Shown: positions 1 to 64,000 of the stretch, piece by piece
Numbering within the stretch: the first letter of the stretch is position 1
Layout of the letters: each line of letters opens with the position of its first letter
Origin: Octopus vulgaris
Taxonomy: Eukaryota
DNA: 64,000 nt
Reading direction: 5' to 3'
Assembly (NCBI GenBank): GCA_951406725.2
Contig: OX597830.1
Location: forward strand, 75,950,001-76,014,000
The notes under the pieces: generated by a model
What the model was told of the DNA's origin: nothing
The model's database searches: none
The model's input: the letters and a program-made list of their open reading frames with translations, nothing else
Made by a program: the position numbers and the translations under genes

Positions 1-110
1 CATTCTTTTGTGGGTGATATAAGAAATACCAGTTCAACAGTGGGGTCGAATTAATCGACTTCTCCACTCTCCACAAACTGCTGGCCTTGTGCCAGAATCT
101 GAAACCGATA
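1..110 (+). mobile_element. SINE family B, diverged 3' part (B2 tail)
   Basis: accagttcaacagtggggtcgaattaatcgac...ggccttgtgccagaatctgaaacc matches the 3' half of the B copies at 51977-52425. Confidence 0.7.
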
Positions 111-299
111 TTTTAACATTCGTGCACCAGCAAGCCTGCTGCTCTCGGCCTAGAAATAGTGACGAAAAAAGCTCTACCTGGACTTTCTTCTACTCTCCTA
201 CACCTGGACTTCTGCACTTCGGCTGCACTTCTCCTACCCATGGATTACACTGGAATCTTCCTTTGATGAGAAATCCCTCCAATACACCATGACATTTGA

Positions 300-535
300 C
301 CCTTTTGAACTTTTCTAAACCCTTTTTGTACTTTCTGCTGTTTCCTATTGTCGTTTCTCTCAATCCGTACTTGTCCTTGTTTACTTTTGTGTTCCTTTTT
401 GTCGAAGAGGCCTAGGCTCGAAACGTAAAAGACTTTCTCACTTCCCGAGCGTTAAACTAATACATCTGTTTGTTGTTTACAAACCCGTCATCGTCTTTTG
501 TTATTCTTTTTTTTTTTTTTTGCAAATTCTCACTA
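300..535 (+). mobile_element. Penelope-like element 3' end (pLTR) with degenerate hammerhead motif
   Basis: gtcgaagaggcctaggctcGAAACGTaaaagac at 401-433, then a pyrimidine-rich tail ending ttctcac-(TA)n; homologous to 16290-16400, 22750-22905 and 35767-35865. Confidence 0.65.
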
Positions 536-720
536 TATATGTGTGTGTGTGTTAATGTTTGTTTTTATGGTATAATGAAAGTAGTTTTTCATTAAATTGA
601 AGGATTAAGCAATAGGTCTGGTAGAGTACAATGTCCGATGATGGCTTAGCAGTGCGACTCTTCGATTCACTGTCAATACTATTCATCATAAAAATCATAC
701 ATGTATGTATTTATATGCCC

Positions 721-765
<45 letters not shown>

Positions 766-811
766 GATATAGATATGTGTATGAGTATACATTCGTATAT
801 TCATATATGCA

Positions 812-863
<52 letters not shown>

Positions 864-865
<2 letters not shown>

Positions 866-1214
866 ATATTAACTTAGAGATAAAACCACTATTAGGCAAA
901 TCAAACAGTGAAAAGCATAAGCCAATACATAAAATTAATTTTAAAATATAAAAGTTAAGAATAAAAAATTATTTAAATAATTTAAGCTTAAATAAATTTA
1001 TATATATATGTGTGTATGTATGTATATTTTTATATTTATATATTATTTTATTTATTAATTATTTATTTATTTATTTATTTATAAATATCAAAAGTATTAC
1101 AAGTTTAATAAAAGATAAACTTTTAATACTTTTGATATTTATAAAAAAATAAATAAATAAATAAATTAATTAATTAATTAATTAATTAATAAAATAATAT
1201 ATAAATATAAAAAT

Positions 1215-1248
<34 letters not shown>

Positions 1249-1360
1249 TTGTATATATATATATAAAATTCATAAGCTTAGATTATTTAAATAATTTTTT
1301 TATTTTTAACTTTTATATTTTTGATTTGCCTAATAGTGGTTTTATCTCTAATTTAATATA
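864..1360. repeat. Long AT-rich fold-back palindrome (~245 bp arms) flanked by (TA)n, probable PLE terminus
   Basis: ttagagataaaaccactattaggcaaatcaa (873-) is inverted at 1321-1351; the inner arms ataaatatcaaaagtatta / taatacttttgatatttat centre near 1112; a homologue lies at 55862-55916. Confidence 0.8.
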
Positions 1361-1425
1361 ATATAATATATTTATACTATAAAATTGGATTTAATGCTAA
1401 ATCTAATTTTTCCCTAATATTATTA

Positions 1426-1456
<31 letters not shown>

Positions 1457-1584
1457 ATATGCATGTATTCATATATATATATATAGATATATGTATTTAT
1501 GTGAGTATATATATATATATTTATATATCTGTATGTGTGTATGTTGTATGTGTGCATAACTGAATGCTTATGCATGATGATGTC

Positions 1585-2040
1585 AAACTGGCAGAATCGG
1601 TTAAACACGATATGCTTAACTTCTTCCAGCTCTTTGCACTGTGAGTTCAAATCCTTCCTAGTTAGACTTTGTTTTTCCTTCTTTCAAGTTCTATAAATTT
1701 AATACCGGTTGCATACTCATGTCGATTGTATTGACTAGGTTCTTCTGTCCAATTTCATTGCTACCTCACCAAAGACTAGTTCTCTGAGAATGTTAGTGAT
1801 GCATTCCTCTCAACTGTATCAGAAAATTCCGTTCTGCACCCCCCTCCCCCACGTAAATGTATACCACTAAGTGGCATTTCGTCCGTTTTTAAATTTTGAA
1901 ATCAAACACAGCAGAGGTCAACTTTGCATTTCATCCTTTCGGGATCGATAAAATGAGTACCAGTAGAGCATTGGGGTCGATGTAATCGACTTACTCTCTC
2001 CCGCAGAATTGTCGACCTTGTGCCAAACTTTGAAACCAAT
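1585..2040 (+). mobile_element. Two diverged SINE B copies (about 1585-1750 and 1865-2040)
   Basis: ctggcagaatcggttaaacac head; tttcatcctttcgggatcgataaaatgagtaccag core; ccttgtgccaaactttgaaacc tail. Confidence 0.75.
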
Positions 2041-2228
2041 TTTATCGTTATTAGCACATCATAAACCTTGTTTTGTCAGCAAATAACCTGTTCCACGATT
2101 AAACAAAGGAAAGAACACTGTATAAATAGACGTACAAGTAAAAGCACATTTTGCATGTGAGAGGTGTCGATCGTCTCATGTGACCAGTTATTTTAAGAGG
2201 TTTAGAATGTTTACAGCTTGAGAAAATA

Positions 2229-2603
2229 TCTATATATATAAAAGTGAAGTTGTGTGTCTGTCTCCTACGATTTAGATTCCTAACTACTCCCACATTTTGC
2301 GGTACAGTATAACCAAAAGCGGGTATCTTATAGTCGTGATTCATATCGAGCCCTTCTGGGTATTAGCGCGCGTCTACGATGAGTCTACGATTTAAAAAAA
2401 AAAATTACCATCAATTTTTCCTATTTTTAATGCCTTTTTAACTCTAAAAATTTATTAGTAAATCTCAGACCGTAAAAAGCTACAGTAACACCCTCCCCCT
2501 TGTGGTTAGCCATATTGAGATGGCTATTATACTTTACATCTCTAAAAATGCTTATATAGTTATTTCCCTTACAAACCCGAGCAACGCCGAGCGATACTGC
2601 TAG
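2229..2603 (+). mobile_element. Non-autonomous Helitron
   Basis: 5' TC(TA)nAAAA, 3' GC-rich subterminal cccgagcaacgccgagcgatactg then CTAG; inserted between A2228 and T2604 with no TSD; the 3' end is shared with 56272-56656. Confidence 0.8.
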
Positions 2604-2894
2604 TAAGAAATAAAATGAAGCTTTTATTGTTAATCTCAGCTCAAACTAGAGTCAGTAGACATAAGAAATACTTTCCAATTGTGACCAACACGCCTTGTTT
2701 TCAGAAATATCTTAACAAGGACTACATTATCTTATATGTCCTCTTTTAGTTTTTGTGTTCTTTAAGGTCTGATTTGAGAGAAATATGTCCGCGATTTCTG
2801 ACAAGTCGATAGATCATGTAGTTCGTACATTGCAATAACTCTGGGAAGTTGCAAACATTTCAAGTGGAACTTTATTTGTATTTTCGAACAAAGA

Positions 2895-3752
2895 GGCGCA
2901 GGAGTGGCTGTCTGGTAAGTAGCTTGCTTACCAACCACATGGTTCCGGGTTCAGTCCCACTAAGTGGCATCATGGGCAAGTGTCTCCTACTATAGCCTCG
3001 AGCCAACCAAAGCTTTGTGAGTGGATTTGGTAGACAGAAACTGAAAGAAGCCCTTCGTATATATGTATATAGTTAAGTTAAGTTAATTTTTTGGCTCAAA
3101 AAGCAAAAAGCAAGGCCATGTAGGGGGACATGGAGTTATGTACAGGGTGGTGTTCATGTAAAGAGTTCAGGCCACTTGAGGTCAAGGGAGACTTTGAACC
3201 GAGCGGTCGTCGGCATCTTCAACATCTCGTCTGGCAGCTTATTCCACGGATCCGCAACCCGGACGGAGAAAGCCCCTCTCCTTCGATTGAGATGAAATCG
3301 TCGCAGATAGAGCTTTTCGGAGTGACCCCGCAGCCGACGCCCTTGAGCAGGAGTGAAGAACAGCTCATTCAAGAGGTTACACTTTCCGCTTATGATGTTG
3401 TGAGCAAGAATGAGATCACCACGGCGTCGTCGTTTTTCTAGAGAATAAAGGTCGAGCGTCTTCAGCTTTTCTTCATAAGACAAATGCTTGAGACCAAGAA
3501 TCTACATATATATGTATGTGTGAGTATATGATTGTGTGTCTGTGTCCCCCCCCCCCCGCCACATCGCTTGACAGCCGATGCTGGTATGTTTACATCCCCG
3601 TAACTTAGCGGTTCGGCAACAAAACCCGATAGAATAAGTACTAGGCTTACAAAGAATAAGTCCTGGTTTCGATTCGCTCGACTAAAAAGACAGTGCTCCA
3701 GCATGGCTGCAATCAAATGACTGAAACAAGTAACAGAGTAAAGAGTAAGAGT
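2895..3752 (+). mobile_element. SINE family A (tRNA-derived, internal microsatellite), split by a CR1 fragment
   Basis: head ggcgcaggagtggctgtctggtaag..ggttcagtccc (A/B-box-like), gggcaagtgtc CORE-like motif, tail gtgctccagcatggctgcaatcaaatgactgaaac-(aagagta)n. Confidence 0.9.
3072..3501 (-). pseudogene. 5'-truncated CR1-clade LINE, ORF2 C-terminus plus 3' UTR
   Basis: LSYEEKLKTLDLYSLEKRRRRGDLI...LRGHSEKL...FSVRVADPWNKLP is the typical CR1 ORF2 end; (TTAAC)n tail; sits in the (TA)n of SINE A. Confidence 0.9.
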
Positions 3753-4449
3753 AAAGAAGTTTGAAAATAAAATTAAAATCTGGTGAAATTTGAACTTGCA
3801 ACGTTAAAAAACAAGCTAATAGATTTCGTAGTAGTGCATGTAGTCAAATAATTTTCTCAAACTTTAGGACTCATAAGATTGCTTCCTCGGATTTCATGGG
3901 ATATAAGTGACCGAGGTCACAACATTCCTTTTGAATGGAACTCCAATCTATTGGAGTGTACAAGGATAGCTAACAAAGGAGGGTAAGGCGAGTACATTGG
4001 CCGCAGTACTTTATTTTATCGAACCCCAAACCAACATAAAGGGCAAAATTGACATCGGTGGGATTTGAACTCAGAAGGTAAAAAGTCAGAAGAAATTTCG
4101 CTAAGCATTTCGCTACACTCTCTAAAAATTCTGCAAGCTTGTTTTCCTATGTAGTCAATTTGAGAAGATTAAAGAAACCTCAGGCAATATTTGCAACATT
4201 ATTTTATCTGCTACATATAGACGGTGAGTTGGCAGAATGGTTAGCATGTTGTAAAACGCTGAGCGGCATATCTTCGGCTCATTATATCTGAAGTTCAAGT
4301 TCCGGTGAAGTTACTTTGTCATTTTTTGGGTTTTTTTTTTTTTTTTTGCTTTTGTGGTCGATTAAATAAAGTGGCATTGAAGTCGATATAATCGATGAGC
4401 CTCTTCAAAATTTCAAGCCTAGAACCTATTTATTATTGTTTTTTTCCTT

Positions 4450-4850
4450 TTTTACTTGTTTCAGTCATGTATACTGCGGCCATGCTGGGGCGCCGCCTTG
4501 ATGAATTTTACTCCAACGCTTCGAGTCCAGTACTTGTTTCTTAGATACTGGTACATATGCTATCAGTCTCTTTTTCCAAACTGCTGTTACGGGGATTTAA
4601 GCGCACCAACACCGGTTTTCAACGGTGGTGGGACACACATACACTCACACACACTCGTAAACACATACACACACACATACACATATATACTAGAAGCTTC
4701 TATCAGTTTCCGTCCCCAAATCCACCTACAAGGCTTTGGTCGGCCTGAGTCTATAGTAGACGACACATGACCAAAATGCCACGCAGTGGGACTGAACTCG
4801 GAAACATGTGGTCGAAAAGCAAACTTCTTACCACACATCTACTCCTGAGC
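4450..4850 (-). mobile_element. SINE family A, diverged
   Basis: ttgtttcagtca..cggccatgctggg..gccacgcagtgggactgaac. Confidence 0.8.
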
Positions 4851-5679
4851 CTGAGCCTGAGATTCGATTAAAAACAATTATATCCAATATATAAAGAAGA
4901 AACGCAGTGTCTCAGTTTAAGCAGGAATTGAACTCAGATCCTTCAGGCATATAAGTGAATAATACCATAAAGTGATGCATTTATTTCGCTGTCGATCTAC
5001 AGATTTTACCAATCCAAACACACGCCCTTTTCTGCAAGCCAGTTCATACATAACCAATCAGTTTTATTTCTGTTTAGCCTTCACCAGTGGAAACTTTTGG
5101 CTCGTTATCATCCATCTGCCCACTTTGCAATGCATAATCTATAATAATTTGCAGAAATTCCTCATTAAACATCGCTTCTCTTGACAGTGGGATTCTTTAA
5201 GCCAGTGAAATGGCTAGAAAGACATTAAAGTGATCAACAAAACGGTACACGAACAATGAACTGGCTACGATATTCCAACACCCATTCTTCATAGCGTATT
5301 AAGCGTGGGGTGGGTGTGGTACAGAGTTTGTATAAACGGTGAGGTACAGAGTTTGTGTGAGTGTGTTGTGCGGGGAGTGGTGCCGGTGAGTGCTACGGTT
5401 GTGGTGTGATGTATAATGTGGTGCACGGCTAATATTTTGATAAATAGTTGTTGGTTTAAGACATTTATCAAAAAGTGTTTTGGCGGAAGAGAGACAGAAA
5501 CAATATGAAATGAGCGACTGTTTGCACGAAAGCTGGTTAAATAAGTAAAGAGATTACTACACACACACACACCGCATAGACAGACAGACATACACACACA
5601 CATACACGCGCACACACAGACACACACACATACACGCAAACAAACACAAACACACACATACATTTACGCACACTTATAT

Positions 5680-5719
<40 letters not shown>

Positions 5720-5829
5720 TGTATATGTATTATACGCAGTACGTACAACACAACTTATATATGTGTGTAATATAACATAGATAGTTATTATATAATATCT
5801 ATAATTATGTTATATAATGAACACACGCA

Positions 5830-5897
<68 letters not shown>

Positions 5898-6327
5898 CTA
5901 TTTTTATTTGTTCACTACTCCCAGGCCATGATGGAGCACTGCTTTGAAGCGTTTAGTTGAACGAATGAACATATATATATATATGTGTATATATATATGT
6001 ATATATATATATATATATATTTATAATATGTTATATTATTTATTGATATATAGGTGGATTATGCATTTGTAATACTAAATTGAAGTTAATTAGGTATTAT
6101 ATTATATGATATTTAGTCAATTTTGTTATAGATTGTTATATTAAATCTATAGATACTACACATGTATATTTATTATATGGTCAGCTTATGTAAGGAGTTT
6201 GTCTATATTTGAAACATTTCTTATTTTGATGACTTGTAATAGCTTTGTGTATTTTATTACAATTTTAAAGTATTTAATTATTGAAGTATTATTTTATTTT
6301 TCACTTACGTATATTTAGAATTTTCAT

Positions 6328-6470
6328 ATAAACTTAGATAAACTTAAATATGTTTCGACCAAAGATTGGTCCAGGCCATGTCTAACTTAATAGCACCACC
6401 TGATAGGATTATTCGAATCCTGTTTAAGTCAAGTTTTGTTCAAGTAGTGAGTTGTTGTTGGGTGAGTTGT

Positions 6471-6471
<1 letters not shown>
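6328..6471 (-). mobile_element. 3' end of a CR1-group LINE (same family as 54018-54603)
   Basis: minus strand reads YNSPNNNSLLE, then ggtggtgct..catggcctggaccaatctttggtcgaaac and a (tatctaagtt)-type tail; aligns with 54046-54195. Confidence 0.75.
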
Positions 6472-6516
<45 letters not shown>

Positions 6517-7141
6517 TAAGGTATATTTATTAATTAATTATTTTATTGTTCTTTCTACTAGCTTTGCTACCTGCCGTCTTATTATTCCTGATCTATGTTC
6601 AAAGCGGTGTCAGTGACACAGCACTATTCAATTGTATGTCTGTATAACTATTTTCTTCGTATATTTGTTCATTTGTTCGGATTACTTCCGTTGTTTATAT
6701 TCATTGTATACAACACATCTATGTAATCTAGAAAAATAGGCACCTAATTATTATTATTATTATTATTATGATTATTAAAAATCATTCTATGGCTTTCGGT
6801 TGCTCACCAAGTGCGCTTGTGATGTGTAGATGTCAGCTTCCGAAAGTGATTAAAGCATATCTTTCTTAAATTGAATTCTCAACGTACATTGTTACTATCA
6901 AATATAGGTAGACTGTAAACGATTCGGAGAATATTTCTTGACGAGTTTCTTTTTATTTTTTATTTTATTTTTTATATGGATGAATTTAGTTTCGGTAATT
7001 GAGCAAACTTATGATCAAAGACGTTCTGGCACTGACCATCCTGTATTTATTCCGATCGGGTATCTAGGATCGCATTTTCTTATGTGTCCTTTTTTAAAAC
7101 AAGAAAGGCTCCAGTAATATTTGGCTGTTCTAATGCAAGAC

Positions 7142-7773
7142 CATTGGCATACCTACACGAGTGTGTGTATGCGTGTCTCTTCACTTTGTTTCCTCATAAC
7201 TTCCAGAAAAATGAATATTTTTTGGTGCAATTTTTTTACAAATATGCTTCAGATGGTGCAGATTATTATAATATTAGAATTTGTGAAATTTGTGAGATCG
7301 GAATTCGTGAAAATCCACAAATGTTGGCTTTGTTTCCTCATAAGAAAACTGGGTACTTTTAATATGAAATTTTCTACAAATATTTTTCAGATGGTATATC
7401 GGAATTTAATATGAATAAAAAAAAATGGTGAGCTCTCACACATACATTCGGTGTACATATGTGTGCAAGCCTACTAATTTTTTTTTTTTTTTCGTTTTAA
7501 ATTCCGATTTAATTGTAATAAACATAATGTGAAAGGTATTTACAGAAAATTTCATTAAAAAATATCCATTTTGGGGAAAAGTTTTGAGGAAACAAAGCGA
7601 ACACGAATGAATTTTCAAAAACCTCTCTCTCCCACCCTCGAAAATCTTTTCTCACAACAAAGTCGTTATAACTGGAATCTACATCATCTGTAGTATATTT
7701 GTGGAAAATTTTATTAAAATATACCTATTTTTCTGGATGTTATGAGGGGCACACTCGTGTAATTATGCCAGAG
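7142..7773. mobile_element. MITE/foldback-like DNA element with long nested inverted repeats
   Basis: TIR tggcatacctacacgagtgtg (7145) / cacactcgtgtaattatgcca (7750-7770); inverted subrepeats 7190-7265 vs 7676-7748 and 7310-7410 vs 7497-7617; no TSD seen. Confidence 0.7.
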
Positions 7774-8161
7774 CATTTTAAAATGTGCTAAAAACATAAT
7801 AAAAAATAGAGGGACTAGGTAAAAAGAAAAAAAATCTATTCTTAAACACAAAAGTGCTTATTCAAATGAATTTAGAGCGAAATTATACACAATTCAAGCA
7901 AACTAAAAATTGACAACATCTGCAGCACTTAATAGGAGGAGAGGTTCATTAAGTTCAGTTACTGTAAGAATCTGTTTCAGGCTCTCTTTTTTTTTTTTGA
8001 ATGATGTATCTTTGTAAATTGGACGGCAAAATGGATACAATACAAAGTGGTCAGTGTATTCATGACCAGACTTTCAAATGACCAAGTACATTTTGCTATT
8101 TCAGTTAAGTTACTGTTAACATAATTAAACATCTCATTTATAAATTACTTGAGTTGTTTTT

Positions 8162-8546
8162 ACGTGCCGGTTGCATGTAAAAAGCACCTTTCTAGCATTG
8201 GGCCTCGCGGAGGCAAAGTGGCCAATGCCAGTGGCACCTGGAAAGCTCTTTTCAAGTGTTGGGCCTCCCAGATGCAATGACCGATACCTTTGGCATTATG
8301 TTGTGCTTGATAAGACCCATCAAGCCAGGTAAAATTGCAGCTGTGGCAGATAATGGTACCTATGCTGGTGGTACTTAAAAAGCACCCATTACACTCTCAG
8401 AGTGGTTGGTGTTAGGAAAGGAATCCTGCCATACAAACCATGCCAAGTCAAACTGGGGTCTGGTGCTGCCTTCCAGTGCCGGCCCTTGTCCAACAGTCCA
8501 ACCGATGCTAGCATAGACAATGGACACTAAATGATGGTGATGATGT
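8162..8546 (+). mobile_element. RTE-related non-autonomous retroelement, diverged
   Basis: gtggttggtgttaggaaaggaatcc motif and tail ccgatgctagcatagacaatggacactaaa-(tga)n; second copy at 9430-9755. Confidence 0.55.
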
Positions 8547-8961
8547 TATCAGGGTTTTGTTACAATGCTAAACTGTACTGTATCCTTATATATGATATCT
8601 TCGTGAACAGAAAAATAGGGTTTAGTCAAGCTGTTTCAATCTTGTATTTCATCAGCTCATAAATTAACTCTTTAAATACTTCAAGGTGGTGCTCCAGTAT
8701 GGCTGAAACAAATAAAAGAATACGGACAGAGTGGTGTTACACAAACAAATGTAATTAAATGCTCACACACATAAACAGAGAGAGGTAGAGACATTGCAAT
8801 TTATTAATTGAACATAAACGACAGAACATTTTCCTTCACTCATACACATAAATAAAAATATGCTCACACATCAACAGAGAGAGCGCCCAAACAAGAGATG
8901 TCAAATAAATCAGTGGTAAATCAGCAATGCCAAATAAGCAGTGCCAAAATGTTTCCTATCC

Positions 8962-9380
8962 TTTGCAGTGTCAGCAATTGTCTGGAGCTGAAGTATTTTG
9001 TCTGACTCTGGAGAGAAGGACCAATTTTTGAGACGTAGTCCTAGCTATGTTAAGGATGTGTTTTCACCTGGCTCTTGGTGATAGTGAAACCTAACATTTG
9101 AATTGGCTATGAGGGCTCTAGTTAAGTGCTGCTCATGCTTAAGAAGTGAGGTGCTTGCGAATTTTTGCTGTTGGAAGAGACAAGATTGGTATGGTCTACT
9201 GGCAGGGACTTTCAAGTCCTCTTCTTAAAATCAGTACTAATTTGACATGTTGCACCTGGATTGCATGGGGATATGTGGTTAAGAATGGTTAGGATAGAGT
9301 GAAAAGCTGTATCATCTACATAAGAATGCATATTGTTGGATATGATGACAAGAAGGTTATTTATATTTATAAGTAGGTAT
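8962..9380 (-). pseudogene. Decayed LINE reverse transcriptase fragment (CR1/L2-group)
   Basis: LLININNLLVIISNNMHSYVDDTAFHS (YADD-equivalent), later KHILNIARTTSQKLVLLSRVR..YFSSRQLLTL across frameshifts. Confidence 0.7.
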
Positions 9381-9429
9381 TTATATGTTACGTTCCAACC
9401 TCTCATCACCTAGCACAAGGTCACCTCCT

Positions 9430-9755
9430 CCAATGTCGCCTCTCTCCGTCTCGAAGGATCTTTGTTTTGCAAGTTACTTGGTGACCCTCCCAGTGCCGGT
9501 TCATCTAGCCCACTCTGTAAAGTGATTGGTGTTTAGAAGAGTGTCCAGCTGTAAAACCCATGCCAAAACAGGCCTTGCTGATGCTGGTGCTACATAAAAA
9601 GCATTCAGTCCACTATGTGAGGTGGTTGATGTTAGGAAGGACATCCAGCTGTAAAAACAATGCTAAAGTAGATAGTGAAGTCAGATGCAGTCTTCTGTCT
9701 AACCAACCCCTGTCAAACCATCCATCCCATGTTAGCATGGAAAATGAATGAAAAT
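9430..9755 (+). mobile_element. RTE-related non-autonomous retroelement with internal duplication
   Basis: two copies of a gttaggaaggacatccagctgtaaaa-like motif, then catcccatgttagcatggaaaatg tail. Confidence 0.55.
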
Positions 9756-9759
9756 GGAA

Positions 9760-10150
9760 GGCGCAGGGGTGGCTGTGTGGTAAGTAGCTTGCTTACCAAC
9801 AACATGGCTCCGGATTCAGTCCCACTGCGTGGCACCTTAGGCAAGTGTCTTCTACTATAGCCCCGGGCCGACCAAAGCCTTGTGAGTGGATTTCATAGAC
9901 GGAAGCTGAAAGAAGCCCATTATATATATGTATATATATGTGTGTGTGTGTGTGTTTGTCCCCCCAACATCGCGTGTGTTTACATCCCCATAACTTAGCG
10001 GTTTAGCAAAAGAAACCGATGGAATAAGTACTAGGCTTACAAAGAGTAAGTCCTGGGGTCGATTTGCTCCACTAAAGGCGGTGCTCCAGCATGGCCGCAG
10101 TCAAATGACTGAAACAAGTAAGAGTAGTAAAAGAGAGAAATAAAAGAGAG
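9760..10150 (+). mobile_element. SINE family A, full length
   Basis: complete head, (TA)(TG)n core, and tail aaggcggtgctccagcatggccgcagtcaaatgactgaaac. Confidence 0.92.
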
Positions 10151-10351
10151 TGATGAGCGCCTATATTTATATGCAAGTGATTTCTCTACTACTATAATCA
10201 TTTCTTAAATATAGCAGCGAAACACGTGTCGTTTTTCTACCTATTATATACCTTATATTATTTTTGTAATTTACTTAATCTTTACTTTTTAATTGTTATT
10301 TTTATTTTAACTCTTCTATTATATGGAATTTTCTAGATGATGTAATTTAAT

Positions 10352-10585
10352 TACTCTCTTTTACTCTTGTACTTGTTTCAGTCATTTGACTGCGGCCATG
10401 CTGGAACACCGCCTTTAGTCGAGCAAATCGACCCCGGGACTTATTCTTTGTAAGCCCAGTACTTATTCTATCGCTCTCTTTTGCCGAACCGCTAAGTGAC
10501 GGGGACGTAAACACACCAGCATCTGTTGTCAAGCAATGCTAGGGGGACAAACACAGACACACAAACACACACACACACACACACA
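10352..10585 (-). mobile_element. SINE family A, 3' half
   Basis: reverse complement of the tail through to (CA)n. Confidence 0.9.
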
Positions 10586-10806
10586 GCTGGCAGAAACGTT
10601 AGCACGCCGGGCGAAATGCGTAGCCGTATTTCGTCTGTCGTTACGTTCCGAGTTCAAATTCCGCCGAGGTCGACTTTGCCTTTCATCCTTTCGGGGTCGA
10701 TAAATTAAGTACCAGTTACGCACTGGGATCGATATAATCGACTTAATCCGTTTGTCTGTCCTTGTTTGTCCCCTCTATGTTTAGCCCCTTCTGGGTAGTA
10801 AAGAAA
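10586..10806 (+). mobile_element. SINE family B (B1 tail), abutting the microsatellite of a SINE A
   Basis: gctggcagaaacgttagcacgccgggcg..gagttcaaattccgccgaggtcgactttgcctttcatcctttcggggtcgataaattaagtaccag..gtagtaaagaaata. Confidence 0.92.
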
Positions 10807-11274
10807 TATATATATATATATATTCTGCATATATTTAGATATATAGACTCAAACAAGATACACGAAACACAATATATATATGTTATTACGTTGCCAAATT
10901 CACTCATTCAGGCATTTTATTCTAAATATTCACGTATATGTTTGTTAGGTTAAAATGTTATCATTTTTGCGTGTTAGATCAGCTTAGATTCCTCGAGAAA
11001 TTGCAAGTCCCTAAAGTAGAGACTTCATATAACCCACTCTTTTTTAATATCATTTCCAACGAAATTTTATTAAGTTTGGGGTCACTGTTGAAGATGACGC
11101 GCAATATATGTAGAAATCACGTGAGCCAGTATTTCTACAGTTAATGCCGACATTTTTTATCTGCTAATATATCCTGTGCATGCATGCATACATACATGCA
11201 TGCCCACATACATACATACATACATACATACATACATACATACATACATACATACATACATACATACAGAAAAA

Positions 11275-11612
11275 GGGTAAAGATCCCTTTCAATTATGAC
11301 TGACCATGGGATTGGACCTAGAAAGTTCCCCTCCGTGGCACAAGTCCGGGCAGTTTTGTTTATGGAAGACAAGTAGTCGCCAATGCATACCGGCCTCCTC
11401 TTTCAACACCACCGATGTTGTCCATGGAAAAGGCAAAGGCCGATACAGCTTGGTACCAGTGATGTTGCGACTCATTTCAAAAGCTGACTTAACTGGAGCA
11501 ACGTGAAATAAAGTGTCTTGCTCAAGAACACAACACGCAGCCCAGTCCGGGAATCGAGATCACTACTTTGATGATTGTAAGCCTGATGCTCTTTCAACTG
11601 AGTCATATGCCG
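11275..11612 (-). mobile_element. SINE family E (tRNA head with CORE/V-like centre)
   Basis: minus strand: ggcatatgactcagttgaaagagc..tctcgattcccggactgggctgcgtgttgtgttcttgagcaagacactt; partial copy at 54820-54997. Confidence 0.75.
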
Positions 11613-11686
11613 TCACCTACATGAATACATACATACACACACACATACACACATGAATCCACACATATATATGCATGCATACACAC

Positions 11687-11740
<54 letters not shown>

Positions 11741-11801
11741 ACACACGCAATACATTCACATACATACGTAAACACACACAGACATACATACATACATGCA
11801 T

Positions 11802-12023
11802 TTCTTGATTGCCCACATAGGGCTAAACATAGAGGCACAAACAAGGACAAAGGAATTAAGTCGATTATATCGATCCCAGTGCGTAACTGGTACTTATTTA
11901 ATCGACCCCGAAAGGATGAAAGGCAAAGTCGACCTCGGCGGAATTTGATCTCAGAACGTAGCGGCAGACAAAATACCGCTAAATATTTCGCCCGGCGTGC
12001 TAACGTTTCTGCCAGCTCGCCGC
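11802..12023 (-). mobile_element. SINE family B
   Basis: near-identical to 10586-10806 in reverse orientation. Confidence 0.9.
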
Positions 12024-12326
12024 TTTATACATACATATATATATATACATACACACATATATGTAGTTGGGAAACAAACTTCTCACCACACAACTAATGC
12101 GATTCAGATAGACAATACGGGGCTTCCAAGAAGTTTCACATGCCAGAAATATCAGCTTGCTAGAAATATATCCCCATTACAATATCCCCTTAAATAACAC
12201 CTTTGGGTCTTATACTTGAGCAAAGTGCATATTCTTGTCTTTGTTACGCAGTTTACAGAAAATATGATGGGTCGGTAATGATTTGAAAATGTCTTCAGTC
12301 ATCATCGTCATCATCATTAACAACAG

Positions 12327-12365
<39 letters not shown>

Positions 12366-12605
12366 CTAGTTTGTATATGTGCCAAATCGTGGTCCACAAA
12401 TAATCCAATCATGATCCTCGAAAGGGTAGAAAAGTAAAAGAGATCACAGTATAATATATAATCAATCATTCACTGGCAGATATTTATATGTCTGGACATG
12501 TTTATAGGGTTCGTGTACGTATGTATGCATGTATGTATATACTTATATTTATACACACACACACAAGCACACACAAACATATACACACATACATACATAT
12601 ATGTA

Positions 12606-12803
12606 TTCTTTTACTCTTTTACTCTTTGACTTGTTTCAGTCATTTGACTGCGGCCATGCTGGAGCACCGCCTTTAGTCGAGCAAATCGACCCCGGGACTT
12701 ATTCTTTGTAAGCCCAGTACTTATTCTATCGGTCTCTTTTTGCCGAACGTAAACACACCAGCATCGGTTGTCAAGCAATGCGAAGGGGACAAACACAGAC
12801 ACA

Positions 12804-12847
<44 letters not shown>

Positions 12848-13006
12848 CGACGGGCTTCTTTTCAGTTTCCGTCTACCAAATCCACTCACAAGGCATTGGT
12901 CGGCCCGGGGCTTTAGCAGAAGACACTTGCCCAAGATGTCACGCAGTGGGACTGAACCCGCAACCATGTGGTTGGTTAGCAAGCTACTTACCACACAGCC
13001 ACTCCT
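12606..13006 (-). mobile_element. SINE family A, full length
   Basis: tail, microsatellite and head all present. Confidence 0.92.
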
Positions 13007-13524
13007 TTTGTATATATATATAATTACAAAATTCTTCCTTTTATTCTGCAACTAACTTAAATCCCTTTTACATTATTCTATCACATCCCCTTACCCAAAT
13101 TCCTACTGCTAAAAAATTTTGAGGGCTCTCAGTTGCATGTAGGGTTTTGGTCAGTTTGTATCTGACCTACAAACTCATATGTTCCATCGAATTTAATGAT
13201 CTTTCTACTCTGACCTAATTTTCTTGTCACCACATAGATAAATTGACCTTTTGTTCTTGTGACAACCTGTTCTTTTACTTATCCTGAATTTCCTCCTCTT
13301 TTCTTCAACTAACTTGAATTCTTTACCTGCCCTTATCCCAATCCTTATAACTAAAGAAATTTCCTTACAGCTGTCAGTTGTAAACAAGGTTTTGGTCAGT
13401 TAGCATCTTAACTATACGACCTCATGTTCCTAAGATTCATATCTACATCTTTATCTGTATATTTACCTTCCCTAAGATGTTATTAATTGATTTGAAAACT
13501 TTTATATTATTGGAAAACCTATAT

Positions 13525-13617
13525 AAAATTAGCTGAAGATTACTCAGCATCTTAAATCTGCTGTAATATTTACAGCTTTTAATAAAATGTTGTAGTATGA
13601 AACAATTGTACTAAATT
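13525..13617 (+). ncRNA. Type I hammerhead ribozyme motif (PLE-associated) with extended stem II
   Basis: stem I aattag/ctaaatt; CTGAAGA 13533-13539; stem II tactcagcat/atgttgtagta; GAAAC 13599-13603; palindromic stem III ACAATTGT; GTA triplet 13608-13610. Confidence 0.7.
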
Positions 13618-13686
13618 ACCGGATTCATTCTTGTTGCTTATTTTTTTATTATAATCACCCCATATATTTTTATGGGTAACAGCATA

Positions 13687-13749
<63 letters not shown>

Positions 13750-13850
13750 GATGCACCAGAATTTTGTATGGTGTTACCCATAAAAATATGCGGGGTGATT
13801 ATAATAAAAAAATAAGCAACAAGAATGGATCCGGTAATTTAGTACAATTG

Positions 13851-13857
<7 letters not shown>
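13596..13857. repeat. Inverted repeat (~95 bp arms) around a (TA)n spacer; tail-to-tail PLE ends
   Basis: tatgaaacaattgtactaaattaccgg...catacaaaa (13596-13691) vs ttttgtatg...ccggtaatttagtacaattgtttcata (13762-13857). Confidence 0.85.
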
Positions 13858-13939
<82 letters not shown>

Positions 13940-13949
13940 CATACATATA

Positions 13950-14102
13950 TACGATGGGCTTCTTTCAGTTTCCGTCTCCCAAATCTACTGACAAGTCTCT
14001 GGTCGGCCCGAGGCTATAGTAGAAGACACTTGCCCAAGGTGCCACGCAGTGAGACTGAACCTGGAACCATGTGGTTCTTACCACACAGCCACTCCTACGC
14101 CT
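13950..14102 (-). mobile_element. SINE family A, 5' half
   Basis: gggcttctttcagtttccgtct...ccacacagccactcctacgcc. Confidence 0.85.
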
Positions 14103-14224
14103 ATAAAATATATGTGTATATATATATATATTTAAAGATTTCTGTGTGTGTGTGTGTGTGTGTGTGTGATTATGTATACACACACATATGTATGCATATA
14201 TGATATTTATGTCGTCTTACACAA

Positions 14225-14301
<77 letters not shown>

Positions 14302-14591
14302 CAATGCAAGGTAACTTATAGATGTTAATGTATAAATATATGTCCATCTGTTCTCCATGTATGGACGTGAATGTGTCTATACATTTACATACGTTTATAT
14401 GTGCATCTACGTGTGTGCATGTGTGAATGTGTGTGTGTATGTGTGTTTGTATGGGTGGGTGGATGTGTTTGTGTGGGTGTGGGTGTGAGCGTGTGCTCGT
14501 TCGGGTTTATGTGAAGTTGCACGAATCTTACTTTCATTCGAGGTCTGTAATCTCAGTGTGGACATCTGAAAAGGAGATATAACGAAAGAAA

Positions 14592-14627
<36 letters not shown>

Positions 14628-15382
14628 AGATAGAGAAGGGGAGAGAGAGAGAGAGAGAGCTAGATAGAGAGGGGGAGAGAGGGAGAAAGAGAAAGGAAGA
14701 AAGCAGAAAGAGGAAGAGTGAGAAACAGACAGACAGACAGACAGAGCATATAAGGGTGGTGGAGATGGTAGCGTTTTCCTTGAACCAATACACAACTGTC
14801 AAAATGATGCGGTTGACACTTCTATCAGGAGCTGAAAGGGATCCATACCCAACCAATTGAAACGCAGTGGGGAGCGAACCGGTAAAGAAAGCTTCAGAAC
14901 AAAGCGAGATTCACATGTAACAATTGAGTCAAGTGTCTCAATTGTGTAATTCAATCCTGAGTAGTTTCTAGTAGCTTCTAGATGTACGAGCCATGAGTAG
15001 AGTAATGCATGTGGGTGACGGTGGCCTGTATAGGAGAGGTGAGGAGGTAGTTACACGTGGTAGTGATAGTGGAAGATAAAAGATGGTGTTTAAGAGAAGA
15101 ACAATCGTGAGGTAGAAAATAATGTCTAAGGCTTGATGTTTTGTGGAGAGTAATCGGCATGGTGGAGTGGTTAACATGCTCGTTTTTGTAATCACGTAGT
15201 TTCTGGTTCGCTTTCAGGCTCTGTCTCACTGCGTGGCACTTTGAGCAGATAAGCTATTCTTTGCTTGGGAAAAATAAAGTGGGGAAAGAAATAGGGGATA
15301 GCGCCATAAATGGCAAACCAGGAAGAAAGAGACTCAATAATAAAAGAATGAAAAATAAAAATGGATATATATTCTTTTATTC

Positions 15383-15556
15383 TCGATCTGTTCAAATAAA
15401 TGCAGTGCTCTAGCATGGCCGCAGTCAAACGACTGAAACAAATAAGAGAATAAAAGAATATAGGAATCTGATTTCCTATGTTCTTTTATTCTCTTATTTG
15501 TTTCAGTCGTTTGACTGCGGCCATGCTAGAGCACTGCATTTAGTTGAACAAATCGA
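15383..15556. repeat. Fold-back duplication of a SINE A tail (~84 bp arms, 6 nt loop)
   Basis: near-perfect palindrome centred on ataggaa-tctgat-ttcctat (loop 15467-15472). Confidence 0.9.
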
Positions 15557-15862
15557 CCACACGACTTATTCCTTATAACCCTAGTACGTATTCTATCGAT
15601 CTCTTTTACCGAACCGCTAAGTTACGGGGACGTAAACACAACATCAGTTGTCAAGCGATGGTGGAGGGACAAACACAGACACACAAACACACACACACGC
15701 ACACACACACACACACATATGTATAAAACGGGCTTTTTTCGGTTTCCGTCTAGACATCCACTCACAAGGCTTTGGTCGGCCTGAGGCTACAATAGAAGAC
15801 ACTTTCGTAAAGTGCCACGCAGTGGGACTGAACCCGGAACCATGTGGTTGGTAAGCAAGCTA
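15480..15862 (-). mobile_element. SINE family A
   Basis: tail to head in reverse orientation, slightly 5'-clipped. Confidence 0.88.
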
Positions 15863-16183
15863 GCTGTAAACATATCAGTAGGACTGGTACATCATATTTG
15901 TCAACAAACTATGAATAATAATCAGCTTACAAAGAATAAGTCCTGGGGTCGATTTGCCCGACCAAAGGCAGTGCTTCAACATGACCGCAGTCAAGTGACT
16001 GAAATAATAAAAGATTAAAAGAATATATATATGTGTCTGTGTGCATATGTGTGTGTGCGCGTGTGTGTTTATACATACAAGCTTGGCTTTGAGGTAAAAA
16101 TCTTGATTCCCAGTCACATGGTTCAAGGTTCAATCCTACTGCTTGGCATCTTGTGACTGGAATTGGCAGAGATGAACTCAAAG

Positions 16184-16235
<52 letters not shown>

Positions 16236-16246
16236 GTGTGTGTATG

Positions 16247-16286
<40 letters not shown>

Positions 16287-16289
16287 TAT

Positions 16290-16590
16290 AAAGGGAGAAT
16301 TCACAAAAAAACAAAGACGAAGACAGGTGGGAGTGAAAAAAAGTCTTTAACGTTTCGAGCCTACGCTCTTCGGCGGAAAGGAACACAGAAAGAAACAAGG
16401 AGAGAAAATAAAGAATATGTAGTGGCTAGCGATCTATCATGGTGAATGTCGGACAGAAAGGTTACACAGGAGAGCTAGGAATGGGAGATAATAAAGTAGT
16501 GGGGATCCCAAAACGAAGGTGCGCGTGCGTGTGTATAAGAGAGTTTGTATGTGCGTGTGGAAGAGGGCTGCTGACCTTGACGTGTTCGTG
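16290..16590 (-). mobile_element. Penelope-like 3' end with degenerate HHR
   Basis: minus strand: ccgccgaagagcgtaggctcGAAACGTTaaagac, then a tail ending ttctccct-(TA)n. Confidence 0.65.
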
Positions 16591-16611
16591 TGTATATATA
16601 TATATATATAT

Positions 16612-16690
16612 TTTTCATTTCATTTCATCTAGTTTCAGCTCACGAGCTGTGGCCATGCTGGGGCAATGCCTTTCAAAACAATGTGTTACT
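16612..16690 (-). mobile_element. LINE-derived 3' tail fused to the 5S copy
   Basis: minus strand: ggcattgccccagcatggccacagctcgtgagctgaaactaga-(tgaaa)n; matches the LINE 3' UTR at 40919-40960. Confidence 0.85.
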
Positions 16691-16789
16691 CTTACTGCAC
16701 CTAGGTTTCCCAAGCGGTCACCCATCTAAGTACTGACTAGGCTCGACGTTGCTTAACTTCGGTGATCGGACGAGAACCGGTGCTCTCAA
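16691..16789 (-). pseudogene. 5S rRNA-derived sequence lacking roughly the first 18 nt (retrocopy or SINE3 head)
   Basis: TTGAGAGCACCGGTTCTCGTCCGATCACCGAAGTTAAGCAACGTCGAGCCTAGTCAGTACTTAGATGGGTGACCGCTTGGGAAACCTAGGTGCAGTAAG is colinear with metazoan 5S; internal box A and box C are retained. Confidence 0.93.
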
Positions 16790-16798
16790 AATATATAT

Positions 16799-16832
<34 letters not shown>

Positions 16833-17737
16833 GTGTGTGTGTATGTGTGTGTGTGTATGGGTGTGCGTGTGTGTATATTTTGGGTGTATGTTTGTCCTGT
16901 GTGTGAGTTTCTCCCCTACCATCGCTTGACCACCGTGGTTGGTGTGTTTACGTCCCTGTAAACTTGCGGTTCGGCAAACGTCACCAACAGAATAATTACT
17001 GGGGTCGCTCTGTTCGACTAAAACCCTAGAAGGCAGTACTCCAGAATGGCTGCAATCAAACGACTGAAAGAAGTAAAAGAATAAAAGAAAGAATACGTAT
17101 ATATGTACGTATGTATGTATGTATGTATGTATGTAAGTACGTACGTACGTATGTATGTATGTATGTATGTATGTATGTATGTATGTATGTATGTATGCAT
17201 GTATGTATGTATGTATGTGTATGTTTTAGAATTCCCTGTCATTAACGCCAGCTCTTTTTATGAACGAACGTACGTGTGTAGATCTGTTGTTATAACTCTG
17301 TGTGTGTGTGTGTGTTCATGTGTGCTTGTGCGTGTGTTTATTAGTATATGTTTGTGTGTTAGTGTTTGCGCCCTTCCTATTGTTTGGGGTTGTCACATAA
17401 ACAATTCCCTAAACTCGCAAGTATCTCATTTTCAATTGAATCGTGATACCACTGGAATCTTCCGTTTCAATACAGCCGATCAATCCGTGACCAAAGGATC
17501 AACAAATTAATTATACAGAACGAAATTAGTAGAGTCACTGGAGTGTGACCTGCTGTAAATTACTGGTAGACTTTTGATAAACCTCTTAATCAAATATTTG
17601 ACTAGGTTTCGATTCCACTTCTGATAGTACATACATTATATGGCGTCTTTTGATTATATGTTCTGAAATTAATATCCCCTTATAACGCCATAGATAAATT
17701 CACGTACTAAATAATAATTATTATTGTTATTATTATA

Positions 17738-17955
17738 ATCCTTCCTACTATAGGCACAAGGCCTGAAACTTTTGTGGGAAGGGGACTAGTTGATTACTTC
17801 GACCCCAGTGTTTTGCAGGTACTTAATTTATCGATACCGAAAGGATGAACGACAAAGTCGATCTCCCCGGAGATTCAACTCAGAACGTAAAGACGGACGA
17901 AATGCCGCAAAGCATTTTGCTCGGCGCGCTAATGATTTTGCTAGCTCGCTGCCTT
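17738..17955 (-). mobile_element. SINE family B (B2 tail)
   Basis: aggcacaaggcc..taatttatcgataccgaaaggatga..ctagctcgctgcc. Confidence 0.8.
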
Positions 17956-19468
17956 AAAAATCCCGATGTTAGTTTTCTTGGGGTCAGAAGTAGGGGTTAA
18001 TAGCTCTCTTATACTTTTATTCCGAGTAAAAGCTACAATAGGCGGCTGAGGAAATATACGTTTGAAACGAGTTTATTTTTCTGCAACATGCTGGTAACTT
18101 TCAAGTAAAACTTACTGATAATAAAAGTGATGATGATCGAATCTGGCATAAGTAGATTGAAAAGAATCCCAATTGGTATCCAGATAAATTTAGGGATGAA
18201 CGTTCACAAGCACTACAGGAATTTCTTGAATCTTGTCAGACAGGCATTAGGGAAAGTCTTAAAACAAGTGGAAAGAAGTCCTGGAATAACCTCACAAAGT
18301 CCTAGCGTTGTGCACTCCGTCGAAATGCCGATAAGCATTCTGTGCGACGAGTTAACGATTCTGCCCGTTTAAAATTCTGACACAAGCTCAGCAGATTTAA
18401 GGAAAAGGATGTTGTCGATCATATCGGCACCAGTATTTAAAAGATACTTTATCTGATGCACCCCGATTGGGTGAAATCCTAAGTCAACCTCTGCGGAACT
18501 TGAGGACAGCATCTAAAGAATCGGAAGAAAAAATACCGCAATATATTTTTTTTCCGACATACACAAACTTTAGCACGCCGGAGAAAATGTTTAACGGCGT
18601 TACTTCCGTTTTTATGTTCTGAGTTCAAATGGCGCCGAAATCCACTTTGCTTTTTCGGAGTCGATAAAATAAGTTCCAGCAGAGTACTGGGGTAGATATA
18701 ACCGATTCAACCCTACTCCCAAAATGGTTAGCCTAGTGTCAAAATATGGCATCAATATTCACTATATTTACATAGAAATACTTTCACAAGAAATACCATA
18801 TTGATCTGATATTTGTGGATATAATAACAAACAGAACGGAATAAATACATTCAAATACTGCATATAAACTCTGTTTTATTTTACTTCCTTCAATCATTGC
18901 ATAGCTACCATACTGGAGCACCTCCTTGGAGAGGTTTTAGACGAAGATATTGACCTTAGATATTCTATGCATTCTGATATATTACAGCCAACAATGTTTA
19001 CAATAAATTGTGATGTTGTATACTTTTTAGTTATTTTACGTAGACGTAAATAAACCAATGCCAGTTATCAAACGGGTTGTGGAGTACAACCACAATACAA
19101 ACACAAATCCACACATACAAATATATATGTGCGACAACATTCTGTCAACCAAATTTCCGTCTACGAAATTCCTTCACATACAGCTCTTGTGCTCAACTCC
19201 AGTTTTGCATAAGGAGAGATAAGTACAGAAACCTGGAAATGCCAGATTATCTAAATCCCAACCATTACTGATTTTGTAAAGATTTCTAAGGTATTTCGAA
19301 ATTTCTCCATTTGTGTCTACTGCAATAAGAAAACGCATACATACATACATGCACGCATGCATGCATACATCCATCCATACACGCATACATATATATAGAA
19401 ATAAATATACAAATAAATATAGACATACATATAGAAATAAATACCTATATATTTACACACACATACGC

Positions 19469-19517
<49 letters not shown>

Positions 19518-19786
19518 CGCGCATATATATATACACACACGCACATACATACATATAGATGATTACATTATATTTATACACATAAACAAATAGTTATTCA
19601 ATTATACATACGAAATATACAATACATATATATACATATCCATCCATCGATTCATCCAGCAATCCATACCTGCCTAACTACATACATAGTTAGATACATA
19701 CATATATACATACGTAGAAGCATAAACACACGCACACATACATACATAAACACATACATACATACATACATACATACATACATACA

Positions 19787-19818
<32 letters not shown>

Positions 19819-20184
19819 CGGACATACATATATGAATATATACTTGGACATACGTAGATACATGTACACATAGTATAATTAATGACTTCCAACATAAATT
19901 ATGTCAAAATTTCAAGGTAGACTCTGTTACCTGAAGGATGACTAGTTAAGGTAACACGAAGATATATTGGCCATTCAATTTTAAATGAATACCTGTATAA
20001 ACACCTTTCCTTACCCTAAAATTCTCCCTTTCTATCTATCTTTCTTTCGTTGTTTCTGAGACGGGGAGGTTTCACTTTACAAAAGCAGATCTTCTAGTTT
20101 TGCTGTCGGCGTAAACGATGACTTATTGACTCGTCGGTTGGCCCAATGGATTTATAGAGTAGGCGGATGGATGATTGGTCTAGC

Positions 20185-20231
<47 letters not shown>

Positions 20232-20572
20232 ATGTGTGTGTGACAGAGAGTGTGTGTGTGTGTTTAGGCTGAGGGTGGGGGAATTTAGGAAACGTTAATC
20301 ACACAAGAAGGAAGATAAGGAGTAAAGGAGGGGAAAAAAACAAAACAAAGAAGGGGCGGCCACGTTTCTGCGTCTGTATATTATATTTTGTTGTCAAAGA
20401 TCTAAGAACAAATACAAAAACAAAAGAAAAAATCACGCAGAGACAGGAGGACTTTTAGAGAGCGTCAAAATAAACCTGGCGATATACTTTACACAAATAT
20501 ATACATGCATACCTAAATATATATATATATATGTACAGACATACATACACACCCATATATCTATATATACAT

Positions 20573-21508
20573 AGGTGCAAGAGTGGCTGTGTGGTAGCTT
20601 GCTTACCAACCACATAGTTCCGAGTTCAGTCCCACTGCGTGGCACCTTGGGCCAGTGTCTTCTACTTTAGTCACGGGTCGACCACGCCTTGTGAGTAGAT
20701 TTGATGGACGGAAACTGAAAGAAGCCCGTCGTATATATATATATATATATATATATGTCCGAATGTTTTTGTTGTCCCCTATTGCATTTTTGCTCCATTT
20801 TTGTATTTATATATATTCATATAGCGACGTACGTACACACCTTTGCTCACCTTATGGTAGGTATGTATCTAAATGTTGTACGACTCTTACTCTATCTTTT
20901 AGTCCCCTTCTCACTTTCCTCCTTTTTTCTTTTTCTCGCTCCCCCTATCTCTCTCACATTTATTGGCCCTCTCATTCTTTAACTTCCACTATTTCCCACT
21001 CGTTTATCTCCCCTGCACCTTCCTCTTTGACTCAGTCCTGCTGCCCCCTACCCATCTCTTCTCCTTCCATGTGACCGCTGTACGGTCAGCCATGATCTTT
21101 CTTTCTTGGCCTGACCGCCGACGCCAACACCTCTTATGTCCAACTCCCATGTTCCTGCTTTCAGTCTTTCACTTCATACACGCCAGCTCAATTGGATTCG
21201 TTCTCAGTCGAAAGACAACTGTTGTTATTCCTTGTTGCTTGTATTAGTAATTGTGTACCATGTTCTCAGTATTTTGTCTTTGTTCTACATATTCGTTAAG
21301 CGGTCTAATGATCTTAGATTAAATTTTTGAGGGCAACCAGATCGAACCATCTCAAGTGTAACTGCCCAAAATGGTCGTGACATTTGGCACTTGACTGAAT
21401 AAAGAAGGCCACGAATGACCCGTATCTTCTTGCCTGTCCTAATTATTGCTTCTCTTGTCCGCCTTTATATTGTCTATTCTGTCCGTATGCTTTTATTGTT
21501 TTTGCTCC

Positions 21509-21565
<57 letters not shown>

Positions 21566-21775
21566 TATAAATATACATATTTGTGTCTGTGTTTGTACCC
21601 CCACTATCGCGCTTGACAATCGATGTTCGTGTGTTTATGTCCCCGTAACTTAGTGGTTCGGGGAAAATACCGATGGAATAAGTACTAGGCTTACAAAGAA
21701 TAAGTCATGGGGTCGATTTATTCGACTAAAGGAGGTACCCCAGCATGGATGCACTCATATGACAGAATAAAAGAA
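20573..21775 (+). mobile_element. SINE A split at its microsatellite by a putative PLE-type terminal region (about 20870-21512)
   Basis: SINE A 5' half 20573-20730 and 3' half 21580-21775; the insert ends ctccattta-(TA)n and resembles 22091-22345 in reverse. Confidence 0.6.
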
Positions 21776-21795
21776 TACGCACACACACACACAAA

Positions 21796-21830
<35 letters not shown>

Positions 21831-21833
21831 CAA

Positions 21834-21873
<40 letters not shown>

Positions 21874-21874
<1 letters not shown>

Positions 21875-22031
21875 GGCGCAGGAGTGGTTCTGTGGTAAGT
21901 GGCTTGCTTACCAACTACATAGTTCCGGTTCAGTCCCACGAGGCACCTTGAGCCAGTGTCTTCTACTATAGCCTTGGGCCGACCAAAGCCTTGTGAGTCA
22001 GTTTGGTAGACAGAAACTGAAAGAAGCTCGT

Positions 22032-22094
<63 letters not shown>

Positions 22095-22487
22095 GGGACA
22101 AGAACGCAAAACATCCAGACAGTAAGGTGATACAAGAAAGGGGTAACAAAACATCCAGATAGACGATACAAAAAAAAAACAAGGACGGGTCATTCTGAGT
22201 TTTCTTTCTTCAGTCGAGTTCCAGATTATCTTTGCAATTTCGGCTGGTCATACTCGAGATTGCACCAATCAGGCCAACCCCAAGGAAAAACTAAGCTAAG
22301 AGTATTAGATTCCTTGGAAGAAAGCAGCGAATGTATACGAAAACATATATATATATATATATATGTGTTTGTGTGTCTGTGTTTGCACCAGCATCATCGC
22401 TTGACATTCGATGCTGGTGTGTTTACGTCGACGTAACATTAGCGGTTCAGCAAAAGAGACCGATGGAATAAGTACTAGGCTTACAAA
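21874..22487 (+). mobile_element. SINE A carrying a nested reverse-oriented putative PLE end (22091-22345)
   Basis: SINE halves flank the insert; the insert reads ccagccGAAATTGCAAag..gactgaagaaag..cccattta-(TA)n on minus. Confidence 0.65.
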
Positions 22488-22749
22488 TATGAGATGTTAA
22501 AAGATAGGAGTTAAAGGAGAGAAGTTCAAAGATGTTCCATCTTTGAACTTCTAGCTTTTGATACCTCGGTTAGGTGCGAAATTGCGACTGACTCGCTGGC
22601 CCGATAACGGATGAGGATTTGGCGACCATCTGTCTCTGTTTCCCGTTTGTTTGTGCATTTATTATATGTTTATTAACTCATTATATATATAGAGAGAGAG
22701 ACAGAGAAGGAAAGAGAGAGAGAGATACATATACATATATACACATATA

Positions 22750-22905
22750 AATATTGTTGAAATTTACAGAAAAACAAGTCACGAAGATAAGTGTATGAAC
22801 AACAAGCAGGTGTATTAGTTTGACGTTCGGAAAAGTAAGTCTTTTACGTTTCGTGCCTACCCTCTTCAACGGGAAGGAATACGAGAAAATAAACAGAATG
22901 AGAAT
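22750..22905 (-). mobile_element. Penelope-like 3' end with degenerate HHR
   Basis: minus strand: ccgttgaagagggtaggcacGAAACGTaaaagac..cgtcaaactaatacacctg. Confidence 0.6.
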
Positions 22906-23394
22906 AAATATATATTAATCTAATTTCTTTCTTCCCCTTTCTTCTCTTTCATTCGTTTCTTCCTTCATTACTTTACTATTTACCAAACAATGATTTTCTT
23001 ATAGTCTTTTATTTCTATCGCTTGTTTTATTTTTCCCCATCTTCTTCGTTTTATGATTTAACAATAACTAAATTACATAAAAACACCAGATATGACAATA
23101 TATTTCAACACAACAGTAACAAAACACAACTGAATCTCATTGCAATTTTGTAAGGAAAAACAAAACAATAAGTTTTAACATTTATAATGTAACATTTACT
23201 GAGACAAATATTGCTTTCAAAGTTTACTTCTTTCAGTTTCCGTCTACCAGATCCACTCACAAGGATTTGGTCGTCCCGAGGCTATCGAGGCTATAGTAGA
23301 AGACACTTGCCCAAGGTGCTACGCAGTGGGAATGAACCCGGAACCATATGGCTTATAAGCAAGCTACTTACTACACAGCCACTCCGGCACCTTA

Positions 23395-23505
<111 letters not shown>

Positions 23506-23899
23506 ATTTGTATGTGCTTGTCTGGGTGAGCAAATTCAACAAAATATTTCGCACAGAACAGAAAACCTTTCTGAGCAAGTTGTAATACGATATTTGCGAG
23601 ACCTTGATAGACGCTTGTGAGAATTCCACGCTAGCCATTGATTACAAGTGAAACAATAGCCAATGCATATTAGGGGCCCATGAAACATCTTTGCATATCA
23701 TTATAAATGTTATTGCTATTTCTGTAACATTATCGTCCTTGATTGTCTTGACTGCACCCGCGAAGGCAGCCATTTTTGTGTTCACCGATTTCAGTTGAAC
23801 TGTGGTATGTAATATCAGTTTAGGTTAGAAAGAAGTGGGGTAGTCGTCTAGATATGCATGCCAGTGCATGGATGTGTGTGTGTGTGTCTGTATGCATGC

Positions 23900-23943
<44 letters not shown>

Positions 23944-24142
23944 TATATATATATATGGTAGTGTATATATTTGCATATATATATATATACGTATATACGT
24001 AAATATATGCACACGCTTATATATGTGTGTGTTTGTACATGCATATGCATGTATATATATATATATATATACACATATATATATGCGGATCTCTCTCTTT
24101 CTCTCTCTCTCTCTCGCACTATATACATATGTGTGTGTGTGT

Positions 24143-24184
<42 letters not shown>

Positions 24185-24531
24185 TGAGATACAGAGACAG
24201 AGAGACACAGAGAGAAACAGAGAGAGAGAGAGTGACAAAGTGAAGAGGGGAGGGTGAGAGGGAGAAATTAAAGCAGTAAGAGGGAGACAAAGATAGCAAG
24301 AGAAACTGACAAAGTGTGCGAATGAGTGATAGAGAGTCGGAGGGAGTAAGGTATATATATATATATATATATGTCAAGGTAGAAGGAAAACGTCATTTCT
24401 CACGCCCTTTCAGCTATCAAAAGGTAGAAATATAGACGAGAAAGGGACGAAAAAATTACATATCTTGTTTATTTATAATTAAATGTTTGCGATGCATTTG
24501 ACACAGTAACTATATGTTTCTCAAAGTTGTC

Positions 24532-24573
<42 letters not shown>

Positions 24574-24619
24574 GTAATAATAATAATAACAATAACAAGA
24601 AAAGAATAATGTTAATAAT

Positions 24620-25003
24620 AATCCTTTCTACTATAGGCGCAAGGCCTGGATTTTTGTGGGGAGGGGGGACAATCGAGCACATCGACCTCAGTATTTGACT
24701 GGTACTTAATTTATTGACCCCGAAAGGATTAAAAGTAAAGTCGACCTCGGCGGAATTTGAACTCAGAAAGTGGCGGCAGACGAAATACCTATTTTTATTT
24801 CTTTACTACCCACAAGGGGCTAAACACAGAGAGGACAAACAATGACAGACAAACGGATTAAGTCGATTACATCGACCCCAGTGCGTAACTGGTACTTATT
24901 TAATCGACTCCGAAAGGATAAAAGGCAAAGTCGACCTCTGCGTAATTTGAGCTCAGAACGTAGCGACAGACGAAATACCGCTAAGCATTTCGCCCGGCGT
25001 GGT
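24620..25003 (-). mobile_element. SINE B tandem (head, body with B1 tail, junction, body with B2 tail)
   Basis: two copies of gtcgacctc..ttga.ctcagaa joined at cgaaatacctattt (24781). Confidence 0.85.
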
Positions 25004-25043
25004 AATGATTTTACCCCCCCCTCCCCCCGTAATAATAATAGTA

Positions 25044-25102
<59 letters not shown>

Positions 25103-25106
<4 letters not shown>

Positions 25107-25310
25107 CAGAAACAATTCCAATCATAGTAGGCGCATTAGGTTTGATAAAAAATATTCAGGCAAATACATAAAACACCAGGTCTAACAAGTATGTATAACA
25201 TAGAGAAAATAGCACTACTAGGCACCGTACACATTCTACGTAAAAAAACTTTCAAATACAGTAAAAATAAGAGCATCACAACAATCCACATCACATACCC
25301 AAGACTACTG
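25103..25310 (+). pseudogene. 3' end of an R4/Dong-like REL-endonuclease retrotransposon
   Basis: KTETIPIIVGALGLIK..TPGLTSMYNIEKIALLGTVHILRK resembles the REL-domain C-terminus (P..VGALG..QK.ALLGT..ILR); starts directly after (AAT)n. Confidence 0.75.
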
Positions 25311-26172
25311 AATAATATTGACGACGACGATGACGATGATGATGATGTGGGGGGATGGGGGGAGATGATGGTGGTGGTGGTGGTGGTTTTGGTGGTGGTG
25401 GTGGTGGTGGTGATAATGATGATGATGAGGATGGTGATGATGATGATAAGGATGATGATGATGATAACTTTGGTGGTGGTGTTGCTTTCAAGTTTTGGCA
25501 CACGCCCAGCAATTTTGGGAGTGGAGTAAGTTGATTATGTCAACGGCAGGGCTTAAGTGACACTTTTCTCGTTCCCCGAGGGGATATAAGATACACTCGA
25601 CCTCGGCGGCATTTGAAATCAGAACGTAAAAAAAAGGATGTGTCAATATTATAATAAAATCGTTGCTTAGATTTCCCTCTTGTCATCACTATGTCATACT
25701 CACGTATAACAATTGTTATTCTCAATAGAGGTTAAGTATGCCTCGTAAAATAATGCCTCTGCACTGGAAGATTTATCTTGTATTCTTTCATGAGTAGTGT
25801 ACCTTCAGAAGTTTTGCTTGATTAGGTCTATTGAATCGCAATTTTCTATCACAATGACAGTCGGACTGTGAATGGTAAAGGGGCAGTAAATTCCATTCCT
25901 TTTTCTTCCAGTTGAAAGTTAAGAACTTTGATCAAAGTTTATCCGAAGAGGATAATGAGTGTTAATAGTGTCTTTTTTTTTTACATCTTTTGCTGCAGAG
26001 AGTTGAGCCCATGTGGTGCAAAAGAGCGAAGAGAGAAAAATTAATCCCTGTTCACGGCGCAAACGTGAGTCCGGATGGCCTCTGTGCAAGGACAACCCGA
26101 ACACGGATTGGTGTTGCAAAGTTTTTTTCTTTGTGACCGGTAGAGCGGAATCCGTACATACATACATATATA

Positions 26173-26284
<112 letters not shown>

Positions 26285-26372
26285 TCTATGTATGTATATA
26301 TGTATATACATACATGTACAGGAGTAAATGTAAGGAAAAGCAAGCCAGGCAATTTGATATAGAAAAGATATT

Positions 26373-26725
26373 AAATACATTTAATACAAAAAATATATAT
26401 ATGTTTACATATAAAAAGGTCCGACTTATACAGTATAAAAATGATATCAAGAATTTGGTGGTCAAAAGTAATGATTGATTCTATCTTTAATCTCCTTTTC
26501 GTCAGCACTTCAAATGTAAAATTCTCCCCTGAAGACGGAGGCTGGTTTTGTTCGATGATAAAATCAAGTTACACTCATTATTTTGGACAACCAAGTCCTC
26601 AGAAACAGCTGTTGGACTAGTAAAACTCTCATTCAAGCCCTTTAATTCTTAATATTTCTTTTCTGTGTAAGTTAGACTTTGTTTTTATGTAAACATATGT
26701 AGGTTTTCCGTATTAAATGTATTTT
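26373..26725. mobile_element. PLE end with an inverted partial copy flanking a hammerhead motif (26525-26616)
   Basis: arms aaatacatttaatac..tatgtttacat..gacttatacag / ctgtgtaagttagac..atgtaaacata..gtattaaatgtattt; CTGAAGA 26529, GAAAC 26602, palindromic ACAGCTGT. Confidence 0.7.
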
Positions 26726-26905
26726 ATATATAGACTTGTCTAACTTTTTTTATATATAGACTTGTCTAACTTACTTTCCATTACATTTACTCTTCTACCT
26801 GTTCAAGTTTAAATCTCTTGAGCACTACGAAGTGTACTATATACAAAGAATATCTGTCTCACATCTATGTGTGTGTGTGTCTGTGTGTATGTATATGTAT
26901 ATTTA

Positions 26906-26942
<37 letters not shown>

Positions 26943-27227
26943 CAATGTGTGTGTGTGCTTGTGTGTGCATGAGGATCATTCGCCGTTGTATGCTTTCACT
27001 GTTTAGTTTAGTATATCTGAGATACAGATGGCTTAGCGAGCAAACGTTAATAAATGATATTGTAGAGGGTTCGTTTCATGTTATCGCCTTAATGGAGAAG
27101 AGCGTGAAGAAGGAGGAAGAGAGGGCGGAGGAGCGGAAGAAGAAGAAGAAGAAGAAGAAGAAGAAGAAGAAGAAGAAGAAGAAGAAGAAGAAGAAGAAGA
27201 AGAAGAAGGTGATGATTATGATGATGC

Positions 27228-27260
<33 letters not shown>

Positions 27261-27557
27261 CGATGAAGGCATCGCAGCTAAAATATTGGTTGATGTTCGA
27301 TGACCCTTGTATGAAAGATAAGAGGTGACAAAATTTGTTGAACTATGACACGGCCATGTTTCCACAGAAATAAAGCAGAATCAGACAATATACTATAGTG
27401 ACAAGCAAGGGTTGGATTTTCTATCAAAGTCAACGATAACACACACACACACACACACACACAGATACACACATATATATGTACTTCTATCTGTATATGT
27501 GCGTATTAACATATATATATATTTACATGTGTATATGTCTACATATATATATATTTG

Positions 27558-27613
<56 letters not shown>

Positions 27614-28059
27614 TATGTATGTGTATGTATTTATATGTATTTATAGAGGCATACACAAAAAGCGGAAGAGACAGACAAATATAGATAGAAAAATAGATAG
27701 ATAGATTATGAGGTCAATACGCCAAAAGTTAATCATGCTACAGAGGCACTCAATACCGTTATGTAGAGCAATTGAGAGGTTCGATGACACATGTATCCAC
27801 AATGCAAGAGGAGATATATTCAAAACTTATACTCTATTGAAGGATTTCAGAGATCAAAATGACGGTTATATTTTAGACTCTGACGGAGGGGAAATTTGAG
27901 CCAGAATATCTGGCCATCATTATTGCTTATATCGTAGTATGAGAAAGAGAGAGAGGCAGAGAGAGATGATGATGATGATGATGATGATGAGTGGCTGATA
28001 GATTGGACTGTAGGCATTCGTAGACGAAATGGTGTGGAAAGCATTTGAGTGAAATATAT

Positions 28060-28076
28060 ATGTGTGTGTGTGTGTG

Positions 28077-28107
<31 letters not shown>

Positions 28108-28309
28108 TTGTGTATCTGTGTTTGTCCCCCCAACATAGCTTGACAACCGATGCTGGTGTGTTTACGTCCCCGTAGTGGTTCGGCAAAAGAGATCGATAGA
28201 ATAAGTACTAGGCATCCAAAGAATAAGTCCTAGGGTATATTTGCTCGACTAAAGGCGGTGCTCCAGCATGGCCACAGTCAAATGACTAAAACAAGTGAAA
28301 GAGTAAAGA

Positions 28310-28310
<1 letters not shown>
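28060..28310 (+). mobile_element. SINE family A, 3' half
   Basis: (TG)n-tttgtccccccaacat..aaggcggtgctccagcatggccacagtc. Confidence 0.88.
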
Positions 28311-28347
<37 letters not shown>

Positions 28348-29154
28348 GTTTTGCAAACAACATGCACATGCAACTGCTACCAGTCGAAAGCTCCGCATAT
28401 ATACATACATACACGCACATACATACACACACTTATACATACATACATACACATATATATACTGGAGGTATTTCACTTCAACAACAAGGCTATCAACACA
28501 TTATTCTGGCTAATCTCACCTTAGATACTCTAACAAAAAGAAAACACCCATATCTTATCACCATTTTATTTGCCTTACTTTGAGACTAGAAAGTCCAGAC
28601 TTCTTAATTAAATTAAAGTACACGGAATAGATTTGACAATTAAACAAAAATATATGTAAAACAAAGATAAATGAATTTAAAAACAAGTTCCAATATATGC
28701 TAAGAACAGAGACAAGCAAGATATTCAAATTATAGAAAATTCTCTTTTAATACAACAACTGACATCAATGGGGCCATCTGGTGGCGTATACTCATAATAC
28801 GTTATCATTAATTGATGACCGTTAAGACGGCAAGTTAACAGATTCGCTTGCAGCCGGATAAAATATTTAGCGGCAATTTCTTTCGGCTTTATGTTCTAAG
28901 TTCAAATGCCGTTGAAGTCGACTTTTCCTTCCATCATTTCGAGGTCGATGAAATAACTACCGGTTGAGTATTGTGGTGGATGCAATCGACTAAGCTATCC
29001 TTACCTAAAATTTTAGGTCTTGATGCTATAATAGAAAGGGTTCAGTATTCACAGAGCTGCAATAGAAGCGTTAAAATGCTGCTTGCTGGACTACATTCTC
29101 TGTAGTGTTTAGTTACGTCAATTTATAATCCGAGTTCAAATCCCCTGTTCGGTT

Positions 29155-29330
29155 CTGTATTTATGTACACTATTTAAATTCGATGGATATTTATCCTCAT
29201 CTTGTTTGTTGTTATCACAACGTTTCGACTGATATACCCTCAAGCCTTCTTCGGGTATCTTGGGAACTTTGGAACCTAGGTTCTCATTCCTAAGGTATTT
29301 TTCTTTTTTTTTCGATGTTATTATTACTAA
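29155..29330 (-). mobile_element. PLE-type tail with hammerhead motif (core variant CCGAAGA)
   Basis: minus strand: gataccCGAAGAaggcttgagggtatatcagtcGAAACGTTgtg (about 29215-29260). Confidence 0.65.
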
Positions 29331-29349
29331 TATTATTATTATTATTATA

Positions 29350-29400
<51 letters not shown>

Positions 29401-29483
29401 GTTATTATTATTGTTGTTGTTGTTGTTATTATTGTTGTTATTATTATTATTATCATCATCATCATTATTATTATTATTATTAT

Positions 29484-29979
29484 TGAGTGAGAGAGCAGTG
29501 CATGCCATCAAAGTGGCACTGGGGTAAAATATACGAAGCCCAGTATACCCATCATGACTACCCGTCTGATAAGGGTACACTAGGCACATGCATCACAACC
29601 ATATGTGCGCGACATGGTGATCTCATATTAAAATAAACAGCACATGACCTTGCAGGTGGGGTAACCTGCAGGTCGAGTAACCCATCCCACTCGAAAGGTC
29701 CCTGAATAAGGGTTGTTTAAGGATGTTGAACGAAACACCCATGTTTCCAGAGGTGAGTTATTCAAACCCCAAAGAATCCCTCTCAACACATGGCTATGAT
29801 GCTCCCCCACTACTTCTGCTCGTGATCAGAGATGCACATATCGTCAGCCACTAAGAGACATGCTCAACTGGTTAAGGTCAAACAACTGACAAGCAAATCT
29901 GTGGTATTGAGCAGAATATTTGCTGTAGCCCATCTTTTATACCAAGACAAAACAATGTACATGATAACACTTCCAATCT
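29484..29979 (-). mobile_element. Unclassified ~500 bp insertion in an (AAT)n tract, probable retroelement 3' region
   Basis: high-complexity block bounded on both sides by (TAT)n, with no ORF; strand inferred from the (AAT)n tail. Confidence 0.4.
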
Positions 29980-30030
29980 ATTATTATTATTACTATTATT
30001 CTTATTATTATTATCATTATTACTATTATT

Positions 30031-30100
30031 CAGGTCACTGCTTGGAATCGAACTTGGAATCTTGGAGTTAGGAGCCCGCGCATCTTAACCACTACGCCCA
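30031..30100 (-). pseudogene. tRNA-derived head (Arg-CCT-like anticodon loop) followed by (AAT)n
   Basis: minus strand: GGCGTAGTGGTTAAG (A box) ..GGGCT-CCT-AACTC.. GTTCGATTCC (B box); acceptor stem degenerate. Confidence 0.7.
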
Positions 30101-30602
30101 CCAGAGTAGGAAACAAAATATACAAATAATGCACGGAGATCTGATATTATCGACACAGCTCTCACCTACTTAAATTATATAAGTACGCCGTTTTTATGAT
30201 TGTTTAACTCCAGTCTACCTCTGGTCGAGTGGATCTATGATTGAGGATATTCCAGACTTGATCTCTTCGTTCGTTCCACAGCGCAATTCGCTTCAATTAA
30301 GGCAATAGAAAAGGCAAAGCAAGATCTGAGGTAAACTTGACTGCTATTTTTGTAAGATGAACGAACCTTTCCGTTAGTTTGCAAAATCAATCAATAAATA
30401 ATAATGAAATCAGTAAGAATACTAAACTTTTGGAAAGAAAATTTGAAGATTTTGTGATATCCTTTCCAATTTTTTCGATTTTTTATCTATTTTTATATTT
30501 CAATTTACTAGTGATTTGTACCACTTCTCTGAAGAAAAGAATGACATTATAACAGCATGTATTGTTAAACATGTAGTATATGGTACTGCATCAGGGCATT
30601 TA

Positions 30603-30669
<67 letters not shown>

Positions 30670-30899
30670 TATTATTATTATTATTATTATTATTGTTAGG
30701 GCGGTGACATAACAGAATCCATACCACGTCTGAAAAAATGCCTAGCAGCATTTTTTTCCGACTTTACGTTCGGGGTTCAAATGCCACCAGGATCGACTTT
30801 GCCTTTAACCATTTCGGGATCTATAAAATAAGTACCCGTTGAGGTAATCGAACTACCTCTTCCTGCGAAATTGTTGGTCTTGTACCAAAAGTTGAAACC

Positions 30900-31027
30900 A
30901 TTGTCGTCGTCATCATCATCGTCATCCTCCTCGTCTTCTTCTTCTTCTTCCTCCTCCTCTTCCTCCTCTTCCTCCTCCTCCTCCTCATTATTATTATTAT
31001 TATCATTATTATTACTATTATTATTAC

Positions 31028-31058
<31 letters not shown>

Positions 31059-31069
31059 GTTGTTGTTGT

Positions 31070-31111
<42 letters not shown>

Positions 31112-31319
31112 CATCATTAAGGCGGCGAGCTGGCAGAATCGGTAGCACGCCGGACGAAATGCCGCTACGTTCTGAGTTCAAATTCCGCCGAGGTCGCCGA
31201 GGTCGACTTTGCCTAACCTTTCGGAGTTGATTAAATAAGTACCAGTTACGCACTGGAGTCGATATAATCGACTTAATGCCTTTCCCCAAATATGAGGCCT
31301 TGTGCTTCCATTAGAAAGG

Positions 31320-31375
<56 letters not shown>

Positions 31376-31388
31376 TATTATTATCATT

Positions 31389-31444
<56 letters not shown>

Positions 31445-31469
31445 TATTATCATTATTATTATTATCATT

Positions 31470-31531
<62 letters not shown>

Positions 31532-31535
31532 CATT

Positions 31536-31604
<69 letters not shown>

Positions 31605-31695
31605 ATTATTATCATTATCATGGTTATTATTATTATTATTATTATTATTAATATTATTATTATTATTAATATTATTATTATTACCATCATCATCA
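30900..31695. repeat. Compound trinucleotide tracts (TCG/TCA/TCT/TCC/TTA/TAG, then long TAT/CAT) with a SINE B at 31119-31320
   Basis: direct inspection. Confidence 0.95.
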
Positions 31696-34242
31696 TATTC
31701 ATTGACGATGAGGACTCATATATACTATATAAAATTTGTGATAAAAAAAAGAGGGTTTTATAGAAATGTAGGAGGATGTATATGCATATATAATTACATG
31801 CTTGTATCCTTACTGCACTTGTTCCATCCAACTCAGACTAATTATACAAAAAGCCTCATCCCAGTTCATGTCATTTTCCTCCTCCTCCTCCGTTTCCTCT
31901 ACTTTCACTTTCGTTTTCTTGTCAATGATGATATAGAAAGAAGGTGGAGCCTTCCTCCTTTCCTTCCTTTATTTCCTCATCAATATCATCCAATTTCCTT
32001 TTACTTTCCTTTATACCATTCCTCCTCCTTCCTTCCTTCTTTTCTCCTTCCTATCTCTCTTTCTCCCCTTCTCTCTCTCTCCTTCTCCAATTTTCTTCTC
32101 GTCTTACCCCACCATTTTCTCTCATAGCTTTGAATCTTCTTCTCAAGAAGCCTCTTAATCCGTACTTCATTATCTCTGTTGTTTTATTTAATGGGTTTTT
32201 CTCTCTGTTTTGTCACCTCATCTATAACACAGTAACGCTGTCATTCCTCATATTCTTTCCTTCTTTCCTTCTTGCTTTCTTTTCTCGTTCAATCGTCCAA
32301 TCCTGCTGCAAGTTTGGCATTGCATATGCAGTAACTGCAGTAAGAGAAGCAGTAGCAGTGGTGGTGGTGGTGGTGGTGGTGTTGGTGGTGGTGGTGGTAT
32401 TAGTAGTAGTAGTAGTAGAGAATAGCTTTACACTACTTATCCACTTATCTCCGACACACTCCTTATCACACACCCCGCTATCAGCACCACCACCGCTACC
32501 ACCAGTATCACCACCACCAACAACAACAACAGCAACAACATAAAAAACAAAACTCATCTTGTGACCACAAATGTCACCACCACGATCACATCTAGTGCTA
32601 TTACCACCGAAACCACCTCCAAGACCACCACTACTACCGTTACTACCGCTTAAGCTACTACCATTACTACTGTCATTGCTTCAACCACCACCAAGACCCC
32701 TACCACCATCACCATCTACTACAACCACTAAAACACCACCACTACCACCACTCTCATTGCTTTCACCAATACCAGCACCTTCACCACCATCATCACCAGC
32801 ATCCGCACCAGCTCCTGCGCCATCCGTGCCACGAGCACCCCCAGCACCACTTTCACTACTACCACCACTACCACCGCAACCGCTACAGCAATTAGCACCG
32901 AAACCACTAAAAACAACCACCAGAAAGTACACACATACCATCACCACCACCACCATAACCACAATATTCCCTCCAACCACTCTGTGCAGGTCTTCCTTCA
33001 CCTCCTCCTCCTCCTCCTACTGCTACCGTCAAAAGTGCTAGTTCTGCCTTGTTAGTGCCATGTTGAATCTGATTGGCTGCTTTGGAATAAAAAGTGGGAA
33101 GTTCGAAGAATCCACGCAAACTGCAACAACATCAACAAAGAAATATAATATAAAGAAAAGAAAAAAAAATCACAAGAAAAAGAAGGAGAGTCATAAGTAG
33201 GGAAAGAACTTCATTGGAATATTCCAATAATGTTTGGTATTGTTTTTCTATGATTTTTTCTCCTTTGTTTTTGTTTTCATTGTTTCTTCATTATTGTATG
33301 TTTTATTTCTGCTTTTGTTTTTGTGTTGGTGTTGTTTTTCTTCCGAACAACTTAAGAAGTTCAAGAATTATGCGATAGCATCATTGCATTTCCTGCCAAG
33401 ACATCTTTACCAATGGTTCGCAAAGATTAACCAACTCGATTCCAATTCTCTTTAAGTTCTATTTTAGCTGATTGCCGTATTTCTTGGAAAGAAGTTAAAG
33501 AGATTTTATATCATATATATTATCTCCTTTTCTTGATTTTTATAGCGCTAATTCCTTATTCTTGTTTAAGTAAATTAACCAAAATACATTCTTTCGAGAA
33601 ATTTGTAGAAAACCAGAAATGGGTAACAATAATCATTTAGATGACAAAAATAGATAAGAGATATAGATTCATTCTTCATTTATCTTTAAAAAGTCAATTA
33701 CGACAACATTATTACTTTCCCTATCTATTTATAATTCCTTCAAACATCAGTGCAAGACAGCTTCAAGAATTCCAGGTATATATATCAATTTATTTTTCTA
33801 TCAGCATGTATTATAGATTTCTCTAAAGATTTGGCACACGCCTAAATCATTCATATTTGTCATTCGTTTACTATGTGATAATATAAAATATTTTTGAGCT
33901 TCAGCTTCTGAAAAAATACTTATTTTCTATTATTAATCTTTCTTTGTCTGCATTTAACTGTTCATGCTTGTAACATATGTATCTTTGTACACAAACATAT
34001 ATACATGCATGCATACTTACGTAAATATATTTGTATGGATGTATACATGTATTTGTGTGTAAATATATATATATATGCATATCAGTACATATGCTAGTTT
34101 TTTTTATATGCTAGACTACTGGTGTTAAAATTGATGTTATCAAATTAATATCGAAATTTTTTACGCTCATTTTGATTTTATATATGTGCATATGTATGTA
34201 TATCTGTGTACATATGTATAATTGCGTATATCTGTGTATACA

Positions 34243-34303
<61 letters not shown>

Positions 34304-34541
34304 TTATATATATATATATATATATTTATACGTAAGTGTGCTTATGTCTGTATATGTGTATATGCATGTCTGTATATATACATCGTACATTTGTCGTTTC
34401 TCTTCCTTATTTCTTTTTGCAGCGATTCTCCCTCTATTTCGCGTTTTTTTTTATTTTGTGTTAGCCATACACTATATATTATTCAATATGTAATACGAAC
34501 AGTATGCTCTCTCTCTATCTTACTCTCTGTCTCTGTCTGTG

Positions 34542-34581
<40 letters not shown>

Positions 34582-34764
34582 TATATTTTTCTTCCTGTGT
34601 TTCTTGTTTTTTTTCACATTTTATCCAAATTTTAATTGTTGGGGAAACAAGTGATCAATATCATATATACCCATAAGAAGATATACATGCATTGGTTCGT
34701 GCGTATAGTTATTTGAAAAATTCATTGGAATATATATATATATCCACTTATATATGTATTTATT

Positions 34765-34805
<41 letters not shown>

Positions 34806-35037
34806 GCATATATATATATATACATATTCAAATATGGTGCAGGACGTCCCCAACGGCGCAAATAACGAAATATAGATACAAAAGTGGAAAGTAATTACTG
34901 GACAAAATCGAGTGAAATATGTAAACAGCGAGAAAAATGAAAAACATGATGTGTGTGTATATATATGTATGTATGCATGTATGTATATATGTATGTATGT
35001 ACGTATGTATGTACGTATGCATGCATGTATGTATGTA

Positions 35038-35446
35038 TACTCTTTTACTCTTTGACTGTTTCAGTCATTTGACTGCGGCCATGCTGGAGCACCGCCTTTA
35101 GTCGAGCAAATCGACCCCGGGACTTATTCTTTGTAAGCCCAGTACTTATTCTATCGGTCTCTTTTGCCGAACCGCTAAGTTACGAGGACGTAAACACACC
35201 AGCATCGGTTGTCAAGCAATGCTAGGGGGACAAACACAGACACAAAAACATATACACACACACACACATATATACATATATACGACAGGCTTCTTTCAGT
35301 GTCCGTCTACCAAATCCACTCACAAGGCATTGGTCGGCCCGGGGCTATAGCAGAAGATACTTGCCCAAGGTGCCACGCAGTGGGACTGAACCCGGAACCA
35401 TGTGGTTGGTAAGCAAGCTACTTACCACACAGCCACTCCTGCGCCT
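35038..35446 (-). mobile_element. SINE family A, full length, low divergence
   Basis: nearly identical to 12606-13006 and 10352-10585. Confidence 0.93.
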
Positions 35447-35766
35447 GTATAGTTATGTTTTGCTTAAATATTTTAAATAAGCGGAGTATATTTAGCCATA
35501 TTAATTCAATCTGTGTGTGTGTGTGTATGAGCCTATGTATGTGGATGTGTGCGCGCGTGTGTACATATGCGGGTGCTTCTGTGTGTATGCACATATGAGT
35601 GTGTCAGTTGAGCGCATGTTTATGTGTGTCGAGGAACAGAGATAGCTACATTTGTCAGTAGGTCAGTAAATGTATGTAAGTGTTTGTAGTGTTTTAAATA
35701 CATTTACGTAACACAATATTCATTAACTAAATGCATTTATTCTTTTAAAACTAGTGATGTGTCAGA

Positions 35767-35861
35767 TAGGCTCGAAGCGTTAAAGACTTTTTCACTTCCC
35801 GAGCGTTATACTAATACATCTGTTTGTTGTCTACACCACCTGTCTTTTGTTTTTTGTGAAT

Positions 35862-35865
<4 letters not shown>
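35767..35865 (+). mobile_element. Penelope-like 3' end truncated inside HHR stem II
   Basis: begins taggctcgaagcgttaaagac; the rest matches 413-533. Confidence 0.65.
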
Positions 35866-35922
<57 letters not shown>

Positions 35923-36644
35923 TTATATATATGTATATATATGTACATATATGTATATATATGTATATATATCTATGCATAGATATATATATACATATAC
36001 GCATATATTTATATGCATATCTGTATATATATACATATACGCATATACTTATATGCATATCTATATATATATGCATATATATGTATGCATCCATATTGAT
36101 ATATATGTTAGGAAAGTGAGGGATAGTTTTGATTCAAATCTCTGTTAAGTTCTTGGTTACCAGGATGGATGGAATTGTGAACTCACTCATTGTCCTTGTA
36201 CGGGTGCAACCAACCCGAATTAAATGACTCTGTCCTTTTTGCGACGATATCTTCCTGAACACTCTCAAAGCATCGTCAATGTGCCTTTTGTTCACTGTGT
36301 GTAAAGAAGGAATGCAGTGTGTGCGCGGATGAAGCCCTTTCTGTCGATAAAAATGGTATCATCACGATGTTCCCGATGGACTTACTTTGCTTGGCCCCTT
36401 TGTGCCATCGAAAAATCAGTATCAGGCATTTCATAAGTTTCTGTAGCTTTTATAGTAAGGCGAGAATCCAGATTGTCTTCACTCCCCCGACTGCATTCTG
36501 AAAAATAGTCAATTCTAACAAGCAGGGTTCAGTTGGGTATATTCAAAGTGTTACAGCCGTTTCCTTCAATATGAAATTAAAAAGAAACAAACTGGCCGGT
36601 CAGCTTGTTAGATCTATAGTAATGATATATATATATATAAGTTC

Positions 36645-36793
36645 AGTAAAAACTTAGATTCAGTCGACTATGGTACTTAAGTTAAAGGTACCAAAATTTT
36701 GTATGGTATTATCCATATAATTCAAAATGGGGTGATTATAATCAAAATAAGCAACAAGGATATCGAAAGGGTATCCTTGTTGTTTATTTTGAT

Positions 36794-36800
<7 letters not shown>
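36645..36800. mobile_element. PLE-end homologue of 13620-13830 with a short fold-back
   Basis: ttttgtatggtattatcc..ggggtgattataat..aagcaacaaggatatc-gaaag-ggtatccttgttgtttatttttgattata. Confidence 0.6.
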
Positions 36801-36829
<29 letters not shown>

Positions 36830-37412
36830 ATCATAATCATATGAGTTACAAATATTGTCATCTGTGGAGACATTTTTTGTAGTAAAAGGAAATAGCAGTC
36901 CTCTGGCTGCTATTTCTAAAATTTTCGGTATGTGGTCAAGCAACTTGTTGCAAAGACCCTTATTGTTATAATTATATATATATATACATATACTATATTT
37001 ACAATAACCTAGGGCATTTATAACTGCCTCTCATAAAAAATCCCAAGACATCTAGAATGCATTTTGCGTGTAATACCTGTGTGTATGTGTGTGTGTGTGA
37101 CTCTATGAGTGAGCGTACGTATATATGTGTCTATATATGTATATTAGGTATTCTCATATGAAATGTAATTACAAAAATCCAAAAGACATATCGTGTATAT
37201 TAAGTATCGTTTACCGTGACATTAAAGAAGTAATCAGAGGTCAAGCAAAAAAATATAATGTATGTTAATATATGCGAGTAAATGTCGTATAGAGTACAAG
37301 AGAAGGAAAATATTCAGTAGCATACTCTAGTATATTTCTATCCACATACACAGTGTTTATGAAATATATACACAATCGTGTATGTACGTATGTGAGTATA
37401 CATACACACAAA

Positions 37413-37457
<45 letters not shown>

Positions 37458-37492
37458 ACATAATAGCACACACACACACATATATATATATA

Positions 37493-37963
37493 AGTGCAGG
37501 AGTGGCTGTGTGGTAAGTAGCTTGCTTACCAACCTCATGGTTCCGGATTCATTCTCACTGCGTGGCACCTTGGGCAAGTGTCTTCTATTATAGCTAAACT
37601 TTGTGAGTGGATTTGGTAGAAAGAAATCCCGTTGTATGTATGTATGTATGTATGTATGTATGTATGTATGTATGTATGTATGTATGTATGTGTGTATGTA
37701 TGTATGTATGTACGTACGTACGTATGTATGTATGTATGTATGTATGTATGTAGGAATGTATAAATGTATGTATGTATATATGTATGTTTGTCCCCCCCCC
37801 CCACAACATCGCTTGACAACCGATGCTGGTTCGGCAAGAGAGACCGATAGAATAAATACTAGGTAAACAAAGAATAAGTCCTGGGTGTCAATTTGCTCGA
37901 CAAAAAGCGGTGCTCCAGCATGTCCGCAGTGAAATGACTGAAACAAATGAAAGAATAAAAGAA
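37493..37963 (+). mobile_element. SINE family A with an internal (TATG)n expansion
   Basis: head, (TATG)n and tail present. Confidence 0.88.
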
Positions 37964-39279
37964 AATCAGATACCAGTTAACTCACTTTCTAATTTTGGCT
38001 CCTGCAGGCATTCCGATCAATAAATGGGGTGAATTTTCCAGTAACCTTGTTCTATGTAGATTGACCATAAATATCATAAGAATGGAGTCTATAGGCGTTT
38101 GTATTGTGAACCACCCGAAAATATAGAAAATCTCCCCTATCTCTGCCCAGCGCACTTATAAAATTCTTTTCAAATTAAGATATTCCCACACGTCCGTGCT
38201 AAATCATCTGAGCAATCAAATCATTATCTATCCAAAAACATTTGAACATTCAAGAGATTTTTTCGCGCCTTTGCTCCTAGGCACTCGCCCATTTCATTCC
38301 GAGTTATTCCGTGACAGAGATTCTGAAACTGGCAATTAACAGGTGCCCTTAAAATAGTATAAGTGAAGGTTTTATCCCGTCACCCTTTCTCAATGAAAAA
38401 TACAAAATAAGGATTTCTACCCATATATTTCTTGTCTCTCAGCTATGTTGCCGAACTAGTAAAAACAATTGAAAATACAAAATTGGAATTATAATGTACA
38501 GTAGAGTTTGATTCCGCATCTGTGAACTGGAGAGAACTAGAATGAATAAAGGGTGAAGTGCGTTACCAAATATACTTCCTTGCCTGAAGATTTAGAGGAG
38601 GGGAGGAAAATGCGATCAGTTATACCTTTGTATTTCCCTGAAAAAAGCAAAAAAGCGGGGCTTTTATATGCCTTTAAAAGATGAATTTGATAAGGACTAG
38701 TTAGGTAAGTGGCCGAAGGTCTGTTACATCGGACAGGACTGAGTTCTTGGCCCGATAAAATTTGTATTCAAAACTAAGGTGGAGGCGAGGCTCAGTGACA
38801 GTCAGAGCTCTTGTGATAAACGCCAGATCAAAATTTTACGCCCAGACATACAGAGCGAAGGAGCTTAAGAGTCATGGTTAGAAGTGTGGGCGAAATTAAC
38901 ATATGAATGATAATTACTTTCGACAAAGTAATTGTTGCGAGAACGAGCGGCCCCAAATTGAATTTGGGCAGACATCGAGATTGAACTACAAATCGTAGTA
39001 GCCTAAAGATATATATATATATATAATATTTAGGATTCGTCTATTAAATCAATCAGATCAGTAGTGCAGGACAGGTAAACCCACGTGGTACAAGTGAGGT
39101 GTCAATGACTACCACCAAAGAGGAAACAATAAACCACAAAACTCATAAAATATCAGATTTCCCACATAAAAGAAAGAAAGACACTGAGTAAGAATATTTC
39201 GTATTTGCATTTGGTTTGAAGGATTCGTAACATGAACTGAACGCTTAATCAACCAATCCATTAAATTTGTTGTTTAAAT

Positions 39280-40118
39280 ATTGGTTTCAAATTTTGACAT
39301 AATGTCAGCAGGATTGGGAGTGGGGCTAAATCGATTAAATCAGTGTTCGACAAGTAGTTATTTTATCGGGTCCGAAAGTTGAAAAGTAAAGTCGACCTCT
39401 GAGGAATTTGAACTCAGAACAAGAAGACTGACGAAATACCGCTCCACATTTTACCCGATTTGCTAAAGATTCCACAGTGCGCCTTTCCTTGTTGGTTAAA
39501 TAATAGTTTCACATTTTTGCATATGATTAGCAGGTTTGGAGGAAGGCCTAAGTCGATTAAATCGACCCTAGTCTTCAGCCTGTACTTATTTATCGACCCC
39601 AAAAGGATGAAAGACAAAGTCGACCTCGGTAGAATTTGAACTCAGAACTTAAAGATGAACGAAATACCTATTTCTTTACTACTCGCATGGGGCTAAACAC
39701 AGAGAGGACAAACAAGGACAGACAAACAGATTAAGTTCATTATATCGACTCCAGTGTGTAACTGGTACTTTATTTATCGACCCCGAAAGGATGAAAGGCA
39801 AAGTCGACCTCGGTGGAATTTGAACTCAGAACGTAACGGCAGACGAAATACCGCTAAGCATTTCGCCCGGCGTGCTAACGTTTCTGCCAGCTCACCGACT
39901 TCGATCATAATAATATTCGTTTCAAATTTTGGCACAAGGCCAGCATGTTTGGGGGAGGAGCTACATTAATTAAATCGACCCTGCTGCTCAAAGGGGACTT
40001 ATTTTATAAACCCCGACACAATGAAAGGCAAAATGACCTCGATGGAATTTGGACTCAGAACGTAAAAACGGACGAAATACGGCTAAGCATTTTGTCCGAC
40101 GGTTCCGCCAGCTCATCG
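39280..40118 (-). mobile_element. Cluster of about four SINE B units
   Basis: repeated aaagtcgacctc..gaatttgaactcagaac; junction gaaatacctatttc at 39661. Confidence 0.85.
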
Positions 40119-40146
40119 CTTTCCCCTTATAAGTACTAGACTTACA

Positions 40147-40532
40147 GTGGAGGCGCAATGGCCCAGTGGTTAGGGCAGCGGACTCGCGGTCGTAGGATCG
40201 CGGTTTCGATTCCCAGACCGGGCGTTGTGAGTGTTTATTGAGCGAAAACACCTAAAGCTCCATGAGGCTCGGGCAGGGATGGTGGTGATCCCTGCTGTAC
40301 TCTTTCGCCACAACTTTCTCTCACTCTTACTTCCTGTTTCTGTTGTACCTGTATTACAAAGGGCCGGCCTTGTCACTCTCTGTGTCACGCTGAATATCCC
40401 CGAGAACTACGTTAAGGGTGCACGTGTCTGTGGAATGCTCAGCCACTTACACGTTAATTTCACGAGCAGGCTGTTCCGTTGATCGGATCAACCGGAACCC
40501 TCGTCGTCGTAACCGACGGAGTGCTTCCATCC
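40147..40532 (+). mobile_element. SINE family C (tRNA-derived, ~385 bp), 12-bp TSD
   Basis: tggcccagtgg A box, gtttcgattccc B box; TSD actagacttaca at 40135-40146 and 40533-40544. Confidence 0.93.
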
Positions 40533-40740
40533 ACTAGACTTACAAAGAATATGTCCCGCAGTCAAATGACGAACAAATAAAATGATAAATGAATAATAGA
40601 TGATACAGACAATGCCGTGAGTGTGGAACATATATTCAGCAAAATAACCATTTTTTTAAAAAATATATGTTCATATATATATTTCGTATTGTTAATGTAA
40701 ATGAGGTTGCTTCTAAAATATAATAAACTTTTCATGTACA

Positions 40741-40965
40741 TTGCACAAAGTAGATGTAGGTTTTTTTTAATCAAAGCTGGACCTCTTCCTGTCGAGAGTC
40801 CAAAATGAACCTACATCACGGAAAGAGGTGCAAATGAGGGTAGCTATATCAAACTTCATTCTTCCCTAAGTGCGACATATTAGAGGAGGCTCTTAGTAAT
40901 AACAGTGTAGCACAAAACGGCGGTGCATCAGCATGGCCGCAGCTCTGAGCTGAAACTAGAAAAAT
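40741..40965 (+). pseudogene. 3' end of a CR1-group LINE; candidate donor of the SINE A/5S/U6 tail
   Basis: LHKVDVGFF*SKLDLFLSRVQNEPTSRKEVQMRVAISNFILP*VRHIRGGS* fits the FK.KLD.FL..VPDEP..SNS motif; UTR ggcggtgcatcagcatggccgcagctctgagctgaaactaga. Confidence 0.8.
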
Positions 40966-41473
40966 AATAATACAAATGTTTGCATTACATGTATATTTCA
41001 TACATTTCAAACATGGCACAAAAACAGTTTAGCATCGCGCATTAAATATTATTGTACATAATTTAGGCGTTCTTTCATTGAGACATACTGAGAAAATAAT
41101 TGGAATAATTTACCCTTTGTAGATTTTTTTTCAATATATACAATTTCATAGTTAATTAAGCAGATCTTTTATTAATCATTTTTGAGAAGAATCTTTTGCC
41201 AATTATATTTCTATGATCATCACTTCTTTCTGTGTAGAATTTCAGATTATTCTTACATCTACTAAAAATATTTATAAATATATGTACACACACAAACACA
41301 CACACACATACACACACACAAACTTCACGCACACACACACACATATTTACAACGAAATTTATTACATATATATGTAGATTTAATCTCTAATACAGTATAG
41401 TATTACAACACAATAGTGGTAGTACAACAGTAATTAAATTCAAATGAAAACAAGTCTTTGTCATTGTATCATT

Positions 41474-41517
<44 letters not shown>

Positions 41518-41671
41518 TATATATATATATAAATAAATACGAACATACATATATGGCTATAAGCATATATATATATATAGGTGTAGGTATAATTAAATTA
41601 ATATTAAATTTATCTCCCTCATTATTTAAGGTGTAGGTATATATGTATAACTATGTATCTATGTATGTATG

Positions 41672-41766
<95 letters not shown>

Positions 41767-41776
41767 ATATATATGA

Positions 41777-41818
<42 letters not shown>

Positions 41819-42221
41819 GTATATATACACACACACACATATATTTTGCTGTTCCCAGACAAAGGATATTCAAAGGAACACCTACTAACATCAAGTCACA
41901 GCTATAAATATATCATTATATTACAGAGATCGAATGGTGATGCGTCGTGGTTCAGCATCCAATTACAGTTGGAACATATAATGCAGAGGTTTCAAAATTA
42001 AGAAAAAAACACAACATCGAAACGTACGTAGGGGACAAATCATATAAACTTTGTTTATTATAATTTCTCAAATATTTGCTCTGTATATCATAACCAATAA
42101 CACTACTAAATATAGTAGTAACCAAACCACTATACTAAAAGCAAACTCGATGATGATACTGTGTATGGAGTCCTAAACTCACCAGTAGCATTTGTATATT
42201 TAACTGTATAGATAAGAAATT

Positions 42222-42600
42222 TTTTTCAGGATTAAATAAAAAGAACACAAACGGAAAACATAACATACTTATATATATATAATTCAAAACACGCGTTGTA
42301 AGTAAAGAAACAAACATATACTAAATACACAGGCGAACAAAAAACAAAGAAGGTCACTAACTCCTCATCAGTTATCGGCCAGATGGTCAAACGCAATTTC
42401 GGCCATTATCGATAATGGCCGAAATTGCGTTTAACCCTCTGGCCGTCAACAGATGAGAGTTGGTGACCTTCTCTGTTTGTTATTCGCCTGTGTATTAAAT
42501 ATATGTTCGTTTGTTTATTTACTACACGTTTTTTAAAAATTTTATATAAGTACGTTATATTTTCTGTTTGTTGTCTTATTTTTATTTAATCCTGAAAATA
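42222..42600. repeat. Fold-back palindrome (~190 bp arms, no loop), probable PLE terminus
   Basis: perfect core aaacgcaatttcggccattatc|gataatggccgaaattgcgttt centred 42410/42411; diverged arms run out to ttcaggattaaataaaaa / tttttatttaatcctgaa. Confidence 0.85.
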
Positions 42601-42637
42601 TTATTCATGTAACGCACGCACTACTTAATTTTTTTAA

Positions 42638-42690
<53 letters not shown>

Positions 42691-42704
42691 CCAACCGGTG
42701 GTTA

Positions 42705-42755
42705 TTACACGCTGATGAAAGGTCACTACCCAGAAACTCGGATCCGTCCGTATCA
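42705..42755 (+). ncRNA. Hammerhead-like motif
   Basis: acg-CTGATGA(42712)-aaGGTcactACCca-GAAAC(42733)-tcggatcc-GTC(42746)-cgt. Confidence 0.5.
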
Positions 42756-42957
42756 CGTCAGGCTGGAGATGGGAACGATGACTTCCCTTTGCAAATACTG
42801 ATAGGGCACAGATAGTGTGTCAATAGCCCGCTGGAGGAGATGTCTTCCTGGGGCTACAAACTACAGTAGCATCAACCCTTAAGGGTTTAGCCACATTTAG
42901 GTGGCAAATATACTTCACGATGTCGTGCGGTTATTGTTTATATCTCGCTCAGAGATT

Positions 42958-43006
<49 letters not shown>

Positions 43007-43599
43007 CATTTACATGCACACATGCACACTCCTGCATATACACATGCATGTATTTATGTATGTATGTATGTATGTATATATGTATGTCATATAGACATAC
43101 ATATGTACATATACATACAACCCGAAACAGAAAGACTGAAGTATACTTAAATATTACTGGTCGGGTGAGAAACAAAAAATTAGACACACAATCACACACG
43201 AATATACACGCATACAGACACACACACACACACGCATACACACACATGGGAAAAATAAGAAGTTAAAACGTACTAAAATTTTATATCTATATACATACAT
43301 TTTTGTTGAAATAAAAGGATTTTTTAACATATGATGCGAATAGCATTTTTCCCCATACATTTATGTATATGACAGGAAAAAAAATTCAAAAATATGCTTT
43401 CACATAAGAAAGTTTTTTATATAATAGTTTTGATGAAAATATATTAGTCTATGTATGCACAATATGAGTTTGACATACATGACACAAATAAAAGGAAGGG
43501 ATAAAAGATTACATTCTGCTTAGAGATTTTTGTGTATGAGAAACGTTTTAGTGAATAAATTTGTGTGTATATATATATATGTATATATATATATATAAC

Positions 43600-43802
43600 C
43601 GTGTGTGTATCGTTGGCGATTTTTTTTCCTCCGTCTTCCCTTCTTTGGTTCTTTCTTTTTCCTATGTTTCTGACGAAGAGCTCCGCTCGAAACGTTAGAT
43701 CCTCCTTCTTTCTTTACTTTCCTGAGCGTCCAATAACACTATACTTGCTCCACGTTCTCGCGTTGTAGTTGTGTTTTCCCTTTGTGTTGTTTATGTTTGG
43801 AT

Positions 43803-43808
<6 letters not shown>
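43600..43808 (+). mobile_element. PLE 3' end with a minimal hammerhead (43665-43700)
   Basis: gttt-CTGACGA-a-GAGC-tcc-GCTC-GAAAC-GTT-agat; flanked by (TA)n. Confidence 0.75.
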
Positions 43809-43875
<67 letters not shown>

Positions 43876-44058
43876 TGTTGTGTTTGGGGTGATTCAACAT
43901 ATGCCTCAACACACGAACTCTTATAAAGAATCTTGCTGCAAGCAAGCCAAATCCAAAAACGAAATATATATATGTATGTATGTATATATATATATATGTA
44001 CATATGTGTGTGTATGTGTGTGTACGTATATGTATGTATTTTTGTTTTTATGTATGTC

Positions 44059-44489
44059 ATTATTCAGTTTTATTTCAAGATTTCTTACCAACAGAGAAAG
44101 AGCCGGTTTCTAACCCAGATCGAAGGTTCCTTCATTGGTATAATTTGAACATCAACAACAGGGTATTTTTGTATATATGTATATATACGACCAGATTTGA
44201 ATGCTTTGTTTAATGTGTGTCTTCTCCTGCGTGTACTTGCATATCTAGACATGCTCATAAATAATTGATAAACTTCTGGAAAGTTCTACAGATTTTTTAC
44301 AGTTCCAGTGATGAAATGGATCTGTAGTCTTCGAATCAGCTTTCTCCTTTCTGGTTTTGAGAAGCATAATTCCTCATGATTGGTATCTCAGCGCTGTGCT
44401 ACATATCTTAGTGCTCCGATAACTACAGGTATAAACCTGAACTTGTAGTCGGGATAGAGTAACTGCAGATTTCTCAACAGCTCAACGTA
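44059..44489 (-). pseudogene. 3' end of a REL-endonuclease (R4/Dong-like) retrotransposon embedded in (CATA)n
   Basis: YVELLRNLQLLYPDYKFRFIPVVIGALRYV..LIRRLQIHFITGTVK/ICRTFQKF; the UTR ends ctgaataatg-ACATACATA. Confidence 0.75.
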
Positions 44490-45085
44490 TGCATGTATGT
44501 ATGTATGTATGTATGTATGTATGTATGTATGTATGTATGTATGTATGTATATATGCATGTATGTATGTATGTATGTATGATTTGTATGTATGTATGTATG
44601 TATGTATGTACGTATGTATGTATGTGTGTATGTATGTATGTATGTATGTATGTATGTATGTATGCATGCATGCATGTATGTATGTATGTATGATTTGTAT
44701 GTATGTATGTATGTATGTACGTATGTATGTATGTGTGTATGTATGTATGTATGTATGTATGTATGTATGTATGTATGTATGTGTGTATGTATGTATGTAT
44801 GTATGTATGTGTGTATGTATATATGCATGTATGTATGTATGTATGTATGTATGATTTGTATGTATGTATGTATGTATGTATGTACGTATGTATGTATGTG
44901 TGTATGTATGTATGTATGTATGTATGTATGTATGTATGTATGCATGCATGCATGTATGTATGTATGTATGCATGTATGTATGTATGTATGTATGATTTGT
45001 ATGTATGTATGTATGTATGTATGTATGTATGTATGTATGTGTGTATGTATGTGTGTATGTATGTATGTTTGTATGTATGTATGTA
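44490..45085. repeat. (TATG)n array with higher-order duplication
   Basis: marker tgatttg recurs at about 44578, 44691, 44852 and 44993, with tacg/tgtg/tgca variants in a repeated order. Confidence 0.9.
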
Positions 45086-45714
45086 TTATGTGCGCGCGCT
45101 CGCATGTCTTTGTATAGGTTTATGTCTCTTTGTATGCATATACAGATTCGTGTCTTTACATGTTTGCTTCTCTGGATGTAATTTTAGATCGTTTTTGTTG
45201 TTACTGTTGTTGTTTGTAAGGATTTTTTAACCTTGCCCTACTCCCACATCCATCTTTGTGTGTGTTGTGATTTTTAGTTTTGATCACGTGATTTTGATTG
45301 TCTCGATGGCTGTTATATGCCTGCAGTACGACTGCGCGGAGTTCTGCTCTGTTTGCAGACGACGTGTCCAGCGTTGAATTTATTTAGGCTAGAATGTAGC
45401 GTTGAAGTTTGGTTTTGCTTACAATTTAGCAATCTTTGTATTGTATAGAAGCAACTCAAACTCTGGAGAGACTGTACGGGAAACCTTTTAAACTTTGATA
45501 TTCGAGTTTGGGTTTATAACAGTGTGCTAGTTTCATTGAGAAATATCAAGCGCCACAAGGTCTATTCCTCTTAAATTAGCAAATAGGTTATCGACTATTG
45601 ACCATCGACTTACCCACGGCGTAATTACTTCATACGCTAGAAATAGCAACCAAATCTCTATCACACCTCTACAAACAGTCTTTGTTTTTAAGAGTTACGG
45701 ACAAACTTTTGTAT

Positions 45715-46125
45715 TTCTCAAGAAGCTTGCTTCCCAAAGACATGGTTCCGGGTTCAGTCCCACTGCCTGGCACTTTGGGCTAGTGACTTCTACTCGAGCC
45801 GACCAAAGCTTTGTGAGTGGAGTTGGTTGACGGAAACTGAAAGAAGCAAATCGTATATATATATATATGTATGTGTATGTGTATGTATGTATGTGTGTAT
45901 GTGTGTGTGTGTGTATTTGTATGTCTGTGTTTTTCTCCCCACCATCAACTGACAACCGATGCTGGTGTGTTTACGTCTCCGTAACTTAGCGGTTCGGTAA
46001 AACACACCGATAGATTACGTACAACGCTTACGAAAAACAAGTCCTGGGGGTCGATTCATTCGACTAAAAGCGATGCTCCAGCATGGCCGCAGTCGAATGA
46101 CTGAAGCAAGTAAAAGAATAAAAGA
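45715..46125 (+). mobile_element. SINE family A
   Basis: head from agaagcttgcttccc to tail cagcatggccgcagtcgaatgactg. Confidence 0.85.
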
Positions 46126-46565
46126 ACATCTTGGCAGTGGGATTTCCAATTTTCTTTCTAGAAGCTCTTCATCAATTCGGCGTTTGTGTTGTGGGCAACT
46201 GTGAAGATAAGGGAAAAAGGCAAACTTTCGACCTTCCTCTCTTTTAAACTTAGTCATCTCTTTGGAACAAACCTTACCTTTTGGCCCCATCAAATTTCCA
46301 TTTTTTTCCTCGAGTCCATTCTCTCCGAATTTTTGCCACAGAAGATGGTTACTGTTTTGGTTTTCCCAAGGATCCGAGTTGACTCTGTATTGGAGAAGGA
46401 TATATTTCCCTTAATATTTGGCGCTCGGATCTCATGACCACTGGCACTGATGATAACGAGGCGTGAACTTCCTTTTCTACAAATCCTTCACGGGTCAAGG
46501 TATTGTACTGCTTTAGCAGCAGCCTTGCTCTGTATTTGGTTGTATCGCGGGAGGGTTACTATGTC

Positions 46566-46598
<33 letters not shown>

Positions 46599-47111
46599 GC
46601 TCTGTTTCACTTCTTTTGTTACTATTACCTGTTTAAGTGTTTCAGTACATAGATTACAGACATGCTGGAACACCACTTTGAATGGGTTTAATTGAAAAAA
46701 ATCGACTCCAGGACTTATTTTTTGTAAGCTTAGTACATATTCTATTGGTCTCTTTTGCCGAACCGCTAAGTTACGGGTACGAAAACACACAGGCAACGAT
46801 TGTCAAGCTGTGGTGGGGGACAATAATAGAGATAAAGACACATACACACAAAGACACACACACACTCACACACATGACGTTTACATATAATCTCCTACAT
46901 ACATACAGACAGACATAAAGACAGACGCACAGACATTCGCCCATATTCACACACATACATACATATATATATATATATATATCCGTACAATCATGTACGC
47001 ATACATTCATACATATACGGATGTATACTTGCAAACACATAAATGCATATATACATACATCATACAAACATACATACACAGACTCACATGCACACATTCA
47101 CATGCACAGAT

Positions 47112-47145
<34 letters not shown>

Positions 47146-48072
47146 CATACGTACATAATACATACATATATATATACATAATACATACATACATAATTCA
47201 TACATACACATACATACATAATACATACATGCACACACATATATACATACATAATACATACATACACACGTACATACATATATACATACATGCATACTAC
47301 ATACATACACACACATACATACATACATACATACACACACATACATACATGCATGCATACATACATACATACACGCATACATACATACATACATACATAC
47401 ATACATACATACATACATACATACATACATACATACATACATACATACATACATACATACATACATACATACATACATACATACATACATACATACATAC
47501 ACATCTGCTTAGTAGGTACCTATACGAAGCATACGATGCGTAATTAAGTCTATGTTGTCTTGCCAAGGCCGTATCGTATTTCATTTGACACGGCAGTGAA
47601 ATGAGCCCCACGCCATCAACTGTGGTCATCTACAACGAAACGCTTTGACGTCTTAGAATTAATGCTTTATGTCACCATATAGACCCAGTGAAGCGGATGT
47701 ATAACGTTAGCATTCTACTCCACCACGGAACAAACTACTGCTCTTTGGAGAGCGAGAGAGTGAAAAGTTTACAGAGAGAGAGAGAGAGAGATTATGATTG
47801 TTTTTGTACAGTTGTTTTCTGCTATTTTGGTTTAAATATGACTAAATGAATGAGCCAATGTGTGAGCCGTTAAGTGAATTGTCCACATCCCAGTCGATGT
47901 GTTGTGTGAGCAGGCAGCCTTTTAGTGGATGGTCTACTATATACAAGAAATGGCTGCGACGAATTCTCAGCTGGTATAATGAGGGACACGTTGAGGAGAT
48001 AATGTGTCCCTGAAAAATTGTATGAGTTTGTGTTTGTTTGTGTGTTTGTGTGCGCGTGTGTGTGCTTGTTTT

Positions 48073-48122
<50 letters not shown>

Positions 48123-48252
48123 TGTGTAGGCATGCCTGTGTGCTAGAAAGCTCGCTTCTGGGTTCAGTCTCACTGCGTGACAACTTGGGCAGTTTCTTCT
48201 ATCATGGTCCTGGGCCGATCAAATCCTTGTGAAAATGAAAACCAGTGTATGT

Positions 48253-48293
<41 letters not shown>

Positions 48294-48371
48294 GTGTTTG
48301 TTCCCCTCTACTGTCACTGCATGACAATCGGTGATGGTGTGTTTACAACCCTGTAACTCAGCGGCTCGGCA

Positions 48372-48405
<34 letters not shown>

Positions 48406-48491
48406 TGATAGATAGATGCAATGACTTTTAAAATGAAGTACTATGGTGAATGTGTCAGTCTAATCCAGGGGTTAGACACACAAACACATAA

Positions 48492-48532
<41 letters not shown>

Positions 48533-48536
<4 letters not shown>

Positions 48537-48645
48537 ATTTTATAGAAGGAGTTTACAGGACTAGAACTGTTTCATTCAAAAGAAATCATGATTTCTTTTG
48601 AATGAAACAGTTCTAGTCCTGTAGAAGCTCCTTCTATAAAATAAA
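48533..48645. repeat. Loopless palindrome (~55 bp arms) centred in a PLE hammerhead
   Basis: centre aaatCATGattt (48588/48589); the right arm reads TGAtTTCttttGAAtGAAACagttctaGTCctgta. Confidence 0.85.
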
Positions 48646-48709
48646 TTACTTTACTCTGCTATGTATTGAGTACCTTATTTACTGTGGTTAACCCCGACTC
48701 AACCCGGGA

Positions 48710-48764
<55 letters not shown>

Positions 48765-49206
48765 GACGGGCTTCTGTCTGTTTTCCTTTACGGAGGCTAT
48801 AATAGTACACACTTGCCCAGGGTACTACCTTGTGGGATTGAACCCGGAAACATGTGGTTGGGAAGCAAGCTTCTTACCATACACCCTCTCCTGTGCCTAT
48901 ATATATATATATTCTTTTACACGTTTCAGTCATTTTAATGCGGCCATGATAGAAAATTGACCCCAGGACTTATTCTCTCTGTCTGTTTTGCCGAACTTCT
49001 AGGTTTCAGAGACATAAACACACACATACGACAGGCTTTCTTTCAGTTTCCGTGACCAAATCCACACACAAGTATTTGGTCAGTCCCAAGCTATAGTGGA
49101 AGACACTTGCGCAAGATGCCACGCTGTGGGACTGAACCCGAAACCATGTGGTTGGGCAGCAAGCTTCTTACCATACAACGACGCCTGCGCCTCTATGCAT
49201 AAATGA

Positions 49207-49591
49207 AGAAGGAAGCTCTCCGTCGGTTACGACGACGAGGGTTCCGGTTGATCCGATCAACGGAACAGCCTGCTCGTGAAATTAACGTGTAAGTGGCTGA
49301 GCACTCCACAGACACGTGTACCCTTAACGTAGTTCTCGGGGATATTCAGCGTGACACAGAGAGTGACAAGGCCGGCCCTTTGAAATACAGGTGCAACAGA
49401 AACAGGAAGTAAGAGTGAGAGAAAGTTGTGGCGAAAGAGTACAGCAGGGATCACCACCATCCCCTGCCGGAGCCTCGTGGAGCATTAGGTGTTTTCGCTC
49501 AATAAACACTCACAACGCCCGGTCTGGGAATCGAAACCGCGATCCTACGACCGCGAGTCCGCTGCTCTAACCACTGGGCCACTGCGCCTCC
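49207..49591 (-). mobile_element. SINE family C, 12-bp TSD
   Basis: TSD atgcataaatga at 49195-49206 and 49592-49603. Confidence 0.93.
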
Positions 49592-49693
49592 ATGCATAAA
49601 TGACTGAAAGCATGAATGAAGAAAAATTCAAACTTCATTTCATGTTCCTCCAGTCAACCTACCTGGAAATTACTTCTAGCCAATTACTAGTAA

Positions 49694-50067
<374 letters not shown>

Positions 50068-50309
50068 AGCTTTCGCATTACATATTCGATGTTCTTTTGA
50101 GTTTAGCGTGCAATAGTCCAGAGGCGATCTTATGTCTGACTCAGTGAAACGTCTGCACTCGATTACAAAGGCATCAAAGACAATTATGAAAGCGTGATAC
50201 ACGCCATCACGTCATACTCGCTTGCGAATGACGTCTATAGTTTCTTTGTTGTGTACGATGCAGCATTATCAAATGTATTCGTACTTAGTGTTGCTGTGGG
50301 TTTTTTTGG

Positions 50310-50765
50310 TAGTGATGGTGGTGGTTGTAGTGGTGGTGATGGCGGTGGTGGTAGTAATGGTGGTGGCAGGAGTAGTTGTGGTGTGATTTTGTGGTGGTAG
50401 TATGGGTAGTAGTGGTGGTAGTTGTAATGGTGGTGCTAGAGGTAGTGATGGTGGTGGCAGGGGTAGTTGTGGTTTGATGTGATTTTTTAATGGTAGTATG
50501 GGTAGTAGTGGTGGTAGTGATGTTGGTGGTGGTAGTGTAGTGGTGGTGGCAAGGGTAGTTGTGGCGTGATTTTGTGGTAGTAGTATGGGTAGTAGTGGTG
50601 GTAGTTGTAATGGTGGTGCTAGTGGTAGTGATGGTGGTGGCAGGGGTAGTTGTGGTTTGATGTGATTTTGTAGTGGTAGTATGGGTAGTAGTGGTGGTAG
50701 TGATGGTGGTGGTGGTGGTGGCAGGGATAGTTGTGGTGTGATTTTGTGGTGGTAGTATGGGAAGT
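50310..50765. repeat. GGT-rich minisatellite, ~90 bp units in a ~183 bp dimer
   Basis: tatgggtagtagtggtggtag at 50401, 50498, 50584 and 50680; the units at 50401 and 50584 are nearly identical. Confidence 0.85.
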
Positions 50766-51469
50766 GCTAGTTATTGTATTGGTGGTGGCAGTGGTAGCCG
50801 TGGTGGTGATGATGGAGGTGGTGGTGGTGGGAGGTCATGGTGGAGTGATGGTGCTGGTGCTGGGGTTATTGTTGTTCTGGTCCAGACCAGCCTCGATCCA
50901 TTAGACGCGTGATCAAATATTCTCCAACCATGACCTTCCTGTTGTGTTTTCAACGATGGTATACCCGGGTCTACATTATACAATATATCATTTCCGTTTT
51001 TAAGACGGGAGATGTAATTTGAGGGAGATTTGTTTGCTATCTCAGATAATCTGAGTATTCGCACAGAAATTCATTCATTAACTCGTTGTATATTTCTTAT
51101 TTAGACACAAAGCAGATTTATTCCTAACGGCGTCCAGACGATGGTTGTGGGAAAGTTTAAAAGAGGAAGCAGGGGTGGGGGGGGGAGAATGAATGGTTAG
51201 GACGAGCCCAGAAGAGAAAGGGATAAAAACATGAAGTTACGTCCATGCTTTTCACAATAGCACATTTAGCAGAAATAGAGAAATGAATAATCTACTGACC
51301 AGGTGTGAAACAGTGCCGCATACGTTTATGAGACAAAACTATACCTTCCTTATCAAGGCCCATCGATAAACTTATCCTTTTCCTCTTGTTTTCGTTTGTC
51401 ACAACCTCTACACCCACTCCTCACACGTGCACATATCGAACTACTAAAATTACTATGGAAGGAGAGAGA

Positions 51470-51970
51470 AATGATGCTAAGTGACGTTAAATGACGTTAA
51501 AGTGACACTAAATGACGTTAAAGATACATCAAATGCCGTTAAAGTGACGTTAACTGACGCTAAAGTGACGCTAGGTGACGTTAAATGACGTTAAAGGGAC
51601 GTTAAATGCCGTTTAAGTGATTTTGAATGACGTTAAAGTTACGTTAAATGACGTTAAAGTGACATTAAATGACGGTAAGTGGCGTTAAGTCACTTGAGTG
51701 CCGTCAAATAGCAATAATTGACACTAAGCGACGTTAAGTGATGGTGACTGACGTTAAAAAGGCGGTAATTGACATTAAGGGATTCAAAGTGACGAGAAGT
51801 CCTTTAAATGATGTCGATAAATAATTCTAAGTGACGGAAATTAACGTTAAGTGATGTTAAATGACCACGAGTGACATGAAGAGGTGGTACGTGTTGTTCA
51901 GCGACGGTAAGTGACCTTAAATGACGTTAAATGTCGTAATGTGACGACAAGTGACGGTGATATTAAGTAA
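51470..51970. repeat. 10/11-bp tandem array (AAATGACGTT / AAAGTGACGTT)
   Basis: about 45 degenerate units; traces resume at 52428-52500 after two SINE B copies. Confidence 0.9.
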
Positions 51971-51976
51971 CTCGGT

Positions 51977-52425
51977 AAGGCGCCGGACAGGCAGAATCGT
52001 TAGCACGCTGGGCGAAATGCTTAGCAGTATTTCGTCTATCTTTACGTTCTGAGTTCAAATTCCGCCGAGGTCGACTTTGCCTTTCATCCTTTCAGGATCG
52101 ATAAAATAAGTACCAGTTGAGCACTGATGTCGATGTAATAGACCTACCTCCTCCTCAGAAATTGCAGGACCTTGTGCCAAAATTTGAAACCGGTAACAAG
52201 TGACTCAGTGAGGGGGCGAGCTGACAGAATCTTTAGCACACCGACCAATATGCTCATTGGCATTTCGTCCGTCTTTATGTTCTGAGTTCAAATTCCACTG
52301 AGATCAACATTACCTTTCATCCTTACTAGGTTGGTAAAATATGTACCATTCAAAGACTAGGAGTCGTTGTAATCGGTTCATCCCATCCCCTGAATTCTTT
52401 GGCCTTATGCCAAAATTTGAAACCG
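51977..52425 (+). mobile_element. Two tandem SINE B copies (B2 tail)
   Basis: each ends cctt.tgccaaaatttgaaacc. Confidence 0.88.
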
Positions 52426-53503
52426 ATATTAAATGACACCGTAACTTTAAATGAGAGGGTAAGTGAAGGTAAATGATGGTAAGTAGTGTTTAGTGATAGT
52501 ACAAAACCTCAAATAAACTTAAATGATAATCCTGCATTTTAAAAATGACAGTTGCCGAGCTTATATACTGCTGCTTAAGCTGTGCAATACTCCATTCCTA
52601 ATTTCATTGTATACTCAAATCTGTGTTAAGTCGTGTGTACAACGTGTGTACACCTGGACATTGCTTTGCTCGTGAACCCGTAATGCTATTGGGACAGTCT
52701 TGTGTGCCCACAATACAGCACTCCATAAGCTGTTTATGATTCTCAGAATCCTGCAAATGACCCTCGTAATTTCATTAATGTATGTGGTTTAATCTAATCT
52801 GTGTAGCACTCCATTAATCCGTAAACCTTGCTTGTGTTCAGCCCATCTTTGTATGCTGTGTAGAATCATATGTGTAACAACATAACAAGATGTTCATCAT
52901 GTGACTCAGATGTGTTTTTCTCTCTTTCTCTCTCTCTCTCTCTGTCTCTCTCTCTATGTCTCTCTCTCTCTCCCTCCCTGTGCCTACCAAGAATTCATCT
53001 ATGTACTGTCCAAAGTATATAGTCCACTAAAATATTCTACTCATTTATTAGCCCCATATGAGGGCATAAACGGCTCCAAACTAACAGTGGTATATATTTG
53101 ATTCAACTCATGTTCAGCGGCGCATATTCAGGGAAAAAATTACAATAAAGCATATAACATAGGCCAAACTTCGCTTATAGGATTTGGAGCCAGTTTTCTC
53201 AGACAAAATTTTTGCTAGTTTGTTTTTAAAAGGCATCTTTTATGTATAAAATACAGTATATACAAATATACATATATAAAGTAAGGACAAACGGCATTTA
53301 AAATTTACGATAGTTATTTCGGTAGAATATAATTCATTTAAAGCAGTCATTAAAGCACCTAACTATCTCTGCAGTGCTACGCTTTGATGTGACGTGATTA
53401 TAGTAAATCTACATAATAATACACATACATATACATGCATATATATGTATATTTTTATATATATGTATATGTATATGTATGTATATATATATATATGTAT
53501 ATA

Positions 53504-53607
<104 letters not shown>

Positions 53608-53660
53608 CATATACATATACATATATATAAATATACATATATATGCATATATATATATAT

Positions 53661-53844
53661 ACCAATTAAGGATTGAACACGAAAAGTGGACTGTCAACAT
53701 GCTAGATATAGACGTCAAATCGCCATTCTCCACAAAAGATTATGTTCTTTGATCTGAGAACATAATCTTTTGTGGAGAATGGCAATTTGACGTCTATATC
53801 TAGCATGTTGACTGTCCACTTTTCGTGTTCAGTCCTTAATTGGT
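53661..53844. repeat. Near-perfect fold-back (88 bp arms, 3 mismatches, ~8 nt loop) between (TA)n tracts
   Basis: accaattaaggattgaacacgaaaagtgg... / ...ccacttttcgtgttcagtccttaattggt. Confidence 0.92.
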
Positions 53845-53929
53845 ATATATAAATATTTTAATCTTCGGATTCTTTTTTAATATGCTAGACCACTGGTCTT
53901 AATTGATAAATATCAATTTCTACCCTTAA

Positions 53930-53985
<56 letters not shown>

Positions 53986-54017
53986 GAGCAAAACGATCCC
54001 CGTCCAATGGACGGTGC

Positions 54018-54603
54018 TGAGTTTAGATATGTTTCGGCCAAAGAATGAGTTTAGATATGGTTCGACCAAAAAATGGTCCAAGCCATGTCCAACTGAATAG
54101 CTTCACCTGATGGCATTGGCTTAATCCGTTTTAAGTCAAGTTTTGTGTTATGATGGCCCATTCAAGTAGGGAGTTCTTCTTGAGTGAGTTTTATCCAGGT
54201 ATAGCTGGCTCATCTGGTGTCCCTTGGCAGAGTTTATCCAGATTCTGTTTAAAGGTGATGAGATTTGATTTGCTTTCGGACAATGTTAAATAGGGCAGGG
54301 CCTCTTGAGGAAAAGAAATTGTGTGGCGGCTAATTTGTGTTGTGATCCTGAATAAGGCAGGGGACGTATGGCCCGTGGTCCTAGCATTGGGTGAGCTCTG
54401 AAGCTAATGTTGAGGTCATTTGGGCAATGCTGGTGGTATATTCTCCACATTGTGCACATGATCTATCATCGCTCACCGTGGCGTTGGAGAGAATAGAATT
54501 TCAATGTTTTAAGGCGGTCCCAATAATCGAGATCAGTCATGCTCTAAATTCATTTAGTGAATGCCCTCTGGGGTGATTCAACTTTCGAGAAATGTTTTGT
54601 ATT
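54018..54603 (-). pseudogene. 5'-truncated CR1-group LINE (PDEP-type ORF2 C-terminus)
   Basis: [86 protein letters not shown]; terminal 28-bp duplication at 54018-54073. Confidence 0.85.
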
Positions 54604-54610
54604 ATATATG

Positions 54611-54644
<34 letters not shown>

Positions 54645-54682
54645 TACACATATATATATATAAATAAGTATATATATGCACG

Positions 54683-54781
<99 letters not shown>

Positions 54782-54819
54782 TGCACAGACATGTATATAT
54801 ATATATATTGTTGAGAGAA

Positions 54820-55269
<450 letters not shown>

Positions 55270-55760
55270 GTGAAAAGTGAAAACCACGCTGGTTAATGCT
55301 GATAATAAAATACTTGATCCGACTAACACGAGCACTTAATTAACGGAAATCCATTAAATGGTTGGCAATTATAGAAATACTATGAAACATTTAGGTATCA
55401 AACAATTACGGCAGTCTTCCTGCCAGCTGCGATCACTCTGCACGATACAGAACAGAGGAGATTAGGAAGGGAAAGAATTGCGTCCACTGTTTAGTGAAAT
55501 CCGATTCAAGGGAGGTAATTCAGACAGTTACTAATGTTTGTTCATATATCTGGAAAGCAATATAATGTATAATATAATATAATATAATATAATATAATAT
55601 AATATAATATAATATTGTATTATATAATATAATATAATATAATATATATATATATATTATATTTTATTTTCGTCATTGTACAGCATGTCTAAAAGAAAAA
55701 AAAATTAGCTTTACTAGTGTGGCATGCTTGTCGCAAAATGCTGTCTATATTCCTATATAT

Positions 55761-55804
<44 letters not shown>

Positions 55805-55812
55805 ATAGATAG

Positions 55813-55859
<47 letters not shown>

Positions 55860-55930
55860 TATTAGAGACAAAACCACTATTTTGCAAAACAAACAAGGAA
55901 AGACTTAATCAATACATGTATGTATGTATA

Positions 55931-55991
55931 TTTATTTATTACTTTTGTATGTTTCAGCCTTTAGGTTGTGGCCATGCTAGGGCACCGCCAG
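55931..55991 (-). mobile_element. LINE-derived 3' tail fused to the U6 copy
   Basis: minus strand: ctggcggtgccctagcatggccacaacctaaaggctgaaacatacaaaag-(taaa)n. Confidence 0.85.
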
Positions 55992-56094
55992 AAAAAAAAA
56001 ATATGGAACGTTTCACGAATTTGCGTGTCATCCGTGCGCAGGTGCCATGCTAATCATCTCCGTATCGTTCCAATTTTTATGTACTACCGAAGCA

Positions 56095-56098
<4 letters not shown>
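55992..56098 (-). pseudogene. U6: U6 snRNA retrocopy, near full length
   Basis: GTATTGCTTCGGTAGTACATAAAAATTGGAACGATACGGAGATGATTAGCATGGCACCTGCGCACGGATGACACGCAAATTCGTGAAACGTTCCATA-T10; ACAGAGA box mutated to ACGGAGA; upstream is (TG)n with no PSE/TATA promoter. Confidence 0.95.
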
Positions 56099-56128
<30 letters not shown>

Positions 56129-56216
56129 CAACACACACACACACACACACACACATACATACATACATACATACATACATACATACATACATACATACAT
56201 ACATAGAAAGACACAT

Positions 56217-56267
<51 letters not shown>

Positions 56268-56271
56268 AATA

Positions 56272-56656
56272 CTAGCAGTATCGCCCGGCGTTGCTCAGGT
56301 TTGTAAGGGAAATAACTATAAAGCATTTTTAGAGAGTTATAGCCAAAAAATAGCAAAGAAATGGAAAAAAAATGATGGTAAATTTTTTTTGAGAGTTAAA
56401 AAAGGTCGAGTTGCGTCCCCTAGACAGTCTGTGGTTTGTGTTTCTGATTCTCGACCCCATGTCGAATTTATCGATTTTTTTCAGAACTGGGGGAACTTTT
56501 CAAAATTTCCGCTGCGTTAGTTTTGAATTATGACATTGGGCTATGTGTGTGTCAAGTTTCATCAGAATCGGTTGAAAGCCGTGGTCAGGGTGAGGGTACA
56601 ACCAAACAGACACACAGAAACACACACAGACAAACTGCCGTTTATATAGAGAGAGA
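56272..56656 (-). mobile_element. Non-autonomous Helitron
   Basis: minus strand: TCtctctctatataaacggcag...cctgagcaacgccgggcgatactgCTAG, inserted at A|T. Confidence 0.8.
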
Positions 56657-56947
56657 TTTCTATATTTATATTTATATATATAAAATTCTGTTTTTCTACT
56701 TTATTTTCAATGTTTCTGTTGATGCCGAGTTACCTTTAAAAAACTCAGTTTATCCTCAACGTGTCTTTCGTTGTATCCCTCTTCTGTAGTTATCTCTGAT
56801 GAATTAATATTTCTTTTCGCCTACCCTTACGTGAACATTTTCTCCTGTCATAGTCTCATCTAGCAAAGACAGAATTTTGCAACAAGCATCCCACACTAGT
56901 AAAGGTAATTTTTTTTCTTCTTTTATACATGCTGTACAATGACGAAA

Positions 56948-57321
56948 GTGGAGGCGCAATGGCCCAGTGGTTAGGGCAGCGGACTCGCGGTTGTAGGATC
57001 GCGGTTTCGATTCCCAGACCGGGTGTTGTGAGTGTTTATTGAGCGAAAACACCTAAAAGCTCCACGAGGCTCCGGCAGGGATGGTGGTGATCCCTGCTGT
57101 ACTCTTTCACCACAACTTTCTCTCACTCTTACTTCCTGTTTCTGTTGTACCTGTATTTCAAGGGGCCGGCCTTGTCACTCTCTGTGTCACGCTGAATATC
57201 CCCGAGAACTTCGTTAAGGGTACACGTGTCTGTGGAGTGCTCAGCCACTTACACGTTAATTTCACGAGCAGGCTGTTGCGTTGATCGGAACCCTCGTCGT
57301 CGTAACCGACGGAGTGCTTCC
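56948..57321 (+). mobile_element. SINE family C, 12-bp TSD
   Basis: TSD acaatgacgaaa at 56936-56947 and 57322-57333. Confidence 0.93.
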
Positions 57322-57459
57322 ACAATGACGAAAATAAAATACCTTGTAACTGAGAAATACACGCAAGAAAGATATTCTTAGGATCGTCATTAATGTATCG
57401 TAAATAATGTATATGCAAAGTCGATAGGCAGCTTACTTCAATGTTCGTCATGAGATAGA

Positions 57460-57835
57460 GACGGCGAGCTGGCAGAACCGTTAGCGCGCCGGGCGAAATG
57501 CTTAGCGGATTTCGTCTGCTGCTACGTTCTGAGTTCAAATTCCGCCGAGGTCGACTTTGCCTTTCATCCTTTCGAGGTCGATTAAATAAGTACCAGTTAC
57601 GCACTGGTCTCGATATAATCGACTTAATCCGTTTGTCTGTCTGTCCTTGTTTGTCCCCTCTGTGTTTAGCCCCTTGTGGGTAGTAAAGAAATAGGTATTT
57701 CGTCTGGGTTCAAATTCCGCCGAGGTCGATAAATTAAGTACCAGTTACGCCCTGGGAGCGATGTAATCGACTAAATTCCTTTGTCTGTCCTTGTTTGTCC
57801 CCTCTGTGTGTGGTCCCTTGTGGGCAATAACGAAA
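57460..57835 (+). mobile_element. SINE B with a second, internally deleted body unit
   Basis: junction gaaataggtatttcgtctg at about 57688. Confidence 0.88.
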
Positions 57836-57893
57836 TAAGCGCAAACCTATCGTCAATACTGACTGAAGGGGGTCTTTCCCCTATGTATATATA

Positions 57894-57963
<70 letters not shown>

Positions 57964-59059
57964 GTATTTGTTAACATAGCACTTCCATCTGTTTTTATCT
58001 CTCGATAAAAACCGTGCGTATAACGATTTATTTTTGGTTCACGGATATCAGCACGGATCAGCACAGAACAGTTTCTTAAAGTTATAAACAACAAATAAAC
58101 AAAAGGTATCGACTTCTGTCAGATTAATTAATTCGGGCCTGCTTCTAGCAGCCAAGACACGTTACATAAAAGTACTACCGTGGCCGTCGTTGTCAAAGTG
58201 ATAAAACCCACGATATTAAGACTGTAGTTTCGAAACCTGATACAGTCAGTGCGTGTGTTCTTGTCGCAAAACGCTCCATTTCACGTTGGCCCAGTCCCCT
58301 CAGCTGTAAACGAGTAACCTTGCGATGGACCCGGAAAACAGGGTAGCCGTCCTGACGAGTTTTAGGGTCCAAAACATAACCCCTAGTGATGAAATAGTAC
58401 TGTAGGCCAGGTATCCTATAGAATATTGGTGACATTTTTACTTCATCGCACAAGCCATATATAATCTGAAATTGGGGTCGATAAATAAAGTACCAGTTAC
58501 GCACTGGGCCGATCTAATCGACTTAATCCCTTTGTCTGTCCTTGTTTGTCCCCTCTATGTTTAGCCCCCTTGTGGGCAATAAAGAATTATATGTAATCTG
58601 AAATTACTGCGGAAGGCTTACTCGATTAAAATAATCCCAGTACATGCTTAACACATTAGCATCTAAATTATTCTGTTAAATGTAATGCTTATTTATTCAA
58701 GAGACAGATAGAATAAGTACTAAGCTTACAAAGAATAAGTCCTGGGGTCGATTTGCTCGACTAAAAGCGGTGCTCCAGCATGGCCGCAGTCAAATGATTG
58801 AAACAGGTAATATAGGGTACCAAAAAAAAAGAGAGTCTCTAATTAATAGTGAGTTTACCGGCAGTGGCCCCACGGACAGTTATACAAGGAACTCATTCAC
58901 CAATAAGATCCAAATGAAGGACTCAAGCTGGTTCCGATAAATCCCTCTCTGCCACCACACAGCGACACTGTGTGTACAAAGTGTAAACATCTGTATATAC
59001 ACATAGTACTGAAGTGCAGGCATGGCCGTGTGGTTGTGGGGTAGGAGACTCGTTTTGTA

Positions 59060-59477
59060 ACCTATTTCTTTATTATCCACAAGGGGCTAAACACCGAGGG
59101 GACAAACAAGGACAGACACATGGATTAAGTCGATTACATCGACCCCAGTGCGTAACTGGTACTTTATTTATCGACCCCGAAAGGATGAAAAGCAAAGTCG
59201 ACCTCGGCGGAATTTGAACTCACAACGTAACGCAGACGAAATACCTATTTCTATAATTACCCACAAGGGGCTAAACACAGAGGTGACAAACAAGGACAGA
59301 CATAGGTATTAAGTCGATTACATCGACCCCAGTGCGTAACTGGTACTTAATTTATCGACCCCGAAAGGATGAAAGGCAAAGTCGACCTCGGCGGAATTTG
59401 AACTCACAACGTAACGCAGACGAAATACCGCTAAGCATTTCGCCCGGCGTGCTAACGTTTCTGCCAGCTCGCCGCCT
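59060..59477 (-). mobile_element. SINE B tandem (head plus two bodies)
   Basis: near-identical ~180 bp units; junction cgaaatacctatttc at about 59237. Confidence 0.9.
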
Positions 59478-59643
59478 TCTCGTTTTGTAACCACGTTGTA
59501 CGTGGTTCCTGCTGTGCAAGTGTTTCTGCTGGGGTGGCTGACCAGTTTCTTGAGCGTGAATTTGGTGGGCAGAGGGTGTGTGGACGCCCATGGTGTATAT
59601 ACGTGAGTGTGCGTGTGTTTGTGTTTGTGCTACCTCTATTAGG

Positions 59644-60085
59644 AAGCGCAGAAGTGGCTGTGTTGTAAGCAGCTTGCTTACCAACCACATGGTTCCGGGT
59701 TCATTCCCACTGCGTCGCACCTTGGGCGAGCGTCTTCTGCTATCGCCTCGGGCCGACCGAAGCCTTGTGAGTGTATTTGGTAGACAGAAACTGAAGAAGT
59801 ACGACGTATATATATATATATATGCGTGTGTGTGTGTGTGTGTGTGTGTGTTTGTGTGTGTGTGTTCGTGTGTGTCTATGTTTGTCCGCCCCCTACATCG
59901 CTTGACAACCAATGGTGGTTTGCTTACGTCCCCGTAACTTAGCGGTTCGGCAAAAGAGACCGATAGAACAAGTACTAGGCTTACAAAGAATAAGTCCTGG
60001 GCTCGATTTGCTCGACTAAAGGCTGTGCTCCAGCATGGCCGCAGTCAAATGTCTGAAACAAGTAAAAGAGAGTAAAAGAGAGAGT
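59644..60085 (+). mobile_element. SINE family A, full length, followed by an older 3' half (60088-60275)
   Basis: head, microsatellite and tail present. Confidence 0.9.
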
Positions 60086-60299
60086 AACACTTGACAGACG
60101 GTGCTGGTATATTTACGTCCAAGTATCTTAGCGGTTTGGTGAAAGAAACCATAGAGAAAGTACCGGACGTTATAGAGAAAAGGTGAGTACTTGCTCCGAT
60201 TTGTTCGGCTAAAGCTATCAAGGAAATGCTCCAGAATGTTCGCAGTCCAATGAGTGAAACAAGTAAAACAAAAGAAAAAAGATTAAGTTGCATTCCAGA

Positions 60300-61086
60300 G
60301 GTTCTCAGAATTTTTCAAGAAAGACATTTATTAATTTCAAGTACAAAACACTAAGTGCCCTTTAATCTTCTTCAAAGCAGGATCCCATAACTTCAGTGCA
60401 CTTGTTTTAGCACACCTGCCACTTCGTGAAGGCCCCATGGCAGTCCTCCAAAATGAAGGTTCCAGGACCCTTGCCACAACCTCCTTTGTATTCAAAACGA
60501 CTGCTCCTAATTTTCTCCTTCAGTTTGGGGAATAATCAGAAATCACCGGGAGTGATTAAGGAGGCGATTAAGTGATTAAGGCGGCGAGCTGGCAGAAACG
60601 TTAGCACGCCGAGCGAAATGCTTAGCGGTATTTCGTCTGCCGCTACGTTCTGAGTTCAAATTCCGCCGAGGTCGACTTTGCCTTTCATCCTTTCGTGGTC
60701 AATAAATTAAGTACCAGTTACGCACTGGAGGACGATGTAATCGACTTAATCCGTTTGTCTGTCCTTGTTTGTCCCCTCTATGTTAAGCCCTTTCTGGGTA
60801 GTAAAGAAATAGGTATTTCGTCTGCCGTTATGTTCTGAGTTCAAATTCCACCCAGGTCGACTTTGCCTTTCATCCTTTCGTGGTCAATAAATTAAGTACC
60901 AGTTACGCACTGGGGTCTATCTAATCGACTTAATCCCTTTGTCTGTCCTTCTTTGTACCCTCAATGTTTAGCTCCTTGTGGGCAATAAAGAAATAAGAAA
61001 TCACAGGGAGTAAGGTCTGAACTGTAAGAAGGTTCAGGGGCACGTTTTAATGCCCATCTCTGTCAAGAAGTTTATAACAAGGATAC
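60300..61086 (-). pseudogene. Mariner transposase C-terminal remnant interrupted by SINE B (60578-60995)
   Basis: SILVINFLTEMGIKT..PSYSSDL|TPGDF*LFPKLKEKIRSSRFE..EDCHGAFTKW..NKCTEVMGSCFEED* (YSPDLAP.D motif); SINE TSD agaaatcac(c/a)gggagt at about 60538 and 60996. Confidence 0.85.
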
Positions 61087-61127
61087 TTATCATTGAGCAC
61101 CCTTGAAAAATGCACAAATATTGCGCA

Positions 61128-61595
<468 letters not shown>

Positions 61596-61596
61596 C

Positions 61597-61645
<49 letters not shown>

Positions 61646-62125
61646 ACACACGCACACACACAAAGACAGAATTTTAAACATTTTTTATATAGTATATACA
61701 AAAGCCTTTTGTTTTTATATAAATCAGAAGAAATTGTGTGTATCTATACCATTCTAATATAATGGTAACGACTCCTTAAGAATGATTCTATAATCACTTT
61801 ATACCCGTTTCACCTACTCTTTTCTTTTTATTTACTTATTTTTCTTGAACTTTTTTTGTGGTGGTGGTGGTGGTGGTGGTAGTAGTGGTGGTGGTGGTGG
61901 TAGTAGTGGTGGTGGTGGTGGTGGGACTGATCGTGATGCTGGAATAATCCTATGTATTTTAAATATTATTCTATAACTGTAGGCTTGCATGAGAACTGGG
62001 TCACGTAGTTATTGGGATGAGATTTGTTTCTTTCAGTGATAAATATGGTACGCATGATACATCCCTACATTCATCACTTCAACACTATATATCCAACCAT
62101 GTATATATAATACATATATATATAC

Positions 62126-62158
<33 letters not shown>

Positions 62159-62343
62159 CGTATGTATAAATGTATATATGTGTGTGTGTGTATGTATACT
62201 GTTACTCAGAGTTTCATGTTCCCGTCCGTCAGATAGTTGTGATCGATACTGAATTTAATTGCGATGGTACATATACTATATGTTATGACATGATATGATA
62301 TGATACGATATGGTATAATCCAGTTCAAAGAATAAGCATTTAA

Positions 62344-62480
62344 ATTTGATTGGATTTTCATAACATAACGGTGTGCTTTTCGTTACCAGTTGGTTGGACG
62401 ATTTTAACACTTACCTCACCCACCCAACTAGTAACAAAAACCACACCGTTATGTTTTGAAAATCATGCACCCAATCAAAT
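62344..62480. repeat. Imperfect hairpin (~55 bp arms), MITE-like
   Basis: atttgattgg..cataacggtgtg..gttaccagttgg / ccaactagtaac..cacaccgttatg..ccaatcaaat. Confidence 0.75.
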
Positions 62481-62584
62481 GTATTCGTGGTTAGATCGTA
62501 GGTGATCTACTTCTAGCATATTGGATGTCCACTTAGTGGGAATCCTTTCTTATATGCATGTAATACAATTTTTCTGAACTATCT

Positions 62585-64000
62585 CAACTAGCAGGACTTG
62601 CTACCCTGGTCTCATTAGCTACGGCACTCCCAGTCCGCCACTCAGCGGTTGTTGACAGCAGATCTGACGAGTGGAGCACATCCCTTCCGCAGAAAGCTGA
62701 AGAGCAAGCGCTCCATCTTGGGTCAGCCATGTAGCAGGGCAAGAGATGACGGTCAGATGGTAGTATATGACTGAGGCGATGCATGCATTCGCCATCTTTT
62801 CCCGACCTTTCAGGGACAGCTTCCTCTCAAGCCATTTCTAGGTGAGATTGGCTACCCTGCTCGTCACATCTCCCAGTTCTTGTTCACCTGGAGGTCCGGA
62901 CCAAACCAGACACCAAGTAATTTAACCGGTCCTTCCGTCTAGCGCCCTAGCACGCTGTTGCTTAGCATGGCCCTGCTTCTCCAGGTACCGAACTGCAGGC
63001 CCTCCGACTTGTCCTGATTAATTACCACTTCGTACTCTCTTAAGGTAGAGCCAATCACCAAGATTTCCGAGCTATCCGACGCTATTACGGTGACGTCATC
63101 TGCATAAGCTGACACGAGCCTTCCACATCCTAGATAACGCGGGATACCCTTCGAAACATCCATCTTCTTCAGTAATGGCTCGATAGCAAGCACGTACAGA
63201 AGCGAAGAGAGTGGGTATCTTTGACGGACCGATTGAGCGGTGCTAAACGATTCCGATAGATGGCCGTTTTTATTTTGACCACCGAACAGATGTCGCTATA
63301 CATTGCAGCGATCCAGCCTCCAAGTATTGATAGTCGACCTCGTCGAAAACTTTTGACTAATCCTAATTAATCAGAGTCCCACCCATACCAGGTTCCTTCC
63401 CTTCCCTCTCTATGATGTAGCGCGTGAGGTGGAGGTTATCGTGGATAGATGTGTTCGGAATAGTGCGTGTCTGCGCGTCACCGACAGCTTACCGACGAGA
63501 AGCGCCAATCCCTTGGCTCACACCGTGGCCAAAATCTTATAATCTACATTTAAGAGAGTTATGGGCCTAAAATTATCTATTTGGTCCTCCTTGCTCAGGT
63601 CCTTTCTCGGCAGCACCATTGCAACACGGTTCACAGTATCGGGTATTCTCCCCTTCTGCTGCCAATTGTAGTAGACATTAAGACGGAGAACTGGTAGAAT
63701 TGTTTGCACGCCGGGCGAAATGCTTATCGGTATTTCGTCTGTCTTTACGTTCTGAGTTCAAATTCCGTCGAGGTCGATTTTGCCTTTCATCCTTTCGGGG
63801 TCGATAAATTAAATAGCAGTTGCGTACTGGGATCGATCTAATCTACTGGCCACCTCCCCCAAAATTTCGGGCCTTGTGCCTAGACTAGAAAAGAATTGTA
63901 GTAGACATTCGCCAAGTGATTGATCACCGAACAAGTTTGGCACATGAAGACAAGGCTCGAAGGGTAGACCATCAAGGACCAGAGACCTCTTTTGTGCAGC
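62585..64000 (-). pseudogene. Decayed Tx1/L1-clade LINE ORF2 (reverse transcriptase), running off the window end
   Basis: PGLDGLPF.., NFRPITLLNVDYKILA, LAIEPLL..VSAYADDVTV..INQDKS; many stops and frameshifts. Confidence 0.9.
63680..63893 (+). mobile_element. SINE B (B2 tail) inserted in the Tx1 element, 16-bp TSD
   Basis: TSD aattgtagtagacatt at 63664-63679 and 63894-63909. Confidence 0.93.

Follow-up and report, generated by a model that had tools for sequence, protein, structure and literature searches.

The octopus element at positions 16612-16789 (minus strand) consists of a 5S rRNA without its first 18 nucleotides, followed by 20 nt of linker, a retroposon tail with two hairpins and (TGAAA)3. 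The same modules recur in the same order in contigs of related organisms, with varied junctions and with a second partner, and a U6 RNA is joined to a tail of the same class elsewhere in the window, by which we mean the whole stretch of 64,000 nucleotides that was analysed. As best explanation we favour, with a probability of roughly 55%, repeated template switches from a LINE tail to the U-run of a 5S precursor. Papers are cited by PMC number, in each case for the passages that bear on the point.

The 5S-derived head and its linker

The window consists of AT-rich animal DNA that is dense in microsatellites and has no long real reading frames. The element is embedded in a TA microsatellite and carries TA/TG microsatellite on both flanks. 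Its parts and its two relatives in the window are as follows:

16691-16789 (minus), 5S rRNA-derived head, about nt 19-117 (Rfam RF00001, 67.6 bits; loose ends of full-length copies)
16745-16758 (minus), putative box A of a type 1 Pol III promoter (sequence and Rfam alignment)
16737-16742 (minus), putative intermediate element, holding the 5' helix arm CCTAG (Rfam alignment)
16711-16728 (minus), putative box C (Rfam alignment)
16700-16704 (minus), CTAGG, 3' helix arm (Rfam structure line)
16679-16690 (minus), last 5S letters and short 3' trailer ending CACATT (contig comparison; 2 of 11 letters unlike the majority)
16675-16678 (minus), T4 within TT-G-TTTT at the junction, probably copied from the Pol III terminator or U-run (sequence; related contigs)
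16651-16670 (minus), tail hairpin 1, common to window SINE tails, U6 chimera and LINE-like end (alignment, folding)
16636-16649 (minus), tail hairpin 2, of the type of 40919-40960 and not of the SINE type (alignment, folding)
16612-16627 (minus), terminal repeat (TGAAA)3 plus A (sequence)
40741-40962 (plus), LINE-like 3' end with short broken frame, UTR and the closest tail (window match; X12 loose ends)
55930-56098 (minus), U6 copy, T10, CT and two-hairpin tail of the same class (Rfam U6, 88.8 bits)

Five runs (X1, X4, X12, X15 and X21) of the 24 listed were compared with the element at 80% likeness. The first contig comparison covers the element without its repeat-rich left part, and the comparison with the sister organisms rests on alignment tables and 30-letter consensuses.

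An earlier note on this DNA had described a 5'-truncated 5S with intact box A and box C, a paired CCTAG/CTAGG helix and an end in (TGAAA)n, and on all of these points our data agree with it. The Rfam 5S_rRNA model matched 16692-16804 (minus strand) with 67.6 bits (gathering score 38, E 4.4e-12) and its positions 1-18 land on the flanking microsatellite. The loose ends of full-length 5S contigs carry 18 more conserved letters 5' of 16789, and thus this copy starts at 5S nt 19. The regions that we take to be box A, the intermediate element and box C are all ungapped in the Rfam alignment, and the head is predicted to carry an internal type 1 Pol III promoter. CCTAG (16737-16741) is paired with CTAGG (16700-16704) in the Rfam structure. 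For a SINE3 head SINEBase asks for at least 60% identity to 5S rRNA over at least 60 nt (PMC3531059), and with 99 nt and 67.6 bits the head falls within this definition. Folding of the head alone was no better than that of shuffles (z -0.38). A functional 5S gene was ruled out, with 18 nt missing and no 5S flank. A search for a target-site duplication around the element gave a longest exact match of 1 nt, both flanks being TA microsatellite. By itself, the locus is probably inert.

Compared with the 5S-like contigs of organisms A and B, the head (16692-16789) shows three majority differences. The letters at 16696, 16735 and 16747 are in the minority in these two organisms (0.7-26% of depth) and in the majority in organism D (90-99%). 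This letter type may go back to a 5S gene variant that is older or minor, or else mark a lineage of SINEs. In X15, the run of organism D, the 5S type equals that of our copy at the three sites, the 5S-like summed depth reaches about 477,000 versus 6-13 for the listed contigs, many different flanks are seen and there is almost no tail signal. Organism D may have a large 5S-derived repeat family of its own.

The length and the place of the 20-nt linker of the earlier note (16671-16690, minus strand) were confirmed. Its first one to three letters appear to be the diverged 3' end of the 5S itself. It carries T4 (16675-16678), which is the element's only run of four or more T. At two of the 11 letters after the 5S match the contig majority differs from our copy, and at the first of them the majority has a C that would close 5S helix I. 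In the related contigs the T-run at the junction is unbroken (T4-5). The consensus of the loose ends reads trailer ending CACATT, T4-5 and tail start (47 X21 contigs, agreement 0.46), with a weaker version in 15 X12 contigs, and in X15 a trailer of the same length precedes T6 (84 contigs, agreement 0.48). Because the trailer recurs with the tail and with a SINE head, and one of equal length precedes T6 in organism D, we read the linker as the end of a 5S precursor, most likely its 3' end, trailer and terminator, which was joined to more than one partner. An origin from a LINE 3' UTR, which the linker resembles at 40893-40906, was ruled out: related contigs carry the trailer with different partners, and two of the letters behind the resemblance differ from the majority in these contigs. 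The warning that the TTTT could stop Pol III was apt, and the T-run directly precedes the tail.

Tail hairpins, the LINE-like partner and a U6 chimera

For the core tail motif we counted 18 occurrences in the window versus 0.11 expected by chance, and looser scans yielded 21 to 27. One of the 21 tails listed is joined to a 5S, and most window tails are those of an abundant SINE whose head, judged by eye, is tRNA-like; ARAGORN found no tRNA. All window tail types share hairpin 1, and hairpin 2 differs by type. The best match to the tail of the 5S copy was 40916-40960 (84.8% over 46 nt, E 3e-8), which is the only window tail that its hairpin 2 matches; 14 other window matches cover hairpin 1 only. 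Thus, of the proposal that the tail is closest to a LINE at 40919-40960, the closeness of the tail holds, whereas the LINE identity was not confirmed: a homologue search, HMMER (1.84 billion proteins) and Pfam gave no protein identity for 40741-40960, and an ESM Atlas search was uninformative (best score 0.78). The short broken frame at 40741-40962 presumably resembles the end of a CR1-type reverse transcriptase. Sequence like the UTR of this locus lies upstream of the tail in 8 X12 contigs and is therefore a repeat.

When five tails were aligned, 92% of the cells paired and three of the six hairpin 2 pairs changed on both sides, figures that are supportive only, as the tail structure was derived from the same five sequences. 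The tail of the 5S copy alone folded with a z of -1.6 versus shuffles. Hairpin 2 differs among SINE, LINE-like and U6-joined tails, with both-sided changes in three pairs, and this suggests several LINE families with one recognition fold. At 16665, loose ends in 168 X21 and 55 X12 contigs show low-agreement AT-rich sequence just upstream of hairpin 1, hinting at many insertions cut near the hairpin 1 base. Two near-identical SINE tails (15398-15460, plus; 15480-15541, minus) form an inverted pair facing each other, about 130 nt apart. A second SINE-like element, at 40150-40535 (plus strand), has a head resembling a tRNA but another kind of 3' end, and it adjoins three tandem copies of another short repeat (39530-40125).

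About 39 kb from the 5S element we found a full-length U6 (55997-56098, 88.8 bits in Rfam) with only (GT)n upstream. The tail joined to it carries a third type of hairpin 2, and 2 nt separate the junction from the start of hairpin 1, which places it near the junctions of the 5S copies. A search for target-site duplications around this chimera gave 3 nt. Transcription of U6 depends on an upstream promoter and, since such a promoter is absent here, the chimera is a retrocopy and not a self-transcribing SINE. As this promoterless copy joins just before hairpin 1 after its T10, the junction point needs no SINE master.

Recurrence of the junction in related contigs

At least 18 pieces reach from hairpin 1 into the 5S (at least 11 in X21, 4 in X12, 2 in X4 and 1 in X1), and they come from two related organisms. 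Among the pieces listed in the first comparison, 3 of 8 in X21, 2 of 8 in X4, 1 of 8 in X1 and 0 of 8 in X15 bridged hairpin 1 and 5S. In the second comparison all 8 pieces listed for X21 and 4 of the 8 listed for X12 did so. Under a strict rule (at least 31 letters on both sides of the mid-linker), 14 of the 18 listed bridging pieces were retained. These pieces are 80-93% like the copy at 16612-16789. Relative to this copy, the net lengths of the 18 pieces were -5 (one), -4 (one), -3 (six), -2 (five), -1 (two), 0 (two) and +1 (one). One of the X4 pieces and the X1 piece seem to represent a single locus, and their linker is clearly different from the common one. Among the listed runs none is given as RNA; X1 is guessed to be RNA and its bridging contig makes no statement on expression.

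The earlier note had left the choice between a cephalopod SINE3 family and a one-off chimera, and had considered that only one copy might exist. With the architecture recurring at many loci in two related organisms, the one-off chimera falls, and a SINE3 family is possible without being the best fit. A single accident, or an assembly chimera, unique to 16612-16789 is compatible with the finding that at most half of the element's 18 sampled words occur in any listed run, which is about what the 5S part alone would give; because of this count, the exact locus was not found in the listed runs. In addition, the bridging pieces listed are all at most 93% like its junction. However, the same architecture is present in contigs of four runs and two organisms, and we regard such an accident as highly improbable.

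In X21 at least 11 distinct contigs bridge the junction. Those listed all have a low, single-locus-like depth (38-67), and there is no collapsed high-depth junction among them. The summed depth in this run is about 2.5 million at the tail versus about 10,000 at the mid-linker, which is a ratio of about 250. Dividing the summed mid-linker depth by the depth of the pieces gives about 25 to 200, a quotient that is no copy number.

The 3' part of the 5S also continues into the head of the abundant tRNA-SINE in X1 (two contigs) and X4 (one contig). One loose-end string of this join matches six places in the window, and six X12 contigs carry a blurred version of it. There are thus at least three kinds of junction (common linker, X1/X4 linker, SINE head) and therefore several origins. 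The 5S 3' parts that run into the tRNA-SINE head in X1, X4 and X12 are possible 5S+SINE dimers. A dimer of this kind is the arrangement that has been proposed for the origin of the 5S-headed DeuSINEs. DNA pattern scans for the 5S-to-tail pattern gave no match in metagenome contigs, and those for the tail pattern gave none in metagenome, viral and prokaryote genome contigs.

Origin of the fusions and comparison with known systems

The heads and tails of SINEs are by standard proposal attributed to template switching onto small RNAs, which is mostly inferred after the fact. For the octopus fusions we propose the following course. The LINE protein would bind the two-hairpin tail, prime at a nick in a TA microsatellite and leave (TGAAA)n. 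Its reverse transcriptase would then copy about 60 nt, stall at the base of hairpin 1 and jump to a Pol III transcript, in this case a pre-5S with an 11-nt trailer, at its free oligo-U end, and copying would break off before the first 18 nt of the 5S. The same DNA product would result if the two RNAs were ligated first and copied afterwards. The event likely happened many times and would have left tens to perhaps a couple of hundred dispersed copies. The modules and their order are observed, as are their recurrence, the differences among junctions, the second partner and the U6 chimera; hairpin binding, priming at the TA tract, the switch at the hairpin 1 base and the early stop are inferred.

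The layout of 16612-16789 is consistent with this course. A cellular small RNA is fused in sense orientation 5' of a LINE or SINE 3' piece, the T-run stands before the tail, and upstream there is microsatellite and no gene flank. Tail-bearing elements without small RNA greatly outnumber the chimeras, as is seen from the X21 depth and from the single joined tail among 21 in the window. According to Kojima 2015 (PMC4494074), independent chimeras require many more tail-sharing elements than chimeras, and the excess of tail over junction depth in X21 therefore counts for independent chimeras. In human extracts T4 and T5 are efficient terminators, but T5 can be leaky in vivo (PMC3141230). Since Pol III would terminate at the T-run and not reach the tail, most of the 5S chimeras would be dead ends.

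Against recurrent chimeras speaks that the net length is -2 or -3 in 11 of the 18 listed pieces and that the loose-end consensus shows trailer, T-run and tail at one offset, as would be expected of a family. The lack of a target-site duplication in our search also counts against them. The spread of net lengths could have arisen from homopolymer slippage, and some of the indels may lie outside the junction. Moreover, the minority 5S letters at 16696, 16735 and 16747 could be SINE-diagnostic. These points lead to a low-copy cephalopod SINE3, a reading that we consider possible and hold tentatively to be the second choice. Here, an ancient chimera with a type 1 promoter would be transcribed by Pol III leaking through an A-flanked T4-5, a LINE would copy the RNA, and 16612-16789 would be a daughter copy that is truncated at its 5' end and has a G within its T-run. 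The promoter region is intact, the same modules occur at many loci in two organisms, the junction has a modal length, the CACATT trailer is uniform and the head is of a minority 5S type. In X21 the depth with the 16696 letter is about 15,700 versus about 15,100 through the trailer, which also fits a SINE3, but alignment clipping could cause this. About 24,000 5S-derived loci of the giant squid have been called likely SINEs (PMC6962438), and a scaphopod SINE carries a 5S head (PMC5804259). Real mollusc SINEs have internal T4-5 runs followed by C (PMC4758252), whereas in our elements A or G follows the T-run. On the other hand, there is no body beyond the 5S trailer, and the tail follows the T-run immediately. 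Further arguments against a SINE3 are the seven net lengths, a linker that differs in at least one case, the occurrence of the trailer on a SINE head, the U6 parallel and the single-locus-like depth of all listed X21 bridging contigs, of which at least 11 are distinct, whereas at least 100 copies would support a SINE3. Recurrent chimeras and a low-copy SINE3 family can coexist.

Alternatively, the fusions might have formed at the DNA level in two steps, with a LINE or SINE entering preferentially at the T-run behind a genomic 5S and being shortened to its tail, so that head and tail would not stem from a single retrotransposition. T-run junctions with more than one partner would be in line with such insertions. 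However, the copy at 16612-16789 lacks the first 18 nt and the upstream flank of the 5S and lies between TA/TG microsatellites, the T-run or trailer is not repeated behind the tail, which would be expected of a target duplication, and the U6 copy is also without gene flank. We consider this scenario unlikely.

The recurrent chimeras that we favour have their nearest counterparts in the U6 chimeras of platypus and Anolis (Doucet et al. 2015, PMC4476161). In the platypus U6-L2 chimeras a small RNA truncated at its 5' end is combined with a short piece of LINE and a TGAA repeat, and the target-site duplications are short; in Anolis U6 is joined to L2, to RTE-like LINEs and to SINEs. Like platypus U6-L2 and U6-Mon-1, the octopus fusions carry a 5'-truncated Pol III RNA in sense orientation and a short 3' piece of a presumed stringent LINE or of its SINE, and they share with the platypus and Anolis chimeras the TGAA-type end, apparently the short or missing target-site duplications, and probably both LINE and SINE partners. 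Unlike in U6-L2, the octopus RNA is a 5S with trailer and terminator, whose internal promoter would in principle allow it to turn into a SINE; furthermore, the host is an invertebrate and the LINE piece is little more than two hairpins. In the 27 human 5S/LINE-1 chimeras (PMC13174262) the 5S is likewise located 5' of the LINE piece in one insertion, but it is as a rule in antisense and cut off near nt 46 or 90, whereas fusions of the octopus type are in sense and keep the 3' end and the trailer. In the SINE3 families (zebrafish SINE3-1, CoeSINE5, HaSE3, SINE-1_Pmo, scaphopod Ante), as in the octopus copy, a 5S-derived head with regions for box A, intermediate element and box C is combined with a tail of LINE type (PMC5786205, PMC5804259, PMC4824008, PMC10886601). 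Those examples whose structure is given in the passages carry a body or a longer LINE-derived part, whereas in the octopus copy only trailer and T-run separate head and tail. For the giant squid loci, which are high-copy and, like our copies, 5S-derived and from a cephalopod, the passage in PMC6962438 gives no structure, tail or mechanism. An octopus 5S-headed element was not found in the relevant passages of PMC4824008, PMC5786205, PMC10886601, PMC10294476 and PMC9068888. More generally, we found no cephalopod SINE3 structure, no octopus SINE3 and no mollusc U6 chimera in the literature searched; a catalogue entry may exist in Repbase, in Dfam or in the SINEBase supplements, the last of which may include octopus SINE tails.

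In U6/L1 chimeras made by RtcB ligation, too, a Pol III RNA is joined at its oligo-U end, and this ligation needs a 2',3'-cyclic phosphate (PMC6789731). It could account for the U6 copy at 55930-56098. A 2',3'-cyclic phosphate is not known for the 5S precursor, and template switching is therefore the likelier route in the 5S case.

Both small-RNA/LINE chimeras and SINE3 elements are already known. The former have been described mainly in vertebrates, and our data extend them to a mollusc. With many fusions of a sense 5S precursor and a LINE tail, which have a working-looking promoter and terminator, the distinction between a dead chimera and a new SINE would become testable, and we propose loss or leak of the terminator as the dividing line. 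One may go further and imagine a SINE nursery, in which one stalling LINE grafts a minimal tail onto the U-ends of Pol III RNAs and some 5S chimeras leak or lose their terminator and re-amplify as a cephalopod SINE3. We regard this extension as rather doubtful. If it were true, the G in the T-run of 16612-16789 might be the first step of terminator loss, and founders, dead ends and daughters would be readable side by side in one genome.

A further repeat of the window, at 13605-13848, is a long near-perfect inverted repeat around a (TA)n core. Its Rfam match to MIR7723 is below the gathering score and it may be a small foldback element.

Follow-up and report, generated by a model that had tools for sequence, protein, structure and literature searches.

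The minus-strand element at 55931..56098 of the 64-kb stretch of Octopus vulgaris DNA analysed here (the window) is probably a single chimeric retrocopy of the group IV type of Doucet et al. (2015), in which the U6 snRNA is joined to the 3' end of a non-LTR retroposon. We read it as group IV because a full-length, sense U6 stands 5' of the retroposon tail and a run of T residues forms the junction. The sequence-only reading of the same DNA had proposed a chimera of U6 with a retroposon tail and had taken a single retrocopy as the default explanation, and our analysis supports it on both counts. A single chimera would extend the capture of U6 by tail-recognising retroposons from vertebrates to a mollusc, a modest extension, and the 168-nt piece would show the step that places a new head on a LINE-recognised tail, which is a proposed route to new SINEs.

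Reading the sequence along the minus strand, the 168 nt run from U6 through ten T residues and the dinucleotide CT into a 61-nt, two-hairpin tail. The parts of the element and its immediate flanks, all given on the minus strand, were:

56098-55997: full-length but decayed copy of the U6 snRNA, by alignment to Rfam RF00026
55992..56001: run of ten T between head and tail, corresponding to the 3' oligo-U end of U6 and to a Pol III terminator
55991-55931: the whole retroposon tail, 61 nt
55970..55989: hairpin 1 of the tail, the core common to the retroposon tails of the window, starting 2 nt past the junction
55955..55968: hairpin 2 of the tail in a variant of its own, with C-G where the SINE has U-A and with one pair broken
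55931..55954: A-rich spacer and terminal repeat (TAA plus two TAAA), the likely priming end
56099..56271: 5' flank, a (TA)n/(TATG)n/(GT)n microsatellite at the position of a U6 promoter
55848..55912: 3' flank, a piece of another AT-rich repeat with two further copies in the window at 80-83%

The head matched RF00026 with 88.8 bits (gathering score 44, E 2.3e-21) over model positions 1-105 of 105, and it was the only match to this family in the 64 kb. The layout given by the sequence-only reading, namely a near full-length U6 followed by T10, CT and a tail on the minus strand, stands with the correction that U6 is full length by the Rfam model, the alignment showing a 4-nt gap in its 5' part. 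TAAA units are indeed present at the end described there as (TAAA)n, which amounts merely to TAA plus two such units. By analogy with the L2 case in PMC4476161, we consider this short repeat likely to have been the priming end for reverse transcription. One 9-nt word is common to U6 (56044-56052) and hairpin 1 (55971-55979) on the minus strand; it was equalled in 35 of 2000 shuffles, lies away from the junction and is possibly due to chance.

Counted by eye from the Rfam alignment, the U6 copy has 4 mismatches across the 53-position conserved core, one of them an A-to-G change inside the ACAGAGA box. This box pairs with the 5' splice site. The 140 nt upstream of the copy consist of (GT)n and (TATG)n and contain no TATA-like hexamer, the nearest such hexamer lying 141 nt upstream within a (TA)n run. 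The decay of the copy, together with the microsatellite upstream and its lack of a near TATA-like hexamer, indicates that this is not a working gene, and a functional U6 gene was rejected on the missing promoter and the ACAGAGA change. In vertebrates, snRNA genes have external promoters, and Pol III is halted by oligo-T (PMC4494074). Two obstacles, the absence of a promoter and the T10 terminator, therefore stand in the way of ordinary Pol III transcription across the tail, and T10 precedes the tail at a place where a classical Pol III SINE has no terminator. For comparison, two of three SINE bodies examined were free of T4 and one had T5, and the 5S-headed element described below has T4. The chimeric copy is probably dead. 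No convincing exon of a host gene was found near the U6 locus, and the chimera is not inserted in a SINE.

The tail of the chimera belongs to a module that recurs throughout the window. A fuzzy search with its core motif returned 20 copies (20 shuffles gave 0-1 each), comprising 17 SINE-type ends, one tail on a 5S-headed element, one without a recognisable head and the U6 chimera itself. The SINE-type carriers are of tRNA type. None of 2000 shuffles aligned to the tail core of the window as well as the U6 tail did. Structural alignment of 18 of the 20 tails, with the copy at 8689 (which has no hairpin 2) and the copy at 15534 (identical to 15405) left out, gave a two-hairpin structure in which 92.1% of 216 cells were paired and two pairs of hairpin 2 were changed on both sides. 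This combination of paired share and covariation score was reached by 1 of 500 shuffles, and slid controls were paired to 19-41%. These values support a structured module with compensatory changes in stem 2 between tail types, and the support falls short of proof since the structure was derived from the same sequences and the changes go back to two or three lineages. The folding energy of the U6 tail by itself was unremarkable (z -1.23); the structure rests on the comparison among tails. The available portions of PMC4758252, PMC4824008, PMC7245038, PMC10886601 and PMC6007223 contain no description of the two-hairpin tail. Searches for the tail motif in metagenome, viral and prokaryote collections returned 0 matches each, these being collections in which DNA of this animal is not expected. 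A preference of the tails for microsatellite sites was considered and rejected (6 of 20 versus a background of 18%, p = 0.13). Within 15399-15540, a pair of identical SINE tails lies in inverted, facing orientation, one at 15405 on the plus strand and the other at 15534 on the minus strand.

Within this module the U6 tail stands apart from the SINE tails. It agreed with the SINE majority at 30 and departed from it at 8 of 38 positions, compared with 34 differences in 532 positions for 14 SINE tails against their own majority, and its terminal repeat is likewise unlike that of the SINE tails. This distance from the SINE majority points to a third tail variant, absent elsewhere in the window, as the donor. 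By these comparisons the donor of the U6 tail is not the abundant SINE, and it was presumably a LINE or SINE carrying a tail variant that is otherwise absent from the window. The carriers that are neither tRNA-type nor U6-headed were:

16610-16804, minus strand: 5'-shortened 5S rRNA copy (Rfam 5S, 67.6 bits), a spacer of about 20 nt and a two-hairpin tail variant ending in (TGAAA)n
40917-40975, plus strand: tail of the 5S-type variant without a recognisable head, the DNA upstream of it having no repeat match in the window

The former is a candidate 5S-headed SINE or 5S chimera, and the repeat table for O. vulgaris lists four '5S' SINE families (PMC13282606). The headless tail shows that very short tail products occur; it begins at the same boundary as the tail borne by U6, which suggests that products stopping just beyond hairpin 1 are not rare. 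Because the same module bears both tRNA-type and 5S heads, heads appear to have been exchanged on it. With tRNA-type, 5S and U6 heads on one tail within 64 kb, this genome is well suited to finding out why amplification is seen for heads with an internal promoter and not for U6.

None of the 20 tails had a LINE ORF upstream of it. What the sequence-only reading had called a LINE tail of CR1 type is a retroposon 3' end common to SINE-type and 5S-headed elements, as the comparisons above bear out; its origin from a LINE, and from CR1 in particular, is not visible in the window. Two LINE remnants were present:

3071-3501, minus strand: CR1-like ORF end (3501-3154), two-hairpin 3' UTR and (TTAAC)3, lying inside the internal microsatellite of a SINE
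62600-63700, minus strand: decayed L1/Tx1-like reverse transcriptase fragment (RVT_1, E 2.4e-6)

We take the ORF end at 3501-3154 to be CR1-like from its C-terminal motif; it was assigned to no Pfam family, and its Atlas matches were unnamed. The UTR behind it was weakly similar to the U6 tail, matching it at 12 of 13 nt, a match equalled by 76 of 2000 dinucleotide shuffles and 21 of 2000 plain shuffles, and was otherwise unlike the U6 tail, terminating in (TTAAC)3. The L1/Tx1-like fragment has lost its 3' end and is interrupted on its 5' side by another repeat. For the clade behind the tail we put Tx1 at roughly even chances, consider CR1 a weaker candidate, and regard any other clade as less likely still.

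In the survey of Doucet et al. across 48 vertebrate genomes, U6 was found joined to L2 and Mon-1 in platypus and to L2, RTEX-2 and AnolisSINE2 in Anolis (PMC4476161). The earlier statement that U6/L1 chimeras are known in mammals can be broadened, with L2, Mon-1, RTE and AnolisSINE2 as further partners (PMC4476161). The U6-L2 chimeras of platypus contain short LINE parts, and 72.5% of the 40 cases have target-site duplications (TSDs) 1-9 bp long (PMC4476161). Our element resembles these group IV chimeras of stringent LINEs in that U6, in sense orientation, precedes a short retroposon end, that a simple repeat takes the place of poly(A) and that the tail is common to SINEs. TSDs in that group are short or absent, and no TSD abutting our element was found. 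As in that group, the snRNA lies directly 5' of the retroposon end in the same orientation and lacks the flanks and promoter of an snRNA gene. It differs in that its U6 is full length, as was the case for only 1 of the 40 in platypus, and in that its host is an octopus and not a vertebrate.

In human cells, RtcB ligates U6 to 5'-OH RNA, and the junctions carry 4-8 T (Moldovan 2019, PMC6789731). Mammalian U6/L1 chimeras share with the present element the full-length U6, the T-run at the junction and the 5'-truncated retroelement behind it (PMC6789731, PMC11838501), but they have shorter T-runs than the 10 found here, they have a poly(A), which is absent here, and a 6-19-bp TSD, which was not found here, and a variable 3' part of L1 takes the place of the structured 61-nt tail. 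The SINEU elements of crocodilians (Kojima 2015, PMC4494074) are similar in their snRNA head without internal promoter, their internal oligo-T and a possible link to Tx1. In contrast to the octopus element, they have U1 or U2 heads, poly(A) ends and many copies of common structure (PMC4494074), whereas the chimera ends in two hairpins and a short TAAA repeat. No LINE shares the 3' end of SINEU-1 (PMC4494074), whereas the tail described here is common in the window. Searches of open-access papers turned up no invertebrate U6 chimera or U6-headed SINE. A fungal chimera is reportedly the subject of one paper. The word 'invertebrate' is absent from PMC4476161 and PMC11838501.

For a single chimeric retrocopy, we propose that a stringent LINE protein would bind the two-hairpin tail of a tail-bearing RNA and prime at its short TAAA end, after which the reverse transcriptase would copy about 60 nt, until just beyond hairpin 1. 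The enzyme may then have moved by a template switch onto the 3' oligo-U end of U6, to which we give slightly better than even chances; alternatively, with chances a little below even, U6 would have been ligated beforehand to a tail fragment, as RtcB does in human cells. The product would have landed among microsatellites without a promoter and then decayed. The ten T residues lean slightly toward an oligouridylated U6 3' end and template switching, and slippage after insertion could also explain them. A thousands-fold excess of tail-bearing elements over chimeras would be expected for independent switches (PMC4494074); the ratio in the window was 20 tails to one U6.

Whether head and tail arrived together bears directly on this reading. 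No TSD abutting the chimera was found, both flanks being microsatellite, and a single-event insertion is for that reason not proven. The sole candidate, a 9-mer at the 3' edge, is repeated 166 nt upstream, and the same 9-mer turned up in 22 of 114 control stretches rich in microsatellites, which puts the candidate at chance level. The divergence of the head, 4 of 53 against the Rfam consensus and not against the host's own U6, was not distinguishable from that of the tail, which a loop change and the broken pair put at no less than 2 of 38 (Fisher p = 1; wide intervals of 2-18% and 1-18%). Both ages come to roughly 15-22 million years and that of the SINE tails to 18.6 million years, these being rough figures with a rate taken from PMC13282606. 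That the two parts were inserted separately, side by side, one as a U6 retrocopy without a promoter and the other as a retroposon fragment consisting of the tail alone, seems to us improbable. It would account for the missing TSD around the pair, a tail-only fragment does exist at 40917-40975, Doucet et al. read a TSD-less U6atac/Alu case in this way (PMC4476161), and RTE-type elements favour sites near T-stretches (PMC6007223). In the RTE signature, however, the T-stretch precedes the TSD by about 10 nt (PMC6007223), and here CT alone separates the T-run from hairpin 1, which leaves no room for the TSD of a second insertion or the poly(A) of a first. In addition, with 20 tails in 64 kb, a tail on the same strand would start no more than 5 nt from a given point by chance with a probability of about 0.0008.

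A different account concerns copy number and not assembly. The chimera may be one copy of a low-copy, SINE-like family, that is, of an undescribed octopod family of U6-headed retroposons that uses the same tail as the tRNA- and 5S-headed elements and was amplified without an internal promoter; its master would be re-mobilised through the two-hairpin tail, with transcripts reading through from a Pol II promoter in the flank, as in the model put forward for SINEU. We know of no U6-headed SINE-like family so far, and, if real, this would be the first U6 SINE and the first snRNA-headed SINE outside crocodilians. We consider it unlikely, if less so than separate insertions. In its favour, and against a single chimera, the junction lies 2 nt ahead of hairpin 1, so that the tail amounts to the minimal module common to SINEs and nothing more, and the tRNA-type and 5S heads on this module in the window indicate that heads are exchanged. 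T10 also exceeds the 4-8 T of human junctions, a further point against a single chimera, and SINEU amplified despite having no internal promoter and an internal oligo-T (PMC4494074). The O. vulgaris annotation moreover contains uncharacterised 'U' and 'U-L1' SINE families, of 369,490 bp and 52,753 bp respectively, and two recent 'U-L1' insertions total 353 bp, about the length of the chimera each (PMC13282606). The available text does not state the snRNA type of either family (PMC13282606), and 'U-L1' may equally derive from U1 or U2, as SINEU does. Further evidence against such a family is that the 64 kb hold one copy, that the head has no excess divergence, and that T10 and the lack of a promoter exclude ordinary Pol III amplification.

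The neighbourhood offers another route by which one chimera could have been multiplied, namely as passive cargo of an upstream Helitron-like element whose 3' end was bypassed, without being a SINE; several copies with one and the same junction would result. The neighbour in question, outside the chimera, is:

56272..56656, minus strand: short non-autonomous Helitron-like element with a TC start and a CTAG end, between A and T

We take the TC start, the CTAG end and the insertion between A and T to be Helitron features. The Helitron-like end at 56272 lies on the same strand, 173 nt upstream of U6, as this account would have it. Against it, a second 3' end of the element, at 2539-2605 (95.5% over 67 nt), borders unrelated DNA, and the 3' flank of the chimera at 55345-55556 was covered by one contig each in sequencing runs X1 and X4, as expected of single-copy DNA. 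We regard cargo transport as the least probable of the accounts weighed here, and prefer the single group IV chimera.

The contig comparison covered four sequencing runs (X1, X3, X4 and X11) against the tail and the 3' flank, with 55752-55991 left out as repeat. Five contigs aligned, and all fell on the 3' flank. The stretch 55345-55556 was matched in X1 with 6 differences and in X4 with 5, and 55672-55751 was matched in X3 and X4. Across the contigs of 24 sequencing runs, the best share of 20 sequence words was 0.30 and none reached half, small shares being a weak measure. The segment 55345-55556, which is not repetitive, is about 97% conserved in X1 and X4. These two runs have five differences from the window in common, four of which are A where the window has G.
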